From the NCBI RefSeq assembly GCF_000002075.1, contig NW_004797693.1, positions 266,969 through 330,968 of the forward strand: DNA of 64,000 bases. The letters run 5' to 3'. The DNA comes from Aplysia californica (Eukaryota). Under the pieces are notes generated by a model. That model had not been told where the DNA came from and ran no database searches. It worked only from the letters and a program-made list of their open reading frames with translations. Shown here in pieces: positions 1-64,000 of this stretch (positions are counted from its first letter, which is position 1; every line of letters begins with the position of its first letter). A program made the position numbers and the translations under genes.

Positions 1-519
1 CCCACCTGTCTGTCCTGGCAAACGCAAGGGCGATAATATCCTTCAGATGTACATTAGGGCCTACTCTACTGTATCCATGGAACGAGATCTGTTGATTTCT
101 GTCTCGTCGCTTGCCCAAGAGGCGCACTCTTTTGAAGTGATCTTTCTTTTGAAGAAGGCGAATTTATCACATGCCTTTGCCTTTGGTATAATGGTTTTGG
201 TCTTTGCCGTAAACGCACAGAATGTGAGTTCGTTTCCCGCATCCTGGAGATATTTCAAAAGTATCTACTTTTTATGTGCGGACGGCTATAGTCCTGAAAT
301 GTCTAAATAAAGGGACTTGAAGTGCGTTACAGAATGTTGCAAGTACGAAACAACCTATAATACGACTAACTGAATTGTAGTTCGCGACTTGAACAGTGGC
401 TCTGAACACTTCTTCCCTTGTTACCATTTTGGTCTTTCAGTAAAGTGTTATATATTATTTTCACAAGCAAAAAATTATACTTAAGCTTAAACCTATCTAT
501 AGATTTACTTTTATTTATT

Positions 520-575
520 CGTAGTTTGTTGTTGTTGCTGATGTCTTTGTTGCTGCTGCTACTGTTATTGTTGTT

Positions 576-618
<43 letters not shown>

Positions 619-630
619 TTGTTCTTGTTA
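520..630. repeat. Microsatellite (TTG/CTG)n; others at 8620-8760 (AAT/GAT), 10045-10115 and 16330-16387 (CT), 20445-20560 and 52160-52265 (GT), 29022-29082 (GAT/GGT)
   Basis: Direct inspection. Confidence 0.9.
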
Positions 631-675
631 ATTGTTTGTGTAGTTTGTATTTTTTGCTAAGGATTTGATTTACCA

Positions 676-855
676 ATGGGTGGTTGGCGAGTGCTCTGGT
701 ATGGTTTGCTTCTTCTGTCCTATAAAAAACTATCGTCCTTATCTCGCCTCCTTCATTTTTGTTTTTGTTACTCTATTGTAACACCTCTAATCTTCGGCAC
801 TTATATGACTTTATTGTGTTGCAAGTGCCGTAAAACTCTTACTAAAACTAAAAAC
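676..855 (+). mobile_element. ~180-bp non-autonomous retroelement with I/Nimb-type 3' tail (family A)
   Basis: Starts GGGTGGTTGGCG, has 3' stem-loop CGGCACTT..AAGTGCCG and (ACTAAA)n tail; TSD ttgatttacca (665-675) / ttgacttacca (856-866). Confidence 0.85.
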
Positions 856-2215
856 TTGACTTACCATGCCCAACTTGTGTTAGCGCAACAATTCCATATT
901 AAGGGTCTAGTCTAAAGCATAACAGGCAAACTATGGCATGCGTGTCAGAACCGGTCCTCCAGCAATACCAGTTGACCCAGTAATTAATACGTAATGTTTC
1001 TCGTGCTGAGTTGATAATAATATAATAGTCCTTCTTGAAAATTAAATTAATGGTTACTGCCCAACTGGAAGGTTTAATTCTTACTCGCAGGCTATGTTTC
1101 ATCTGATGAAGTATCTTTGAATGGCATTTTATGCTACAGTGTCAGTTTTAGTCTCACTTTTGAGAGCTTGGGTATTTAAGTCGATTTCATCCAATCCAAT
1201 TTTCTCCCCACGGGATAACGGGTGGTTGGAAGAGGGCGCTACGTGTAGGTCCTATACTCATTATTTTACTTTCCCCTCTGTTGTTTTCGTCTTTCTGTCT
1301 TACTTTTTCCTCAGGACTAAATTATGGCCATTATTGTGTCCATATGCTTCTTTTTACTAAAAGAAAGAAAAAAAGCGAGATTTTTAAAAAGCTTAATCAG
1401 GCCCGCAACTTGAACACGCTTTCCCATGCCAATGCCTGGCCTGGGGTAGGCCCTATGCAATTGTCTTGGAACACTCCTCAATTTCGAATGAGATTCCCCA
1501 TTTTTGCCAACAGCAGCTGGGTCCATATCCTGGCACAGAATGCCCCAATGACCCCTTTTCCCGGCCCATTCAACCTGTCTAGCCATAGAGAGTGCCAAAC
1601 ATGGCTCATATTACAAAGTAAATATGTGCAGGACCCAATATTACGTTTTGCTAAGAGGTCAATGTAAATACATGTACGAAGTGCTGTGGTTGCTACGGGA
1701 AGGGGAGCAACTCTGAAAATAGGGCAGATCAGGGGTGGTCTTCGAGTTACGACCCTTAACCTATATTTGCTGTTGAGATTAACATTCCACTCTGCTCCAG
1801 TGTTTCCAGGCTTTTCTTCAGCGCAGGCTTTGTGATGTCTGAAACGTCACACAGAATAGCCTACACGAGAACGAAAATGAAGACTACTTAAAAGAGATAC
1901 TATGTTTATGAAAAATATTTACTTATTCAAATTTAGAGCTACTGATGCTTAGATCTAGATTTCTAGATCTAGATATAGATCTATATCCTTGCGGATATTT
2001 GGTTTAAAATTTTGTGTACGAAAACCGTCACCACACAAAATTTGATATGATAGATAACTGTTTATTGTCCATTTATCTCTTTCCTGGGACCATAATCTGT
2101 TTAATAGCCATGTCATTATTTTCATTTTGCATTGTATATGCTGCAGTAAGTAACTGCTCTACAACTGTGGGTATCTCTGTGTCTTCCTTTCTTTGCACTC
2201 ATCCACACAAAGGCG

Positions 2216-2372
2216 GGGTGGGTGGTGCGCGGGTGCTCTTATGTGCTTGGCTCCAATCTTCTTTATCTCCCCTCCTTCAGATGCTAGATCTTCTCTTTTG
2301 TACTTGCCCTAATGTAACACCTTTTATCTTCGGCACTTACATGACCGTATTGTGTTGCATGTGCCCTAATAA
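2216..2372 (+). mobile_element. Family A copy, degenerate
   Basis: Matches 676-855 by eye. Confidence 0.7.
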
Positions 2373-2394
2373 AGAAACACATCTTCATCCTAAC

Positions 2395-2575
2395 ACTACT
2401 GTTCTGGTACCCTGATCTTTCCTTGTCATCCATCTGTCGTTAAGGATTCCCAAGCTAGATTCTCTTGGTCTTTCCCTGCCTCCATTGATTTCTATCTCTC
2501 CAGTGAGAACAAAATGTTCAAGACCTTTACGTTGATTCAGATGACCCAGAAAGCGGCTAATTTGTCTGTTTGTAT
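2395..2575 (-). mobile_element. RTE-like LINE C-terminal remnant (an RTE-like 3' end with (AAGT)n tail also lies at ~12368-12465, minus strand)
   Basis: Minus-strand translation resembles the RTE motif: EHFVLTGEIE..GRERPR. Confidence 0.5.
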
Positions 2576-2668
2576 TCGTTTTTATTAGTAAGTGTCCTGG
2601 GACTACATAATCGTTATTGTATTAATGTACTTTCTATTTTTAACAAACTTAATATACTCCTTTTTCAG

Positions 2669-2788
2669 GATTTTACTTCTGCCAGATACGTTCGTCTCCG
2701 GTTCCAGAAAATAAGGACTCTCAATGCAGACCTTATGAGTTTTAGCAGCATCGACCCCGATTCAGCCGACGCCAGTGTCACACGAAGG
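2669..2788 (+). CDS. LAMA1/2: Laminin alpha exon 1 in window, LN domain (DFTSARYVRLRFQKIRTLNADLM...VTRR)
   Basis: tttcag acceptor, gtaagg donor, 120 nt, phase 0-0, conserved LN motif FTSARYVRLR..IRTLNADLM. Confidence 0.95.
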
Positions 2789-3714
2789 GTAAGGGCCGTA
2801 TTGTTTGCTTAAAATTTTCTTTATTATGCGATATTATGAGGAAAGCCATCTCATCTTATTATAAGCCTATAGGCTATCATCGTAGATGTAATTATAATCT
2901 ATACGTTACTGTGTTTGACTCCAGAATTGCAGCAGCAGCAACACCAGAAGCAACAACACCAATAATACACCAACAGCAACTCTATAGCAACAAGAACATC
3001 AACACAAACAACAACATTAGCCACAGCAGCTACAAAATAAACAACCTCAAGTGAATCAACTACAGCTCTAATTCCTATTGTGCCGCAGTTGTTATACTCA
3101 GTACTCTTAATATATTATGATAACTTCAGTAACATGTCTTTGTTTGTTTGTCAGGATCATTTTAGTTTGCTTAGTTTGCTGTAAAGAAATGTGCTTTCAA
3201 TGAATGTGTAGAATCTAAGTACATATGACCTGTAAGGGAGATTGGAGAGAAATTGGCCACCGTGGGAGGATTTTTGAAAAAAACGAAATAACCAAAAAAT
3301 GAAATATAATATAATATATATAAAAAATATTGACTTTGCTTTCGTGTATACAACCATTTAAATTCTCAGCAACAGGGTCATTATATTATTGCGCACTGTT
3401 GAACACTTGCAAAAATGGGTAGGAGTGTAGTTTTCAGTACTACAAACGCTTACTGACACCACTGTTTTGTGAAAGTTTTGTCTAAAAAATTGTGAGCTCC
3501 ACAACATGTTAAGCTTTTTGGAATGCAATTCTTTGAATATCTACGACTTTGAATAATATTACAAGATTCATAGAGCAGAGATAGAATGTATTGTATTGAT
3601 TCCTGACCTCATGGTCTTTTTATATAGTAATTCAAAAAGGGCAAAAATGTCAGAGATAGAACTTGGAAGTTCTAAGGTATCGTCATGTATACGATCAGGG
3701 AAAGTAGACTGTAC

Positions 3715-3864
3715 GTGAACAGCCCCTCTCCTAATTGTGGAACAGTATACACAGACAAAATGTTGATCTGTTAAGACAATATGATGCAAGTGAACAGCCC
3801 CTCTCCTTATTGTGGAACAGTATACACAGACAAAATGTTGATCTGTTAAGACAATATGATGCAA
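3715..3864. repeat. Tandem duplication, 2 x 75 bp
   Basis: Units 3715-3789 and 3790-3864 nearly identical. Confidence 0.9.
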
Positions 3865-4121
3865 GTCATTGTGCAAAGCTGAAGAGTCTATATATAGTTG
3901 AGGAAATATTTGACTAAGGTTCTGCATGAATTTTTGATAGTTTGCAGCATAATCTTGCAAGGCAACTAATATTGATCAGCGGAGCGGTATTAATTTAATT
4001 TCAATGTCCCTTTTAATTTTGGCTGATGTTGGCATGTGGGATAGTACATGTTTCTGTTGTTCAAACATGTTTTATTTTGTATTTTCTAAGCCAAATGCAT
4101 TTTTTTCCTGTTTTTTTTCAG

Positions 4122-4214
4122 TACTACTATTCTGTGAAGGACATTTCTATTGGAGGACAGTGCATTTGTTATGGTCATGCCACCTTCTGCCGCCGCCATG
4201 ACACGCTGGAAGAC
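4122..4214 (+). CDS. LAMA1/2: Laminin alpha exon 2 (YYYSVKDISIGGQCICYGHA...), LN end / first LE
   Basis: ttttcag / gtaagt, 93 nt, hallmark YYYSxKDISxGGxCxCxGHA. Confidence 0.96.
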
Positions 4215-4927
4215 GTAAGTTCTCTCTCACCTTACATATCCAACAACCAATTAAATACGCTTGGCTTTATCAGTTTCCTTTCCAGAATCACCTTTGAATT
4301 TTTCTTGAAGCTCATTTTTATTATTTTTTTCCTTGAAGTGGGTTGGGTAGCAAGCACAACGGTTATGATGCCATTTTTTATTTCACGATTTTGTGGGCTA
4401 ATATACCTGACTTATTGAATAAATACAGTGCAAGATATATTGAATTATTAGATTCTAAATAAATTGATCTAGACCAGAATTTTCTAGAGATATACAATTT
4501 AGATATAGACCCAAGCTAGATAGATCTGTTACAGGTCTGTAGATTTCTGAACATCTTGCGTACGACTGTCATGTTGTATAATTCACTAATTCAAATTGCA
4601 TGGAAACATACTTTTGTTTTTTTTCTAGATTGTAAGTCTGTAGATATGTATAAAGTATTAGAACTTGAGATAGTAAAAGTAAACTTAAACAATTTGCAGA
4701 GGTAAAAAGGACGGATGTAGATGATGAGGATATCGACTGCTCAGAGTAAGACTCAGTCAGTTATCACTTTTCCCATTGGCATATATATATATATATTGTA
4801 GAATCTTACTCTCAGTGGTTGATAGGCCTATAATATATATAAAGGAAATTAATAGTGTGCTTTTTAGTTGGATCGGTATACATACAACAGAAGTTTCTTT
4901 ATGCTCCCTCGTTTGTCCTGCTTTCAG

Positions 4928-5042
4928 CGTCTTCAATGTCAGTGCCTGCACAACACTGCAGGAGACAACTGTGAGATGTGTCTGCCAAAGTTCAACCAAA
5001 AACCGTGGAAAGTCGGTGGCATTCAAGGACTTGGCTGTGAAG
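4928..5042 (+). CDS. LAMA1/2: Laminin alpha exon 3, LE (RLQCQCLHNTAGDNCEMCLPKFNQKPW...)
   Basis: tttcag / gtatca, 115 nt, phase 0-1. Confidence 0.95.
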
Positions 5043-5345
5043 GTATCAACCATGATAGGATTCTATCTTTTTGATCTTGATTGACTTTGATTCTTTTATC
5101 TTGTGTTTTTTAATGAATGTCATCTGGTTCAGTGTACTGTAGTTGTGATGAATCTCACCTTAAGTTCTGAAATAAATGTGTAGATTTATTGTTTTCCAGA
5201 GGTTGCCTTCTAAATTATCTAAATTGTGTTGATGGTGTAAAAACATCCACATAAAAAAATAAGGTAGCGTGCTTGTCAGCTCATATCAGTTGTATCAATA
5301 GTTTAGTCAAACTCAAACATTTGCAATCCGCCTTTGTCTTCACAG

Positions 5346-5464
5346 AATGCAACTGCCATGGCAAGTCGGATGAGTGTGTGTACAACGCTACAGTGGATGC
5401 CAACAAACTCAGTCTGAACATGACAGGCAGTTATGATGGAGGAGGAGTCTGTCTCAACTGTCGG
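5346..5464 (+). CDS. LAMA1/2: Laminin alpha exon 4, LE (CNCHGKSDECVYN...GGGVCLNCR)
   Basis: cacag / gtaggg, 119 nt, phase 1-0. Confidence 0.95.
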
Positions 5465-6381
5465 GTAGGGATGGATCAGAATTGCGTTTTTCTTTTTCAA
5501 ATTGTTTTTTTAAAAAATCCTTTCTTTCACTGAGCCACACCCAGGCGCCAAGTTATATACATGGTCAAACGTGTCCAAGATAACCACCCATTATGGAGGA
5601 AGGGAGAAATGGTTGTTTGTACAGATGATTGTCTTGAACAGGTGGTCATTAGAGCAGGTTTGACCAAAAGATCTTGTCTATATATTAGTGTTCTAGCCCC
5701 TATAAAATGGCAGCTTGCACTGTATGCTTTCCAAGAAATTGAGATTGTTTCAGAAGGCTAAATTAGGTATTCTGGCGTAATAATATAGATTGCAAAGTGC
5801 ATAGAGCTTGCTTTTGAGCGGGAATTTGTGCTATACAAATGCTATCTACTATAATTATTATATTTTGTGTAGTCCATGATCTTGTTTCAGTCTTCGGTCC
5901 ATATATATTTCAGACGTATCTAGTGTTCAAGGGTGTTGTCTAGCATAAAACTTTAAACTTTCGGATGAAAGGTCTTTTCCTATTTGTAGGATTTCATAAC
6001 CGTCAGTTAAAAAATGAAATGGGAGACCACTTGGTTCATTTTATGTTTATCTGAAAGCAGGAAAACATGTTCATGGTGCTGAAAGTTTGGTAAAAAAGCT
6101 AAAGAAGTTGGTCAAACTAGCAGATTGTTGTTGCTTGTAGAGAGGATCAATGTGAAAAATTTAGGATGTGGGAAAAGATTGGCAAAAAGACTGATTGGGA
6201 GAGGTAGGAAGAGAAGCCATTAGTGAGTCACACTATCTGGTCTGTGAGTCAGTGGCATTTTTGAGTTAATCCCCAAACTACCCATTCAGAAATATTAAGG
6301 TAGTCGTTTTACTTTTTTGTTTTTATGCTGTTGCTAGCGCTGTAAAACTTCTTCCAAACCAAACCACCTTTTCTGTTCCAG

Positions 6382-6546
6382 GAATACACAACAGGTGTCA
6401 ACTGTGAACGTTGTCTCCCCGGCTACTATCGCCCGCGTGGAATGACCCCTGACATGAGGTTCCCCTGCCGACAATGTAACTGTCAGGAGACCCAGACGTC
6501 CACTAGTGAATGTGTGCTGGATGATTCCCGTGTCGATGAAGGATTG
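6382..6546 (+). CDS. LAMA1/2: Laminin alpha exon 5, LE (EYTTGVNCERCLPGYYRP...)
   Basis: ttccag / gtatgc, 165 nt, phase 0-0, hand translated. Confidence 0.93.
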
Positions 6547-6776
6547 GTATGCCAGAATCTTATGACTCTTTCAACTTTGTCTTTATTATTTTTTTATAGG
6601 GCATAATGGTTGCCTTGCTCAGCTGCTCTGACTTTTGAGAGCTGCTGTGATTACTGTGAGCATTGTGTGAATTGGTTCAGCTGATCTTTTTTTCAGTTGA
6701 AGTTGACTTTAAAAGGTGTAAGAAATACAACAATGTTTATGCTGTTTATCATTTCATTTATGTTTGTGTCCCCAAT

Positions 6777-6925
6777 GTTGGAAGTGAGTATACTCTGGTG
6801 TCCTTCTTTCCTATCTAAAATCTGTTGTCCAATCTCTCCTTCTCTTCTTTGTATGTTACTCTCTAGTAACACCTCAAATCTTCAACACTTTTATGACCTA
6901 TTTGTGTTGCAAGATTAAAACTATT
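6777..6925 (+). mobile_element. Family A copy (a tail-only remnant also lies at ~6325-6365)
   Basis: Similarity to family A consensus. Confidence 0.7.
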
Positions 6926-7008
6926 TTAAAAAATGCAATGGCATTAATTTAATGACAAACATTGCAAATATACTTGTCCCACATCTCAGTGACTGTATGT
7001 CTTTGCAG

Positions 7009-7164
7009 GAACCTGGGTCATGTATCTGTAAGGAGGGCTACTCTGGTCCGGGCTGTGATCGCTGTGCTTTTGGCTATTTTGGATTCCCGAACTGTCGTCC
7101 GTGCCGATGTAATGCAGCTGGGAGTAGGGACCCGGACAACTGTGATAGAGCATGTGTCTGCAAG
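7009..7164 (+). CDS. LAMA1/2: Laminin alpha exon 6, LE (EPGSCICKEGYSGPGCDRC...CVCK)
   Basis: ttgcag / gtacat, 156 nt. Confidence 0.94.
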
Positions 7165-7396
7165 GTACATAGTTATAGAAGCAGTGTTATATATATATAT
7201 GTTTTATAGTATATTTGAATCTTAAAATAAAGGCAAACATATTAGAAAATGCATTTGTTCCTCTTTTTGTAACTTTTTTTTATAGGCCTAGTGGTTACAA
7301 GTTGCTTTTAGTTTTAGAGTTAAGCAGAAGCTATTCTGTACTAAAAGAACAGCAAGATTGTTACGCTTTAATGTACTCAAATGTTTGTTCCCTTAG

Positions 7397-7537
7397 GTTC
7401 ATGTCCGGGGCAGTCGTTGCGACAGTTGTGAGCCAGGGTATTTCAATCTGGAGCAAGCAAACCCTGAAGGCTGCACCAAGTGCTTCTGTTTTGGTGTTTC
7501 TACAGTTTGTGAGAGTGTGTCATGGGGGCTGTCCAGG
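7397..7537 (+). CDS. LAMA1/2: Laminin alpha exon 7, LE ([11 protein letters not shown]...[17 protein letters not shown])
   Basis: ccttag / gtaaga, 141 nt. Confidence 0.94.
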
Positions 7538-8180
7538 GTAAGAACTTGTTGCTTTTATAAATTGTGTTTATTCTTCATCCAGTGGGGCTCAACTTTTGAT
7601 TCATTGGCATTGATATTTAGCCAAAGTTTTTGTTCAATTATTGTGTCTTTATGCTGGCTGTTGAGAGCTCTGTAAGACTTGTACCTAAGCAAATAATTGT
7701 TGTGTTGTGTAAGAGCGTGTTCTGTTAAGGTATGAGTAAGGAATGGTACTTATACCCCTCTCCTGAGCTAACTGAGTGGACTCCAAAAGTAACAGGGGGA
7801 TAGGGCTGGGATGGGGGGGGGCGCAGAGGAGATGCTCTGAAAGGGTTTGTGAATCTCTTACAGGCATGTACAATAAATATAGGAGCTGGAATTAGATGTC
7901 GATATTTGTGCAGCTATGATAAACTCATTCACTTAGAAATTTTCTCCGTAACTTGCACAATCTATGATTTCAGATTTTCTTAAAAACTTTTTTGCAGGCT
8001 ATATCCATATGATGAATTATGTTTGTTCAAAATCCTTGTAGATCCTACCATTATATAGTCAGTAATTTCAGAGCTGAAATGATAAAGCTCAGGCCAGTAC
8101 TGACTGGGTGCATCAAAAGCAAAAATAATGTCCACAATCTGATATATATATATTTATTCATAAACTTGATTCCTCTACAG

Positions 8181-8369
8181 GTGGATGACTACTCTGGATG
8201 GGTTCTGTCTACTTTGGGTCCGGGAGGTTTGACCTTACTGCCGCGGATGTTTGGTGGTTGGCTTGAAGCGAAGACATATCTTCTTAAAGTGGATGCCATT
8301 GACCCACGGTCCTACTCTCAAGATGACATCCACTACTGGGTGGCTCCTATGTCCTACTTGGGAAATCGG
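8181..8369 (+). CDS. LAMA1/2: Laminin alpha exon 8, L4a (VDDYSGW...HYWVAPMSYLGNR)
   Basis: ctacag / gttcgt, 189 nt, YWxAPxxYLGN motif. Confidence 0.92.
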
Positions 8370-8653
8370 GTTCGTTACTTAACCTGTATAGGTCCTGTTA
8401 TAAAAATAATAATAATGTAAAGTTACCTGGCGGTCCGATGAGTCTAGGATAGATGTTGCCTTGTCGTAGTTCTGTGTCCGACTGACTTTCAGTGAGTCTC
8501 TCTCAAACGTTCTTGACCTATTTTCCCGCGGCTCCTTGTGACATCATCCAAGGATGTGCTACTCCCTTAATTATCTTGTCCCCACAGTAAAGATGAGAGT
8601 CATGTCCCTTGACATCACATAATAATAATATTGATATAATAATGATAATAATG

Positions 8654-8688
<35 letters not shown>

Positions 8689-9246
8689 AATATTAATAAC
8701 AACTATAAAAACAATAATAATGATAATAATAATAATGATAGTATGATAATATTAATAATGCACTTTATTTCTACAGCAACCATCTCTGTACAATGCAGGA
8801 TGAGCACTTAACAATACCTTCGTCTTAACACAAAATACATGTGATTGAACATGCATATTATATACATGTATTAGCTCTTTAGATTAATGCCAGTACAAAA
8901 GCATTCGTACTATCACAGTACAATTGATGATGACATGCCTATCTCATTATGACCATAAGAGTACCATGAATAAGAAGGACGAATTGTTATGACTCTGGCC
9001 ATGCTACCACAGACAATACAACATTTCTGTATAATATGATCATCCCAAAATTTGTCCATGGTTATTTTTTTCCTTAAGAAAGTTAAATTGTAGAGATCTG
9101 ATCTATTTCAATATATATCTTGAAAACAGATGTGTTTCTGTAATGCTCAGTTATTGTAGAAGAATATGCTTTTTGTCAAGCTTTCTCAAAATGTTCTACG
9201 ACAGCAGTTATTGTGGATATTACCGTAGCCCAGTTACTTGTTTTGC

Positions 9247-9344
9247 TTGACCCTACTGCCTCGGTTGTTTGGTAGTTGGCTAGAAGCGAAGACATTTCTT
9301 CTTAAAATGGATGTTATTGACCCACGCTCCTGTTCTCAAGATGA
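9247..9344 (+). pseudogene. Intronic degenerate copy of part of exon 8
   Basis: Ungapped 98-nt match to 8229-8326 with 12 mismatches by hand count. Confidence 0.85.
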
Positions 9345-9832
9345 GAGGCTTGGCCAAGTTACATGTTTTGTTAGAAGTTTTTATTGAATACTATCTTTGC
9401 CAAGTTACATGTTTTGTTAAAAGTTTTAAAAAAATATTACCTTTGCCAAGTTACATGTTTTGTCTCTTGCACTTACTCATGTTCTCCCCTTGCCTCACTG
9501 TCCTCTAGACTTTGAGAGCTCTAGTGTTTGAATAGTTCATGAACACAGGCATGTAGACAATGCCAAACTATATCAGTGCATGGCTTTTGCATTATTGCTG
9601 GTCACAAGGTTGCTCCTTACGCAAAGTACAATAATTTTAGCTTAAAACTGGGAGCTGAAATGCAATAGTGGTATAATTTGTTCACCGTGAAGTATTGTAA
9701 CGTTCTAATTTGTTTTTCTATTCTGTATAGGTTGTTGCCATGTCATATTTCTTCATAGGAAGGATGAAGATATCTTTCTTTCTCTGTATTTCTTTCTTTA
9801 TCTGTCTTTCTTTCTTTCTCTATCTTTCTCAT

Positions 9833-9995
9833 TGGATGGTTGACGGGCATTTTAGAGTAATTTGCTAATTCTTTCCTATCAAACATTTATCTTCTTTTTC
9901 TCTGCTTCTTTTCGTTGTATCTTACTCTCTAGAAACACCTCTTTTCCTTAGCACTTATGAACAAGTGCGGTAATACTCTTCCTAAAACTAAAACT
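9833..9995 (+). mobile_element. Family A copy, degenerate
   Basis: cctatcaaacat...gcacttatg...ctaaaactaaaac. Confidence 0.7.
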
Positions 9996-10069
9996 CTTTC
10001 TCTCTCTCTTTTTTTCCTTTTTCCTTTTTTGGGTCACTGCACTTAAACTCTCTCTTTCTCTCTTTCTCT

Positions 10070-10120
<51 letters not shown>

Positions 10121-10187
10121 TTTTTTTTTTTTTACATTTTCCTCCTTTTTTAGTCACTAACTGCAATGACCTCCTCTTGTTTGACAG

Positions 10188-10289
10188 CTGAGTTCCTATG
10201 GTGGTTACCTGACCTTTACCCTCAAGTATAGTCTGGATGATCAGCTGTCTGGTGGATATCACCTGAGGGAACCCAATTTGGTGCTGGAG
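10188..10289 (+). CDS. LAMA1/2: Laminin alpha exon 9, L4a (LSSYGGYLTFTLKY...PNLVLE)
   Basis: tgacag / gtgagc, 102 nt, SYGGxL motif. Confidence 0.93.
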
Positions 10290-10839
10290 GTGAGCTTCAT
10301 CACTTTTAGAAGATACAGGCTGCTATTTATCTGTCCTCCTTCCTTCTTTCTTNNNNNNNNNNNNNNNNNNNNNNNNNNNNNNNNNNNNNNNNNNNNNNNN
10401 NNNNNNNNNNNNNNNNNNNNNNNNNNNNNNNNNNNNNNNNNNNNNNNNNNNNNNNNNNNNNNNNNNNNNNNNNNNNNNNNNNNNNNNNNNNNNNNNNNNN
10501 NNNNNNNNNNNNNNNNNNNNNNNNNNNNNNNNNNNNNNNNNNNNNNNNNNNNNNNNNNNNNNNNNNNNNNNNNNNNNNNNNNNNNNNNNNNNNNNNNNNN
10601 NNNNNNNNNNNNNNNNNNNNNNNNNNNNNNNNNNNNNNNNNNNNNNNNNNNNNNNNNNNNNNNNNNNNNNNNNNNNNNNNNNNNNNNNNNNNNNNNNNNN
10701 NNNNNNNNNNNNNNNTGACAATGTGTATGTTTTTCTTTTATTATCTGTCTGTCATTCTATTATTCCTGTTCTCTTTCCCTAGCCCTGTCCTTCCACAAAT
10801 AACAATCTTTTGTTCAATATTCTTATTTATTTATTTCAG

Positions 10840-11042
10840 GGCAGCAATTTGGCCATCACTACCGACAAGGAATATCTGAGGGAAGAGATGGAGAACAAAG
10901 TGCGCATCCGTCTACATGAAAGTGGCTGGTTCCGCCTCAGCGATAGACAGCCAGTTACGAGGGATGAGATGATGACTGTGTTGTACAGCCTGAGCCGTCT
11001 GCTCATCCGCGCTACCTATCACACAGCTCAAGAAACTGTTTT
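10840..11042 (+). CDS. LAMA1/2: Laminin alpha exon 10, L4a (GSNLAITT...MMTVLYSLSRLLIRATYH)
   Basis: tttcag / gtgagt, 203 nt, phase 0-2. Confidence 0.93.
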
Positions 11043-11300
11043 GTGAGTTTCCCCAAATTTTCTGTTTCGTGAATATTCAAACAAAGTAACACACAGAAAA
11101 CTGGAATTGTGAGTTTGTATGTGTGGGTTTTCCGATTAGTGATATTTGAACAAAACAACTCACAGGAAACTGTTTTGTGAGTTTTTACATGTGGGTTTTC
11201 CGATTAGTGATATTTAATTTAAACAAATCAACACACAGAAAACTTGTTTGTGAGTTAGTAAGTGTGCGTTTTCTGATTAGTGATATTTAAACAAAATGAC
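11027..11300. repeat. ~70-bp minisatellite, 4 units, overlapping the exon 10 donor
   Basis: Recurring gaaactg..ttgtgagtt..gattagtgatatt..aacaaa. Confidence 0.8.
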
Positions 11301-11518
11301 TCAAAATAGCGCAGATTACCAGTCTTTTCTTTGGAGATTTCTTGTCTTCTGTCAGAGGTGACCCAACAGATGACAAATCTACGAGAGTAGAAGAAGTTAT
11401 GCTCTCAGCCATGTGTGGCAGCAAATTATATTTGCCATATTTTCATAGTATTTCATTTTACAATTCACAGCACACAGGTTCGTATTTTGAAGATGATACA
11501 ATTTTGTTTTGTTCTCAG

Positions 11519-11630
11519 CCTGAAGAATGTCTACATGGACATGGCAAGCCCTCTGGTCATGGATGGAAGCTCTTTACCATCTGTTGAACAATGCAGATGT
11601 CCTCAGGGCTATGCTGGACTGTCATGTGAG
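11519..11630 (+). CDS. LAMA1/2: Laminin alpha exon 11 (LKNVYMDMA...VEQCRCPQGYAGLSCE)
   Basis: tctcag / gtatgt, 112 nt, phase 2-0. Confidence 0.94.
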
Positions 11631-12511
11631 GTATGTAATGCTGCATTCTGTTCAGTGTGTTGTCTGTCTTACAATCTACCCCAACAAATTGTTGACAGAG
11701 AGTTTACACATGGTGCTAGTGGAGATAAGTAACTGGTGGAGATTTTTTGTTATTTGTGAAGCATTTCTTTAAAACAAATAATAAGAATATTGAAGTCTGA
11801 TCACCATAATTAATTTGTTTGATCTTTCTGATCGTTTTGTATCTCCCAACTGAACGGTGATGCTGAAGTGTTTATCAAGAATTTACTCCTTTCTGATATT
11901 TTAATGACCTGCATCTGTGGTGTACTGGTAAGGCTCCATTCAGTTGTAGGCAGAGTATGTGGGTTCAGTTTCGACTTTTGGAAGTTGTTTTATCAAGTAC
12001 CCCCAGTATTGTTTTTACTCGGGATATTCGAGGGTTTGGCTCGTTTGAAGACTATTTGGGGTGTAAATTATTCACATACCTTTTAGAATGAAACAGGAAC
12101 AATTATACCACCTAAAATCAATCCAAATCAAGACTTTTGTAATGAATACCTACTGATAATACACTTTCAACTACCATTTCAAAACATTTGCTTGACAAAA
12201 TGGATTCCTAAATAGCTTCAGAACAATAATTTCACAACACTTGAAAGTGTGCCTGTTGTATTTCTTTACCTATCTGTGATGCAATGGTATGGCTTTTTAT
12301 GTTACATGCAAAGAGAATGTGTCTTTCTCCTTGAATATAATGCTGTATAGCCTGACAGTTGGCCTTCTTACTTACTTACTTAGGCCTACTTATCCCTTAG
12401 TCTAGAAGACCGTTTGAGTACCAAGGATGATCAGGCAATCACTTTTCTCCATCCTTCTGTCACTATTTTTGCTTCTTTCTTATTCTGTCATACAATGATT
12501 TATTGCAACAG

Positions 12512-12625
12512 AGCTGCTCTCCTGGATGGCGCCGCGTGGAGAACCAACTGTACGGAGGACGGTGCCAGCAATGTCAGTGTTACGGCCATGCCTCTGGCTG
12601 TGATCCTGTCACCGGAGACTGCATG
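12512..12625 (+). CDS. LAMA1/2: Laminin alpha exon 12, LE (SCSPGWRRV...CQCYGHASGCDPVTGDCM)
   Basis: caacag / gtgggt, 114 nt. Confidence 0.93.
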
Positions 12626-13127
12626 GTGGGTTTTTAACCATTCTCTTTTTTGTATGTGTATTTAGGATTCATAATCGATGATTGTGTTTTAATTTCTGAC
12701 GGGCACCCCACACTACATGCCTAGCAAGGGATTAAGATTTGAAAGCTGAAATTAGAAGTTTGGCTATGGAGGTTAATATATAGCTTCCATTAAGATAATA
12801 AATGATGACTTTAGACCATATGTTTTTAGTTGCAATTTGAAGTATATGAATGCTTAGTTTATGAAGTTGTTTTCTTCATGGTGACCAGCAGCCCTAGTTC
12901 GAATTCGTTATAAGACTTTAAAAACCTTTTTTCGTTTAGTATTTATATAAATCTCATTTAATTTTGATTCGTACTGTCAAAAAAGGGTTCCAATTTTAGG
13001 TGTTGAAAGTTGGTGTAAAGTTGTCTACTTACCCAGGTACTGATCTGTCTTTCATGTTTCGTAGAGGGAAGTGTGAAAATACAAGTCAGTTTCTGAATTC
13101 TGATTTCTATTATTCTGTAATATCCAG

Positions 13128-13354
13128 GACTGTAGACACAGCACAGCTGGAGCTAGGTGTGACCGCTGTCTGCCAGGGTTCTATGGCGACCCCCGACGAG
13201 GGTCGCCAGATGATTGCAAGCCCTGTGCTTGTCCACTGACCACTGGTAACAATTTCTTTGCTGAGAGATGCGTTGCCAGGCCCACTCTGGAAGATAGGGA
13301 TGCATATGAGTGTGTCAATTGCCAGGAAGGGTATACTGGAGATAGATGTGAGAT
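13128..13354 (+). CDS. LAMA1/2: Laminin alpha exon 13, LE (DCRHSTAGARCDRCLPGFYGDP...GYTGDRCE)
   Basis: atccag / gtaagt, 227 nt, phase 0-2. Confidence 0.94.
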
Positions 13355-13585
13355 GTAAGTGCAGATGGAATGACTATGTCTTTCTACCATCATATTAGGC
13401 GAAAAGTGTTACATCTAGAAGCTGAAATTGTCAAGATTTATTGGGTACTTTTGGCATTTCATTTCATTTCATATTCTATCACATTCTTTGAAATCTATTT
13501 TAAAAACTTTCCTTGTCATAAATATATATACACAGGATGTATTAATGATTTTTTTCTCAATTTATTTCATAAATTGTGTTCCGAC

Positions 13586-13995
13586 ACAGTGAAATCATGC
13601 GCTCGTCAATTTTTGGGCATCTAGAATTATTGCTATCATCTTAAAGCTTGCTCATTTGTCTTTCTTTTGATGAAAAAGATATCCATCTATCTTGTATACA
13701 AGTTGAGATATTGACAATTGAAGGAGGTGGGGGTCACCTGATTTCAGAGGTAAAATTTGCAAGAAAATGGCCGCCAAAGTGAAGTTATTTCCTTTGCTTG
13801 AGAGTCTGTGGAAAGTGAAAATTTACATTTTTTGTGCCTGTAATCAATATTTTTCAATAAAATCCATACAGAAATGTGTTGTTTAATGAACATAAAAGGT
13901 GATAAGCCAAAAAACAAAAATTTGAAAAAAATTCCTGAACCTGCGGAAAAATGACAGTTTCTTCATTTTCATTATTTTGACGAGCGCCTATTTGT
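13586..13995 (+). mobile_element. ~420-bp MITE, family C; other copies ~17495-17925 (+), 31040-31400 (-), 52709-53132 (-)
   Basis: TIR core GAAATCAGGCGCTCGTCAA and shared interior (gaaggaggtggggtc..aaaatggccgccaaag). Confidence 0.8.
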
Positions 13996-14647
13996 CTCAC
14001 AATTATTCCTTTTTTTTTCTTTGTAAAGGTGTCTTGTTATCTGAGGTTTATTAAAGAATTTTTTTCTTAATTTTTTTACTCAAAAGCAAGTCACAGATGC
14101 AGTGTCAGGAATTGTTTATAATACCCTGTTTTTGGAAGGTTATCAAGTTTCTTAAATGACCTTGGAGTTGTGTTTCCTGTTGCTGAGGTTTTAAAAAAAA
14201 AATATATTCATGTAACATGGGTTTCTGATTATAGAATGCTGTTCTTACCGATGGTATTTTTTGAGTGGGTGGTTTAAGGCTCCTAATTTTGTACTTTCCG
14301 ACTATCATTCCTGTCTGGTTTTTTCTTTTCTATTTCCTGACTATTATTGTGTTGATGTGCTTCTCTTTACTCAAAAACAAAAGCAGAAAATGCTTTTGGC
14401 TCTTGTGTTTATTTGAACAAGTTTTGAGATACCAACCTATGTACCCTTTACTTCACAAAAGCTCAGGACATTTAGAAAGTTGTTTTCAATGGAAGCAGTT
14501 GGTGGTGACTGTATTTCCTTTCAGTGATACTGTTATAGGAGTTTGATTTTGCCTAAATGTGGCAATTATTGTGCTGAATGACTGTTAATTCTAACTCGGT
14601 AACAGTCTAATTGTGACTGACATGTTTTTATTCTCGGCTTTCCTCAG

Positions 14648-14856
14648 GTGTGCTTCAGGTTACTATGGCAACCCTGGCACCCCAGGAGGTTCTTGTCGTA
14701 GATGTATGTGCGGTGGCAACATTGACATGTCGCTTCCTGGGAGCTGTAACAATGTTACTGGTGCTTGCACTCGCTGTGCCACGAATACCGAGGGAGAGTT
14801 CTGTGAGAGATGCAGCCCAGGGTACTACGGCTCAGCTGTGAATGGCGATTGCCGAC
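14648..14856 (+). CDS. LAMA1/2: Laminin alpha exon 14, LE (CASGYYGNPGTPGGSC...NGDCR)
   Basis: cctcag / gtgagc, 209 nt, phase 2-1. Confidence 0.94.
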
Positions 14857-15852
14857 GTGAGCTTCAATTTGTTATATTATAACTTATCTTTTTGATGCTA
14901 TGTTTTGTCACTAAATACAAGAAAATTGTAGCCCATCATCTAGTAGCCTCAGATTCTCTTTTGTTATTTGATATTTTGTCTCTCTTTCATTGACCTGGAG
15001 TTTCTAAAGACTTTAGTTATGTCAATGGCAGTGTAAGATATATTGCAAAAATAATTACAAATTTATGCCCATCATATCAGGGAATTTTCCAACCACTTTC
15101 TCATTGAGTTCATGACTGAAGTAAATAATAAAATGGTTAGTCATCATTGATTAATTTAGATTGCTTTTATGAAATTTCAGTCCATAAAAAATAGTAACTT
15201 GCTGGTCCCTTTGTTCAACATAGTAGTGGTATAACTTTTTTTTATTCTTCAAATTTGTAAGAGTTTTACGCAACATAAAGTTGTCGAGTCGGGGTTCATT
15301 TTTTTCCATGTAACATTTTCTCGTCAGTGTGGTTTCACAGCAAGAGTATTGATATGTTATGGTGGGGAGCATAATATTGCTGTTTCATACCTCCATTTTG
15401 CACCTTTCCTTGCTGAACATAAAGCTGCTAGTGTTAGTTGGTTTTTATTGTTATATTATGCTTCTTGGTAAGCTGTTCTATTCACTTTACAGTGAACTGG
15501 TTAGGCAGAGGTTAGGGGGTTTCGCAGTGGCATGCAGGAGGTATGAGTTTGATTCCCTTCTGGGGACTGCTTTTTCTCAAGTATATCCTTTTGTCTGCTT
15601 CGATGTTGTACCCCTTTCAGCCTGGTTGGCCCTGACACGCAGGGTCAAAGCTCTCCGATTCCAAAATAACTTAAAATGTGTTGATTGGGGACATAAAAAC
15701 ATATGGGAATTTATAAATGTACGTGGGGGTGGGTGGTTATATAGGGTGGATGAATATATATATGAAACTACTTGTACTACCCTAATATATGGTTTGGGCA
15801 AACATAACATTCTTTGTGGAATGTTTTCAGTGTTGATTCTCTCTCTCCTCAG

Positions 15853-15959
15853 CCTGCGAGTGTTCCAATTCTGGTTCCCGAAATAACGAGTGCAACGCAA
15901 GAAGTGGTCAGTGTGAATGTAAGGAAAGGTTCACAGGCCGGCGATGCAACAAGTGTGAG
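15853..15959 (+). CDS. LAMA1/2: Laminin alpha exon 15, LE (CECSNSGS...FTGRRCNKCE)
   Basis: cctcag / gtataa, 107 nt, phase 1-0. Confidence 0.93.
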
Positions 15960-16329
15960 GTATAAATTGTTACCTGGTTCAGATTCTCAGAGAGCTTGTG
16001 TCACTTGTGCTATAAGTCAAAACTAGGTTGAAATTTTTAAACCATATTTGAAAGTGAATGTTTTAGAGAGGATGTTGCTACTTTCTTTCCTTATACCATT
16101 CACATGTATCTACTATCCTTATCTATTAGAGAGAGCTCTCTCTCCTTATTGATATTGCCTTTTTCCTTATTTAGTTATGTTACTACTGATATAACTTTTT
16201 CTCCTAACAATGATATTGTGTTTCTATCTTTCTACTTATCAAATTCAGACACGTCTACTAGAGAAGATTATTGTCTCGCTCTCTTTTTATCTAATTCATA
16301 TATATTTCTCTGTCTTTTAGAGAGGATAA

Positions 16330-16387
<58 letters not shown>

Positions 16388-17297
16388 NNNNNNNNNNNNN
16401 NNNNNNNNNNNNNNNNNNNNNNNNNNNNNNNNNNNNNNNNNNNNNNNNNNNNNNNNNNNNNNNNNNNNNNNNNNNNNNNNNNNNNNNNNNNNNNNNNNNN
16501 NNNNNNNNNNNNNNNNNNNNNNNNNNNNNNNNNNNNNNNNNNNNNNNNNNNNNNNNNNNNNNNNNNNNNNNNNNNNNNNNNNNNNNNNNNNNNNNNNNNN
16601 NNNNNNNNNNNNNNNNNNNNNNNNNNNNNNNNNNNNNNNNNNNNNNNNNNNNNNNNNNNNNNNNNNNNNNNNNNNNNNNNNNNNNNNNNNNNNNNNNNNN
16701 NNNNNNNNNNNNNNNNNNNNNNNNNNNNNNNNNNNNNNNNNNNNNNNNNNNNNNNNNNNNNNNNNNNNNNNNNNNNNNNNNNNNNNNNNNNNNNNNNNNN
16801 NNNNNNNNNNNNNNNNNNNNNNNNNNNNNNNNNNNNNNNNNNNNNNNNNNNNNNNNNNNNNNNNNNNNNNNNNNNNNNNNNNNNNNNNNNNNNNNNNNNN
16901 NNNNNNNNNNNNNNNNNNNNNNNNNNNNGGAGTCCAGAGGCAGAACGAGATTAAGTCACATTTTAAGAAAGGGGAGAAAATGGAAATTCAAAATTTTAAA
17001 CTTTGTGTCTCATTGTTAATATAGCCTTACATAGCACAGGACATAGCTCCGTTGTGAGTGGGATCACTTGCGGAGAAGAAAGTTCGTCCACATATATATA
17101 TTTGTCTTCTAGAGGGAAGATTGCCGCTCTCCTAATACAACTGTATTACCTGTATTACCCGTCCTGGGCAACAACGTCATTGCACACCGGACAGGTCCAT
17201 TAGTGCTCAGTTCCCCCCAGCACCAAAGCCCGCAAGGTATCCATACTGATTGTTCCTCCTAATACAACTAACATACCATTGTTGTTGTGCTTTTCAG

Positions 17298-17475
17298 AGA
17301 GGCTATGGAAATGTTGAGAGGGGTTGTGAGAGATGTTCTTGCGATCGGCAAGGCTCTCAGAGCTCCGAGTGTGACCCGGTCTCTGGTCAGTGCCGCTGCG
17401 TGGATGGTGTCGTAGGTCTTAATTGTGATGCTTGCGCTGAAGGGTACTACGACTTTTCAAGGAGAGGATGTAAAG
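17298..17475 (+). CDS. LAMA1/2: Laminin alpha exon 16, LE (RGYGNVERGC...FSRRGCK)
   Basis: tttcag / gtaact, 178 nt, phase 0-1. Confidence 0.94.
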
Positions 17476-17981
17476 GTAACTGTGTCATGACGCATTTGAA
17501 TCTGGCGCTCTTAAATTTGTGGTCATGTGGAGTTAATGGTAGCCTTCCATTTAAAAGCTTTTTCACTTGTCTTGTTTTGCTTAAAAAAAACAAAAAACCC
17601 GTCTATTTTAAATATAAATTGAGATATTTGTGATTGAAGGAGGTGGGGGTCGCCTGGTTTCAGTGGTAAAATTAGTGAAAAAATGGCTGCCAAAGTTAGG
17701 TGACTTTCATAGATTGAGAGACCTTGGAAAGTGAAAATTTATATTTTTTGTGCCTTTAATCGATGTCTTTCAGTAAAATCCTTACAGATATGTGTAAATG
17801 TGTTTTTAAAAGGACATAAAAGGTGTTGAGCCGAAAAACAAAAGTTCAATAAAAATCGCCAAACAGATGGAAAAATGCTGGTTTCTTCAATTTCACGATT
17901 TTAAAGAGCGCCTGATTTCACCACTATGCCTCACAAATAACCTTTGTCAAAGTTAACTATCCTTTATTCAGACCTGCCCAG

Positions 17982-19890
17982 TAGAGCTGGGCGACGAATC
18001 GATTCTGGAACCGCTTACCACGATTAATGCTACGGAAGAAAAGCATGGCCTCCTTTTTATGAATACCAAAGGATTTTCTTCTTTTTTAAAGAATTTACTT
18101 TTGAAAAATAAAAATTGATACTTTGTAGTGTTCCGAAATCAAGGTTATCCTAAATCCTGAAGATGTTTGGAGTCAATTAAGTTACCACCAAAAGAAATCA
18201 CATTATTAGACACGGCGTCACTTTTCGCCCGATTCTGTTACTTTTAGTTCGCGTGACTCAGCAGCCCGCCGGAGTTCCCTGGCTCGGGGTCACGGGGTTA
18301 ATGAGCCCTGAGGCGACTTTGCCGGTGTCGGTGTCGGTCGGGAAGTTCGCATTTTTGACTATGTTTAAAACGATATAACTTCTTCCCCATCCCACACAGC
18401 AAACCATTACGCGGATGTACTAAAAGCTCAATGTCTTGAGATTTATTCTGCGTTAGAATGGTTAGTTTCTGTGCCTTAGTTTTTGTTCTAGACCAGTGTT
18501 TGTAGAGTACCCAATTTGTCCTATTTTACTTACAAAGTTATGAATAAATGATTGTTATTTTTAAAAAGGCACGACAGATCTCTCCAAATTCTGTGTTAAA
18601 CTGACTACGAATATCATGTCTTTTACCATGAGAAATCTTAAATCTGCGGTAGTAGTAATAGTCAAGTTATAAGAGAAGAAAGATGCACATCTGCATATTT
18701 TAACTAAAGACGATCAGCGTTAGCTTTTATTTTACTATTAAACAAGAGAAAGTTACTCTGCGTTTGTTCATGAATCATGCTGTGTCTGTGGCAGCCTGCA
18801 TACAACTAAAAAGATATAATATAAGTGATTTAAAAAACCACAAAACCGTGTAAATACATGGGTAGAGATAAACTTCTAGTATGGAATAAAAATAATGACA
18901 GCTAAAAAACATTCTTTCTGAGTTTTTTGTGTAGGAAATATGCGCGGACACAATTATGAATGTAAAGAAATCAGTCACATTGTCAGTTATTGCAAATGGT
19001 CATAGAAACGTAAAAAAAGCCGGAAAAGTCTGGTGCAGATTCAGTGTCCCTGGAAAGCTAGAAATTATTCTTATAACCCAATTACGAGAAGTCATCCTTA
19101 TTATTCAGTCAACTTACAAAACCTAGACTTAGCGTTTTAAGAAAAGTAAGCAATTTCTTGAGTGTAACAGATACTGTTCGTGTATTAGATCTACGTTGAA
19201 GATATATTCTAGCACTAAAATCAATTTGTACTTTTCATTGAGAAACTTCATGATAACTTTTATAAACTTTCGAGAAAATATGCGAATATTCATGATTATA
19301 TTAGACACATAAAGTTGTATTTGGAGGAATTACTTCGTAGCGATTTGTGTGCCCGATGGATAAAATTGCAAAATTACAGCCTTCTATTATAAGCGCAGAT
19401 ACCATCTTTTCTGAGTATCTGCACTAATGTTATGTCGTTCATATTCCAAAAGTTCGACAGATTTTGACGATGCGTTTTTATTAATATTGATTTTTTTTCA
19501 TTCACGCTAGTCCCAAAAAAATTACAATTTAGCATTGCCGACTCCAGCGCGTCTAACGAAATAACCAGACAAGTTACAACGTCCGTTCTTTTTTGAGTCT
19601 CAAGAGCAGAAATGCGTGCTTTGGGTGCACTAAATGAGAATTACCATAAATACAAGGATACACCTTAAATTGTACGTTGAAAAGTACCAAAAATTAAGTC
19701 GGCCCAGACAGAGCGGCGACAGGGAGCTGACCCCCGTGACCCCGACGTGATAAGGCGCCCGGCGGGGAACCCCCCGCGGCAACTAAAATTCCACTGCCGG
19801 TGCGCCGTGTAGAAAGTAATGAACTGGGTTCGGAGTCGATTCCTATGATTCCTAGCTTTCAACAATCGGGAACCAAGCCGCCCAGCACTA
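17982..19890. mobile_element. Non-autonomous hAT-type DNA transposon, 1.9 kb
   Basis: TIRs TAGAGCTGGGCG / CGCCCAGCACTA, exact 8-bp TSD CTGCCCAG, no transposase ORF. Confidence 0.85.
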
Positions 19891-20301
19891 CTGCCCAGGT
19901 CTCCAGTAAAATTGGAGTTGTCTGATTTGTCTTTTTAAAAAAACTTGTTTAAGGACCCAAAATCGGATTTTCATAATCAGCTCATATGCTAGGCCTAATT
20001 ATCATAATTGAGGTGAAATACATAATTTGCACGACTTTTGGTGAATAATTCGAAAATACATATATTTAATAGTGTTTATTTGCATGTAATAGCAATATGG
20101 TGCAAATGGGGATTTGGAGTGTGCAGTCTTGACGAGTTAATGTTTAGTTGTCCTGAGGGTATATTAGTATTACCATCAGGCCTTCTGATAAGAAGGGATA
20201 AGTACTGCCAATTAATATAAAACAAACCTATTGTAAAGTGCTTCGAGCATGTTGTTGAGCATGGATATACATTATTATTATTATTTATAATTGTTTTTCA
20301 G

Positions 20302-20411
20302 ATTGTGATTGTTATGGTCCTGGTACGAACAACACTGTGACATGTGACCCGTACAGTGGGCGATGTCAGTGCCGCCCGGGTGTCATGGGTCGGCAGTGTG
20401 ATTCTTGTAAG
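20302..20411 (+). CDS. LAMA1/2: Laminin alpha exon 17, LE (CDCYGPGT...GVMGRQCDSCK)
   Basis: tttcag / gtaagg, 110 nt, phase 1-0. Confidence 0.93.
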
Positions 20412-20470
20412 GTAAGGTGGCTGTAGAAGGATGTTATGTTATCTGTGTGTGTGTGTGTCTGTGTGTGTGT

Positions 20471-20512
<42 letters not shown>

Positions 20513-21045
20513 GTATGTGTGTGTGAGTGCGCACGCATGCTCGTGCATGTGCGTGTGCGTGGTTTGGCAAGGATTATCTGGGGGGAAAGGATTATATGGG
20601 GGGGGAAAAAAGCAAGTGTTGATATACAAAGTATTGGACAATGGAGGTACAGAGGGATGCACAGTGAGAAAGAGGGAGGGAGTGAGGGAAGGAAAGAGAG
20701 AGAGAGAGAGAGGCAGAGACAAAGGGAAACAAATAGATAATATTTGAAGCTTTTATGCCTTGTAGTATGATCTAAGAAATAATTGTATTTCTTCTATTGC
20801 GTACCCCTGCTAGAGCTCAAGGGGTAACCTGACTGGTAGATCTTCATCCCTTAGGATAAACGATATTTGATACATTTCTGACCGTTTGATCCACTAAAAT
20901 TGTAGAATCTTCCATTACCTGACAGGCAGCCATATGCCAATTTTAAAAGTAGGTTACTCTTTAATATCTATACTGTCTAGAATTATTATAGTACTACTTT
21001 AACAAAATGTCCTTATTAAAGAATTTCTTATCTACTTGGTTCTAG

Positions 21046-21229
21046 CGGTTTCACTATGGTCTGGAATCGGGCGAAGGCTGTAAGGACTGCGCCTGTGACC
21101 GGACGGGGGCCAGGAGTGGCGTGTGTGACCCTCAGAACGGTCAGTGTGAATGTCGGCCTGGAGTCATGGGACGCACTTGTGACAAGTGCCAGCCAGGTTT
21201 CTATGGTTTCTCCCGGAGGGGTTGTGAGG
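21046..21229 (+). CDS. LAMA1/2: Laminin alpha exon 18, LE (RFHYGLESGEGC...FSRRGCE)
   Basis: ttctag / gtaagt, 184 nt, phase 0-1. Confidence 0.94.
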
Positions 21230-21454
21230 GTAAGTTTTTATGTTTTTGTTTTTTGGGGGTTTTTTTCATCTTTTTTTTTACTTTAAGAGATATTTTCTTG
21301 TTTGTCTTCCAGCCCCATGATATTGTTTGTTTTAGGATTCATGAATGTGGTTTTTCATTTTTAAAATTATCTGCTTTTTTCAGCAATCCGTAAGTGAGAG
21401 GGTATGGACAAGAAAGCAGAAATGAAGATGGTTGTGATAGGAGGGAGGGAGGCC

Positions 21455-21490
<36 letters not shown>

Positions 21491-22393
21491 TTGGTAGATA
21501 GATAGATAGAGAGAAATAGAGAGAGAGATTTTTCAGCCTGAATTGACACTGGTATTCATGTATTTATAGCACATTTTCCAACACGATTATAGTGTACTTT
21601 TCCTTTTAAATTTCCGCTCACAGGTACTTTCATTGGTGTATAAAAAAAAAATTAACAGACATGCGCCTGTTCAGTTTTTACTAGCTATTGTCTCAGAATT
21701 TTGCTTGGATATCTTTTCGTGGCTGATCTGATCTTCTTCAACTTTCTGCTGCTTTGGTGTTAGGTGCATGCTCAAACTTTTGTGTTTTGGTCTTATTGTG
21801 AATATTAGTCATGAGATCAGGGCTGTGAAACGTTCAATACCCCCTTCCCCCCCCTCCCCCCCCAACAAATATGCCTGCTGTAATTTGAGATTAGCTTAAA
21901 TACAGTTGAAACTGTCTGAGATGGCCACCCATTGTCGGGAAGTATAGCGGTTATTTTAGACAGGTGGATTTCTTACACAGTGTCATTATAATGTAGACAA
22001 TACACAAAGGAGGAAATGGAAAGTGGTTGTTTATACAGGTGATTGTTTTATTATTTTTGTGCAGATGACTACTAGAGTGGGTTTGGTTGAACTTTGTTGT
22101 GGGAGACCTGTACCGTCAATAGCTCCTTGATAAGACCTTTGTTACTGTAGTTATTGTAGACCCATACTTTGATGAGAGGAGGCACCACGCTATATGAGGG
22201 AGGTTTGAGGGTGCAACTTATAAGTCCCACTTTTTCTCCTTCTCTTCATTATTTCTGTTTATCTGTCTTCCTTTCTCCCTGTGCTAAGTAATCGTTATTG
22301 TGTCAATGTACTTCCGTACCTCCCCCCCTCCCCCACCCCTCACGCTGATATGCATAGCTTTACTCTTTAAAAAATTGTCAACTTTCGTCACAG

Positions 22394-22533
22394 CCTGTGA
22401 GCCATGCAACAAACCCGGACATATCTGCAACCCTGACACAGGGAAATGTGAATGTCCACCCAACACTGAGGGCCCGAACTGTGAGGTGTGCATCAGGGAT
22501 TGTTGGGGCTTCACCAAAGACCAGGGCTGCAAG
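22394..22533 (+). CDS. LAMA1/2: Laminin alpha exon 19, LE (CEPCNKPGHIC...KDQGCK)
   Basis: tcacag / gtcagt, 140 nt, phase 1-0. Confidence 0.94.
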
Positions 22534-23350
22534 GTCAGTTGGCTGCTTCACGTGCTCCTTTATAGAGTAGAATCTTTTGTTTTGCACTTACTTTTGTCTG
22601 TCTTTTTTTTGTTCAATGCAGTTTGGGATTATGAATTGGTCCACTCTGTTCTTTTTAAAAGATGAATAGTTGGCTTTATTTCTTAATTTTTATAGACTGT
22701 TGTTGTTTTCTAGTTTTTTGAGTCTCATTCTCAGCATTATGCAGGGCTGCTGTTGTCAGTGATGTCCTCTTCTCTCTAGGATCTCTTTGAATTGATGCGT
22801 CTAAATGAGTGCTAGCTTTCAACTAAAATGTAACCTTTTCTCTTTGAAAAAAAGAAGAGAATTAATTTTTGTCATCATGTTAACAATAGCCACAATTACC
22901 GCTGCTTTGAGCTTTTGATTTTGCTTAATGTGAAGTTTGCTCTTAACATTAAACAGCTGACAATTATTTTTATTGAAGTTGACAAGTGTTTCTTCCAAAC
23001 AGAATTTGCCCTCGCAGATAATGTCTAAAAATTCCTTTGATTATAAATGACGTGAGTGTTGGTCAATAGATTGGTAGAAACCTAGTAAATGGCAAAGCTG
23101 TCTTTTCTTTTAGCCTAAAAGATATGCAGATTCAACTTCTAATTTACTTTATGAAATCTATGAATAATATATTATTAATATAATTCTCGGTAGAAACAGC
23201 TTTCAGTTAAAATCTTACATGTCTCTCGTACAGCAAAAGTTATACTAAGGTGTTAACCTGTTATTGCGTAATAGCAATTTCAATTATATATATTGAGTGG
23301 GTATTCAGCAATTCTTTGAAAAACATTCGGGTGTTTTGATTTTTCACTAG

Positions 23351-23512
23351 AAAAGTGATTTGAGAAAGGCGTCTAAGAAGAGAAAGCAAGAGTGCAGGAG
23401 AAGAAGGCGGAGAGGCAGAGGAAAAAAGAAAAATGGCAAAAATAGAGGGAAGAATGATAAAAAGAGGAGAAGGAGGAGAAGGAGAAAGAGGATGAAAAGA
23501 TGTAAGGCTAAG
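23351..23512 (+). CDS. Candidate cassette exon encoding a 54-aa polybasic insert (KSDLRKASKKRKQECRRRRRRGRGKKKNGKNRGKNDKKRRRRRRRKRMKRCKAK)
   Basis: ttttcactag acceptor, AAG/gtgaga donor, 162 nt. Open only in the phase-0 frame, which matches the host intron. Confidence 0.6.
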
Positions 23513-26051
23513 GTGAGAGGTTCTGACTGCTAATGGTACAAGTTGGCATGCAAGAATTAACCAAGTGTCTGAGATGATGAATCAAGTCCAGAGAGGTCAT
23601 GTTGATGTTTTCTCCAAAAGTTCCAGTTGCATGATTATCGTGTCTTACTTTAATGTTGTATAATATATAACATGGATGGACTTGGCATAAAAGTGATCGC
23701 AGCTGACAGAGGAAGGAGTTGATTAATTCATTGAATTGTTTTATTGGAACTAATGGGCCAAGCATTAAAATAATTGTGACATGCAGAGGAAGAGGAGAAG
23801 AGGAAGAGGAGAAGAGAAAGAGAGAGTGATTAAATTCTTTTGCCTGAGCAAGATGAGTATGCAGAGTTTAACCCAACCCTGATGCTGTTAACGTGGATGA
23901 TGTTTTTGCATTAAAAAAGAAGTGACTGAGATACATGCGAACTTATTGCCCTTCGGCTAAGGATGTAGTTGGCAGTTTTATGTGGATTTCTGGCAAAAGA
24001 ATGCTAAGGCTTGTAGTTTGTCTGCAGGCTGGCAGGGAGGGTGTATACTGGCCAGTGGTAGGCATACATCATTCCAAAGTTTAGACATGAAGAGACAGCT
24101 AAAAAAAGAGGTGTTGATGTTTGAATGTCAGAGACTTGTTTAAAGAAAGACTTCTTGTATTCAAAGCTCAAAATATAATTTTTTCTTTAAAGATCACATC
24201 ATATGGGACTATGGAATATGATTTTATTTTAAAAAGAGTTAGAGTTATAATTATGAGGTTAATGGTGTGAAAACACGAATGTCAGACAACTGTGACACTT
24301 TGATATTAATTTTATATGGCTTAATTGGATTGTACTTTATAGTCTTGAACGGAGAAGAAATTATCATTTCACAGAATTCATATCTGAATTTCATGTGTGT
24401 TGTCAATTTGAGCAATTACCTCATATTCATCTCTTTGCCAATTTTAATGAAACCACAAAGGCAAGCAGTATTACTTAGTAATTTGCGTAATGTGAAAGGA
24501 GCGAGTCTTAGTACTGAGAATACAAATGGTGGTAAAAAAGTAAAAAACTGACCATTAATCCACAACGAGGCAGTATTTGTGACTGAAAGTTTTCAGTGGT
24601 ATTCTTACGTAAACTTTGCTTTTCATTCAGCTGCTCCTACCCTTTTGTTCTAAGCTGACAGAGCTTTGCAATACACTCAAGAGTGTTCTATCCCGTGATG
24701 CACTTTTGAAGACCTGACAATATACCTTTTAACTTTCTTCTTGTTGTTGTGAATAGTGCCATGAAAACCTTTTGCAATTTTGTTCCTTTGAACTTGAAAT
24801 AAGTTTCATCCTTTAAGTTTTGCACTTATGTGTTCCTTTGGTGTCTTAAACCCGTCTGCTATGCCAACAGCTTATAATTAAGATTCAGTTTTGGGAACAC
24901 AATGGTGGCAAAATGTTCTTAATTAAAAAGATCAAATAGTAAAATTTGTATATTGAATGAAAATGCATATTGTATTGGAATAACAGGAATAAAATTGTGA
25001 TTTGAAATGAAAAGTTTGACAATGCGTTTTAGTTTGACAGACGTAAGATCCCTCATCCCCCCATCTCCACAATGCACAGAAACTAGTGTCTGGATGTGGC
25101 AACAACCAGCTGTTGCCCTTGATCATACTCTGGAGTTTTATTTTTATATTGAGAGCATTAGTTTTGATTTTTAATACAAAGTCATGCCCCCCCCTCTCCC
25201 CCCAATAATGTTTAATTAAAGAAAAGAGATATTATTGTGGTCCTAGTGCTGTTGGCAAAGCAGAATTAAAAGACAGTGGCCTGCACAAGGCACTCATGTT
25301 TTATTGTTGTTGGTTCCTAATGAATGCACTAACAGTTTTTTTCTGAAAATTGGGCATTCCAAGCAAATGCTTAAATTCATTTTACAAGAAGCTGCTTTCA
25401 TTTCTTACTTTTTAACATTTTAATGTGTATCATTTATCATTTGCTTGGTGTCCATACTTTGGTCTTGGATCAATGTTGAAAAATGAATTTTTGTTTTTTA
25501 GAAAGAAGATGGTGTCGAGAAAGACTTTTTGAATGATTGTTTTCCTCCTGATTATTTTGAAAGTAAAAGTTCTTCTTTCAAGGAAAGCACCAAAAATGTA
25601 GATGCCAATTTATTATAGGAAAGAAGCTTCGCCAAGAATAAATCAGCTGGATTTCAGAAGAAAAAAAAATTTAATGTTAAGAGTATGATTTGTTATTCAG
25701 TTGTTCCAAATTCACAAATAAGTCTTTTCCATTTAAACTTTTGTTTCTAGTGGAAAGAGGGATATAGTTCATTTCAATGAATAGAAGTAGGCGACTTTAA
25801 TTTTTTGCCCTGTCAAATGATTTGTATATCATTCAGTCGGTACTTTTCTTTTCAAAATTGTTGATACTCAGTTTGAGAAAATAATCATTCACAGTATAAT
25901 CCTCACCATCTTCTTTGATGCTGCAAGCCTTTTTAATTTTGTCCTCCCTTAAAAGACTTAGACTCTCACACCGAGGTGGTAACGGTACCCGGGGAATGTG
26001 GTGTACACGTCGTGTGTGTGTTGTATTGCCTAACCTCCCGTTGGTTTTCAG

Positions 26052-26279
26052 CCATGTAACTGCAGCCAGTCAGGCTCCGCCTCCCAGCAGTGTGACCCAC
26101 TAACGGGTGCCTGCTCCTGTCTGGAGGGCTACCAGGGCTATAGCTGTGACCAGTGCCTGGTCAGCTTCTATAACTTCCCTGACTGTACGTCCTGCGGCTG
26201 CAATGAGACGGGAGTCATTTCCGACACGTGTATCACAGGCGTGTGTGAGTGTGATGGCATGGGACAGTGCTTTTGTAAG
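26052..26279 (+). CDS. LAMA1/2: Laminin alpha exon 20, LE (PCNCSQSGSASQQCDPLTG...GQCFCK)
   Basis: tttcag / gtaatc, 228 nt, phase 0-0. Confidence 0.94.
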
Positions 26280-28432
26280 GTAATCATCGTCGGATCGGAT
26301 GGCGGACTATTATGTTGTGATCTGCGAGAAGTCAGTACAGGTGTTAATGCATGAAAAGAAAATGAAGAGTTTCTAGCAGAGCTTATATAGGTGGCTTTGC
26401 TTGCGTCCGGGACTTAGGGAGCAGATAAGGCTGTTTCATAAAAGCGAGAGTGTTCATAAGACGTTTAGAGAAAAGATTGTTGTCAAAGGTAGGGGCACTT
26501 TCTCTACAGAGTATGGTGCTGCCTTTAGTTTAGGGTGTCTGCAATGTGTTGATCCTTCTGCAGATTACATCGGGGTTAAAGGGGTAGAACGTTCAAGCCT
26601 GGGCATAAAATTATGCGTTTTTCATTGAGTTTGGAGATGGCTCGGTTATAATATTAGGATTGAAAAGTTTAGAATATGTTTTTAGCCTAAAAACGAAGTT
26701 GTTTTTAAAAAAATTCAAAATCTTGTTATGAAACAAACGATGTGTTATATTAACTTTTAACGGATCGATAGCTGTCTTTGTTCATGAGGTTAAACAATGA
26801 AACTTTTAGAAAAGTGATTCTTAACTTTGTTAGTCCTGGAGGCTTGTAGCCGTTCCAGCGATTTGCCCTTGTGCTTCCTATGGTTAGTATTCGTGTGCTG
26901 CAGGTCAAAAATTGCGTATAATGAACAATGCTAAGCTTTGTGAGTGGTGAGCTAGAGGATTCATTGTTTTAAACGGGTTTGTACTTGGCTGTGGTGTCCT
27001 CAGCTTTGAAAGAATTGAAAGAGTCATGCTAGTATTCTCTACGATGAGGCTTCTGTATCTCCTTTGAACCTTTCGCAAAAATGACAGGGTTTTTCCCCAT
27101 CTGTTTTGAATTTGTCCCATAATTAGTATGCAACCTTCTTCGAAGTAAATAGATTTAAATAGTAATTACTATGATCGCTGCTACTAATTCTTATTGATGT
27201 TATTGTTGGTTTAAAGCAAGAGCTTTGTGCCTTTCTTTGTTCGTGTACGAGCTTACTATTTTTGTAATACTAAGGCTTTGTCCCTGACCTTTTTCTATAC
27301 TCTAATAGAAGACGAAATGCTTGCTTGTTAAGCGTATGTCTATAGCCTGACAGTTAAAAGAGACTAATTATAATTAGAATAATCAAAGCTTCTGACAGTT
27401 TTTTTTATAGGTATGTTCTTGCGCTATTCAGTTGTTTGCCATTTCCTTCCTGCAAATTGCAGCTTTTTGAGCATTTTTGCATTCCCTTGCTGTCCAATAA
27501 AGACATTCATTTAGATGTGCTCGATTAACTTGATATGAATTATATTTTTTCATCTAAAATTGTTTGGTTAATTTTGGATGTTGTTCTAAAAAATGCAATT
27601 TGTGAATCAACTCAAGCTTTTTTTATGTTGTGTGTGAGAGGTACCTTTTTGGCACTAACTTTATTGTCATTCCCATTCCTTGCACGATTCTAATACTTAA
27701 ATTTCACATTTTATGTGGGCCTTGGATTACACATGCATGAAAAATTGGTGGGCACGTTGATTTTTGCAAAATTCTGACGGTAATCGATGTATTTTAGCTT
27801 TTCTCTTATGGAAACAGNNNNNNNNNNNNNNNNNNNNNNNNNNNNNNNNNNNNNNNNNNNNNNNNNNNNNNNNNNNNNNNNNNNNNNNNNNNNNNNNNNN
27901 NNNNNNNNNNNNNNNNNNNNNNNNNNNNNNNNNNNNNNNNNNNNNNNNNNNNNNNNNNNNNNNNNNNNNNNNNNNNNNNNNNNNNNNNNNNNNNGAGACA
28001 GACAAATTTACGATTGGAAGGGTGGGAACAAGAGAGGATTAGACGGAACGAGAGACAGTTAAACAGGAAAAGTACAAAATAAGCTTTTGGGAAATAAGAA
28101 GAAAACTAGTTTGAGTCTGATAGAAAGAGGATACTGATGAGAAAGAAGATATATAACTGTTCTCCAGGAAGGAAACTTGGAAACTTTTGACAGGTTCTGG
28201 CTGTGAACAAGGACATTTACTGCATAAGCGATACAGAGATTATCCTTATTTGGTGACAGTGCTGTGTTGTGCGTCTGAAGAGTAGAGCTCAAAATATAAA
28301 AAGAGTCTTATATGATTATGTTTCACAGATATTCTGATCTTAGATTATGATGTACTCTCAAATACCAAAATATTTTTTAAGCGTTCATTTTTATTTTGGA
28401 CCTACATAGAACCCCCCCCCCCCACCCCACTC

Positions 28433-28470
<38 letters not shown>

Positions 28471-28584
28471 TTAACTTTTAACTTGGGGGTACATTAACTA
28501 CTGTTATTTGAGTCCCCACACTGCACCATAGTCCTTCTTTTGTAAACTGTACATCTTAACATCTGCGTTCAGAAGTAGGCCTAC

Positions 28585-28700
28585 ACCGATGCCGGCCTGG
28601 CACCTTCAGCCTGGATGGAAATAATCCGAAAGGCTGCACAGAATGCTATTGTTTTCTCCGGGCTCAGCAATGTATGCAGGCGCCCTATGTGTGGAAAGAG
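28585..28700 (+). CDS. LAMA1/2: Laminin alpha exon 21 (RCRPGTFSLDGNNPKGCTECYCF...YVWKE); 5' boundary unresolved
   Basis: Clear LE coding sequence and gtaagc donor, but about 9 expected N-terminal codons and a phase-0 AG acceptor are absent; an N gap lies upstream. Confidence 0.85.
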
Positions 28701-28748
28701 GTAAGCTGTACACTCAAGTGAGGAAAAAAAAAGAAAAGGACTATTTAA

Positions 28749-28974
28749 CCCTATCCGTACGCCCTGGGGTCCTTTTGTACATCCGGGGTTGTATTCTTCA
28801 CATTTTAGAATACTTCTAGTTCGAAGATCTCTTTGAAACTTTCAGTTTTTCTCAAAAAATCATTTTGACAGACTGCTGTGCAAAGCGGACGGATCAGATA
28901 ATGAGTAAATTTTCTCTTTGGAAAGTAGTGGCACCAAAGACCGTGTTATAGGAAAACACAACGTACGGAGAGGG
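28749..28974. mobile_element. piggyBac-like MITE
   Basis: TTAA/CCCTATCCGTACG ... CGTACGGAGAGGG/TTAA. Confidence 0.8.
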
Positions 28975-29022
28975 TTAAAACAAAAATGCCTGCTGATTAA
29001 TTTTATTCTTTAATTGGTGGTG

Positions 29023-29081
<59 letters not shown>

Positions 29082-30356
29082 ATGCTATTGTAATTTGTGT
29101 TGATGATGTTGCTGCTGTTGCGTTTTTTTAAATTGGTCTTTTGGTGTGTCTGATTTTGATTTTTGAATGATATTGTCATTGTTGTAGTTATGTAGTACTT
29201 TTGTTTTGTTTTGTTTCCTATAAAAGTGTATATTATATGTATTTGTANNNNNNNNNNNNNNNNNNNNNNNNNNNNNNNNNNNNNNNNNNNNNNNNNNNNN
29301 NNNNNNNNNNNNNNNNNNNNNNNNNNNNNNNNNNNNNNNNNNNNNNNNNNNNNNNNNNNNNNNNNNNNNNNNNNNNTGAATGGTTGGTGAAGCCCTGCTT
29401 GAAGGTGAACATTTCTAGACAAACATTCACACATAGCTGAAAAGGGTAATCTTTCTTAAACATATTTCACTTTATTTGTATCCAATTAGAGGACTTCGTA
29501 AAACGTTATGGCACTTCAAAGGTTTACAGTAATTTTCATTCTCTGCTTTTTCTCCTATGTTTTTTTGTCAAACCTGAATCATAGCTATTTTGGTGCATAG
29601 AGGTTGTCTAACTTTTACCAAAATATTTACCTGAAATCTTAAATATATATGATTTTTTTTTCAAATCTCTGTTTTGCTGCAGTAATTGTTTACACTTTCA
29701 TAATGGAGCTCAACCACAATATGTCATTTTTATCAAAATGGCTTTAAGTGGAGATATAGTGTTTAAGCAAAACCCGGCAGGGGTAGTTGGAGGATGGCAA
29801 TGGTGGGACCAACTTCTTATTTTTCCTGAATTGTTTCGATCTGTCCGTTTAGCTTGTTCTCAGCTGTAAGACTAACTGTTATTGGGTTGAGGTTACATGC
29901 AACCGACTTTGGGTTGTTTTTTTTTTGTTTCTTTGTTTCATATTTACTTAATCGTGTAACACCAGTGGAACCGACCATACCTTTGAATGACAATATTCTT
30001 TATGTAGGGCTATTGCAAGCAGTACCCGTTTCTCTTACTCTGAAGATGACTTTATTAGAGTGTTACTTCTCAAATCTGAGGATTATAGCGATATGGAAAG
30101 TCTTTAAATGTACTATATATATATATATAGTTGCACAATACCAACCACACCAAGCTTTTTAAAATCACTAAAAATCAAGACATTCAACCTGTGGATCCCT
30201 TTTTAAAACATTGATACACAAGAGTGAGGCTCCAACAAATTTGCCCAAGAGTTTGAAACCAGTAAGTTTTGACAAATTTGACCTGTCTTGCTGTCACACA
30301 TTCAATCATTTTTACTTCTGTGACCCCCTCAATGTGCTTCTCTGTAATTCGAACTG

Positions 30357-30646
30357 ACAAAACTTGTTAGTAAGAGTAAGAGTTTTACGGCACTTGACTT
30401 GCAACACAAATAGTCCATATAAGTGCTGAAGATTAGAGGTGTTCCTAGACAGTAGTATACAAATAAAAGAAAAAGGAGAGAGAAGAACAGTAGATGTTTG
30501 ATAGGAAGAAGAAGCGAACTGCACCAGAGATTTGAAATGTTACTAGACAGTAGCATACAAATAAAAGAAAAAGGAGAGAGAAGAACAATAGATCTTTGAT
30601 AGGAAAGAAAAAGCGAACCGCACCAGAGCCCCTGCCAACCAACCAC
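30357..30646 (-). mobile_element. Family A copy, antisense, with internal duplication
   Basis: Reverse complement matches family A; middle ~100 bp present twice. Confidence 0.8.
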
Positions 30647-30686
30647 CGAACCACTTTTGTTGATAAACGATTTTTCTTGTCCTCAG

Positions 30687-30860
30687 ATTGATCTGCCGTC
30701 CATGTCAGCAGAGTTTGTCCCCCCTGGGGCTGGAGGGGAGCCCCCCTTCAAGAGGTTCGGCTATCACGTCATCAACTCCACAAAGACTGAGGTCACTTCC
30801 GAGCTGAGCAGTAGCCCTCTCTACTTTGCACTGCTCTCGGACGCTCTGCCCTCTGATATG
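30687..30860 (+). CDS. LAMA1/2: Laminin alpha exon 22, L4b (IDLPSMSAEF...PLYFALLSDALPSDM)
   Basis: cctcag / gtcagt, 174 nt. Confidence 0.88.
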
Positions 30861-31543
30861 GTCAGTGTTTAGTCAACTGTTGTCTGGAAAGATTTTTGTT
30901 TGTTTGCTTGTTTTGAGTTGAGTTTCATGAGCCTTTTCAACTCTTAAAAAAATAAGTAAGGTTTGTTATGCTTTTATTTCAGCAGCTCAGTGTAAGACTC
31001 TGTCACAAGTCACTTTTCACAATGACATATGTGAGGCATGGTGTTGAAAGCAGGCGCTTGTCAAATTAATAATGAAATGGAAGATATCTCCAGTTTGATT
31101 TTTCTAATTTTTGTTTTTTGGCTTGACACCTTTTATGTCCGTTTAAAAACATATTTCCGTGTGATTTTACAGAAAAACATTGATTAAAGGCTTGACAAAA
31201 TGTAAATTTTCAGTTTCCAAGGATTCTCAAGCTTTGGAAATCGCCAACTGTGGTGGCCATTTTCTTGCTAATTTTACCTCTGAAACCAGGCAACCCGACC
31301 TCTTTCAATCGCAAATATTTCGAGTATTCAGGAATGGTCCATTTTTAAATCAAACTTTGGATGCCCATACTACTGTTTTGCCTGATACTAACTGAATCCA
31401 GCTGATGTAATAGTGTTTTTTTCTGTATAAAGAGTACAGTTTCCAGGATATGAATTGCTATGTGTTGATGTTTCTTGGGAGAAGTTACCTGCTTCAACCA
31501 CCTGCAACTGATTATGGTTAAGATCGTTTTCATAATTTTGCTT

Positions 31544-31720
31544 GGTGGGTGGAGAGTGGGTGCTCTGATGTGGTTTGCACCTTCTTTCCTATCAAACATC
31601 CATCGTCTTTATCTGCCCTCCTTCTTTTATGTTTGTTACTCTCTTGCAACACCTTGAATTTTTGGCACTTTTTTTTACCTTATTGTGCTGCAAGTTCCAT
31701 AAAAGCTTACTAAAACAAAA
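31544..31720 (+). mobile_element. Family A copy inserted in the polypyrimidine tract of exon 23
   Basis: Exact 10-bp TSD AATTTTGCTT at 31534-31543 and 31721-31730. Confidence 0.88.
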
Positions 31721-31752
31721 AATTTTGCTTTGTTTTTATTTTTAATTTCTAG

Positions 31753-31932
31753 ACCCTGAATTATGGGGGCAAGCTCCAGATTACCCATTACTTTGAGGGT
31801 CCCAGTGAGTACCTCAGACCTGAAGATGCTGCCCCTCTCGCCGTCATGGTGGGCAATGGCATACAGATTGTGTCTCAGGTCTCCAATTTGGAACCCCTGA
31901 ATCCTGTACCGTTTGAAGTGGTTTTACACGAA
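31753..31932 (+). CDS. LAMA1/2: Laminin alpha exon 23, L4b (TLNYGGKLQITHYF...VVLHE)
   Basis: ttctag / gtaagt, 180 nt, YGGKL motif. Confidence 0.92.
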
Positions 31933-32368
31933 GTAAGTGGTGAAAGTAAAAGTTAGGTCAAAGTGATTATTTACAGTCATATTTCCCCTCAGAGGGAAAG
32001 CTCTCGTTGCCTCACTTTACCGTCGCTTTCACAAAAGAACAAACAATTAAATTTCATTCTAATTTCTCATGTATTTCTCTATTCCACCCCCCCCCCCCCC
32101 CCCACCCTTGCCCAGTCCATAACCCTGGCATGGTATAGTACTTTGTACTTCTGATGCAAATGTAACCCTATAAGAAAAAAGATAACAGAAAAATATACCT
32201 TTTAAAGGTAAATGAAAAAAGAAATAATGCATGTTAGCACACATTTGTAGCAAAAAGACACCTCCCCCCCCCCCCCCAAAAAAAAAAGGAAGAAAAATAG
32301 AAAGAAAGAGGAACCTATGCAAAGAAAAACTAGTTATATCATCCATGCCCTCTCTGTGTGACCCCCAG

Positions 32369-32490
32369 GACATGTGGCAGCTCCCAGGCCAAGTGACGCC
32401 CATCACTCGCCGGCTCATGATGGTTGTGCTGGAAAAAGTGCAAGGCTTGTTTGTGAGAGCAGTGCAGAACGGACGGGCTCAGTACTCAGA
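32369..32490 (+). CDS. LAMA1/2: Laminin alpha exon 24, L4b (DMWQLPG...TRRLMMVVLEKVQGLFVRA)
   Basis: ccccag / gtaaga, 122 nt, phase 0-2. Confidence 0.92.
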
Positions 32491-32514
32491 GTAAGATATA
32501 GTTTAGACAAAAAT

Positions 32515-32865
32515 GATAATAATGATAATAAATGTATTTATATAGCAGCGCATATCCACCCACACTCTCCAGCATGCTGTATACACTTTACAATCATTAT
32601 TACACCCAAGCAGACCCTAGAACACTCAGAAACGGTCTCGGCTCATCTGGAAGCGTATAGTGCAAGGCAAGCTGTGGATTACATGTGCTTAAACAACACT
32701 AACAATCTGACTGGATCATTTGCTGTCTATAACCGGAAATCCATTCCCACCTGAAGTGAGGAAACTTCGTGTAAAGTGCCTTCCTCAAGGATTCAATATT
32801 GGGTCCCTGCCGAAATTTGAACCCACAACCTTATGGTTGCAAATTCTAGAGCCTAAGCACTGCAA
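32515..32865 (-). mobile_element. tRNA-derived CORE-like SINE with (ATT)n tail (family B), near full length
   Basis: Minus strand GGTTCAAATT B box, TCCTTGAGGAAGGCACTT CORE-like block, tail shared with 39550-39848. Confidence 0.75.
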
Positions 32866-33538
32866 TTTCAAGCATGTGTGAGCTAGTCTGTCTTAACGTT
32901 TTGTCATTTAAAAATGACAACTGTTGTCTATTTTGAAATGTGTTTCTCCATCCCTTGCCCATCCTCATCAAAGATGATGCCATTTACTGCAGAATGGAAC
33001 CCACTAATTAAGAACTTGGTCTTCTATTTAATAACATTTGGCAGATAAGCAAAAGCTAATAGAATAACAGAAAACAACACCATCATCCTCAAAAGCAGGA
33101 AGTACAACACCAGTAGCACTCTTAATATTTATGACAACAACAACAGCAACAACAACAGCAACATTTTCTTGAGGTCACGGATAGGTGCAACAAAGACGTT
33201 TGACTCTGTTGCCCTCTCAATCCNNNNNNNNNNNNNNNNNNNNNNNNNNNNNNNNNNNNNNNNNNNNNNNNNNNNNNNNNNNNNNNNNNNNNNNNNNNNN
33301 NNNNNNNNNNNNNNNNNNNNNNNNNNNNNNNNNNNNNNNNNNNNNNNNNNNNNNNNNNNNNNNNNNNNNNNNNNNNNNNNNNNNNNNNNNNNNNNNAGCA
33401 ACAAGAACAATGAGAGCAACAACTACAAAGTTCACTTTGGGCTGAGGAGCATAAGCTAACATTCTGATGGCATTACCACCCAGTTACAAAAATAGTTAGT
33501 TGCATTATCAACATCTTTTTATATGGAATGCTAAGATT

Positions 33539-33812
33539 TAGCTTTTTGTGTATTTAAAAAGAAAAAGAAAAAAAGTACTGAGGGGGAAAAAACCCTAATA
33601 AAAAAAAAAGGATGACTTATCTGGTTTCTCCTCTGTAGTCTTTATAGGGTGGCGGAGTGGTTGGTTGGCGGGTGTTAGCTTTTTGTGTATTAAAAAAAAA
33701 AAGCAAAAAAAAGTAATGAGGGAGAAAAACCCTAATTTAAAAAAAAAATGATGACTTATCTGGTTTCTCCTCTGGAGTCTTTATAGGGTGGTGGAGTGGT
33801 AGGTTGGCGGGT
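33539..33812. repeat. Tandem duplication, 2 x ~137 bp
   Basis: tagctttttgtgtat...gttggcgggtg occurs twice. Confidence 0.85.
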
Positions 33813-33971
33813 GCTCTGGTGTAGTTTGTGCTCCTTCTTTCTCATCAAACATCTATTGTCTATCCCTCTTCTCTTTTTTTTTGTGGTAATTTATTCTCAA
33901 GTGACACCCCAAATCTTTGGAACTTAAATGACCTATTTGTATTGCAAGTGCTGTAAAACTGTCGCTAAAAC
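33787..33971 (+). mobile_element. Family A copy abutting the acceptor of exon 25
   Basis: Tail gctaaaac runs directly into ttacag. Confidence 0.85.
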
Positions 33972-33977
33972 TTACAG

Positions 33978-34098
33978 AGTGGGTCCCATCATGATTGAGA
34001 GAGCTGTGCCTCCAGCTTCTGCCCCACCAAATGCTCGACCCGCCCTTGGTGTGGAGACGTGTGACTGCCCAGACAGGTACTCTGGAGACTCTTGTCAG
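33978..34098 (+). CDS. LAMA1/2: Laminin alpha exon 25 (VGPIMIERA...VETCDCPDRYSGDSCQ)
   Basis: ttacag / gtaagg, 121 nt, phase 2-0. Confidence 0.91.
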
Positions 34099-34642
34099 GT
34101 AAGGAGGACAGAGCAGTCAGACAGCATGGTTTTTCTTTTCTTTTTTCCATTAAGGATGTATAAATCAACTGCTTAGTATGCAACTCTGTTATAGGACACT
34201 TTTCAAAATGGTGTATGGTGGAGTCTTACACTATGCAGTCGATATGTATGTGTGNNNNNNNNNNNNNNNNNNNNNNNNNNNNNNNNNNNNNNNNNNNNNN
34301 NNNNNNNNNNNNNNNNNNNNNNNNNNNNNNNNNNNNNNNNNNNNNNNNNNNNNNNNNNNNNNNNNNNNNNNNNNNNNNNNNNNNNNNNNNNNNNNNNNNN
34401 NNNNCTATGTGACGAGTATGAATTATAGCTATGAATAAAAAAAGAAGGAAGCAAATTGTGAAATACAGCAAATTACATGGCCATTAACAAAGAAACTACA
34501 CTATTGTTATCAGACTGTCAGTGAATTGAAAATAATTTTAATGATCTTGGAAAGGACCAAATGCAACTGGGGAGAGTACGAAATTATGCAGTGAGCCTCT
34601 GAGCCAAATGAGATGTGACCATTTGAGATCAAACATAGGTAT

Positions 34643-35376
34643 ATGGGTGGTTTGCAGGTGCTCTGGTGTGGTTTGCTTCTTCTTTCCTATCAAACATCTA
34701 CCGTCCTTATTTTTTCTCCTTCTTTTTTATGTTTGTTATTCTCTTAAAACACCTCTAATCTTCCGGCGCTGATATGACCTAATGCAGTTACGAGTGCTGT
34801 AAAACTCTTATTAAAACTAAACTAAAACATAATTTTGTGAGTGGTCAAACACATATTTTTGCATTAAGCATTGTGTTTTTTTTACTAAGGTGGAGTTATC
34901 TTGTGCTTTCGTTTTAATAATAATAATGACAGTTATAAGATACATTTATATATATAGATGGTGGGTGGTTGGTCGGTGCTCTGGTGTGATATGTAGGGCC
35001 TACCTTCTTTCCTATCAAACATCTGTCATCCTTATCTCCCCTCCTTTTTTTGTGTATGTTACATACTAGTAAAACCTGCAACCTTTTGCACTTAAATGAC
35101 CGAATTGTGTTGCATACAAAACTATTACTAAAACTAACCTTTCTTTGGCATATTTCCTCTAGGAAAATACTCAACATGCTTTGCTATTGTCTTTCTCCAT
35201 GGGTGGTTGGCGGGTGCTCTGGTGTGGTTTGCTTCTTCTTTCTATCAAACATCTATCGTCCTTATCTCCCCTCCTTCTATTTTGTATTTGTTACTCTCTT
35301 ATAACACCTCTAATCTTCGGCACTTATATGACCTTATTGTGTTGCAAGTGCTGTAAAACTCTTACTAAAACTAAAC
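34643..35376 (+). mobile_element. Three family A copies (34643-34826, 34959-35137, 35199-35376)
   Basis: Three near-identical units; the last has TSD tgtctttctcc / tgtctttcccc and ends about 15 nt from the exon 26 start. Confidence 0.88.
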
Positions 35377-35391
35377 TGTCTTTCCCCTCAG

Positions 35392-35532
35392 AACCCGGGC
35401 CCAGGTTACTTCCGTGTGGTTCCAGACGGCACGACCAACATTGGCGTGCCAGAGACAGTGATTGGACAGGTCAAGCCTTGTCAGTGTTACAGACACAGCG
35501 AGTTCTGTGATGCCGAGACAGGCCAGTGTTTG
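35392..35532 (+). CDS. LAMA1/2: Laminin alpha exon 26, LE (NPGPGYFRV...CDAETGQCL)
   Basis: cctcag / gtaaga, 141 nt. Confidence 0.93.
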
Positions 35533-36128
35533 GTAAGAGAAGTTCCCAAACTCATTGTTCTTGATTCTTGTACCATTTTCTTTGGGGGGTTTTTTGAGGA
35601 TATGAAACAGAGGTTTTCACTCAAGACCTTTACAAGAGGTGTACCACACACCGCCTTGGCTTTCTGTTTGCTGTGTTTAAGTCCTTCTTTTTTTTACCTT
35701 TTGACAAGTGTAAAAAAGTTAAAATTTAAAAATAAGCTGAAGTGAAATTTCAGCCATATATTTCTTGACCAAAATAAAACACTCAAAACCATCATGTTGC
35801 ATGAAAAATGAGCCATTTTTGAAAGCTTGATTTAGTAAGCAAAAAAGCCCCAAAAACGAAACGTCTTTTTCATTCAAGTTGTAGACAGCGACTGACAATA
35901 ATACACAGATGAAATGATGTTTGTTTTTCACTGGCAAAGATGGGCTTGACTTCATATCACTGGAGGGGTGAGGTGTGCATGAAGATGGCTGATCAAACCG
36001 ATCTTTGCAGGCAAATGCACGGGGACAGATGAGATGACCAGTGAAGAGAGACTGTACAAGAGAAATTTCACCACACTAAGCCCCCTCCCCATAAAAAATA
36101 AATGAGAATGAATGAATCTCATCCCTAG

Positions 36129-36256
36129 GCGTGTGAACACAACACCACAGGGCGCCAGTGTGAGCTCTGTGCTGATGGCTATTACGGCGTTGCCACGAGG
36201 GGGACACCAGATGACTGCCAGCCCTGTGCCTGTCCCTTGCCTATACCTTCAAATAA
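36129..36256 (+). CDS. LAMA1/2: Laminin alpha exon 27, LE ([14 protein letters not shown]...[10 protein letters not shown])
   Basis: ccctag / gtaagt, 128 nt, phase 0-2. Confidence 0.94.
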
Positions 36257-36456
36257 GTAAGTAGCCAGACTATTTTCTCATTTACCTTTTCAGACATTAA
36301 AAAATGTTGTAAATTTGTTTTTTAAAATATATTTTTACTTTGTTTTAAGAAAGTACATAGTTCAGTTCAAACCATTTGAATTAATTTTCTTTATTTGCTT
36401 GGTTTTTGGATTCTGTTTATGACGTTAGTCAACATATTTTTTCCCCCTTTCTACAG

Positions 36457-36540
36457 CTTCAGTCCATCGTGTGTTGGTGGCAGAAATGGAATGATGTGCA
36501 CAGCCTGTATTGAGGGCTACACAGGATTACGGTGTGAAAA
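36457..36540 (+). CDS. LAMA1/2: Laminin alpha exon 28, LE (FSPSCVGG...GYTGLRCE)
   Basis: ctacag / gtaagt, 84 nt, phase 2-2. Confidence 0.93.
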
Positions 36541-36603
36541 GTAAGTCTGCTCCAGGATCTTCAACATCCAACATTGTGGTAGATAAAAGGATAATGTATG
36601 TGT

Positions 36604-36878
36604 TGTTGTTGTTGTTGTTAGCGATCCAGTAGCATCTGAGCGTTAACTCTTCTGCATGATGCCATTCGTTAATAGCTGCATGTCTGTTCTAATTGTTGTT
36701 TTGAGGAGTAGAGGCAGTTAGATGTGTGGGGTAGCTTGGTAAGAAAACATCCCCTTAAATCAGTTAGTTTTCTACAGAAGAACAGATGATGTTCCACTGT
36801 CTCTGAGGGGTAGTCACATAGTGGGCAGGCAGCAGACTGCTTTACTCCAATTCGGTTGAGATGTTGGTTGAGGGGTAC
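36604..36878 (-). mobile_element. 5'-truncated I-group LINE (C-terminal CCHC region)
   Basis: ORF LNQHLNRIG..CPLC..ETVEHHLFFC, (CAA)n tail, exact 10-bp TSD ATGTATGTGT (36594-36603, 36879-36888). Confidence 0.85.
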
Positions 36879-37564
36879 ATGTATGTGTAATGTCTTAGAA
36901 ATATGCATCTCTGTACGATGAAGTTTGTCTTGCTCTTTTTGAAATACTCTTTTATTGGCATATGAGGTTGGCTTTTATTTTGTAGGATTTTAGTCTAATA
37001 ATGTTTTTTCACCTTAATGCTTTGTGTCCAGAATATTTTTGCGTTTTTGGAGGGAATTTAAATTTGGTCTCTAATTTTGACTATGATTTCTCAGCTTATA
37101 AAGCTACACCAGTGTTTTGTACCTCATGAGATATAATGGAAATGAATGTTGAATCAGATTGTTTACAGTGCTGAGCCAAAGTGTCAATTAAATTGTAGTT
37201 CTAGGGAGATCACAAACCAGAATAAAAACAAACAGAGCAAAAAACATGTCATATTTGCAGAACCATCAGCAAAATAAAAATACGAATCAATAAGGCAATG
37301 CTTTTTATGTGTGATTTATTCAGTCTATATTCAAATCTTAACGTGCATGTCAATTTTCATGGTAAAAAAAAATATTTCACAAATTTATTGTAACTGTTTT
37401 TGTAATTCATCTGAGTAGTCAGAATTACAGCCACAAACTGTACGTATGATTAAAAACACCGCTCTTCTATTTCAGATTAATTGTCCTCCCTAGTAAAAAA
37501 AAAAATTACACATTTGTTCATAGAATTCAAGCCAAACGTTAAGTCAGATTTGATTCTTCCTCAG

Positions 37565-37761
37565 TTGCGCTCCTGGCTATTACGGCAACCCCCAGACCGT
37601 GGGAAGCAAATGTCTCCCCTGCAACTGCAACCCCCAGGGCTCTCAAGGTGGGGACTGTGATGTGCTGACTGGGCAGTGCCCATGTCTGCCGGGCATCGAA
37701 GGACTGAGCTGTGAGGCCTGCAGTGACCCCACATATGGCGTGCAAGACGGCCAGTGTATCT
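37565..37761 (+). CDS. LAMA1/2: Laminin alpha exon 29, last LE (CAPGYYGNPQTVGSKC...DGQCI)
   Basis: cctcag / gtgagt, 197 nt, phase 2-1. Confidence 0.94.
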
Positions 37762-38327
37762 GTGAGTGTGTTTGTTGTTCACATATTTTTAGGATAAGAT
37801 AGGTGGCTTACTCTTGTACTCAATGTTGCTAAACAAATTCACCATCTTGTTGTTGTTGGTTAATGGTTGGGCTTTTGCGCTCGCAACTGTAAGGTCGTGG
37901 ATTAAAATCTTGTCGGGGGCTCTACAATATGTCTTTTGGAAAGGCACTTTACACAAATTTTCGTCACGTAACACAGGTGGAAATGGGCACTTAGCCGTAG
38001 ACAGCCAAAGATCTTATTGATTCGATAGTATCAGAGTGTGTGCAATATGCAGCTTGCAGCGTATGCTTCCTGGGAAGCTGAGAATGTTTCTGGGTGTTCT
38101 TTGGTGTGTTGGTGTAATAAAAAATGTACAACACATGGTGTTGAACATGGGCTCTGTAAGTGAAATTATTATTAAAGACCTTTTTTCTCTTTACAACCCC
38201 CGTCTAAGTTTCTAACCAGCACTTATGAATCGTTCACTTCCAAAATGTTGTAGGCTAGCTATTACTGTGAATGTATTTCTTAATACATCATATGGTATGA
38301 ATATAGCGTTTTTCTCTGTGTGCTCAG

Positions 38328-38467
38328 CATGTTACGACGGCTGCACAGGGATCCTTCTGAAAGATATGGAGGAACTCGCTGCAAGCCTGGTCAACATCAA
38401 CTTCACTGGAGCTGTCTACCCCTGGGACAGGCTGAACGAGCTGTCGGATGAAGGCAAAGCCCTATCG
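38328..38467 (+). CDS. LAMA1/2: Laminin alpha exon 30, start of coiled coil (CYDGCTGILLKDMEEL...PWDRL)
   Basis: gctcag / gtaaac, 140 nt, CxxxCTxxLLxD motif. Confidence 0.92.
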
Positions 38468-39031
38468 GTAAACGTTTTGTTTCTTTTATCCGGGTTTGTT
38501 AATAATGCTGTTTCATTGTAGCCTACTGTTTAATTTTGAGGTCGCTGTATTGTTTTCATGTTTCACTTTAAAAATTTGTTTGAAGGTTGATTTTTTAACT
38601 CTTTTTGAGCTAAACCAACTTTCCCAACATGTTGCCTTACCGGGTTTTTATAGGCTTTCCTGTAGTAGAGCCATACCGGCTTTTATTGGCCTGACACTTC
38701 CACCTTTAGTGCAAGCTTAGAAAGAAGGACATTCCACTCTAAAGTTAGATGCTGACGCCCTAGGTCTTTGTATGTGAAATTTCATTGAAATACGTCGCTT
38801 GGATCAAAAGCAAAAGCAATTTCTTTGCTACACTCTCTGAACCTCTGAAAAACACTGAAATAATTTGGTTCTGGGAAGCCATCAGCTGGCTGCCATTTTG
38901 ACTTATGTATGGGGCTAAGAGGTTTAAAAAAGCAGTCTTCACATGTGGTTAATGCATGGGGTTATTAAGAAAAATGTTGTTGTGAGAGAGGTTCACACAT
39001 AATCTGTCACAAGTGGATGAATCCGGAAATC

Positions 39032-39546
39032 TTGTTTGTTTGGTAAGTGTTTTATGGTGCTTGCAACTGCGTAAGGTCATATAAGCGGGCGGTACACATT
39101 AAACATTTTCAGTTTGTAGGAATTTTTTTTGCCTGAGTAAGGGCCGAAGCCTACTCTCATCAATTTTAGACCACCAAGGGATCTTTAACGTGTGCAACTT
39201 GCCCTCGGGACCTCCGAGATTTTTCATCCTTGTCCGAGAAGGCTAGGTGTAGATCTTTCCTACCAGAAGATCAGGGGTGTGGCTGAAAGACAGCAGTAAA
39301 GAGCCAGGGAGTTGCAGTAGAAAGGCTGCAGAAAGAGTCAAGCGCCCAGAGGAGGGGGCAAAGGAGGTGAAGGGGTGGGGGCAGAAAGTGGAGACGAAAG
39401 CAGACAATACAACATTGCTAGAGAGCAGAGAAGAAGGTGGAAGAGACAATTTTAGTGAAGAACATTTTTCGGTCACTACCCAGATTCGAACCTGGGACCT
39501 TTGAATGAGAGTCGAACACCTTAACCTCTAGGCCACGAGAGTGCCC
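39032..39546 (-). mobile_element. Full-length tRNA-derived DeuSINE-like element with Nimb-type tail
   Basis: Minus strand: A box TGGCCTAGAGG, B box GGTTCGAATCT, Deu/Nin-like CTCGGACAAGGATG..GAGGTCCC..GCACACGTTAAAGATCCC, tail GCTTATATGACCTTA..GTTGCAAGC plus (CAAA)n. Confidence 0.8.
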
Positions 39547-39549
39547 TCC

Positions 39550-39848
39550 CCTCTCGTCAGGGACCCGATGTTGTGTCCTTGAGAAAGGCACTTCACACGA
39601 ATTTTCCTCACTTCACCCAGTTGAGAATGGGTACCTAGCTATAGACAGTGAAAGATCTTGTCAGTTTGTTAGTTTTTGAGTACTTAATCAGTTGCTTGCA
39701 CTGTATGCTTCCCGGGAAGCTGAGAATGTTCCTGAATATTTTATATTCTGCTGGGGTAATAATATAGTGTAAAGTGCCTAGAGCTTGCTGTAGAGCAGGG
39801 TAATGCGTTATACAAATGCTATTTATTTATTATTATTATTATTATTAT
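39550..39848 (+). mobile_element. Family B SINE; other partial copies at ~5680-5862, 20130-20285, 37940-38175, 62375-62530
   Basis: TGTGTCCTTGAGAAAGGCACTT..CACCCAG..AATGGGTACC; 3' end tgtaaagtgcctagagc..tatacaaatgctatt(att)n. Confidence 0.78.
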
Positions 39849-39886
39849 GTTCCTTGCCTCAAGCATTACCTATTGTGGAATTGCAG

Positions 39887-39988
39887 GAGTCTCTTCGCGC
39901 CCTTGAAGCAGCCGGCTCAGACAACCTGAAAGATATGAAAGAGTCGGCAGATACATATAACCAAATTGCCGACAAATTGATTCATCGA
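39887..39988 (+). CDS. LAMA1/2: Laminin alpha exon 31, coiled coil (ESLRALEAAG...DKLIHR)
   Basis: ttgcag / gtgagt, 102 nt. Confidence 0.88.
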
Positions 39989-40540
39989 GTGAGTACAACA
40001 TTCTGTCTCTCCCGCCTTTCGTTAACACGGGGTGTCTATTTCATCCCAGGCTTTTTTCCTATCATCCTTGAGTAATATATCCTCTATACAAATCCAGTAA
40101 CTAGCAATCAGTATGCTACTGTTTGAAATGCTCCTATTATTCTCATAATGATGAAACATTCCATCAGAGGACGATGAAAAAAAGGTGAAAAAAGAGTGAA
40201 GAGAGAATGTACAGCTCCTACCTGACTTGCCACCCCTACATAATCTTCTTAATCATATGTAGCTACAAATTCCTACACTGAGTCTCTGTACAGTGCCTAT
40301 TGACATGACGTCTTGCTATCTGTGCTAGACAATGCATGCATACCCTGACAACTTGGTTTCTGAATGTCTAAGGGCTGATGGTTTCTTGATCTCTCTGTTC
40401 TCTGTTTCTAGTCTGCTGCTTCTACTTAAAAGTGAAATATAAAGACAAAATCTGCAATTCTGGTTACAGAGAGAACAAATAAAACAAGCTGTGAAAACTA
40501 AGAGAAGTGATCTAGATAAAAAGAAACATTTTCCTTTAAA

Positions 40541-40701
40541 CACTTTGTGGCCACTTGGGGCGATAGTGCGGCCGTGAAAATTATCCATTCTGGTCACCTG
40601 GCGCAGTTCTGTGCCAGGTCTGTGAAGTCTGATGCAGTTGCTCTCCTGGCTGGGTGATCAGATGGGGTATTTTGTACTGCTGGCTGTGTGACTGCAAAGT
40701 G
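40541..40701. mobile_element. Short MITE with TTAA-like flanks; second copy at 63055-63186
   Basis: TIR CACTTTGTGGCCAC / GTGACTGCAAAGTG; interiors of the two copies highly similar. Confidence 0.72.
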
Positions 40702-42005
40702 GTAAAATAAAGAAAAAACAACGCAGAAACAAACCCAGAAGTCCAGAAGTTACTTTTCTTCAAATAGAAAACAAGACAGTCTTGCACAAAGTTAAAACCA
40801 AGTCAGACCCAATGCGCACAAGGAAATACTTTAATTCACATAACAGCACAAATGTTATTTTGTGAGCAGCGTATCTGCATGATNNNNNNNNNNNNNNNNN
40901 NNNNNNNNNNNNNNNNNNNNNNNNNNNNNNNNNNNNNNNNNNNNNNNNNNNNNNNNNNNNNNNNNNNNNNNNNNNNNNNNNNNNNNNNNNNNNNNNNNNN
41001 NNNNNNNNNNNNNNNNNNNNNNNNNNNNNNNNNNNNNNNNNNNNNNNNCCTGCACACACACAGACACATACAAAACACACACAAAACACACTCATACACA
41101 CAGACACATTGATAAGCACTCACAGGCACAAACATCCACACACACAAATACACACACATACACATCCACATGCTCACTCACAAATACACACACACAGTTT
41201 TCTCTCTTCACTTTTCATTGTCTCTGTGCATGCTCTAAAATCAGATGTAAGGCACACATATCTATGAGTTTGTACTATATTATTATATTCTTCATACTGC
41301 TTAGACTAAACACACTTGTGAGAGGGCTGTATTTTGTCTCATTTTAAAGAAATTTAGTTAAGTTGAGACCGCAGGAACATCGTTTCTAACTTAAGCATAG
41401 AAATATTTCCTGTCCACCTAGTACATGATAGTAAAAGATTTTAACGACACTTCCATATTATGACTTGAAAGTGAAATGTTATTTTGTAGTTGCTCTCTCA
41501 TCCGCACCCTTTCAGTAATGTCACTGTTATTGTATATGAGTATGAGCAGTCCAAACAGCCAAACAATCATGCGAATCTTACTGATCGAGTCTTTTTGTTT
41601 TTGTTGATTGTTTTGGGTTTTATTTTTTTTTCTTCTTTGAAGCTTAACACCCTGCCAGACACAATTTAGGTAATTTATATTGGTCTTCATTGCTCCTGGC
41701 TCAGAGAGAAAGAAAATGTTTAAGTTCAAGTATGGAAGAGAAAAGCTCAGACACCTCGTTAATTTGAACATGAGTACTTCTGAGTATTGGTGACATTTAT
41801 TCTTTATGTGTATAGAGGCGAATGTGTCAAAGTTTGAATCATTAGAAAGAGTCCGGATGGAGGCTGGTTGTCGGGGTGGGGGGATGGGTGGGGGGGATGG
41901 GTGGGGGGGGGGGTGAGTCTTTCACCACCCCAGTGTATTGATGGTTTACTGTGTTGAAGACTGAAAAACATGAATTATTTCTTTTTTCTTTGTGTTTTTG
42001 CTTAG

Positions 42006-42029
42006 AGTAACACAACGTGTGAAGGAGAG
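42006..42029 (+). CDS. Candidate 24-nt microexon (SNTTCEGE) in the coiled coil
   Basis: Long polypyrimidine tract ending ttttgcttag, consensus donor GAG/gtaagt, phase 0-0, no stop. Confidence 0.7.
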
Positions 42030-45000
42030 GTAAGTTCTGCCAGACACAATAACGTATGTGTGTGTGCCGACGCTGTGCTTTGCTGCGCCTTCTTAACCCT
42101 CATTTTTTGACAATCCCCTTTCAAACCCTCTGTTTTATTTTTGAAAAGATTTCTATTCCCATATCAATATTTGTTGTGCTGTGCATTTTTTCTACTTTTA
42201 TATTAATATAAATTTTTTTTAACTTTTGATTTGTAGTTTTGTAGTTACCTGTGGGAATGTTTCTTTTATGTTCCATTGGTTTATAGATTGTATCAGAAGT
42301 GACAGGTTTCGAAATCAGAGAAAATAGAAAGTCGTAGTAATCCCAATTATACTCTCACTTTTTGTCTTGGTAGCTTAGTTTTGCAGTTGTTGCTGCTCAA
42401 GAAATTTCTAGATGATCAGAAATGATGAGCTAAAAAAAAAGAAAAATTGAACATAGAAGAAAAAAAATTATGTTGTATACTTATCATTGGTAATAATATT
42501 TTTGTGTGTCTTTAGATGCAATTAGTCAAATTGGTTCATATGTTTATATAAAAAAAGCAATAGGTTTGAAGTTCGAGAAAGATTAAAAGGAAAGAATTTA
42601 TTTTAGTTTCATTAGAACCCCCATTCATCCTTTGTTAAAGATGCTTGCTTCACTATGTGCTCATAGTAAGTATGAGTGCTCATGCTCTAAGCTAAAATGT
42701 TTGATTTAGTTACAAAACCTGCTTTTATAGGTTTGAACTGCATATACGAATGGTAATGATGTGTTTGAACTGGTAGGCATGCTCATATCTGTTGTGCATG
42801 CTGCTTTCAGCTGCAGTGAATGGCCTTACTTGATTGACAAGATGTAGACATGGGCAATGCAGAGTGGGTGTATGCAGGGTCCTTATGTGTAGGAACTACA
42901 ATTTGAGTTTGTGAATCTGTTATGGAAATGGAGTTTGAGCATGGTTTTATCATTAATAGTGGAAAGTGGAAGTTTTTGTAAACATACTGCCCTATTTACC
43001 ACAATGGTGAAGTCTGCTTTGATATAAGATTTGGTTGAGTGAACATGTTGGAGTGGTTAGGTGTTCTATTCACACCCCCCCCCCCAACTTTTTCTTCCTC
43101 CTACATGTTTTTAAAAACCATTTAGTTTGATCCTGATTGAAAGATTGGGTAAAGATTGTTGCAGTTATGCATTTGCTGTCACAAGGAAATATTAAATGTT
43201 AGTAAATAGATTACTGTTCATATCTTAATAAATTTAAAATGAATAGGAAATGTTTCTGTTACTTTTTTTTGGGTTCTCCCATGTATCAATAAATAGGCCT
43301 ACTCTTTAGCACATATTTGAATCAAAGCTACATTTAGCCATAAAATTAAACACTGTAGGCCCCTGTCTTAACGAGACAAAAAGTTGGTGAGTGAGCATCA
43401 TGGCGGCTTTTTTGTAATGTTTTTACTTCTCCAAATTGGTTACGTCTGGTTTGTACTCATGTCAGCCCACAGTAATCACATCACAGTTACTTTTTAATAA
43501 TATTTTGAGACTAATGCCATATAGGCTTTTGTTTCGCGTTAAGTCAATAAAATTGGTCTAATAGATGTAAAAATCCTTTCTTTTTTTGTCACTGTTTGGC
43601 CAATGTTTGAATCAATCTTCCTTATTTTACAGTTTATAATATGTGGAAGATCAAGTCAGAATTCTATTTTTTTTACCGTCTTTTAATTTTTTGTTGCCGT
43701 AGACCATAGATGGGTTTTTGGTTTTTGTGCTTATGTTTTTTTTTAGGATGTATTTTCCTTTTATGATTCTTGGCTATTTACAAAGCTTTAGCTATAGGCA
43801 GACTGATTTTCAGAACTTTGCAGTTGAAGGTTTTAAACCGGTTGGCACGCACTGTATTTTTGGGGACAATCTTCTTTATTATCGCCTTCTTAAAATGTGT
43901 TCATTTCCTACCCTCTTGGGAAAAAAATTGTGTTAGTTCATGTATTTGTGTATTTTGTATCTTGAATGCACAAAATGTCTGTGGTGGAATACTTCCAATA
44001 TATAGTTGAAGGGACGTTTGAATTTTCGAGTTGGTGATCCACAGCTAACATAATATAAATTGCATAATATTATTTCGTTGATGTCGTTGCCATCTATTAT
44101 ATAATTTCCTTACTTTTTACTGTCCATTAGTAATTATTCATTTTGCTCTGTAACGATTTTAAAGATTATATTACAACCTATGAAAGTCAAGCCTCTTCAT
44201 TATAATTGAAATGCACTTAAGCTTTCTTGTACATGTTGGCTGGAATTTTTCTCCGTAGGCTTCTTAATGACATCAATATTAATAGGTATTCACATTCACG
44301 GAAAAATATTAACAGACCAGAGCTCTTTCTGGTAGAGTAAACTTCTAGAAAGCAGAACTAAAATTTCCTAAGGGAGTCTAAATAATAATTATTGACGGTT
44401 TGCCCGATGTATGAAGGCTTAAAGTTTATTGTTGTTTTATCTGTTGCTGGCTTTCATATTCCAAGTCACCTGGTTATAGTGGGGATTTGGTTGGTGTTTA
44501 AATGTTAAGGCAATGCAAGCTAAGTGAGAGAGAGACTGTCCTTTTCAAAATAAAGATTACAGTTACTGTAACCAATCTGCTGAATTCATGTTCCAGCTCA
44601 CACTTTCCTTTTCACTAGAAGGATCTTTTTAGGTTACTTTGATTTGAGCTTTTTTATTGATCTGTTCTCTGTAAAATTGTTAGCCTTTAGTTTCATTTTC
44701 TGTCTTTCAAGTTTTAAGAAAGACGAAATTTCTTACAAATTTACCAAAAAAAGAAAAATTGCAGAAGTAACAATGAAATTACCTTCTCTCTATCTAAATG
44801 TAGTTATTGCCTTTCATGATTTGAATAAAGTCTCAAAAGATTTTTATAGCTGGAAAATTATACATGTGAATTTTAAGTTTATAGGGAATTTGAATTTTTA
44901 AAGATCTCTCTGGATTTATGTAAATGAACGTTTTGCCTCCTTTTTAAAATGGAAGTCTTAAATTCTTGGGGGGGGTCCTCCCTTTTTCCAAAGTATCCAG

Positions 45001-46613
45001 TCAGGACTTCCTTTTATTTTGCTTTTATATTTTGAAAAGTATTTTTATCGTGTCCAATGAAATGCGATGTTCTGCACTTGTTCAGCTTTTCATTTACCTC
45101 TTTTATTTTACTTTGTTTTTAGTTGATAACATAGTACATTGATTCTCCTCATCAAATCCATCATTTCAGTAGTATCACTATGCCCCCACCTTTAATTTTT
45201 ATTTACAACAACATACACTTATTCGGTATTATCATTCTAAATGTTTAGTTTGATATTTATAAAACTTTATGAATATCTTTATACAATTTAATTATCAGTT
45301 ATTTCTTCAACATACTGGGGTTAATTATCACAGTGTATATTTCCACTTAAATGGGCTCACTCTTTCAGCACTTTTCAGGTTAAAGAATATTAGGAACTAG
45401 TAAGAATATGATGTGGTCCTTTCTTTTACGGACTGTCTCATCATAAAGTATAATAGTATAATATTATCCTTGGTCATAATGAAAGTATGTTTTGATATGA
45501 AACAAAGCATTGTTTTTCTTCAAGGCTTTCTCTAAACCACTGTTTTTCTCCGTTCTTTTCAAATGTTTTAATTTAGCTTGTTGATATTCTTAAAAAATAC
45601 ATAATTCGTTGTTCACTGTGTTGTTTTGTTTTGTTTTTCATCCTGGGTTTGATATAGAAATGTGCGGACAGGAAAAAGTACCATCCTTTCTACTCAGTTG
45701 AATAAGCCTCCAACTATATTTCAACAATACAGAACTTAGTGCTTTGGTAGATACTTAAGCTTGAAATTTTTTTCCATTAGTCCTTCTTGGGTTCTATGTG
45801 TAAGGTCAACATTGTAAATGTGTACTTCAGGAATGATAATGGGGATTCCAAAAAAAAAATTGGGAGGGGGGGGGTATTTTCACTCACAAAACAACTACTT
45901 TAACGAAACATAGCAACTAGTTTACGTTGAGAGTTGTTTATTTATCATTTTGTATCCCCCTGAAGGATTTCCTGACTTGATCATTACTCCTTGTGACTGA
46001 TCTGCTCTTGCTTAATTATCATGTCAGTCCCTTGTGGACAAACAGCATTGATAGAGCATAGCTTTATTATAGTCTGTCGCTACTGATTGTCATATTATGG
46101 ACTGCTCAGTGTAAAACTCCATCGTACATCACTTTTTGAAATAGTGTATTGCGGAGTTTTACACTTTTTAATGAGCAGTCAATATGCTCATTTCCTAGTG
46201 ACTGGATGAATTAAGGGTAAAATAGGAAAGCATTTTTCCTGTGATCCATGTAATGTCTAAAAGAGCCTTGAATCAAAGTCACTACTTTTTATTGTCATCC
46301 GCTGCCCTGTCTGTGAATCAAAGTCACAATTTTTAAAAATTTTATACCTTGTGTAATTTCTGACAGAGCTTTGAGTTACAACTTTTTATTCTAATCCAGT
46401 GCGTTTCAGTTCTTTTAAAACGCTCATGAAACCTGAGGTCTGGATGTGACATAAATTATGATAATGACTAATTGAAAGTTTGTGTTTCTGAAATTCTGTT
46501 TTCCTGTCAACTTTAATATTATATTCTTGGTTTAAAGTCTGCTTGCTCAGGTTAATAAAATATTCAGTTTTGTTGAGATTTGTGCTAATTCTTAGCAATT
46601 TTGTCCTCTTCAG

Positions 46614-46725
46614 CTGAGTACCACGGGAGGCATAGCCTGTCGCACCCAGAAGAGTGCTGAGCAGGTCAAGAATAATGCCACAGACCTGGAAAAAGTCATA
46701 GACCAACTCTTTAAGGACATCAAAA
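46614..46725 (+). CDS. LAMA1/2: Laminin alpha exon 32, coiled coil (LSTTGGIACRTQK...FKDIK)
   Basis: cttcag / gtaata, 112 nt, phase 0-1. Confidence 0.87.
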
Positions 46726-47666
46726 GTAATATTATGCTTGTGTTGGTGTTATGGCTTCTCTCAAATATTATGAGAAAGGTGGNNNNNNNNNNNNNNNNNN
46801 NNNNNNNNNNNNNNNNNNNNNNNNNNNNNNNNNNNNNNNNNNNNNNNNNNNNNNNNNNNNNNNNNNNNNNNNNNNNNNNNNNNNNNNNNNNNNNNNNNNN
46901 NNNNNNNNNNNNNNNNNNNNNNNNNNNNNNNNNNNNNNNNNNNNNNNNNNNNNNNNNNNNNNNNNNNNNNNNNNNNNNNNNNNNNNNNNNNNNNNNNNNN
47001 NNNNNNNNNNTGTGCTCTGAAGTTATTTACTTATGATCTTTGTTGAAATAAATGCAACACAAACATATATAATTTTGAAGGGGAGAACTTTTGGTTTCAT
47101 GCTTGAAGTACCGAAATAAGAAAGAAAAAGCGATAAAACAAAATATATATCACACATGTATGTCAATACATAGATGGTTATGTATTTGGTTTCACCATTT
47201 GAGGGAATGCACCTCCTGTTTGGGTGTAGCAGACTTATTGAGGCAGAGGGGAAGGACAGCTTTGGTCTGTTTCTGTGGAACATAGATCTCTGAAGACTGA
47301 ATTTTATATACTGTCTTACCCTCTGCTCATATAACAATAACAACAGCTGTACAGTTTTTCAATTGGCTTTTAATTAAAATAATTCCAGAAATAGTTAATG
47401 CTCAAGGCCTTCTTTTTTTTGTTAGTTTTTAAGTCCCAAAATGTCTATTCTTTTCTCATTTACTGTCCTTTTGTTGTGTACATTACGTTGTGTTTAGAGC
47501 ACCCTCTGTCAACAGTAAAAAAAAAAGAAAAAGATAGAAATATACATTAGCCTGATAAACTTTAGCAAAAGTAAAAGCATGATAAATTTACCTTAAAATT
47601 GAATTGTTTTTTCGTTTCTTAATGATTGATCAGCGACTTTAACTAGTTGTGATTTCATATTCGCAG

Positions 47667-47829
47667 AATCGGTGGATGAATTGAACAAGTTGATCAACGA
47701 CAGCTTGGCTGGTCAGGGTGGGACTGGTGGACAACTGGACGAGCAGCTCAAGAAAGCTCAGAAGATTCTAGACGAGATTCTCGACCGCGACTTCTCTGTT
47801 GCCGATGCTGCCACTCAGACTGAAAATAT
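47667..47829 (+). CDS. LAMA1/2: Laminin alpha exon 33, coiled coil (SVDELNKL...AQKILDEILDRDFS)
   Basis: tcgcag / gtgaga, 163 nt, phase 1-2. Confidence 0.9.
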
Positions 47830-48129
47830 GTGAGATATTTATAATGCAATCCATTTCGTGTCGTAGACGGATTATGGATTATAGTTTGTCTACAGCTGTT
47901 TCAGATGGTAGTTATAAATATGGCGTCATTGAATGTTGTTTTCCTTTTTCGAGCACTATTTGACCACAATAGTATTGTTATACTGCTGGTGTTCCACCTT
48001 TGAAATAGGCTAGTCTACCTTTGAGTTAATTTTCTTGAAAGCAAACAGAAAAAAGTCTACTGAAATGCTTGTCATCTTGTTCCTCTTTTAATCACTAAGC
48101 AAGTTTTTTTTGTTTTGTCACTGTTTCAG

Positions 48130-48304
48130 GCGTGCTGAAAAGTTGTCCGAAAGCATCCAAGATTTGATTGCTCGTAACTTCAATGTGTCGATGGTGGAGG
48201 AAGATTTAAATGATGTGAAGGACCGTTTGAACGATTTGATAAATCAAACTAAGGGGGCATCTGCCACAGCAGACAATGCCTTGGAGCTGATCAGGAATCT
48301 CACG
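48130..48304 (+). CDS. LAMA1/2: Laminin alpha exon 34, coiled coil (RAEKLSESIQDL...IRNLT)
   Basis: tttcag / gtatga, 175 nt, phase 2-0. Confidence 0.9.
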
Positions 48305-48753
48305 GTATGATCATCAGTTTTTATTTTTGTTGCAGATTTTTAAAAAAAGATTTTCTGTTATTTTAATGGTGTATTAGAATGGACCCATGGATTATTTTGT
48401 CAAGTAGTTGAAAGTATTGTGTTTGTGNNNNNNNNNNNNNNNNNNNNNNNNNNNNNNNNNNNNNNNNNNNNNNNNNNNNNNNNNNNNNNNNNNNNNNNNN
48501 NNNNNNNNNNNNNNNNNNNNNNNNNNNNNNNNNNNNNNNNNNNNNNNNNNNNNNNNNNNNNNNNNNNNNNNNNNNNNNNNNNNNNNNNNNNNNNNNNNNN
48601 NNNNNNNNNNNNNNNNNNNNNNNNNNNNNNNNNNNNNNNNNNNNNNNNNNNNNNNNNNNNNNNNNNNNNNNNNCTCATGTCATCTCTCCTGGGCCCTATG
48701 TAACTCCTATTTTACATATCATATTCTATTATATTTCATCATCACGCCTTCAG

Positions 48754-48870
48754 GATCTCCTGAATGAAATGAAACGAATCAAAGAGGAAATTGACAAACT
48801 AAGGAACGACTCTGAGGATTACATAGATGACGCCTGGGATCTGATCTACAAAGCCGATTCAAGTCTCCTA
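48754..48870 (+). CDS. LAMA1/2: Laminin alpha exon 35, coiled coil (DLLNEMKRIKEEI...DSSLL)
   Basis: cttcag / gtaaga, 117 nt. Confidence 0.88.
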
Positions 48871-49272
48871 GTAAGAATATAAGCACATTTTTGACTGAGT
48901 GATAGCCCATTAGTCTGTTGTTCATTTGTTTTTCTGTCAGTCTTTCTGATACTTTTCTTGGTATATCAGTTTTTGGTCTATCGTCCCTCCTAACAGTCTG
49001 TCAGTCTGTTTGTCTTTCAGTATTTTCTTTCTATTGTTGTGTCTGTCTTTTGATCTGTCTTGTCTTTCTATCCCTATGACTTTTGGTCTGTCTTGGTTTT
49101 TTTGTCAATCCTTTACATCTTTTGTGTGTATGTCAGTTTGTTATTTTGTTCAGACAGTGTATTTGTCTTTCGGTGCATTGTATCTTTGTCTTTGTCTGTT
49201 TGTATGTGTCAATTCTGCCTTGCTGTCTGTGTGTTTGTTGGCCTTTCATTTCGTCCATATGTCTATCTGCCT

Positions 49273-61231: not shown

Positions 61232-62648
61232 TATTTTGAGTAGTATAGTGATGGCTTCAGTGCTTTTCTTGGTTATATTATTATTACATCAGCCATGAAA
61301 CTAGCACCCATACATTCTTTGTTTCACAAAAAATATTGGATACTTGTTTCAAATTTCTTTCACTCTTTTGCCCGCATTCACAATACAGTAGTGTGTCCTT
61401 TTTATTTATTTTTTTCAGCTCTCGTATTGTACCTATGTCTGACATAGTAGAGTTACACTTTCTGCTGCATTCGTGCGTTATACTCATTTTATGCAACCCT
61501 GTATATCAAAATGTCATATCCTTTCTTGTCCTTTTCTTTACTTTAACATAAAAAACAAAAAAAAACCTACATTTATTCACATATAATCCTCTTATGATTC
61601 AGACATGCAAAATATCGATAGCTCTTTCTTCAATATGTGCTTTGTTCGAAGTATTATAGGCTTTAAAAATTTGGCTTGTTGATATCTATATATTATGAGA
61701 TTGTGTTGTAATTTTTTTCTCCATGGAACGTAGGCTTTATTTAATTATTGAACATTTGTTGTTCTGTGGGAAAGGTTTTCAGGGAATGAATGTAACCTGC
61801 TGCTTCACTGTGACATGTGAAGTGCTTTTTGAACTTCTAAAGCTGAGGTTTTGAGTTATATATGCATCAGCTTTTACTGCCCATAAAGTGTCTTGTTTAA
61901 ATACGTTAACTGGTTGCGTTTTCAATGCTACATCAAAACCAATGATTTGAAGGCATGGAGAACAAGGATTTTTCCTTGTTGGCATGTTTTACATTGGCAT
62001 CTATGCTGTTCAAAGTAGATCCACTCCTAAGAAGAGTATGTAGTGCTCTGCCCAGAAAAAAAAGCCCATAGAAGTGCTGGACACTGGTGAGGTACTCTTG
62101 AAACTTGTTTGGATACATGGAAGTTGAGGTTCAAACCTGTTAAGAAATTATAATTATTTTCATCGTCCTACCTGGAATGCTTTCTTTACTCTTATACTAA
62201 TATGTATAGTCCATATGTCATGGCTGTCTTGTGTTCAGGCTTACCTTTTACATATGTCGTGTATATGGCAATAGAAGTTCTGAGTGGGGACAATGTGTTG
62301 AAGAAATAAGCAGATGAGGGATGGGGGGATGGGAGAGTCTGTGGCGGTAAAGAACTTGACTTTGTGATTTAATAATTAATTATGTAAGACAGATGGTCAA
62401 ATACCTTGCTCCAGATATGCGTTATGAAAAAGAAAGTTCTGGTTATGCCAATGAATTTTAGTGTGTAAAGCGCATAGAGCTTTCTGTCAAGCGAGAATAT
62501 GCGCTATACAAATGCTATTTATTACTATTGATGAATTTTACGATCTTTTCCAAGCATGTTGTTGTTGGTGTTGTGGAACTTTTTAGATTATAATCTTCCT
62601 GTGGATGTTCCTCCACTAAAGGTGAGCTGTTTGTCCGTGTTGTTGCAG

Positions 62649-62776
62649 GAATTTTTAGCTGCTGAAATCAAGGATGGGAAGGTGCGCTTCAGCTGGGAAT
62701 CTGGTAAAGGCTTGGGCTCCGTGTCCCATGGTCGGTCTCTGGAGCCGCAGAAGTGGTACAAAGTGGTGGCCAAGAG
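62649..62776 (+). CDS. LAMA1/2: Laminin alpha exon 43, LG1 (EFLAAEIKDGKVRFSWESGKG...KWYKVVAK)
   Basis: ttgcag / gtaggt, 128 nt, phase 0-2. Confidence 0.93.
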
Positions 62777-62944
62777 GTAGGTGGTTTTCTTCTGTTATGT
62801 TTGAATTTAAACCCTCTCAGCACTGATCCGTTGAAATTATGAAACTCCATTAAATTTTACTTCTCTCTATTACTGTTGAGTTTTTAAAAATGTTTTCCTC
62901 TCTATCCATAAAATGTGGAGTGTCAGTTATGTACTAACAACTTT

Positions 62945-63050
62945 CTGGGCGTTTCTTCTCCTTTTCTTTGGACGTCACTCTTTAGTAACACCTCTACTCT
63001 TCGGCACAATTGTATTACCTAATTGTGTTGCAAGTGCCGTAAAACTCATT
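62945..63050 (+). mobile_element. Family A copy, 3' part, interrupted by a MITE
   Basis: gtaacacctctactcttcggcac...gcaagtgccgtaaaactc. Confidence 0.75.
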
Positions 63051-63194
63051 TACAACTTTGCGGTCACTTGGCGCATCGGTGAAAATTATCTGTTTCGGTC
63101 ACCTGCGAGAAGTCTGTTGCAGTCGCTCTCCTGGCTGGGTGACCAAATGGGGTATTTTATACTGCTGGCTGTGTGACTGCAAAGTGTTAAAAAT

Positions 63195-63354
63195 CTAGAA
63201 CTACAACTTTTTCATCCCAAATACAGAGGTTAGGCAACGGTAAAACTCTGAATAAAACTAGAACTACAGCTGTTTCAGCCCAAATACAAAGGCTAGGCAA
63301 CTGCAAAACTCTTAGTAAAACTAGATCTGCAATTGTTTTGTCCCATATTCAGAG
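63195..63354. repeat. 63-bp period tandem repeat that includes the exon 44 acceptor
   Basis: Units start at 63195, 63258, 63321 (ctaga..tcccaaatacagag). Confidence 0.75.
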
Positions 63355-63509
63355 TGGGCTCCATTGGTCAGCTCAAGGTGTGGAGCCTGGAGGAGAGCAC
63401 AGAGAAGAGGACCAACGAGGAAGTGGCCAGTGCTGGGGCAGGCTGCTCCCTGCTCAACCTCAATGAGGATTCCTCCGTCTTCTTGGCTGGCACCAGCAAC
63501 CTTCATCCG
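63353..63509 (+). CDS. LAMA1/2: Laminin alpha exon 44, LG1 (VGSIGQLKVW...SSVFLAGTSNLHP)
   Basis: attcag / gtgagc, 157 nt, phase 2-0. Confidence 0.92.
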
Positions 63510-63954
63510 GTGAGCTGTACATCATTTTTTTTAGCTGAAATTTTTGTTTTAGTGTTCATGTGTGGGCAGTGGCTTTGGTAAACCTGATAGAATGGGCCCA
63601 GCCTTTTGTAGAGACACAGTCCGCAACCATAAGATACTGACTTGGTATTAAACTGGAATCCCTGTCATGTTTTGCCTTTCTTTATTTCATTTGTTGTTGT
63701 TTTTTTAAATTGTAATAACAAAGCGTAAAAAAATTGACAGTATGTCTACACATTGAAAAAAAATTTGGTTTTAGCAGAATCATAGCGATATTGCCCAAAA
63801 ATGTCTGAGAAAGCAATTCCCCATTTTTTATATGGAAAAATATGTGGTAAAGCCTAATACAGTCTCAAAATCTCTTGAGTTGAAGTAAACACTATCCTTG
63901 TAGTTGTGGTTCTATTATAGTAATTAATAAAGAACTTTATCTCTGTGTTGGCAG

Positions 63955-64000
63955 ATCCCAGCTGGAATTACTCGGGAAAACTTTGTGGGCTGCCTTGGAG
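63955..64000 (+). CDS. LAMA1/2: Laminin alpha exon 45, truncated by window end (IPAGITRENFVGCLG)
   Basis: tggcag acceptor; FxGC motif closing LG1. Confidence 0.88.
   Translation, partial: MPAGITRENFVGCLG

What the first reader, a model, noticed from the sequence alone, without database searches (positions are those of the whole stretch)
23351..23512. Hidden polybasic, Cys-bracketed cassette exon between two LE modules of laminin alpha
Seen: inside the 3.5-kb phase-0 intron between ...DQGCK and PCNCS... lies a 162-nt segment with acceptor ttttcactag and donor AAG/gtgaga. It is open only in the phase-0 frame; the other two frames hit TGA within 4 codons. It encodes KSDLRKASKKRKQECRRRRRRGRGKKKNGKNRGKNDKKRRRRRRRKRMKRCKAK: 35 of 54 residues are K/R, and two Cys (positions 15 and 51) bracket the basic run. 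It falls exactly at an LE-LE boundary, so LE disulfide pairing is undisturbed. Established: alternatively spliced basic exons in VEGF-A (exon 6) and PDGF-A (exon 6) act as heparan-sulfate/matrix retention signals, and RxxR/RxKR motifs are proprotein-convertase sites. Inference: this could be a splice switch that adds a glycosaminoglycan-binding loop to the short arm, or a furin-cleavable loop whose halves stay joined by the Cys pair. I know of no such insert in described laminin alpha1/2 chains.
Basis: partly seen in the sequence, partly recalled or inferred. Interest (0 to 1): 0.9.

Follow-up and report, generated by a model that had tools for sequence, protein, structure and literature searches.

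The report
Unannotated polybasic laminin exon, conserved in snails
A 162-base stretch inside an intron of the sea hare's laminin alpha gene is most likely a real, unannotated optional exon that adds a very positively charged loop, because freshwater snails have a matching exon at the same spot; its use in the sea hare has not been shown.

Summary
Window 23351-23512 (+) is a 162-nt frame that is open only in the intron's phase. It has acceptor TAG| and donor AAG|GTGAGA, and it encodes 54 residues with 35 K/R and two Cys, placed between C8 of one laminin EGF-like (LE) module and C1 of the next.

Taken alone this is weak evidence. The tract is 86% purine, three of six frames are open, and similar pseudo-exons occur about once per 3.4 kb of this gene's introns.

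Comparison with other species changes the picture. The gene is Aplysia californica laminin alpha-1/2-like, and both database models skip the segment. In Biomphalaria glabrata and Bulinus truncatus the same intron holds a 117-nt, phase 0-0, K/N/G-rich exon that is already in database models. Biomphalaria RefSeq isoforms exist with and without it. Physella acuta has a homologous tract with an in-frame stop. Aplysia-Physella similarity exceeds composition (z=4.8; reciprocal unique best 30-mer).

Conserved features are the basic charge, a Cys 3-4 residues from the exon end, the strong donor and a downstream GCAUG. The Arg runs with furin-type motifs and the first Cys occur only in Aplysia.

RNA reads could not be examined, so inclusion in Aplysia is inferred (about 0.6). 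This is a new member of a known kind (alternatively spliced basic matrix-binding exons).

The parts
22394..22533 (+). Exon A: one complete LE module (C1..C8-K), ending in phase 0 at ...DQGCK|gtcagt
   Evidence: Spliced mapping of Aplysia protein P0311; translation
23331..23350 (+). Candidate acceptor region gtgttttgatttttcactag| : a pyrimidine-rich tract ending in TAG. Weak, 2.24 bits.
   Evidence: 26 of 32 real acceptors end in CAG and 6 in TAG
23351..23512 (+). Candidate cassette exon: 162 nt, phase 0-0, 54 aa, 16 K + 19 R, net charge +32, Cys at 15 and 51, 86% purine
   Evidence: orthologous exons L002:20743-20859 (Biomphalaria) and L003:30011-30127 (Bulinus), and the Physella tract L005:63771-63881
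23461..23497 (+). In-frame 9-nt (3-codon) tandem repeat GAGGAGAAG, which produces the RRRRRRR run
   Evidence: Tandem Repeats Finder
23492..23521 (+). Conserved 3' end of the exon plus donor (..MKRCKAK|gtgagaggt): 23/30 identical to Physella L005:63861-63890. Reciprocal unique best match.
23513..23518 (+). Donor GTGAGA (AAG|GTGAGA), 10.45 bits, stronger than 97% of the gene's real donors
23546..23550 (+). GCATG 34 nt downstream of the donor (Rbfox-type intronic element). Also present at +29 in Biomphalaria and +26 in Bulinus.
   Evidence: background is 1.06 per kb in this gene's introns
26052..26279 (+). Exon B: 76 aa, phase 0-0, one LE module plus the first half of the next. Its Biomphalaria equivalent is itself skipped in RefSeq isoforms X4 and X5.

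Best explanation
Window 23351-23512 is an unannotated, alternatively included cassette exon of the Aplysia californica laminin alpha-1/2-like gene. It is orthologous to a polybasic exon already modelled in planorbid snails and dates back at least to the common ancestor of Aplysia and the freshwater pulmonates (Euthyneura).

It has the anatomy of a regulated exon: a weak TAG acceptor, a near-consensus donor, purine-rich (GAR-type enhancer-like) content, and a GCAUG about 30 nt downstream. When included, it inserts a disordered segment of net charge +32 between C8 of one LE module and C1 of the next, in the LEb rod just before the second laminin-IV domain. This would break the rigid rod with a flexible, highly cationic hinge.

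The most likely function is electrostatic binding to sulfated glycosaminoglycans or other polyanions, i.e. matrix or cell-surface retention. In Aplysia specifically, the expanded Arg runs would also make it a proprotein-convertase substrate.

Shown: the sequence anatomy, the orthologous annotated exon and its presence or absence in snail isoform models, and conservation beyond composition. Inferred: inclusion in Aplysia mRNA, regulation, and every biochemical function.
For: - Same intron, strand and phase, and a frame-preserving length in four species: 162 nt in Aplysia, 117 in Biomphalaria, 117 in Bulinus, 111 in Physella. The exon lies 817, 856 and 846 nt after exon A in the first three.
- Biomphalaria models: RefSeq X4 (P0196) and three GenBank models include the exon. 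RefSeq X1-X3 and X5 skip it, as do the UniProt model P0198 and the B. pfeifferi model P0197.
- Between Biomphalaria and Bulinus, the exon plus about 60 nt on each side is the only conserved island of the intron: 246 nt, 77% identity, E=7e-49. There are no indels in the exon, and the differences fall 4/5/13 by codon position.
- The Aplysia and Physella peptides score z=4.8 above composition-preserving shuffles, p<1/3000.
- The Aplysia 30-mer spanning the exon end and donor has a unique best hit, 23/30 against a next best of 19, in the 100.9-kb Physella locus, inside the orthologous intron. The reverse search gives the same pair.
- In intron-versus-intron blastn, the best hit of the Aplysia intron in Biomphalaria, Bulinus and Physella is always this exon, and the alignment reaches the donor in one of the top hits in each species.
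- A profile of the three snail exons has its top hit in the 64-kb window here: 33.8 bits against 21.4 for the next hit, with the composition correction off.
- All four species keep a Cys 3-4 residues before AAG|GTGAG.
- The frame is open with P about 0.03-0.04 given the composition, and the donor outranks all 1825 decoys.
- GCATG lies at +26 to +34 in three of the four species, against a background of 1.06 per kb.
- The segment is single copy in the genome.
Against: - There is no transcript evidence in Aplysia.
- Both Aplysia protein models, P0204 and XP_035827254.1 (P0311), join ...DQGCK directly to PCNCS....
- Aplysia-planorbid peptide similarity is not significant beyond composition, z about 1.5.
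- With HMMER's composition correction switched on, the profile hit disappears.
- The acceptor is weak.
- The Physella copy has an in-frame TAG, and the sacoglossans Elysia and Plakobranchus lack the tract. The exon is therefore dispensable and has been lost repeatedly.
- The Aplysia copy is inflated by a GA-rich repeat, which is also what a decaying sequence might show.
- About 100 laminin alpha proteins from other animals have no insert at this junction.
Confidence: 0.6

Rival explanations
1. Relic pseudo-exon. The tract descends from the same ancestral polybasic exon as the planorbid one but is no longer spliced into Aplysia laminin mRNA, or only at noise level. It would be drifting by GA-repeat expansion, as the Physella copy with its in-frame stop seems to be.
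For: Both Aplysia database models skip it. The acceptor is weak. A 9-nt repeat expansion and R-for-K replacement are seen only in Aplysia. The exon has clearly been lost or damaged in Physella, Elysia and Plakobranchus.
Against: The frame is intact over 54 codons (P about 0.03-0.04 by composition). The donor is near-consensus. The repeat period is a multiple of three. The 3' Cys-x-x-K|GTGAG block is retained at 23/30 identity across a split at which flanking coding exons are only 61-70% identical at the protein level. That argues for purifying selection until recently in the Aplysia line.
Confidence: 0.25
2. Chance. This is an ordinary purine-rich low-complexity intronic tract with fortuitous splice-like signals, and the resemblance to the snail exons is only shared composition.
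For: The tract is 86% purine and three of six frames are open. Other purine- or pyrimidine-rich tracts lie in the same window at 20565-20750, 9951-10225 and 51006-51217. Nine open frame-preserving pseudo-exons occur in 30.7 kb of introns. Aplysia-planorbid similarity is not significant after shuffling, and there is no nhmmer hit with the composition correction on.
Against: Aplysia-Physella similarity is far beyond composition (z=4.8), and the two are reciprocal unique best 30-mer matches in the orthologous intron. The intron, phase, strand and terminal Cys plus donor are the same in four species. The other purine-rich tracts of the window score at least 12 bits lower against the snail profile.
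Confidence: 0.08
3. Annotation artefact everywhere. Gene predictors picked up an in-frame GT-AG bounded ORF in planorbid snails, and no species really splices it.
For: The three GenBank Biomphalaria models and the Bulinus model may be largely ab initio. They leave an odd cysteine when the exon is combined with exon B.
Against: The RefSeq isoform set separates five splice patterns at this site, which is normally done from transcript alignments (the basis for RefSeq practice is my own knowledge). The exon with its flanks is the only conserved island of the Biomphalaria/Bulinus intron, and substitutions are biased to third codon positions.
Confidence: 0.05

Closest known systems
Polybasic exon of Biomphalaria glabrata laminin alpha-1-like (present in RefSeq isoform X4 XP_055884512.1 and GenBank KAI8787320.1) and of Bulinus truncatus KAH9488089.1
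   Same: Same gene, same intron, same phase 0-0 and same strand. Lysine-rich, purine-rich coding sequence with an NGKN-type motif, a Cys 3-4 residues from the exon end, donor AAG|GTGAG, and GCATG about 30 nt downstream.
   Different: 117 nt rather than 162. K/N/G-rich with 2 Arg rather than 19. One Cys rather than two. No R-X-[KR]-R motif. In RefSeq it is joined to the exon after exon B (exon B skipped); in Aplysia that join would run into a stop codon.
Alternatively spliced basic retention exons of VEGF-A (exons 6a/7) and PDGF-A (exon 6); from general knowledge, not tested here
   Same: A short, optionally included exon in a secreted protein that encodes a dense K/R cluster. Such exons confer heparan-sulfate or matrix retention.
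   Different: No sequence relationship is expected. Here the host is a structural basement-membrane chain and the insert interrupts a rod of disulfide-locked LE modules. It is also much longer and more highly charged (+32).
Agrin 'y' splice insert (KSRK), which confers heparin binding; from general knowledge, not tested here
   Same: A small basic alternative insert that changes glycosaminoglycan binding of a laminin-related basement-membrane protein.
   Different: Four residues inside an LG domain, against 54 residues between LE modules. Vertebrate, and neuron-specific regulation is established there but only guessed here.
Intronic GA-rich microsatellite / low-complexity tract
   Same: 86% purine, internal 9-nt repeats, and a second GA-rich repeat 270 nt downstream in the same intron.
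   Different: It keeps one specific frame open, ends in a conserved Cys codon plus a consensus donor, and is conserved with other snail genera at the orthologous site.

Membership tests
Conserved alternative cassette exon | AG acceptor and GT donor, with a length that preserves the frame and is open in the phase of the host intron | tested here: met
   TAG|...AAG|GTGAGA, 162 nt, phase 0, no stop. Donor 10.45 bits, acceptor 2.24 bits.
Conserved alternative cassette exon | Orthologous exon at the same intron position in other species | tested here: met
   Biomphalaria L002:20743-20859, Bulinus L003:30011-30127, and the Physella tract L005:63771-63881 with one in-frame stop. Aplysia-Physella z=4.8 and reciprocal best 30-mer. 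Absent from Elysia, Plakobranchus and Lottia introns.
Conserved alternative cassette exon | Transcripts both with and without the exon | tested here: inconclusive
   Protein isoform models with and without the exon exist for Biomphalaria. For Aplysia only skipping models exist, and reads could not be examined.
Conserved alternative cassette exon | Conserved intronic flanks | tested here: inconclusive
   Clear between Biomphalaria and Bulinus, about 60 nt on each side. Between Aplysia and the others only the donor and a GCATG at a similar offset are shared.
Alternatively spliced heparin/HS-binding basic exon (VEGF-A exon 6/7, PDGF-A exon 6 type) | Dense K/R cluster encoded by one optional exon of a secreted protein | tested here: met
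   K/R make up 65% of residues in Aplysia and 36-46% in the other three. Net charge is +10 to +32. The host is a laminin alpha chain.
Alternatively spliced heparin/HS-binding basic exon (VEGF-A exon 6/7, PDGF-A exon 6 type) | Binds heparin or heparan sulfate and retains the protein in the matrix | not testable with these tools
   Needs heparin-affinity assays on recombinant LE fragments with and without the insert.
Proprotein-convertase (furin-type) cleavage loop | R-X-[K/R]-R motif in an exposed segment of a secretory protein | tested here: met
   Nine overlapping motifs in the Aplysia peptide.
Proprotein-convertase (furin-type) cleavage loop | Motif conserved in orthologues (expected if cleavage is the exon's function) | tested here: not met
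   No motifs in Biomphalaria, Bulinus or Physella.
Disulfide-bracketed loop | Two cysteines flanking the basic run, conserved | tested here: not met
   Two Cys only in Aplysia. The other three species have a single Cys near the exon end.
Rbfox-type regulated exon | (U)GCAUG within about 100 nt downstream of the exon | tested here: met
   +34 in Aplysia, +29 in Biomphalaria, +26 in Bulinus, none in Physella; background 1.06 per kb. Binding and regulation are not testable here.
Non-coding GA-rich low-complexity tract | No frame constraint and no conservation at the orthologous site | tested here: not met
   Frame open with P about 0.03-0.04. Conserved 3' block and peptide similarity to Physella.

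The most novel reading that the evidence does not exclude
An ancient (pre-Euthyneura) optional exon converts the rigid LEb rod of the laminin alpha-1/2 short arm into a hinged, strongly cationic module. Its conserved terminal cysteine can stand in for C5 of the split LE module that follows, so the polybasic exon and the 1.5-LE exon B can act as alternative cartridges, as Biomphalaria isoform X4 suggests. In Aplysia, repeat expansion has added a second cysteine and multiple convertase sites. The result would be a cleavable, disulfide-held, glycosaminoglycan-binding loop, possibly switched on by Rbfox in muscle or neurons.
Probability: 0.25. Interest if true: 0.6.

Novelty: new member of a known kind. 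Interest (0 to 1): 0.45.

Why it matters
If the exon is used, Aplysia (a major neurobiology model) and the schistosome-vector snails Biomphalaria and Bulinus make a laminin isoform whose short arm carries a flexible, highly cationic insert. That would be a lineage-specific way to tune basement-membrane charge, glycosaminoglycan or growth-factor capture, and perhaps proteolytic processing.

It also shows that low-complexity purine tracts in introns can be old, selected coding exons that annotation pipelines miss. The current Aplysia gene models lack it. The practical result is a concrete annotation correction to test, and a defined pair of isoforms for heparin-binding and cleavage assays.

Tried and rejected
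- Joined model. I did not search a spliced model of exon A + candidate + exon B. Exons were searched separately by reference.
- Peptide search. The 54-aa peptide found no candidate in the 5.8-billion-protein collection. That search only sees proteins of 30-95 aa, so it says little.
- Pfam. No family matches the peptide.
- nhmmer with the default composition correction gives no hit at the candidate. Only with --nonull2 is it the top hit. I treat this as supportive, not decisive.
- Aplysia-planorbid peptide similarity is not significant after shuffling.
- Short Logan genomic contigs from unidentified relatives (L008, L009, L012) carry exon B but only up to about 1.5 kb upstream, and show no basic ORF. 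This is uninformative.
- Unavailable loci. The Lymnaea locus was not delivered because the gene is too long. Nucella and Littorina proteins are not on record.
- Rejected: an independent small gene. The ORF opens directly after a stop, and its only ATG is codon 48.
- Rejected: an antisense gene. The open minus-strand frames are the expected by-product of a pyrimidine-rich strand.
- Rejected: a repeat family or transposon. The segment is single copy in the 927-Mb genome.
- Literature searches found no description of such a laminin exon.
- Earlier scan notes on this window concern other places and did not bear on this finding.
- N runs in the window were left untouched.

Full report
**1. What is in the sequence**

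- It has 54 codons encoding 16 K, 19 R and two Cys (positions 15 and 51). It is preceded by ...gatttttcactag and followed by gtgaga.
- The other two forward frames stop at codons 4 and 2.
- It lies in the 3518-nt phase-0 intron between exon A (22394-22533...DQGCK) and exon B (26052-26279, PCNCS...). These boundaries come from mapping the species' own protein model onto the window.
- Exon A is one complete laminin EGF-like (LE) module. Pfam's EGF_laminin match starts at residue 2 of exon B. An insert here would therefore fall between C8 of one module and C1 of the next.

**2. Is that more than chance?**

On its own, barely.
- The tract is 86% purine and contains a 9-nt tandem repeat. A second GA-rich repeat lies 270 nt further on.
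- Two reverse-strand frames are also open.
- Several other purine- or pyrimidine-rich tracts occur in the window.
- I built splice-site matrices from 31 real junctions of this gene. The acceptor scores 2.24 bits, about the 10th percentile of real sites, and 222 of 1545 intronic AGs do as well. The donor AAG|GTGAGA scores 10.45 bits, above 97% of real donors, and no other of 1825 intronic GTs reaches it.
- Nine frame-preserving, open pseudo-exons with acceptable sites exist in 30.7 kb of this gene's introns.
- Shuffling gives P = 0.03-0.04 that this frame stays open given its composition.

**3. Gene and organism**

A phmmer search with exon B, followed by a word search seeded with the Elysia orthologue, recovered P0204 and P0311. 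P0311 is XP_035827254.1, 'laminin subunit alpha-1 [Aplysia californica]'. Both are 100% identical to exons A and B.
- Both models join ...DQGCK directly to PCNCS..., so the segment is unannotated in Aplysia.
- Pfam shows a laminin alpha-1/2 architecture. The site is at residue 1209, in the LE run just before the next laminin-IV domain. That domain's start (CTECYCF...) follows in the next exon.
- The tract is single copy in the 927-Mb genome.

**4. The decisive comparison**

About 100 laminin alpha proteins from across animals have exon-A-like sequence directly abutting exon-B-like sequence. The exceptions are two planorbid snails.
- Biomphalaria glabrata has GCK|PLETKKNGKKRKPNGKKDKNGKNGKNKNGKKNRKPKCWK|PCNCS.
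- Bulinus truncatus has a 39-aa equivalent.
- In the Biomphalaria genome this is a 117-nt phase 0-0 exon, L002:20743-20859, with acceptor ...ttttaaaag| and donor AAG|gtgagg. It lies 856 nt after exon A. The corresponding distances are 846 nt in Bulinus and 817 nt in Aplysia.

The ten Biomphalaria cluster members split as follows.
- RefSeq X1-X3, the UniProt model P0198 and the B. pfeifferi model P0197 skip the polybasic exon.
- X4 (XP_055884512.1) includes it but skips the exon-B equivalent.
- X5 skips both.
- Three GenBank models include both.

Between Biomphalaria and Bulinus, the exon plus about 60 nt on each side is the only conserved island of the intron: 246 nt, 77% identity, E=7e-49. 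The exon has no indels, and its 22 differences fall 4/5/13 by codon position. In planorbids this is, in all likelihood, a real alternatively used exon.

**5. Is the Aplysia tract the same exon?**

Physella acuta has a 111-nt tract in the same intron. It reads ctgctag|KPKEVKLNGKNSNERKMNSKK*NDTNERKNVKKCKSK|gtgaggg, in the right phase, but with one in-frame TAG.
- Aplysia and Physella peptides align at z=4.8 above composition-preserving shuffles, p<1/3000.
- The Aplysia 30-mer covering ...MKRCKAK|gtgagaggt has a unique best match (23/30, next best 19) in the whole 100.9-kb Physella locus, inside the orthologous intron. The reverse search returns 23492 in the window.
- In intron-against-intron blastn, the top hit of the Aplysia intron in Biomphalaria, Bulinus and Physella is always this exon, and the alignment reaches the donor in one of the top hits in each species.
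- A profile of the three snail exons has its best hit in the 64-kb window at 23413-23520. It scores 33.8 bits against 21.4 for the next A-rich tract, but only with the composition correction switched off.
- Aplysia-planorbid peptide similarity alone is not significant, z about 1.5.

Taken together, position, phase, strand, composition, the terminal Cys codon and the donor argue for common descent.

By the NCBI taxonomy, Aplysia (Tectipleura) and the freshwater snails (Panpulmonata, Hygrophila) meet at Euthyneura. The sacoglossans Elysia and Plakobranchus (also Panpulmonata) and the limpet Lottia have no such tract in this intron. This implies origin by the euthyneuran ancestor, with later losses. 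I could not examine a caenogastropod intron.

**6. What is and is not conserved (and for GCATG)**

Conserved:
- strong positive charge (net +10 to +32);
- purine-rich coding;
- one Cys 3-4 residues before the exon end;
- AAG|GTGAG;
- GCATG at +26 to +34 in Aplysia, Biomphalaria and Bulinus, against 1.06 per kb background. Physella, the copy with the stop, lacks it.

Not conserved:
- length;
- the Arg runs (19 R in Aplysia against 2 elsewhere);
- R-X-[KR]-R motifs (9 against 0);
- the first Cys.

The Aplysia-specific features arise from AGA/AGG codons in a 9-nt, three-codon repeat.

**7. Best mechanism**

A regulated cassette exon with a weak acceptor, a strong donor, enhancer-like GAR content and a downstream GCAUG inserts a disordered polycationic hinge into the LEb rod.
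- The property shared by all species is charge. Polyanion or glycosaminoglycan binding, or matrix retention, is therefore the most economical function. This is by analogy with the basic exons of VEGF-A and PDGF-A and the KSRK insert of agrin (general knowledge, not tested here).
- Convertase cleavage with a disulfide clasp is possible only in Aplysia and is not the ancestral role.
- In Biomphalaria X4 the exon's ...KCWK is joined to KNVEGQKC.... There its Cys sits where C5 of the split LE module (...CFCK|KNVEG...) would be. This suggests the conserved Cys completes that half-module when exon B is skipped (inference).
- In Aplysia that join is not available. The next exon's acceptor (28573) is in phase 1, so any phase-0 donor gives AAG|AAG TAG. 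Inclusion would have to be followed by exon B, where the two Aplysia cysteines could pair with each other (inference).

**8. Limits**

- No RNA reads could be examined.
- I did not search a joined spliced model. Exons were searched separately by reference.
- N runs were not touched.
- That RefSeq isoforms rest on transcript alignments is my general knowledge, not something verified here.

**9. Verdict**

The segment is very probably the Aplysia orthologue of a genuine snail laminin exon. I put current use in Aplysia at about 0.6, a recently decayed relic at about 0.25, and pure chance at about 0.08.
- It is a new member of a known kind, the alternatively spliced basic matrix-binding exons. It is already present but undescribed in planorbid database entries and unannotated in Aplysia.
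- Interest is moderate.

Noticed in passing
window 26280-26334 and 28573-28700: The exon after exon B has its acceptor (28573) in phase 1, so the canonical phase-0 donor at 26279 would read AAG|AAG TAG, a stop. The two Aplysia database models patch this differently. XP_035827254.1 extends exon B by 18 aa (VIIVGSDGGLLCCDLREV) to a weak donor at 26334. P0204 joins ...CFC to LHRC.... Compared with orthologues (KNVEGQRCxxC), the Aplysia exon lacks the C6 cysteine. This is either a real remodelling of this LE module or an assembly problem. An N run lies in this intron and was left untouched.
   Followed up: partly
L002 (Biomphalaria glabrata) 21844-22071: The exon-B equivalent (76 aa, 1.5 LE modules, phase 0-0) is itself skipped in RefSeq isoforms X4 and X5. 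In RefSeq the polybasic exon appears only together with exon-B skipping, which hints at a mutually exclusive pair of unrelated exons.
   Followed up: partly
L005 (Physella acuta) 63771-63881: The homologue of the polybasic exon carries one in-frame TAG (planorbids have AAG/AAA there) and lacks the downstream GCATG. An AG directly after the stop would allow a 45-nt in-frame mini-exon (NDTNERKNVKKCKSK).
   Followed up: no
window 20416-20750: The intron after the exon ending at 20411 starts with a long (GT)n repeat followed by another purine-rich tract (20565-20750) with long open frames. It served as an internal control showing that such tracts are common here.
   Followed up: partly
window 23785-23822: A second GA-rich tandem repeat lies in the same intron, with periods 6, 8 and 14, none of which fits an in-frame expansion (8 and 14 are not multiples of 3). 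This contrasts with the period-9 repeat inside the candidate exon.
   Followed up: no
L004 (Elysia crispata) 25874-29842, minus strand: A retroelement (RVT_1, integrase rve) sits inside an intron of the Elysia laminin alpha gene.
   Followed up: no

What the first reader, a model, noticed from the sequence alone, without database searches (positions are those of the whole stretch)
42006..42029. 24-nt microexon adding an N-glycan sequon and a partner cysteine to the coiled coil
Seen: a 6.6-kb intron holds tttcttttttctttgtgtttttgcttag/AGTAACACAACGTGTGAAGGAGAG/gtaagt, phase 0-0, encoding SNTTCEGE. Inclusion gives ..IHR-SNTTCEGE-LSTTGGIACRTQK, creating an N-T-T sequon and a Cys 12 residues before the otherwise lone Cys of exon 32. 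A TGC lies just before the AG, and TGCATG occurs in the flanking intron (e.g. ~41227, ~42795). Established: UGC near the 3' splice site is the SRRM3/4 (eMIC) microexon motif and UGCAUG is the RBFOX motif. Inference: a small disulfide knob interrupts the alpha-chain coiled coil, possibly regulated by tissue (e.g. neural); skipping would expose a free thiol.
Basis: partly seen in the sequence, partly recalled or inferred. Interest (0 to 1): 0.72.

Follow-up and report, generated by a model that had tools for sequence, protein, structure and literature searches.

The report
Switchable cysteine microexon in snail laminin
A 24-letter optional exon in a gastropod laminin gene is spliced in in some samples and skipped in others, sits at the same place in distant snails and sea slugs, and adds eight residues with a cysteine that break the rod's regular repeat and likely close a small disulfide loop; which tissue uses it is not known.

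Summary
The microexon is real and alternative. Public contigs splice 39988>42006 (three runs, three studies) and 42029>46614 (two runs); two other runs skip it. The gene is a gastropod laminin alpha1/2-like chain. The same 8-residue insert occurs in Biomphalaria, Elysia, Physella and Littorina, and RefSeq isoforms of B. glabrata and L. saxatilis differ by exactly it. Skipping keeps the heptad phase continuous; inclusion (7+1 residues) breaks it. The cysteine is in 5 of 6 species, the sequon in only 2 of 6. An intrachain C-x11-C loop is the likeliest chemistry here, because Physella lost both cysteines together. It is not shown: Littorina has only the microexon cysteine, and this genome's gamma chain has a cysteine at about the same height. 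Neural, eMIC or RBFOX control has no support: both motifs are at background frequency, and tissues are not given. The orthologues are in automated annotation; I found no paper on it.

The parts
38328..38467 (+). Exon that starts the alpha-chain coiled coil and holds the anchor cysteines (first Cys = offset 0)
   Evidence: Junction 38467>39887 in contig of run X4; aligns to orthologues
39887..39988 (+). Upstream exon, 102 nt, ends in phase 0 (offsets +46 to +79)
   Evidence: Laid in contigs of X4, X7, X9, X10
41960..42005 (+). Acceptor region of the microexon: 44-nt AG-free zone, U-rich tract, TGC at -7, TAG
   Evidence: Sequence; AG-free zone longer than in 34 of 42 other acceptors; TGC not above background
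42006..42029 (+). 24-nt cassette microexon, SNTTCEGE; Cys at offset +84 (heptad e if the upstream phase is continued); sequon at +81
   Evidence: Junctions 39988>42006 in X7, X10, X18 and 42029>46614 in X7, X18; skipped in X4, X9; orthologous inserts
42030..42035 (+). Donor GTAAGT of the microexon
   Evidence: Sequence; used in X7 and X18 (cut +2)
46614..46725 (+). Downstream exon; its Cys is at +88 when the microexon is skipped and +96 when included (heptad b); a Gly precedes it by four residues
   Evidence: Junctions; single copy in the genome search; Cys and Gly conservation

Best explanation
This is an alternatively spliced 24-nt cassette exon of a gastropod laminin alpha1/2-like gene that inserts eight residues about 80 residues down the long-arm coiled coil, breaks its heptad phase, and supplies a cysteine that likely pairs with the cysteine 12 residues downstream to close a small disulfide loop. 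Shown: both splice forms exist; the exon is shared by Heterobranchia and Caenogastropoda; the skipped form has a continuous heptad. Inferred: the included stretch leaves the helix (about 80%); the two cysteines bond within the chain in this species (about 55%); the result is two laminin isoforms whose rods differ locally in flexibility or binding surface, used in different tissues or stages (sample dependence seen, tissue unknown). The glycan is likely incidental. The regulator is unknown; eMIC-type neural control about 20-25%.
For: Inclusion in 3 of 5 informative runs (X7, X10, X18; three studies) and skipping in 2 of 5 (X4, X9; two studies); X9 and X10 are different samples of one study. RefSeq X1 versus X3 differ by exactly the 8 residues in B. 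glabrata and L. saxatilis. Of 172 aligned proteins 13 have the 8-residue insert, all gastropods; 151 have none; 8 have other lengths. Heptad phase is the same on both sides in 8 of 9 skip-form sequences. Both cysteines are present in this window, B. glabrata, B. pfeifferi and E. crispata; both are absent in Physella, which keeps the insert. In the included-form orthologues checked they are the only cysteines between the anchor and LG1; no other was seen in this window's rod exons (about ten profile positions not covered). A Gly inside the putative loop is kept in all seven euthyneuran-type sequences. The beta chain has no Cys at that height. Single-chain AlphaFold models break the helix at the insert and run unbroken in a skip form; weak, see below.
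Against: Littorina has the microexon Cys but no downstream Cys, so intrachain pairing cannot be the ancestral or general role. The co-loss argument rests on one event. The gamma chain of this genome has a Cys at +86 from its own anchor, near +84 and +88 of the alpha chain. The downstream Cys stands alone in the skipped form, which is the only form seen in two runs. The inclusion model has mean pLDDT 53, and the two models use different species and alignments. Bulinus is the 1 of 9 skip forms whose best heptad phase differs. Contigs drop rare variants, so 'one form per run' is not a PSI. No disulfide was observed by any search.
Confidence: 0.55

Rival explanations
1. Interchain switch: an alpha-chain Cys at +84 (included) or +88 (skipped) bonds to the gamma-chain Cys at +86, and splicing decides whether and how the extra alpha-gamma link forms. 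In caenogastropods only the included form would have it.
For: Gamma-chain Cys at +86 from its anchor in this genome. It would explain Littorina's unpaired microexon Cys and the exposed Cys of the skipped form.
Against: By my reading of the sequence the gamma Cys is at a core (a) position, while the alpha cysteines are at e and b; a-to-b or a-to-e bonds need local unwinding (own knowledge of coiled-coil geometry). Offsets from the anchors give only an approximate register, since deviations from a regular coil are common in the long arm (PMC6744579, passages). Gamma chains of other gastropods could not be fetched.
Confidence: 0.2
2. The Cys links laminin to another laminin or to another matrix protein, and splicing tunes that cross-link; the helix break only exposes it.
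For: Lone Cys in Littorina's included form and in euthyneuran skipped forms; the downstream Cys is at an outward heptad position.
Against: No partner identified; the co-loss in Physella is more simply explained by pairing within the chain.
Confidence: 0.13
3. The length is what matters: the 8-residue insert is a hinge or register shift, and the cysteines and sequon are tolerated passengers.
For: Physella keeps the 8-residue insert with no Cys and no sequon in it; the length is 8 in all six species.
Against: Cys at position 5 is kept in 5 of 6 species across both subclasses, although the rod is otherwise free of cysteines.
Confidence: 0.12
4. On regulation: it is a neural, eMIC (Srrm234)-dependent microexon. 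This is a separate question from the chemistry.
For: 24 nt, frame-preserving, TGC at -7, a fairly long AG-free zone, features listed for eMIC targets (10.1101/2021.02.24.432780, passages). The genome has two exons that look like the eMIC domain (Pfam SRRM_C E 0.59, under the cut-off; second exon recognised from a recalled motif).
Against: TGC is as close in 9 of 42 other acceptors; TGCATG is at background and far away. UGC is neither universal nor strictly needed in SRRM3/4 targets (10.1101/2024.09.17.613571, passages). The insert is in the only model of Physella and in 8 of 9 B. glabrata models (not independent), which does not look like a neuron-only exon.
Confidence: 0.22

Closest known systems
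RefSeq isoform pairs of laminin alpha1/2-like in Biomphalaria glabrata (XP_055884507-9 versus XP_055884511) and Littorina saxatilis (XP_070195260 versus XP_070195262)
   Same: Same junction, same length, same alternative status.
   Different: Automated annotation only; no function or paper attached in my searches. Littorina lacks the downstream Cys.
L-beta knob of laminin beta chains
   Same: [quoted passage not shown]
   Different: That knob is in the beta chain, constitutive, about 215 residues from the anchor and rich in cysteines (this genome's copy). Here: alpha chain, offset +80, one or two cysteines, switched by splicing.
SRRM3/4 (eMIC)-dependent neural microexons
   Same: Size, frame preservation, a UGC near the acceptor.
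   Different: Neural bias and eMIC dependence untested; the motif is not above background here; the host is a secreted matrix protein.
Four-residue alternative segment of mammalian LAMA2
   Same: A very short isoform difference in an alpha1/2-type chain (Artibeus X4 versus X5).
   Different: It lies at residue 2482, in the LG region, not in the rod, and has no cysteine.

Membership tests
Laminin alpha1/2-like chain | LN, LE arrays, two L4 domains, coiled coil with anchor cysteines, then LG domains, colinear with named orthologues | tested here: met
   Colinear tblastn of B. glabrata X1 from residue 231 to 2363; its Pfam architecture; rod exons. The start of LN and LG2-5 lie outside the window and were not read.
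Alternative microexon | 30 nt or less, canonical splice sites, both junctions used | tested here: met
Alternative microexon | Skipped form also exists | tested here: met
   39988>46614 with no letters between in X4 and X9
eMIC/SRRM3-4-dependent neural microexon | UGC near the 3' splice site and long AG exclusion zone | tested here: inconclusive
   TGC at -7 but also in 9 of 42 other acceptors; zone of 44 nt, 8 of 42 longer
eMIC/SRRM3-4-dependent neural microexon | eMIC-domain regulator in the genome | tested here: inconclusive
   SRRM_C match E 0.59, under the cut-off, with a fitting next exon recognised from recall
eMIC/SRRM3-4-dependent neural microexon | High inclusion in neurons, low elsewhere; loss on regulator knock-down | not testable with these tools
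   Runs carry no tissue labels
RBFOX target exon | UGCAUG enriched close to the exon | tested here: not met
   None within about 300 nt; 4 seen against 3.45 expected in the intron. The 'close to the exon' criterion is from my own knowledge.
L-beta-type knob | Interruption of the heptad repeat | tested here: met
   weakly
L-beta-type knob | Constitutive cysteine-rich insert of the beta chain | tested here: not met
   Alpha chain, alternative, one or two cysteines; the true knob is in the beta gene on G000:C879
L-beta-type knob | Disulfide within the chain | not testable with these tools
   Only covariation: both present in 4 species, both lost in 1, one only in 1

The most novel reading that the evidence does not exclude
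A splice-operated disulfide switch in the laminin long arm: the microexon reroutes an alpha-chain cysteine between an intrachain loop and an extra alpha-gamma (or laminin-laminin) link. It is one of three cassette exons shared among snails (a polybasic exon in the short arm, this rod exon, a 12-nt exon in LG1) by which apogastropods make tissue-specific laminins from one alpha1/2 gene, where vertebrates use paralogues.
Probability: 0.2. Interest if true: 0.72.

Novelty: new variant of a known kind. Interest (0 to 1): 0.45.

Why it matters
The textbook laminin rod has three disulfides at its start, one at its end and one knob in the beta chain (PMC6744579). An optional, cysteine-bearing break in the alpha-chain rod, kept since heterobranch and caenogastropod snails split, would be a way to tune basement-membrane mechanics or binding by splicing that I did not find described. 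It is also a conserved microexon in a secreted matrix protein of a phylum whose microexons are little studied. The limits: the exon is already in automated annotations of two relatives, it was seen only in gastropods, and no function is shown.

Tried and rejected
Three raw-read RNA runs (X21-X23) had almost no reads on the exons, so they say nothing on splicing. The run index listed no holder on record as RNA; the GT..AG junctions show that the laid contigs are spliced. 8 of 24 listed runs were laid; X13 (another organism) was not. The first protein search was empty because only proteins up to 2,000 residues were searched. No protein identical to the window's own exons was among the hits, so its own annotation was not seen. 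An upstream acceptor at 39864 was considered for the preceding exon and dropped: contigs use 39887. PDB and ESM Atlas searches with a gamma-chain exon gave no laminin relatives, so the gamma Cys could not be checked in other species. The cross-linking paper on laminin-111 register is not held; I know it only from one sentence of a review. No complex was folded: alpha-beta-gamma binding is textbook and a score would not place a disulfide. Origin of the microexon by duplication of the start of the next exon was considered, because both begin x-N/S-x-T; only 10 of 24 bases match (counted by hand), so it is unsupported. 25 of 197 long proteins were left out of the insert count because the rod-start domain did not align; some are other proteins or partial models. 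Absence from a gene model does not show absence from a genome; this applies to Lymnaea, Bulinus, Plakobranchus, Batillaria, Nucella and Babylonia. Literature: 'laminin alpha' with 'microexon' gave 0 papers; six other searches were seen as listings only (20 of 92; 29: 16 of 20; 30: 20 of 163; 46: 5 of 5; 47: 20 of 4,268; 69: 12 of 1,780), and no title or abstract start concerned this exon. No supplements were read; tables of mollusc splicing events could list it.

Full report
Observation. In the whole window this is the only in-frame candidate of 30 nt or less with a pyrimidine fraction of at least 0.85 and a GTRAG donor. The stretch and the downstream exon each gave one match in the genome.

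The gene. A B. glabrata laminin alpha1-like protein maps colinearly along the + strand from the LN domain to LG1 and has the alpha1/2 architecture with two L4 domains. In the rod region the best identities among the proteins compared are to Lymnaea (42%), Biomphalaria (37%), Plakobranchus and Bulinus (35%), against 28-30% to Lottia and a scallop; caenogastropods were aligned later but not scored. The source is therefore inferred to be an apogastropod, likely a euthyneuran.

Splicing. Eight of 24 listed runs were laid. Three raw-read runs do not cover the exons. Of the five informative contig runs, X7 and X18 show both inclusion junctions and X10 the first one; in X7 one 1,527-nt contig holds 103 nt of the upstream exon, 22 letters laid on 42006-42027 and 114 letters from 46612, with no room for other letters. 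X4 (an 11,887-nt contig) and X9 join 39988 to 46614 directly. X9 and X10 are two samples of one study. Each run showed one form, but contigs drop rare variants, so no inclusion level can be given, and no tissue is named.

Conservation. The same junction carries an 8-residue insert in B. glabrata (8 of 9 models), B. pfeifferi, Elysia crispata, Physella acuta and Littorina saxatilis (2 of 3 models). RefSeq isoforms X1 and X3 differ by exactly this insert in B. glabrata and in L. saxatilis. Littorina is a caenogastropod, Physella and Elysia heterobranchs; the two groups form Apogastropoda (PMC8599328, passages). Of 172 long proteins whose rod start aligned, 13 have the insert, all gastropods, 151 have none and 8 have other lengths; 25 of 197 did not align. 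Isoform sets of Haliotis, Gigantopelta, oysters, mussels, a clam, a scallop and Lingula show other short alternative segments but none here, which suggests, without proving, an apogastropod origin. Models of Lymnaea, Bulinus, Plakobranchus, Batillaria, Nucella and Babylonia lack the insert; they may be skip forms or missed exons.

What is conserved in it. The length is 8 in all six species. Cys at position 5 is in five of six. The sequon is in this window and most B. glabrata models only: His replaces Asn in one B. glabrata model, B. pfeifferi and E. crispata, and it is absent in Physella and Littorina. Several relatives have a sequon at the start of the next exon instead. The glycan is therefore likely incidental to the exon's retention.

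Effect on the rod. The a/d hydrophobic phase is the same before and after the junction in 8 of 9 skip-form sequences (Bulinus, which has a deletion further on, is the exception); eight residues shift it by one. The skipped form is thus the regular, ancestral-length coil and inclusion is the interruption. Single-chain AlphaFold models agree: a break over residues 52-61, which span the insert, in B. glabrata X1 (mean pLDDT 53), and one unbroken helix in Bulinus (pLDDT 82). This is weak: low confidence, one chain, different species and alignments.

The cysteine's partner. For the intrachain loop: both cysteines are present in four species and both are replaced in Physella; they are the only cysteines of the rod in the included-form orthologues checked and, as far as covered, in this window; a glycine between them is kept in euthyneurans; the beta chain has no cysteine between its anchor and its knob. 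Against: Littorina has the microexon cysteine alone. The gamma chain of this genome (G000:C441, assigned from its L4 and LE order, the rod start and a recalled nidogen-binding motif) has a cysteine at +86 from its anchor, close to +84 and +88 of the alpha chain. It reads as a core position, which argues against an easy bond to the alpha cysteines at e or b, but the register is only approximate (PMC6744579, passages). I give the intrachain loop about 55%, an alpha-gamma link 20%, an intermolecular link 13% and no disulfide role 12%.

Regulation. TGC at -7 is real but occurs as close in 9 of 42 other acceptors; TGCATG is at the window's background rate and over 750 nt away. The AG-free zone of 44 nt is longer than in 34 of 42 others. 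eMIC targets are described as having such zones and UGC near the acceptor (10.1101/2021.02.24.432780, passages), but UGC is in about three quarters of SRRM3/4 targets and is not strictly required (10.1101/2024.09.17.613571, passages). An eMIC-like pair of exons is in the genome (under the Pfam cut-off). The machinery is likely there, but nothing ties it to this exon; neural eMIC control about 20-25%.

What is known. The exon's orthologues are in automated annotation. 'Laminin alpha' with 'microexon' found no paper, and listings of six other searches showed none on it; the library lacks most subscription journals and no supplements were read. The scan's own index had nothing near this place and no note with these words. 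It works like a small, optional counterpart of the beta-chain knob but is not a member of that family.

Verdict. Observation confirmed; interpretation partly supported. A real, conserved alternative microexon that switches a cysteine-bearing break in the alpha-chain rod. New variant of a known kind; interest 0.45.

Noticed in passing
window 57805-57816 (+): Second candidate microexon, 12 nt (AGGK), phase 0-0, in the 6.6-kb intron of LG1 (56041-62648). The orthologous four residues are alternative in RefSeq isoforms of B. glabrata, Littorina and Babylonia and present in the Physella model. Its junctions were not checked in this organism's RNA.
   Followed up: partly
window 23351-23512 (+): Candidate 162-nt cassette exon, phase 0-0, very rich in Lys and Arg with two cysteines, between LE exons ending at 22533 and starting at 26052. 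B. glabrata X4, three other B. glabrata models and Bulinus carry a Lys/Asn-rich insert at the same junction; B. glabrata X1 lacks it. A polyanion-binding patch is a guess.
   Followed up: partly
G000:C441 about 517,810 (-), locus L012: Gamma-chain rod cysteine at +86 from the anchor; not checked in other species. The end of the preceding exon is repeated in tandem several times in the following intron.
   Followed up: partly
G000:C323 557,100-557,267 and about 552,726 (-), loci L004, L023: Two exons that together look like the eMIC (SRRM_C) domain of Srrm234.
   Followed up: partly
G000:C3115:3186-3389 (-): An L4 match with the same profile span and nearly the same score as the window's first L4 exon; perhaps an allelic or duplicated piece.
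   Followed up: no
G000:C59 about 282,000-302,000 (-), loci L015-L016: A further laminin alpha-like gene (L4, LE repeats, a rod that looks short, LG-like exons), besides this gene and another alpha-like one on C627.
   Followed up: no
window 39,100-39,750 and 40,640-40,710: Intronic repeats that draw many reads from elsewhere in the transcriptome.
   Followed up: no
proteins P0191-P0193, P0203-P0205, P0209-P0211, P0214, P0217, P0220-P0222: Bivalve alpha1/2 isoforms (two oysters, a clam, mussels) share an alternative 96-residue block of LE repeats.
   Followed up: no
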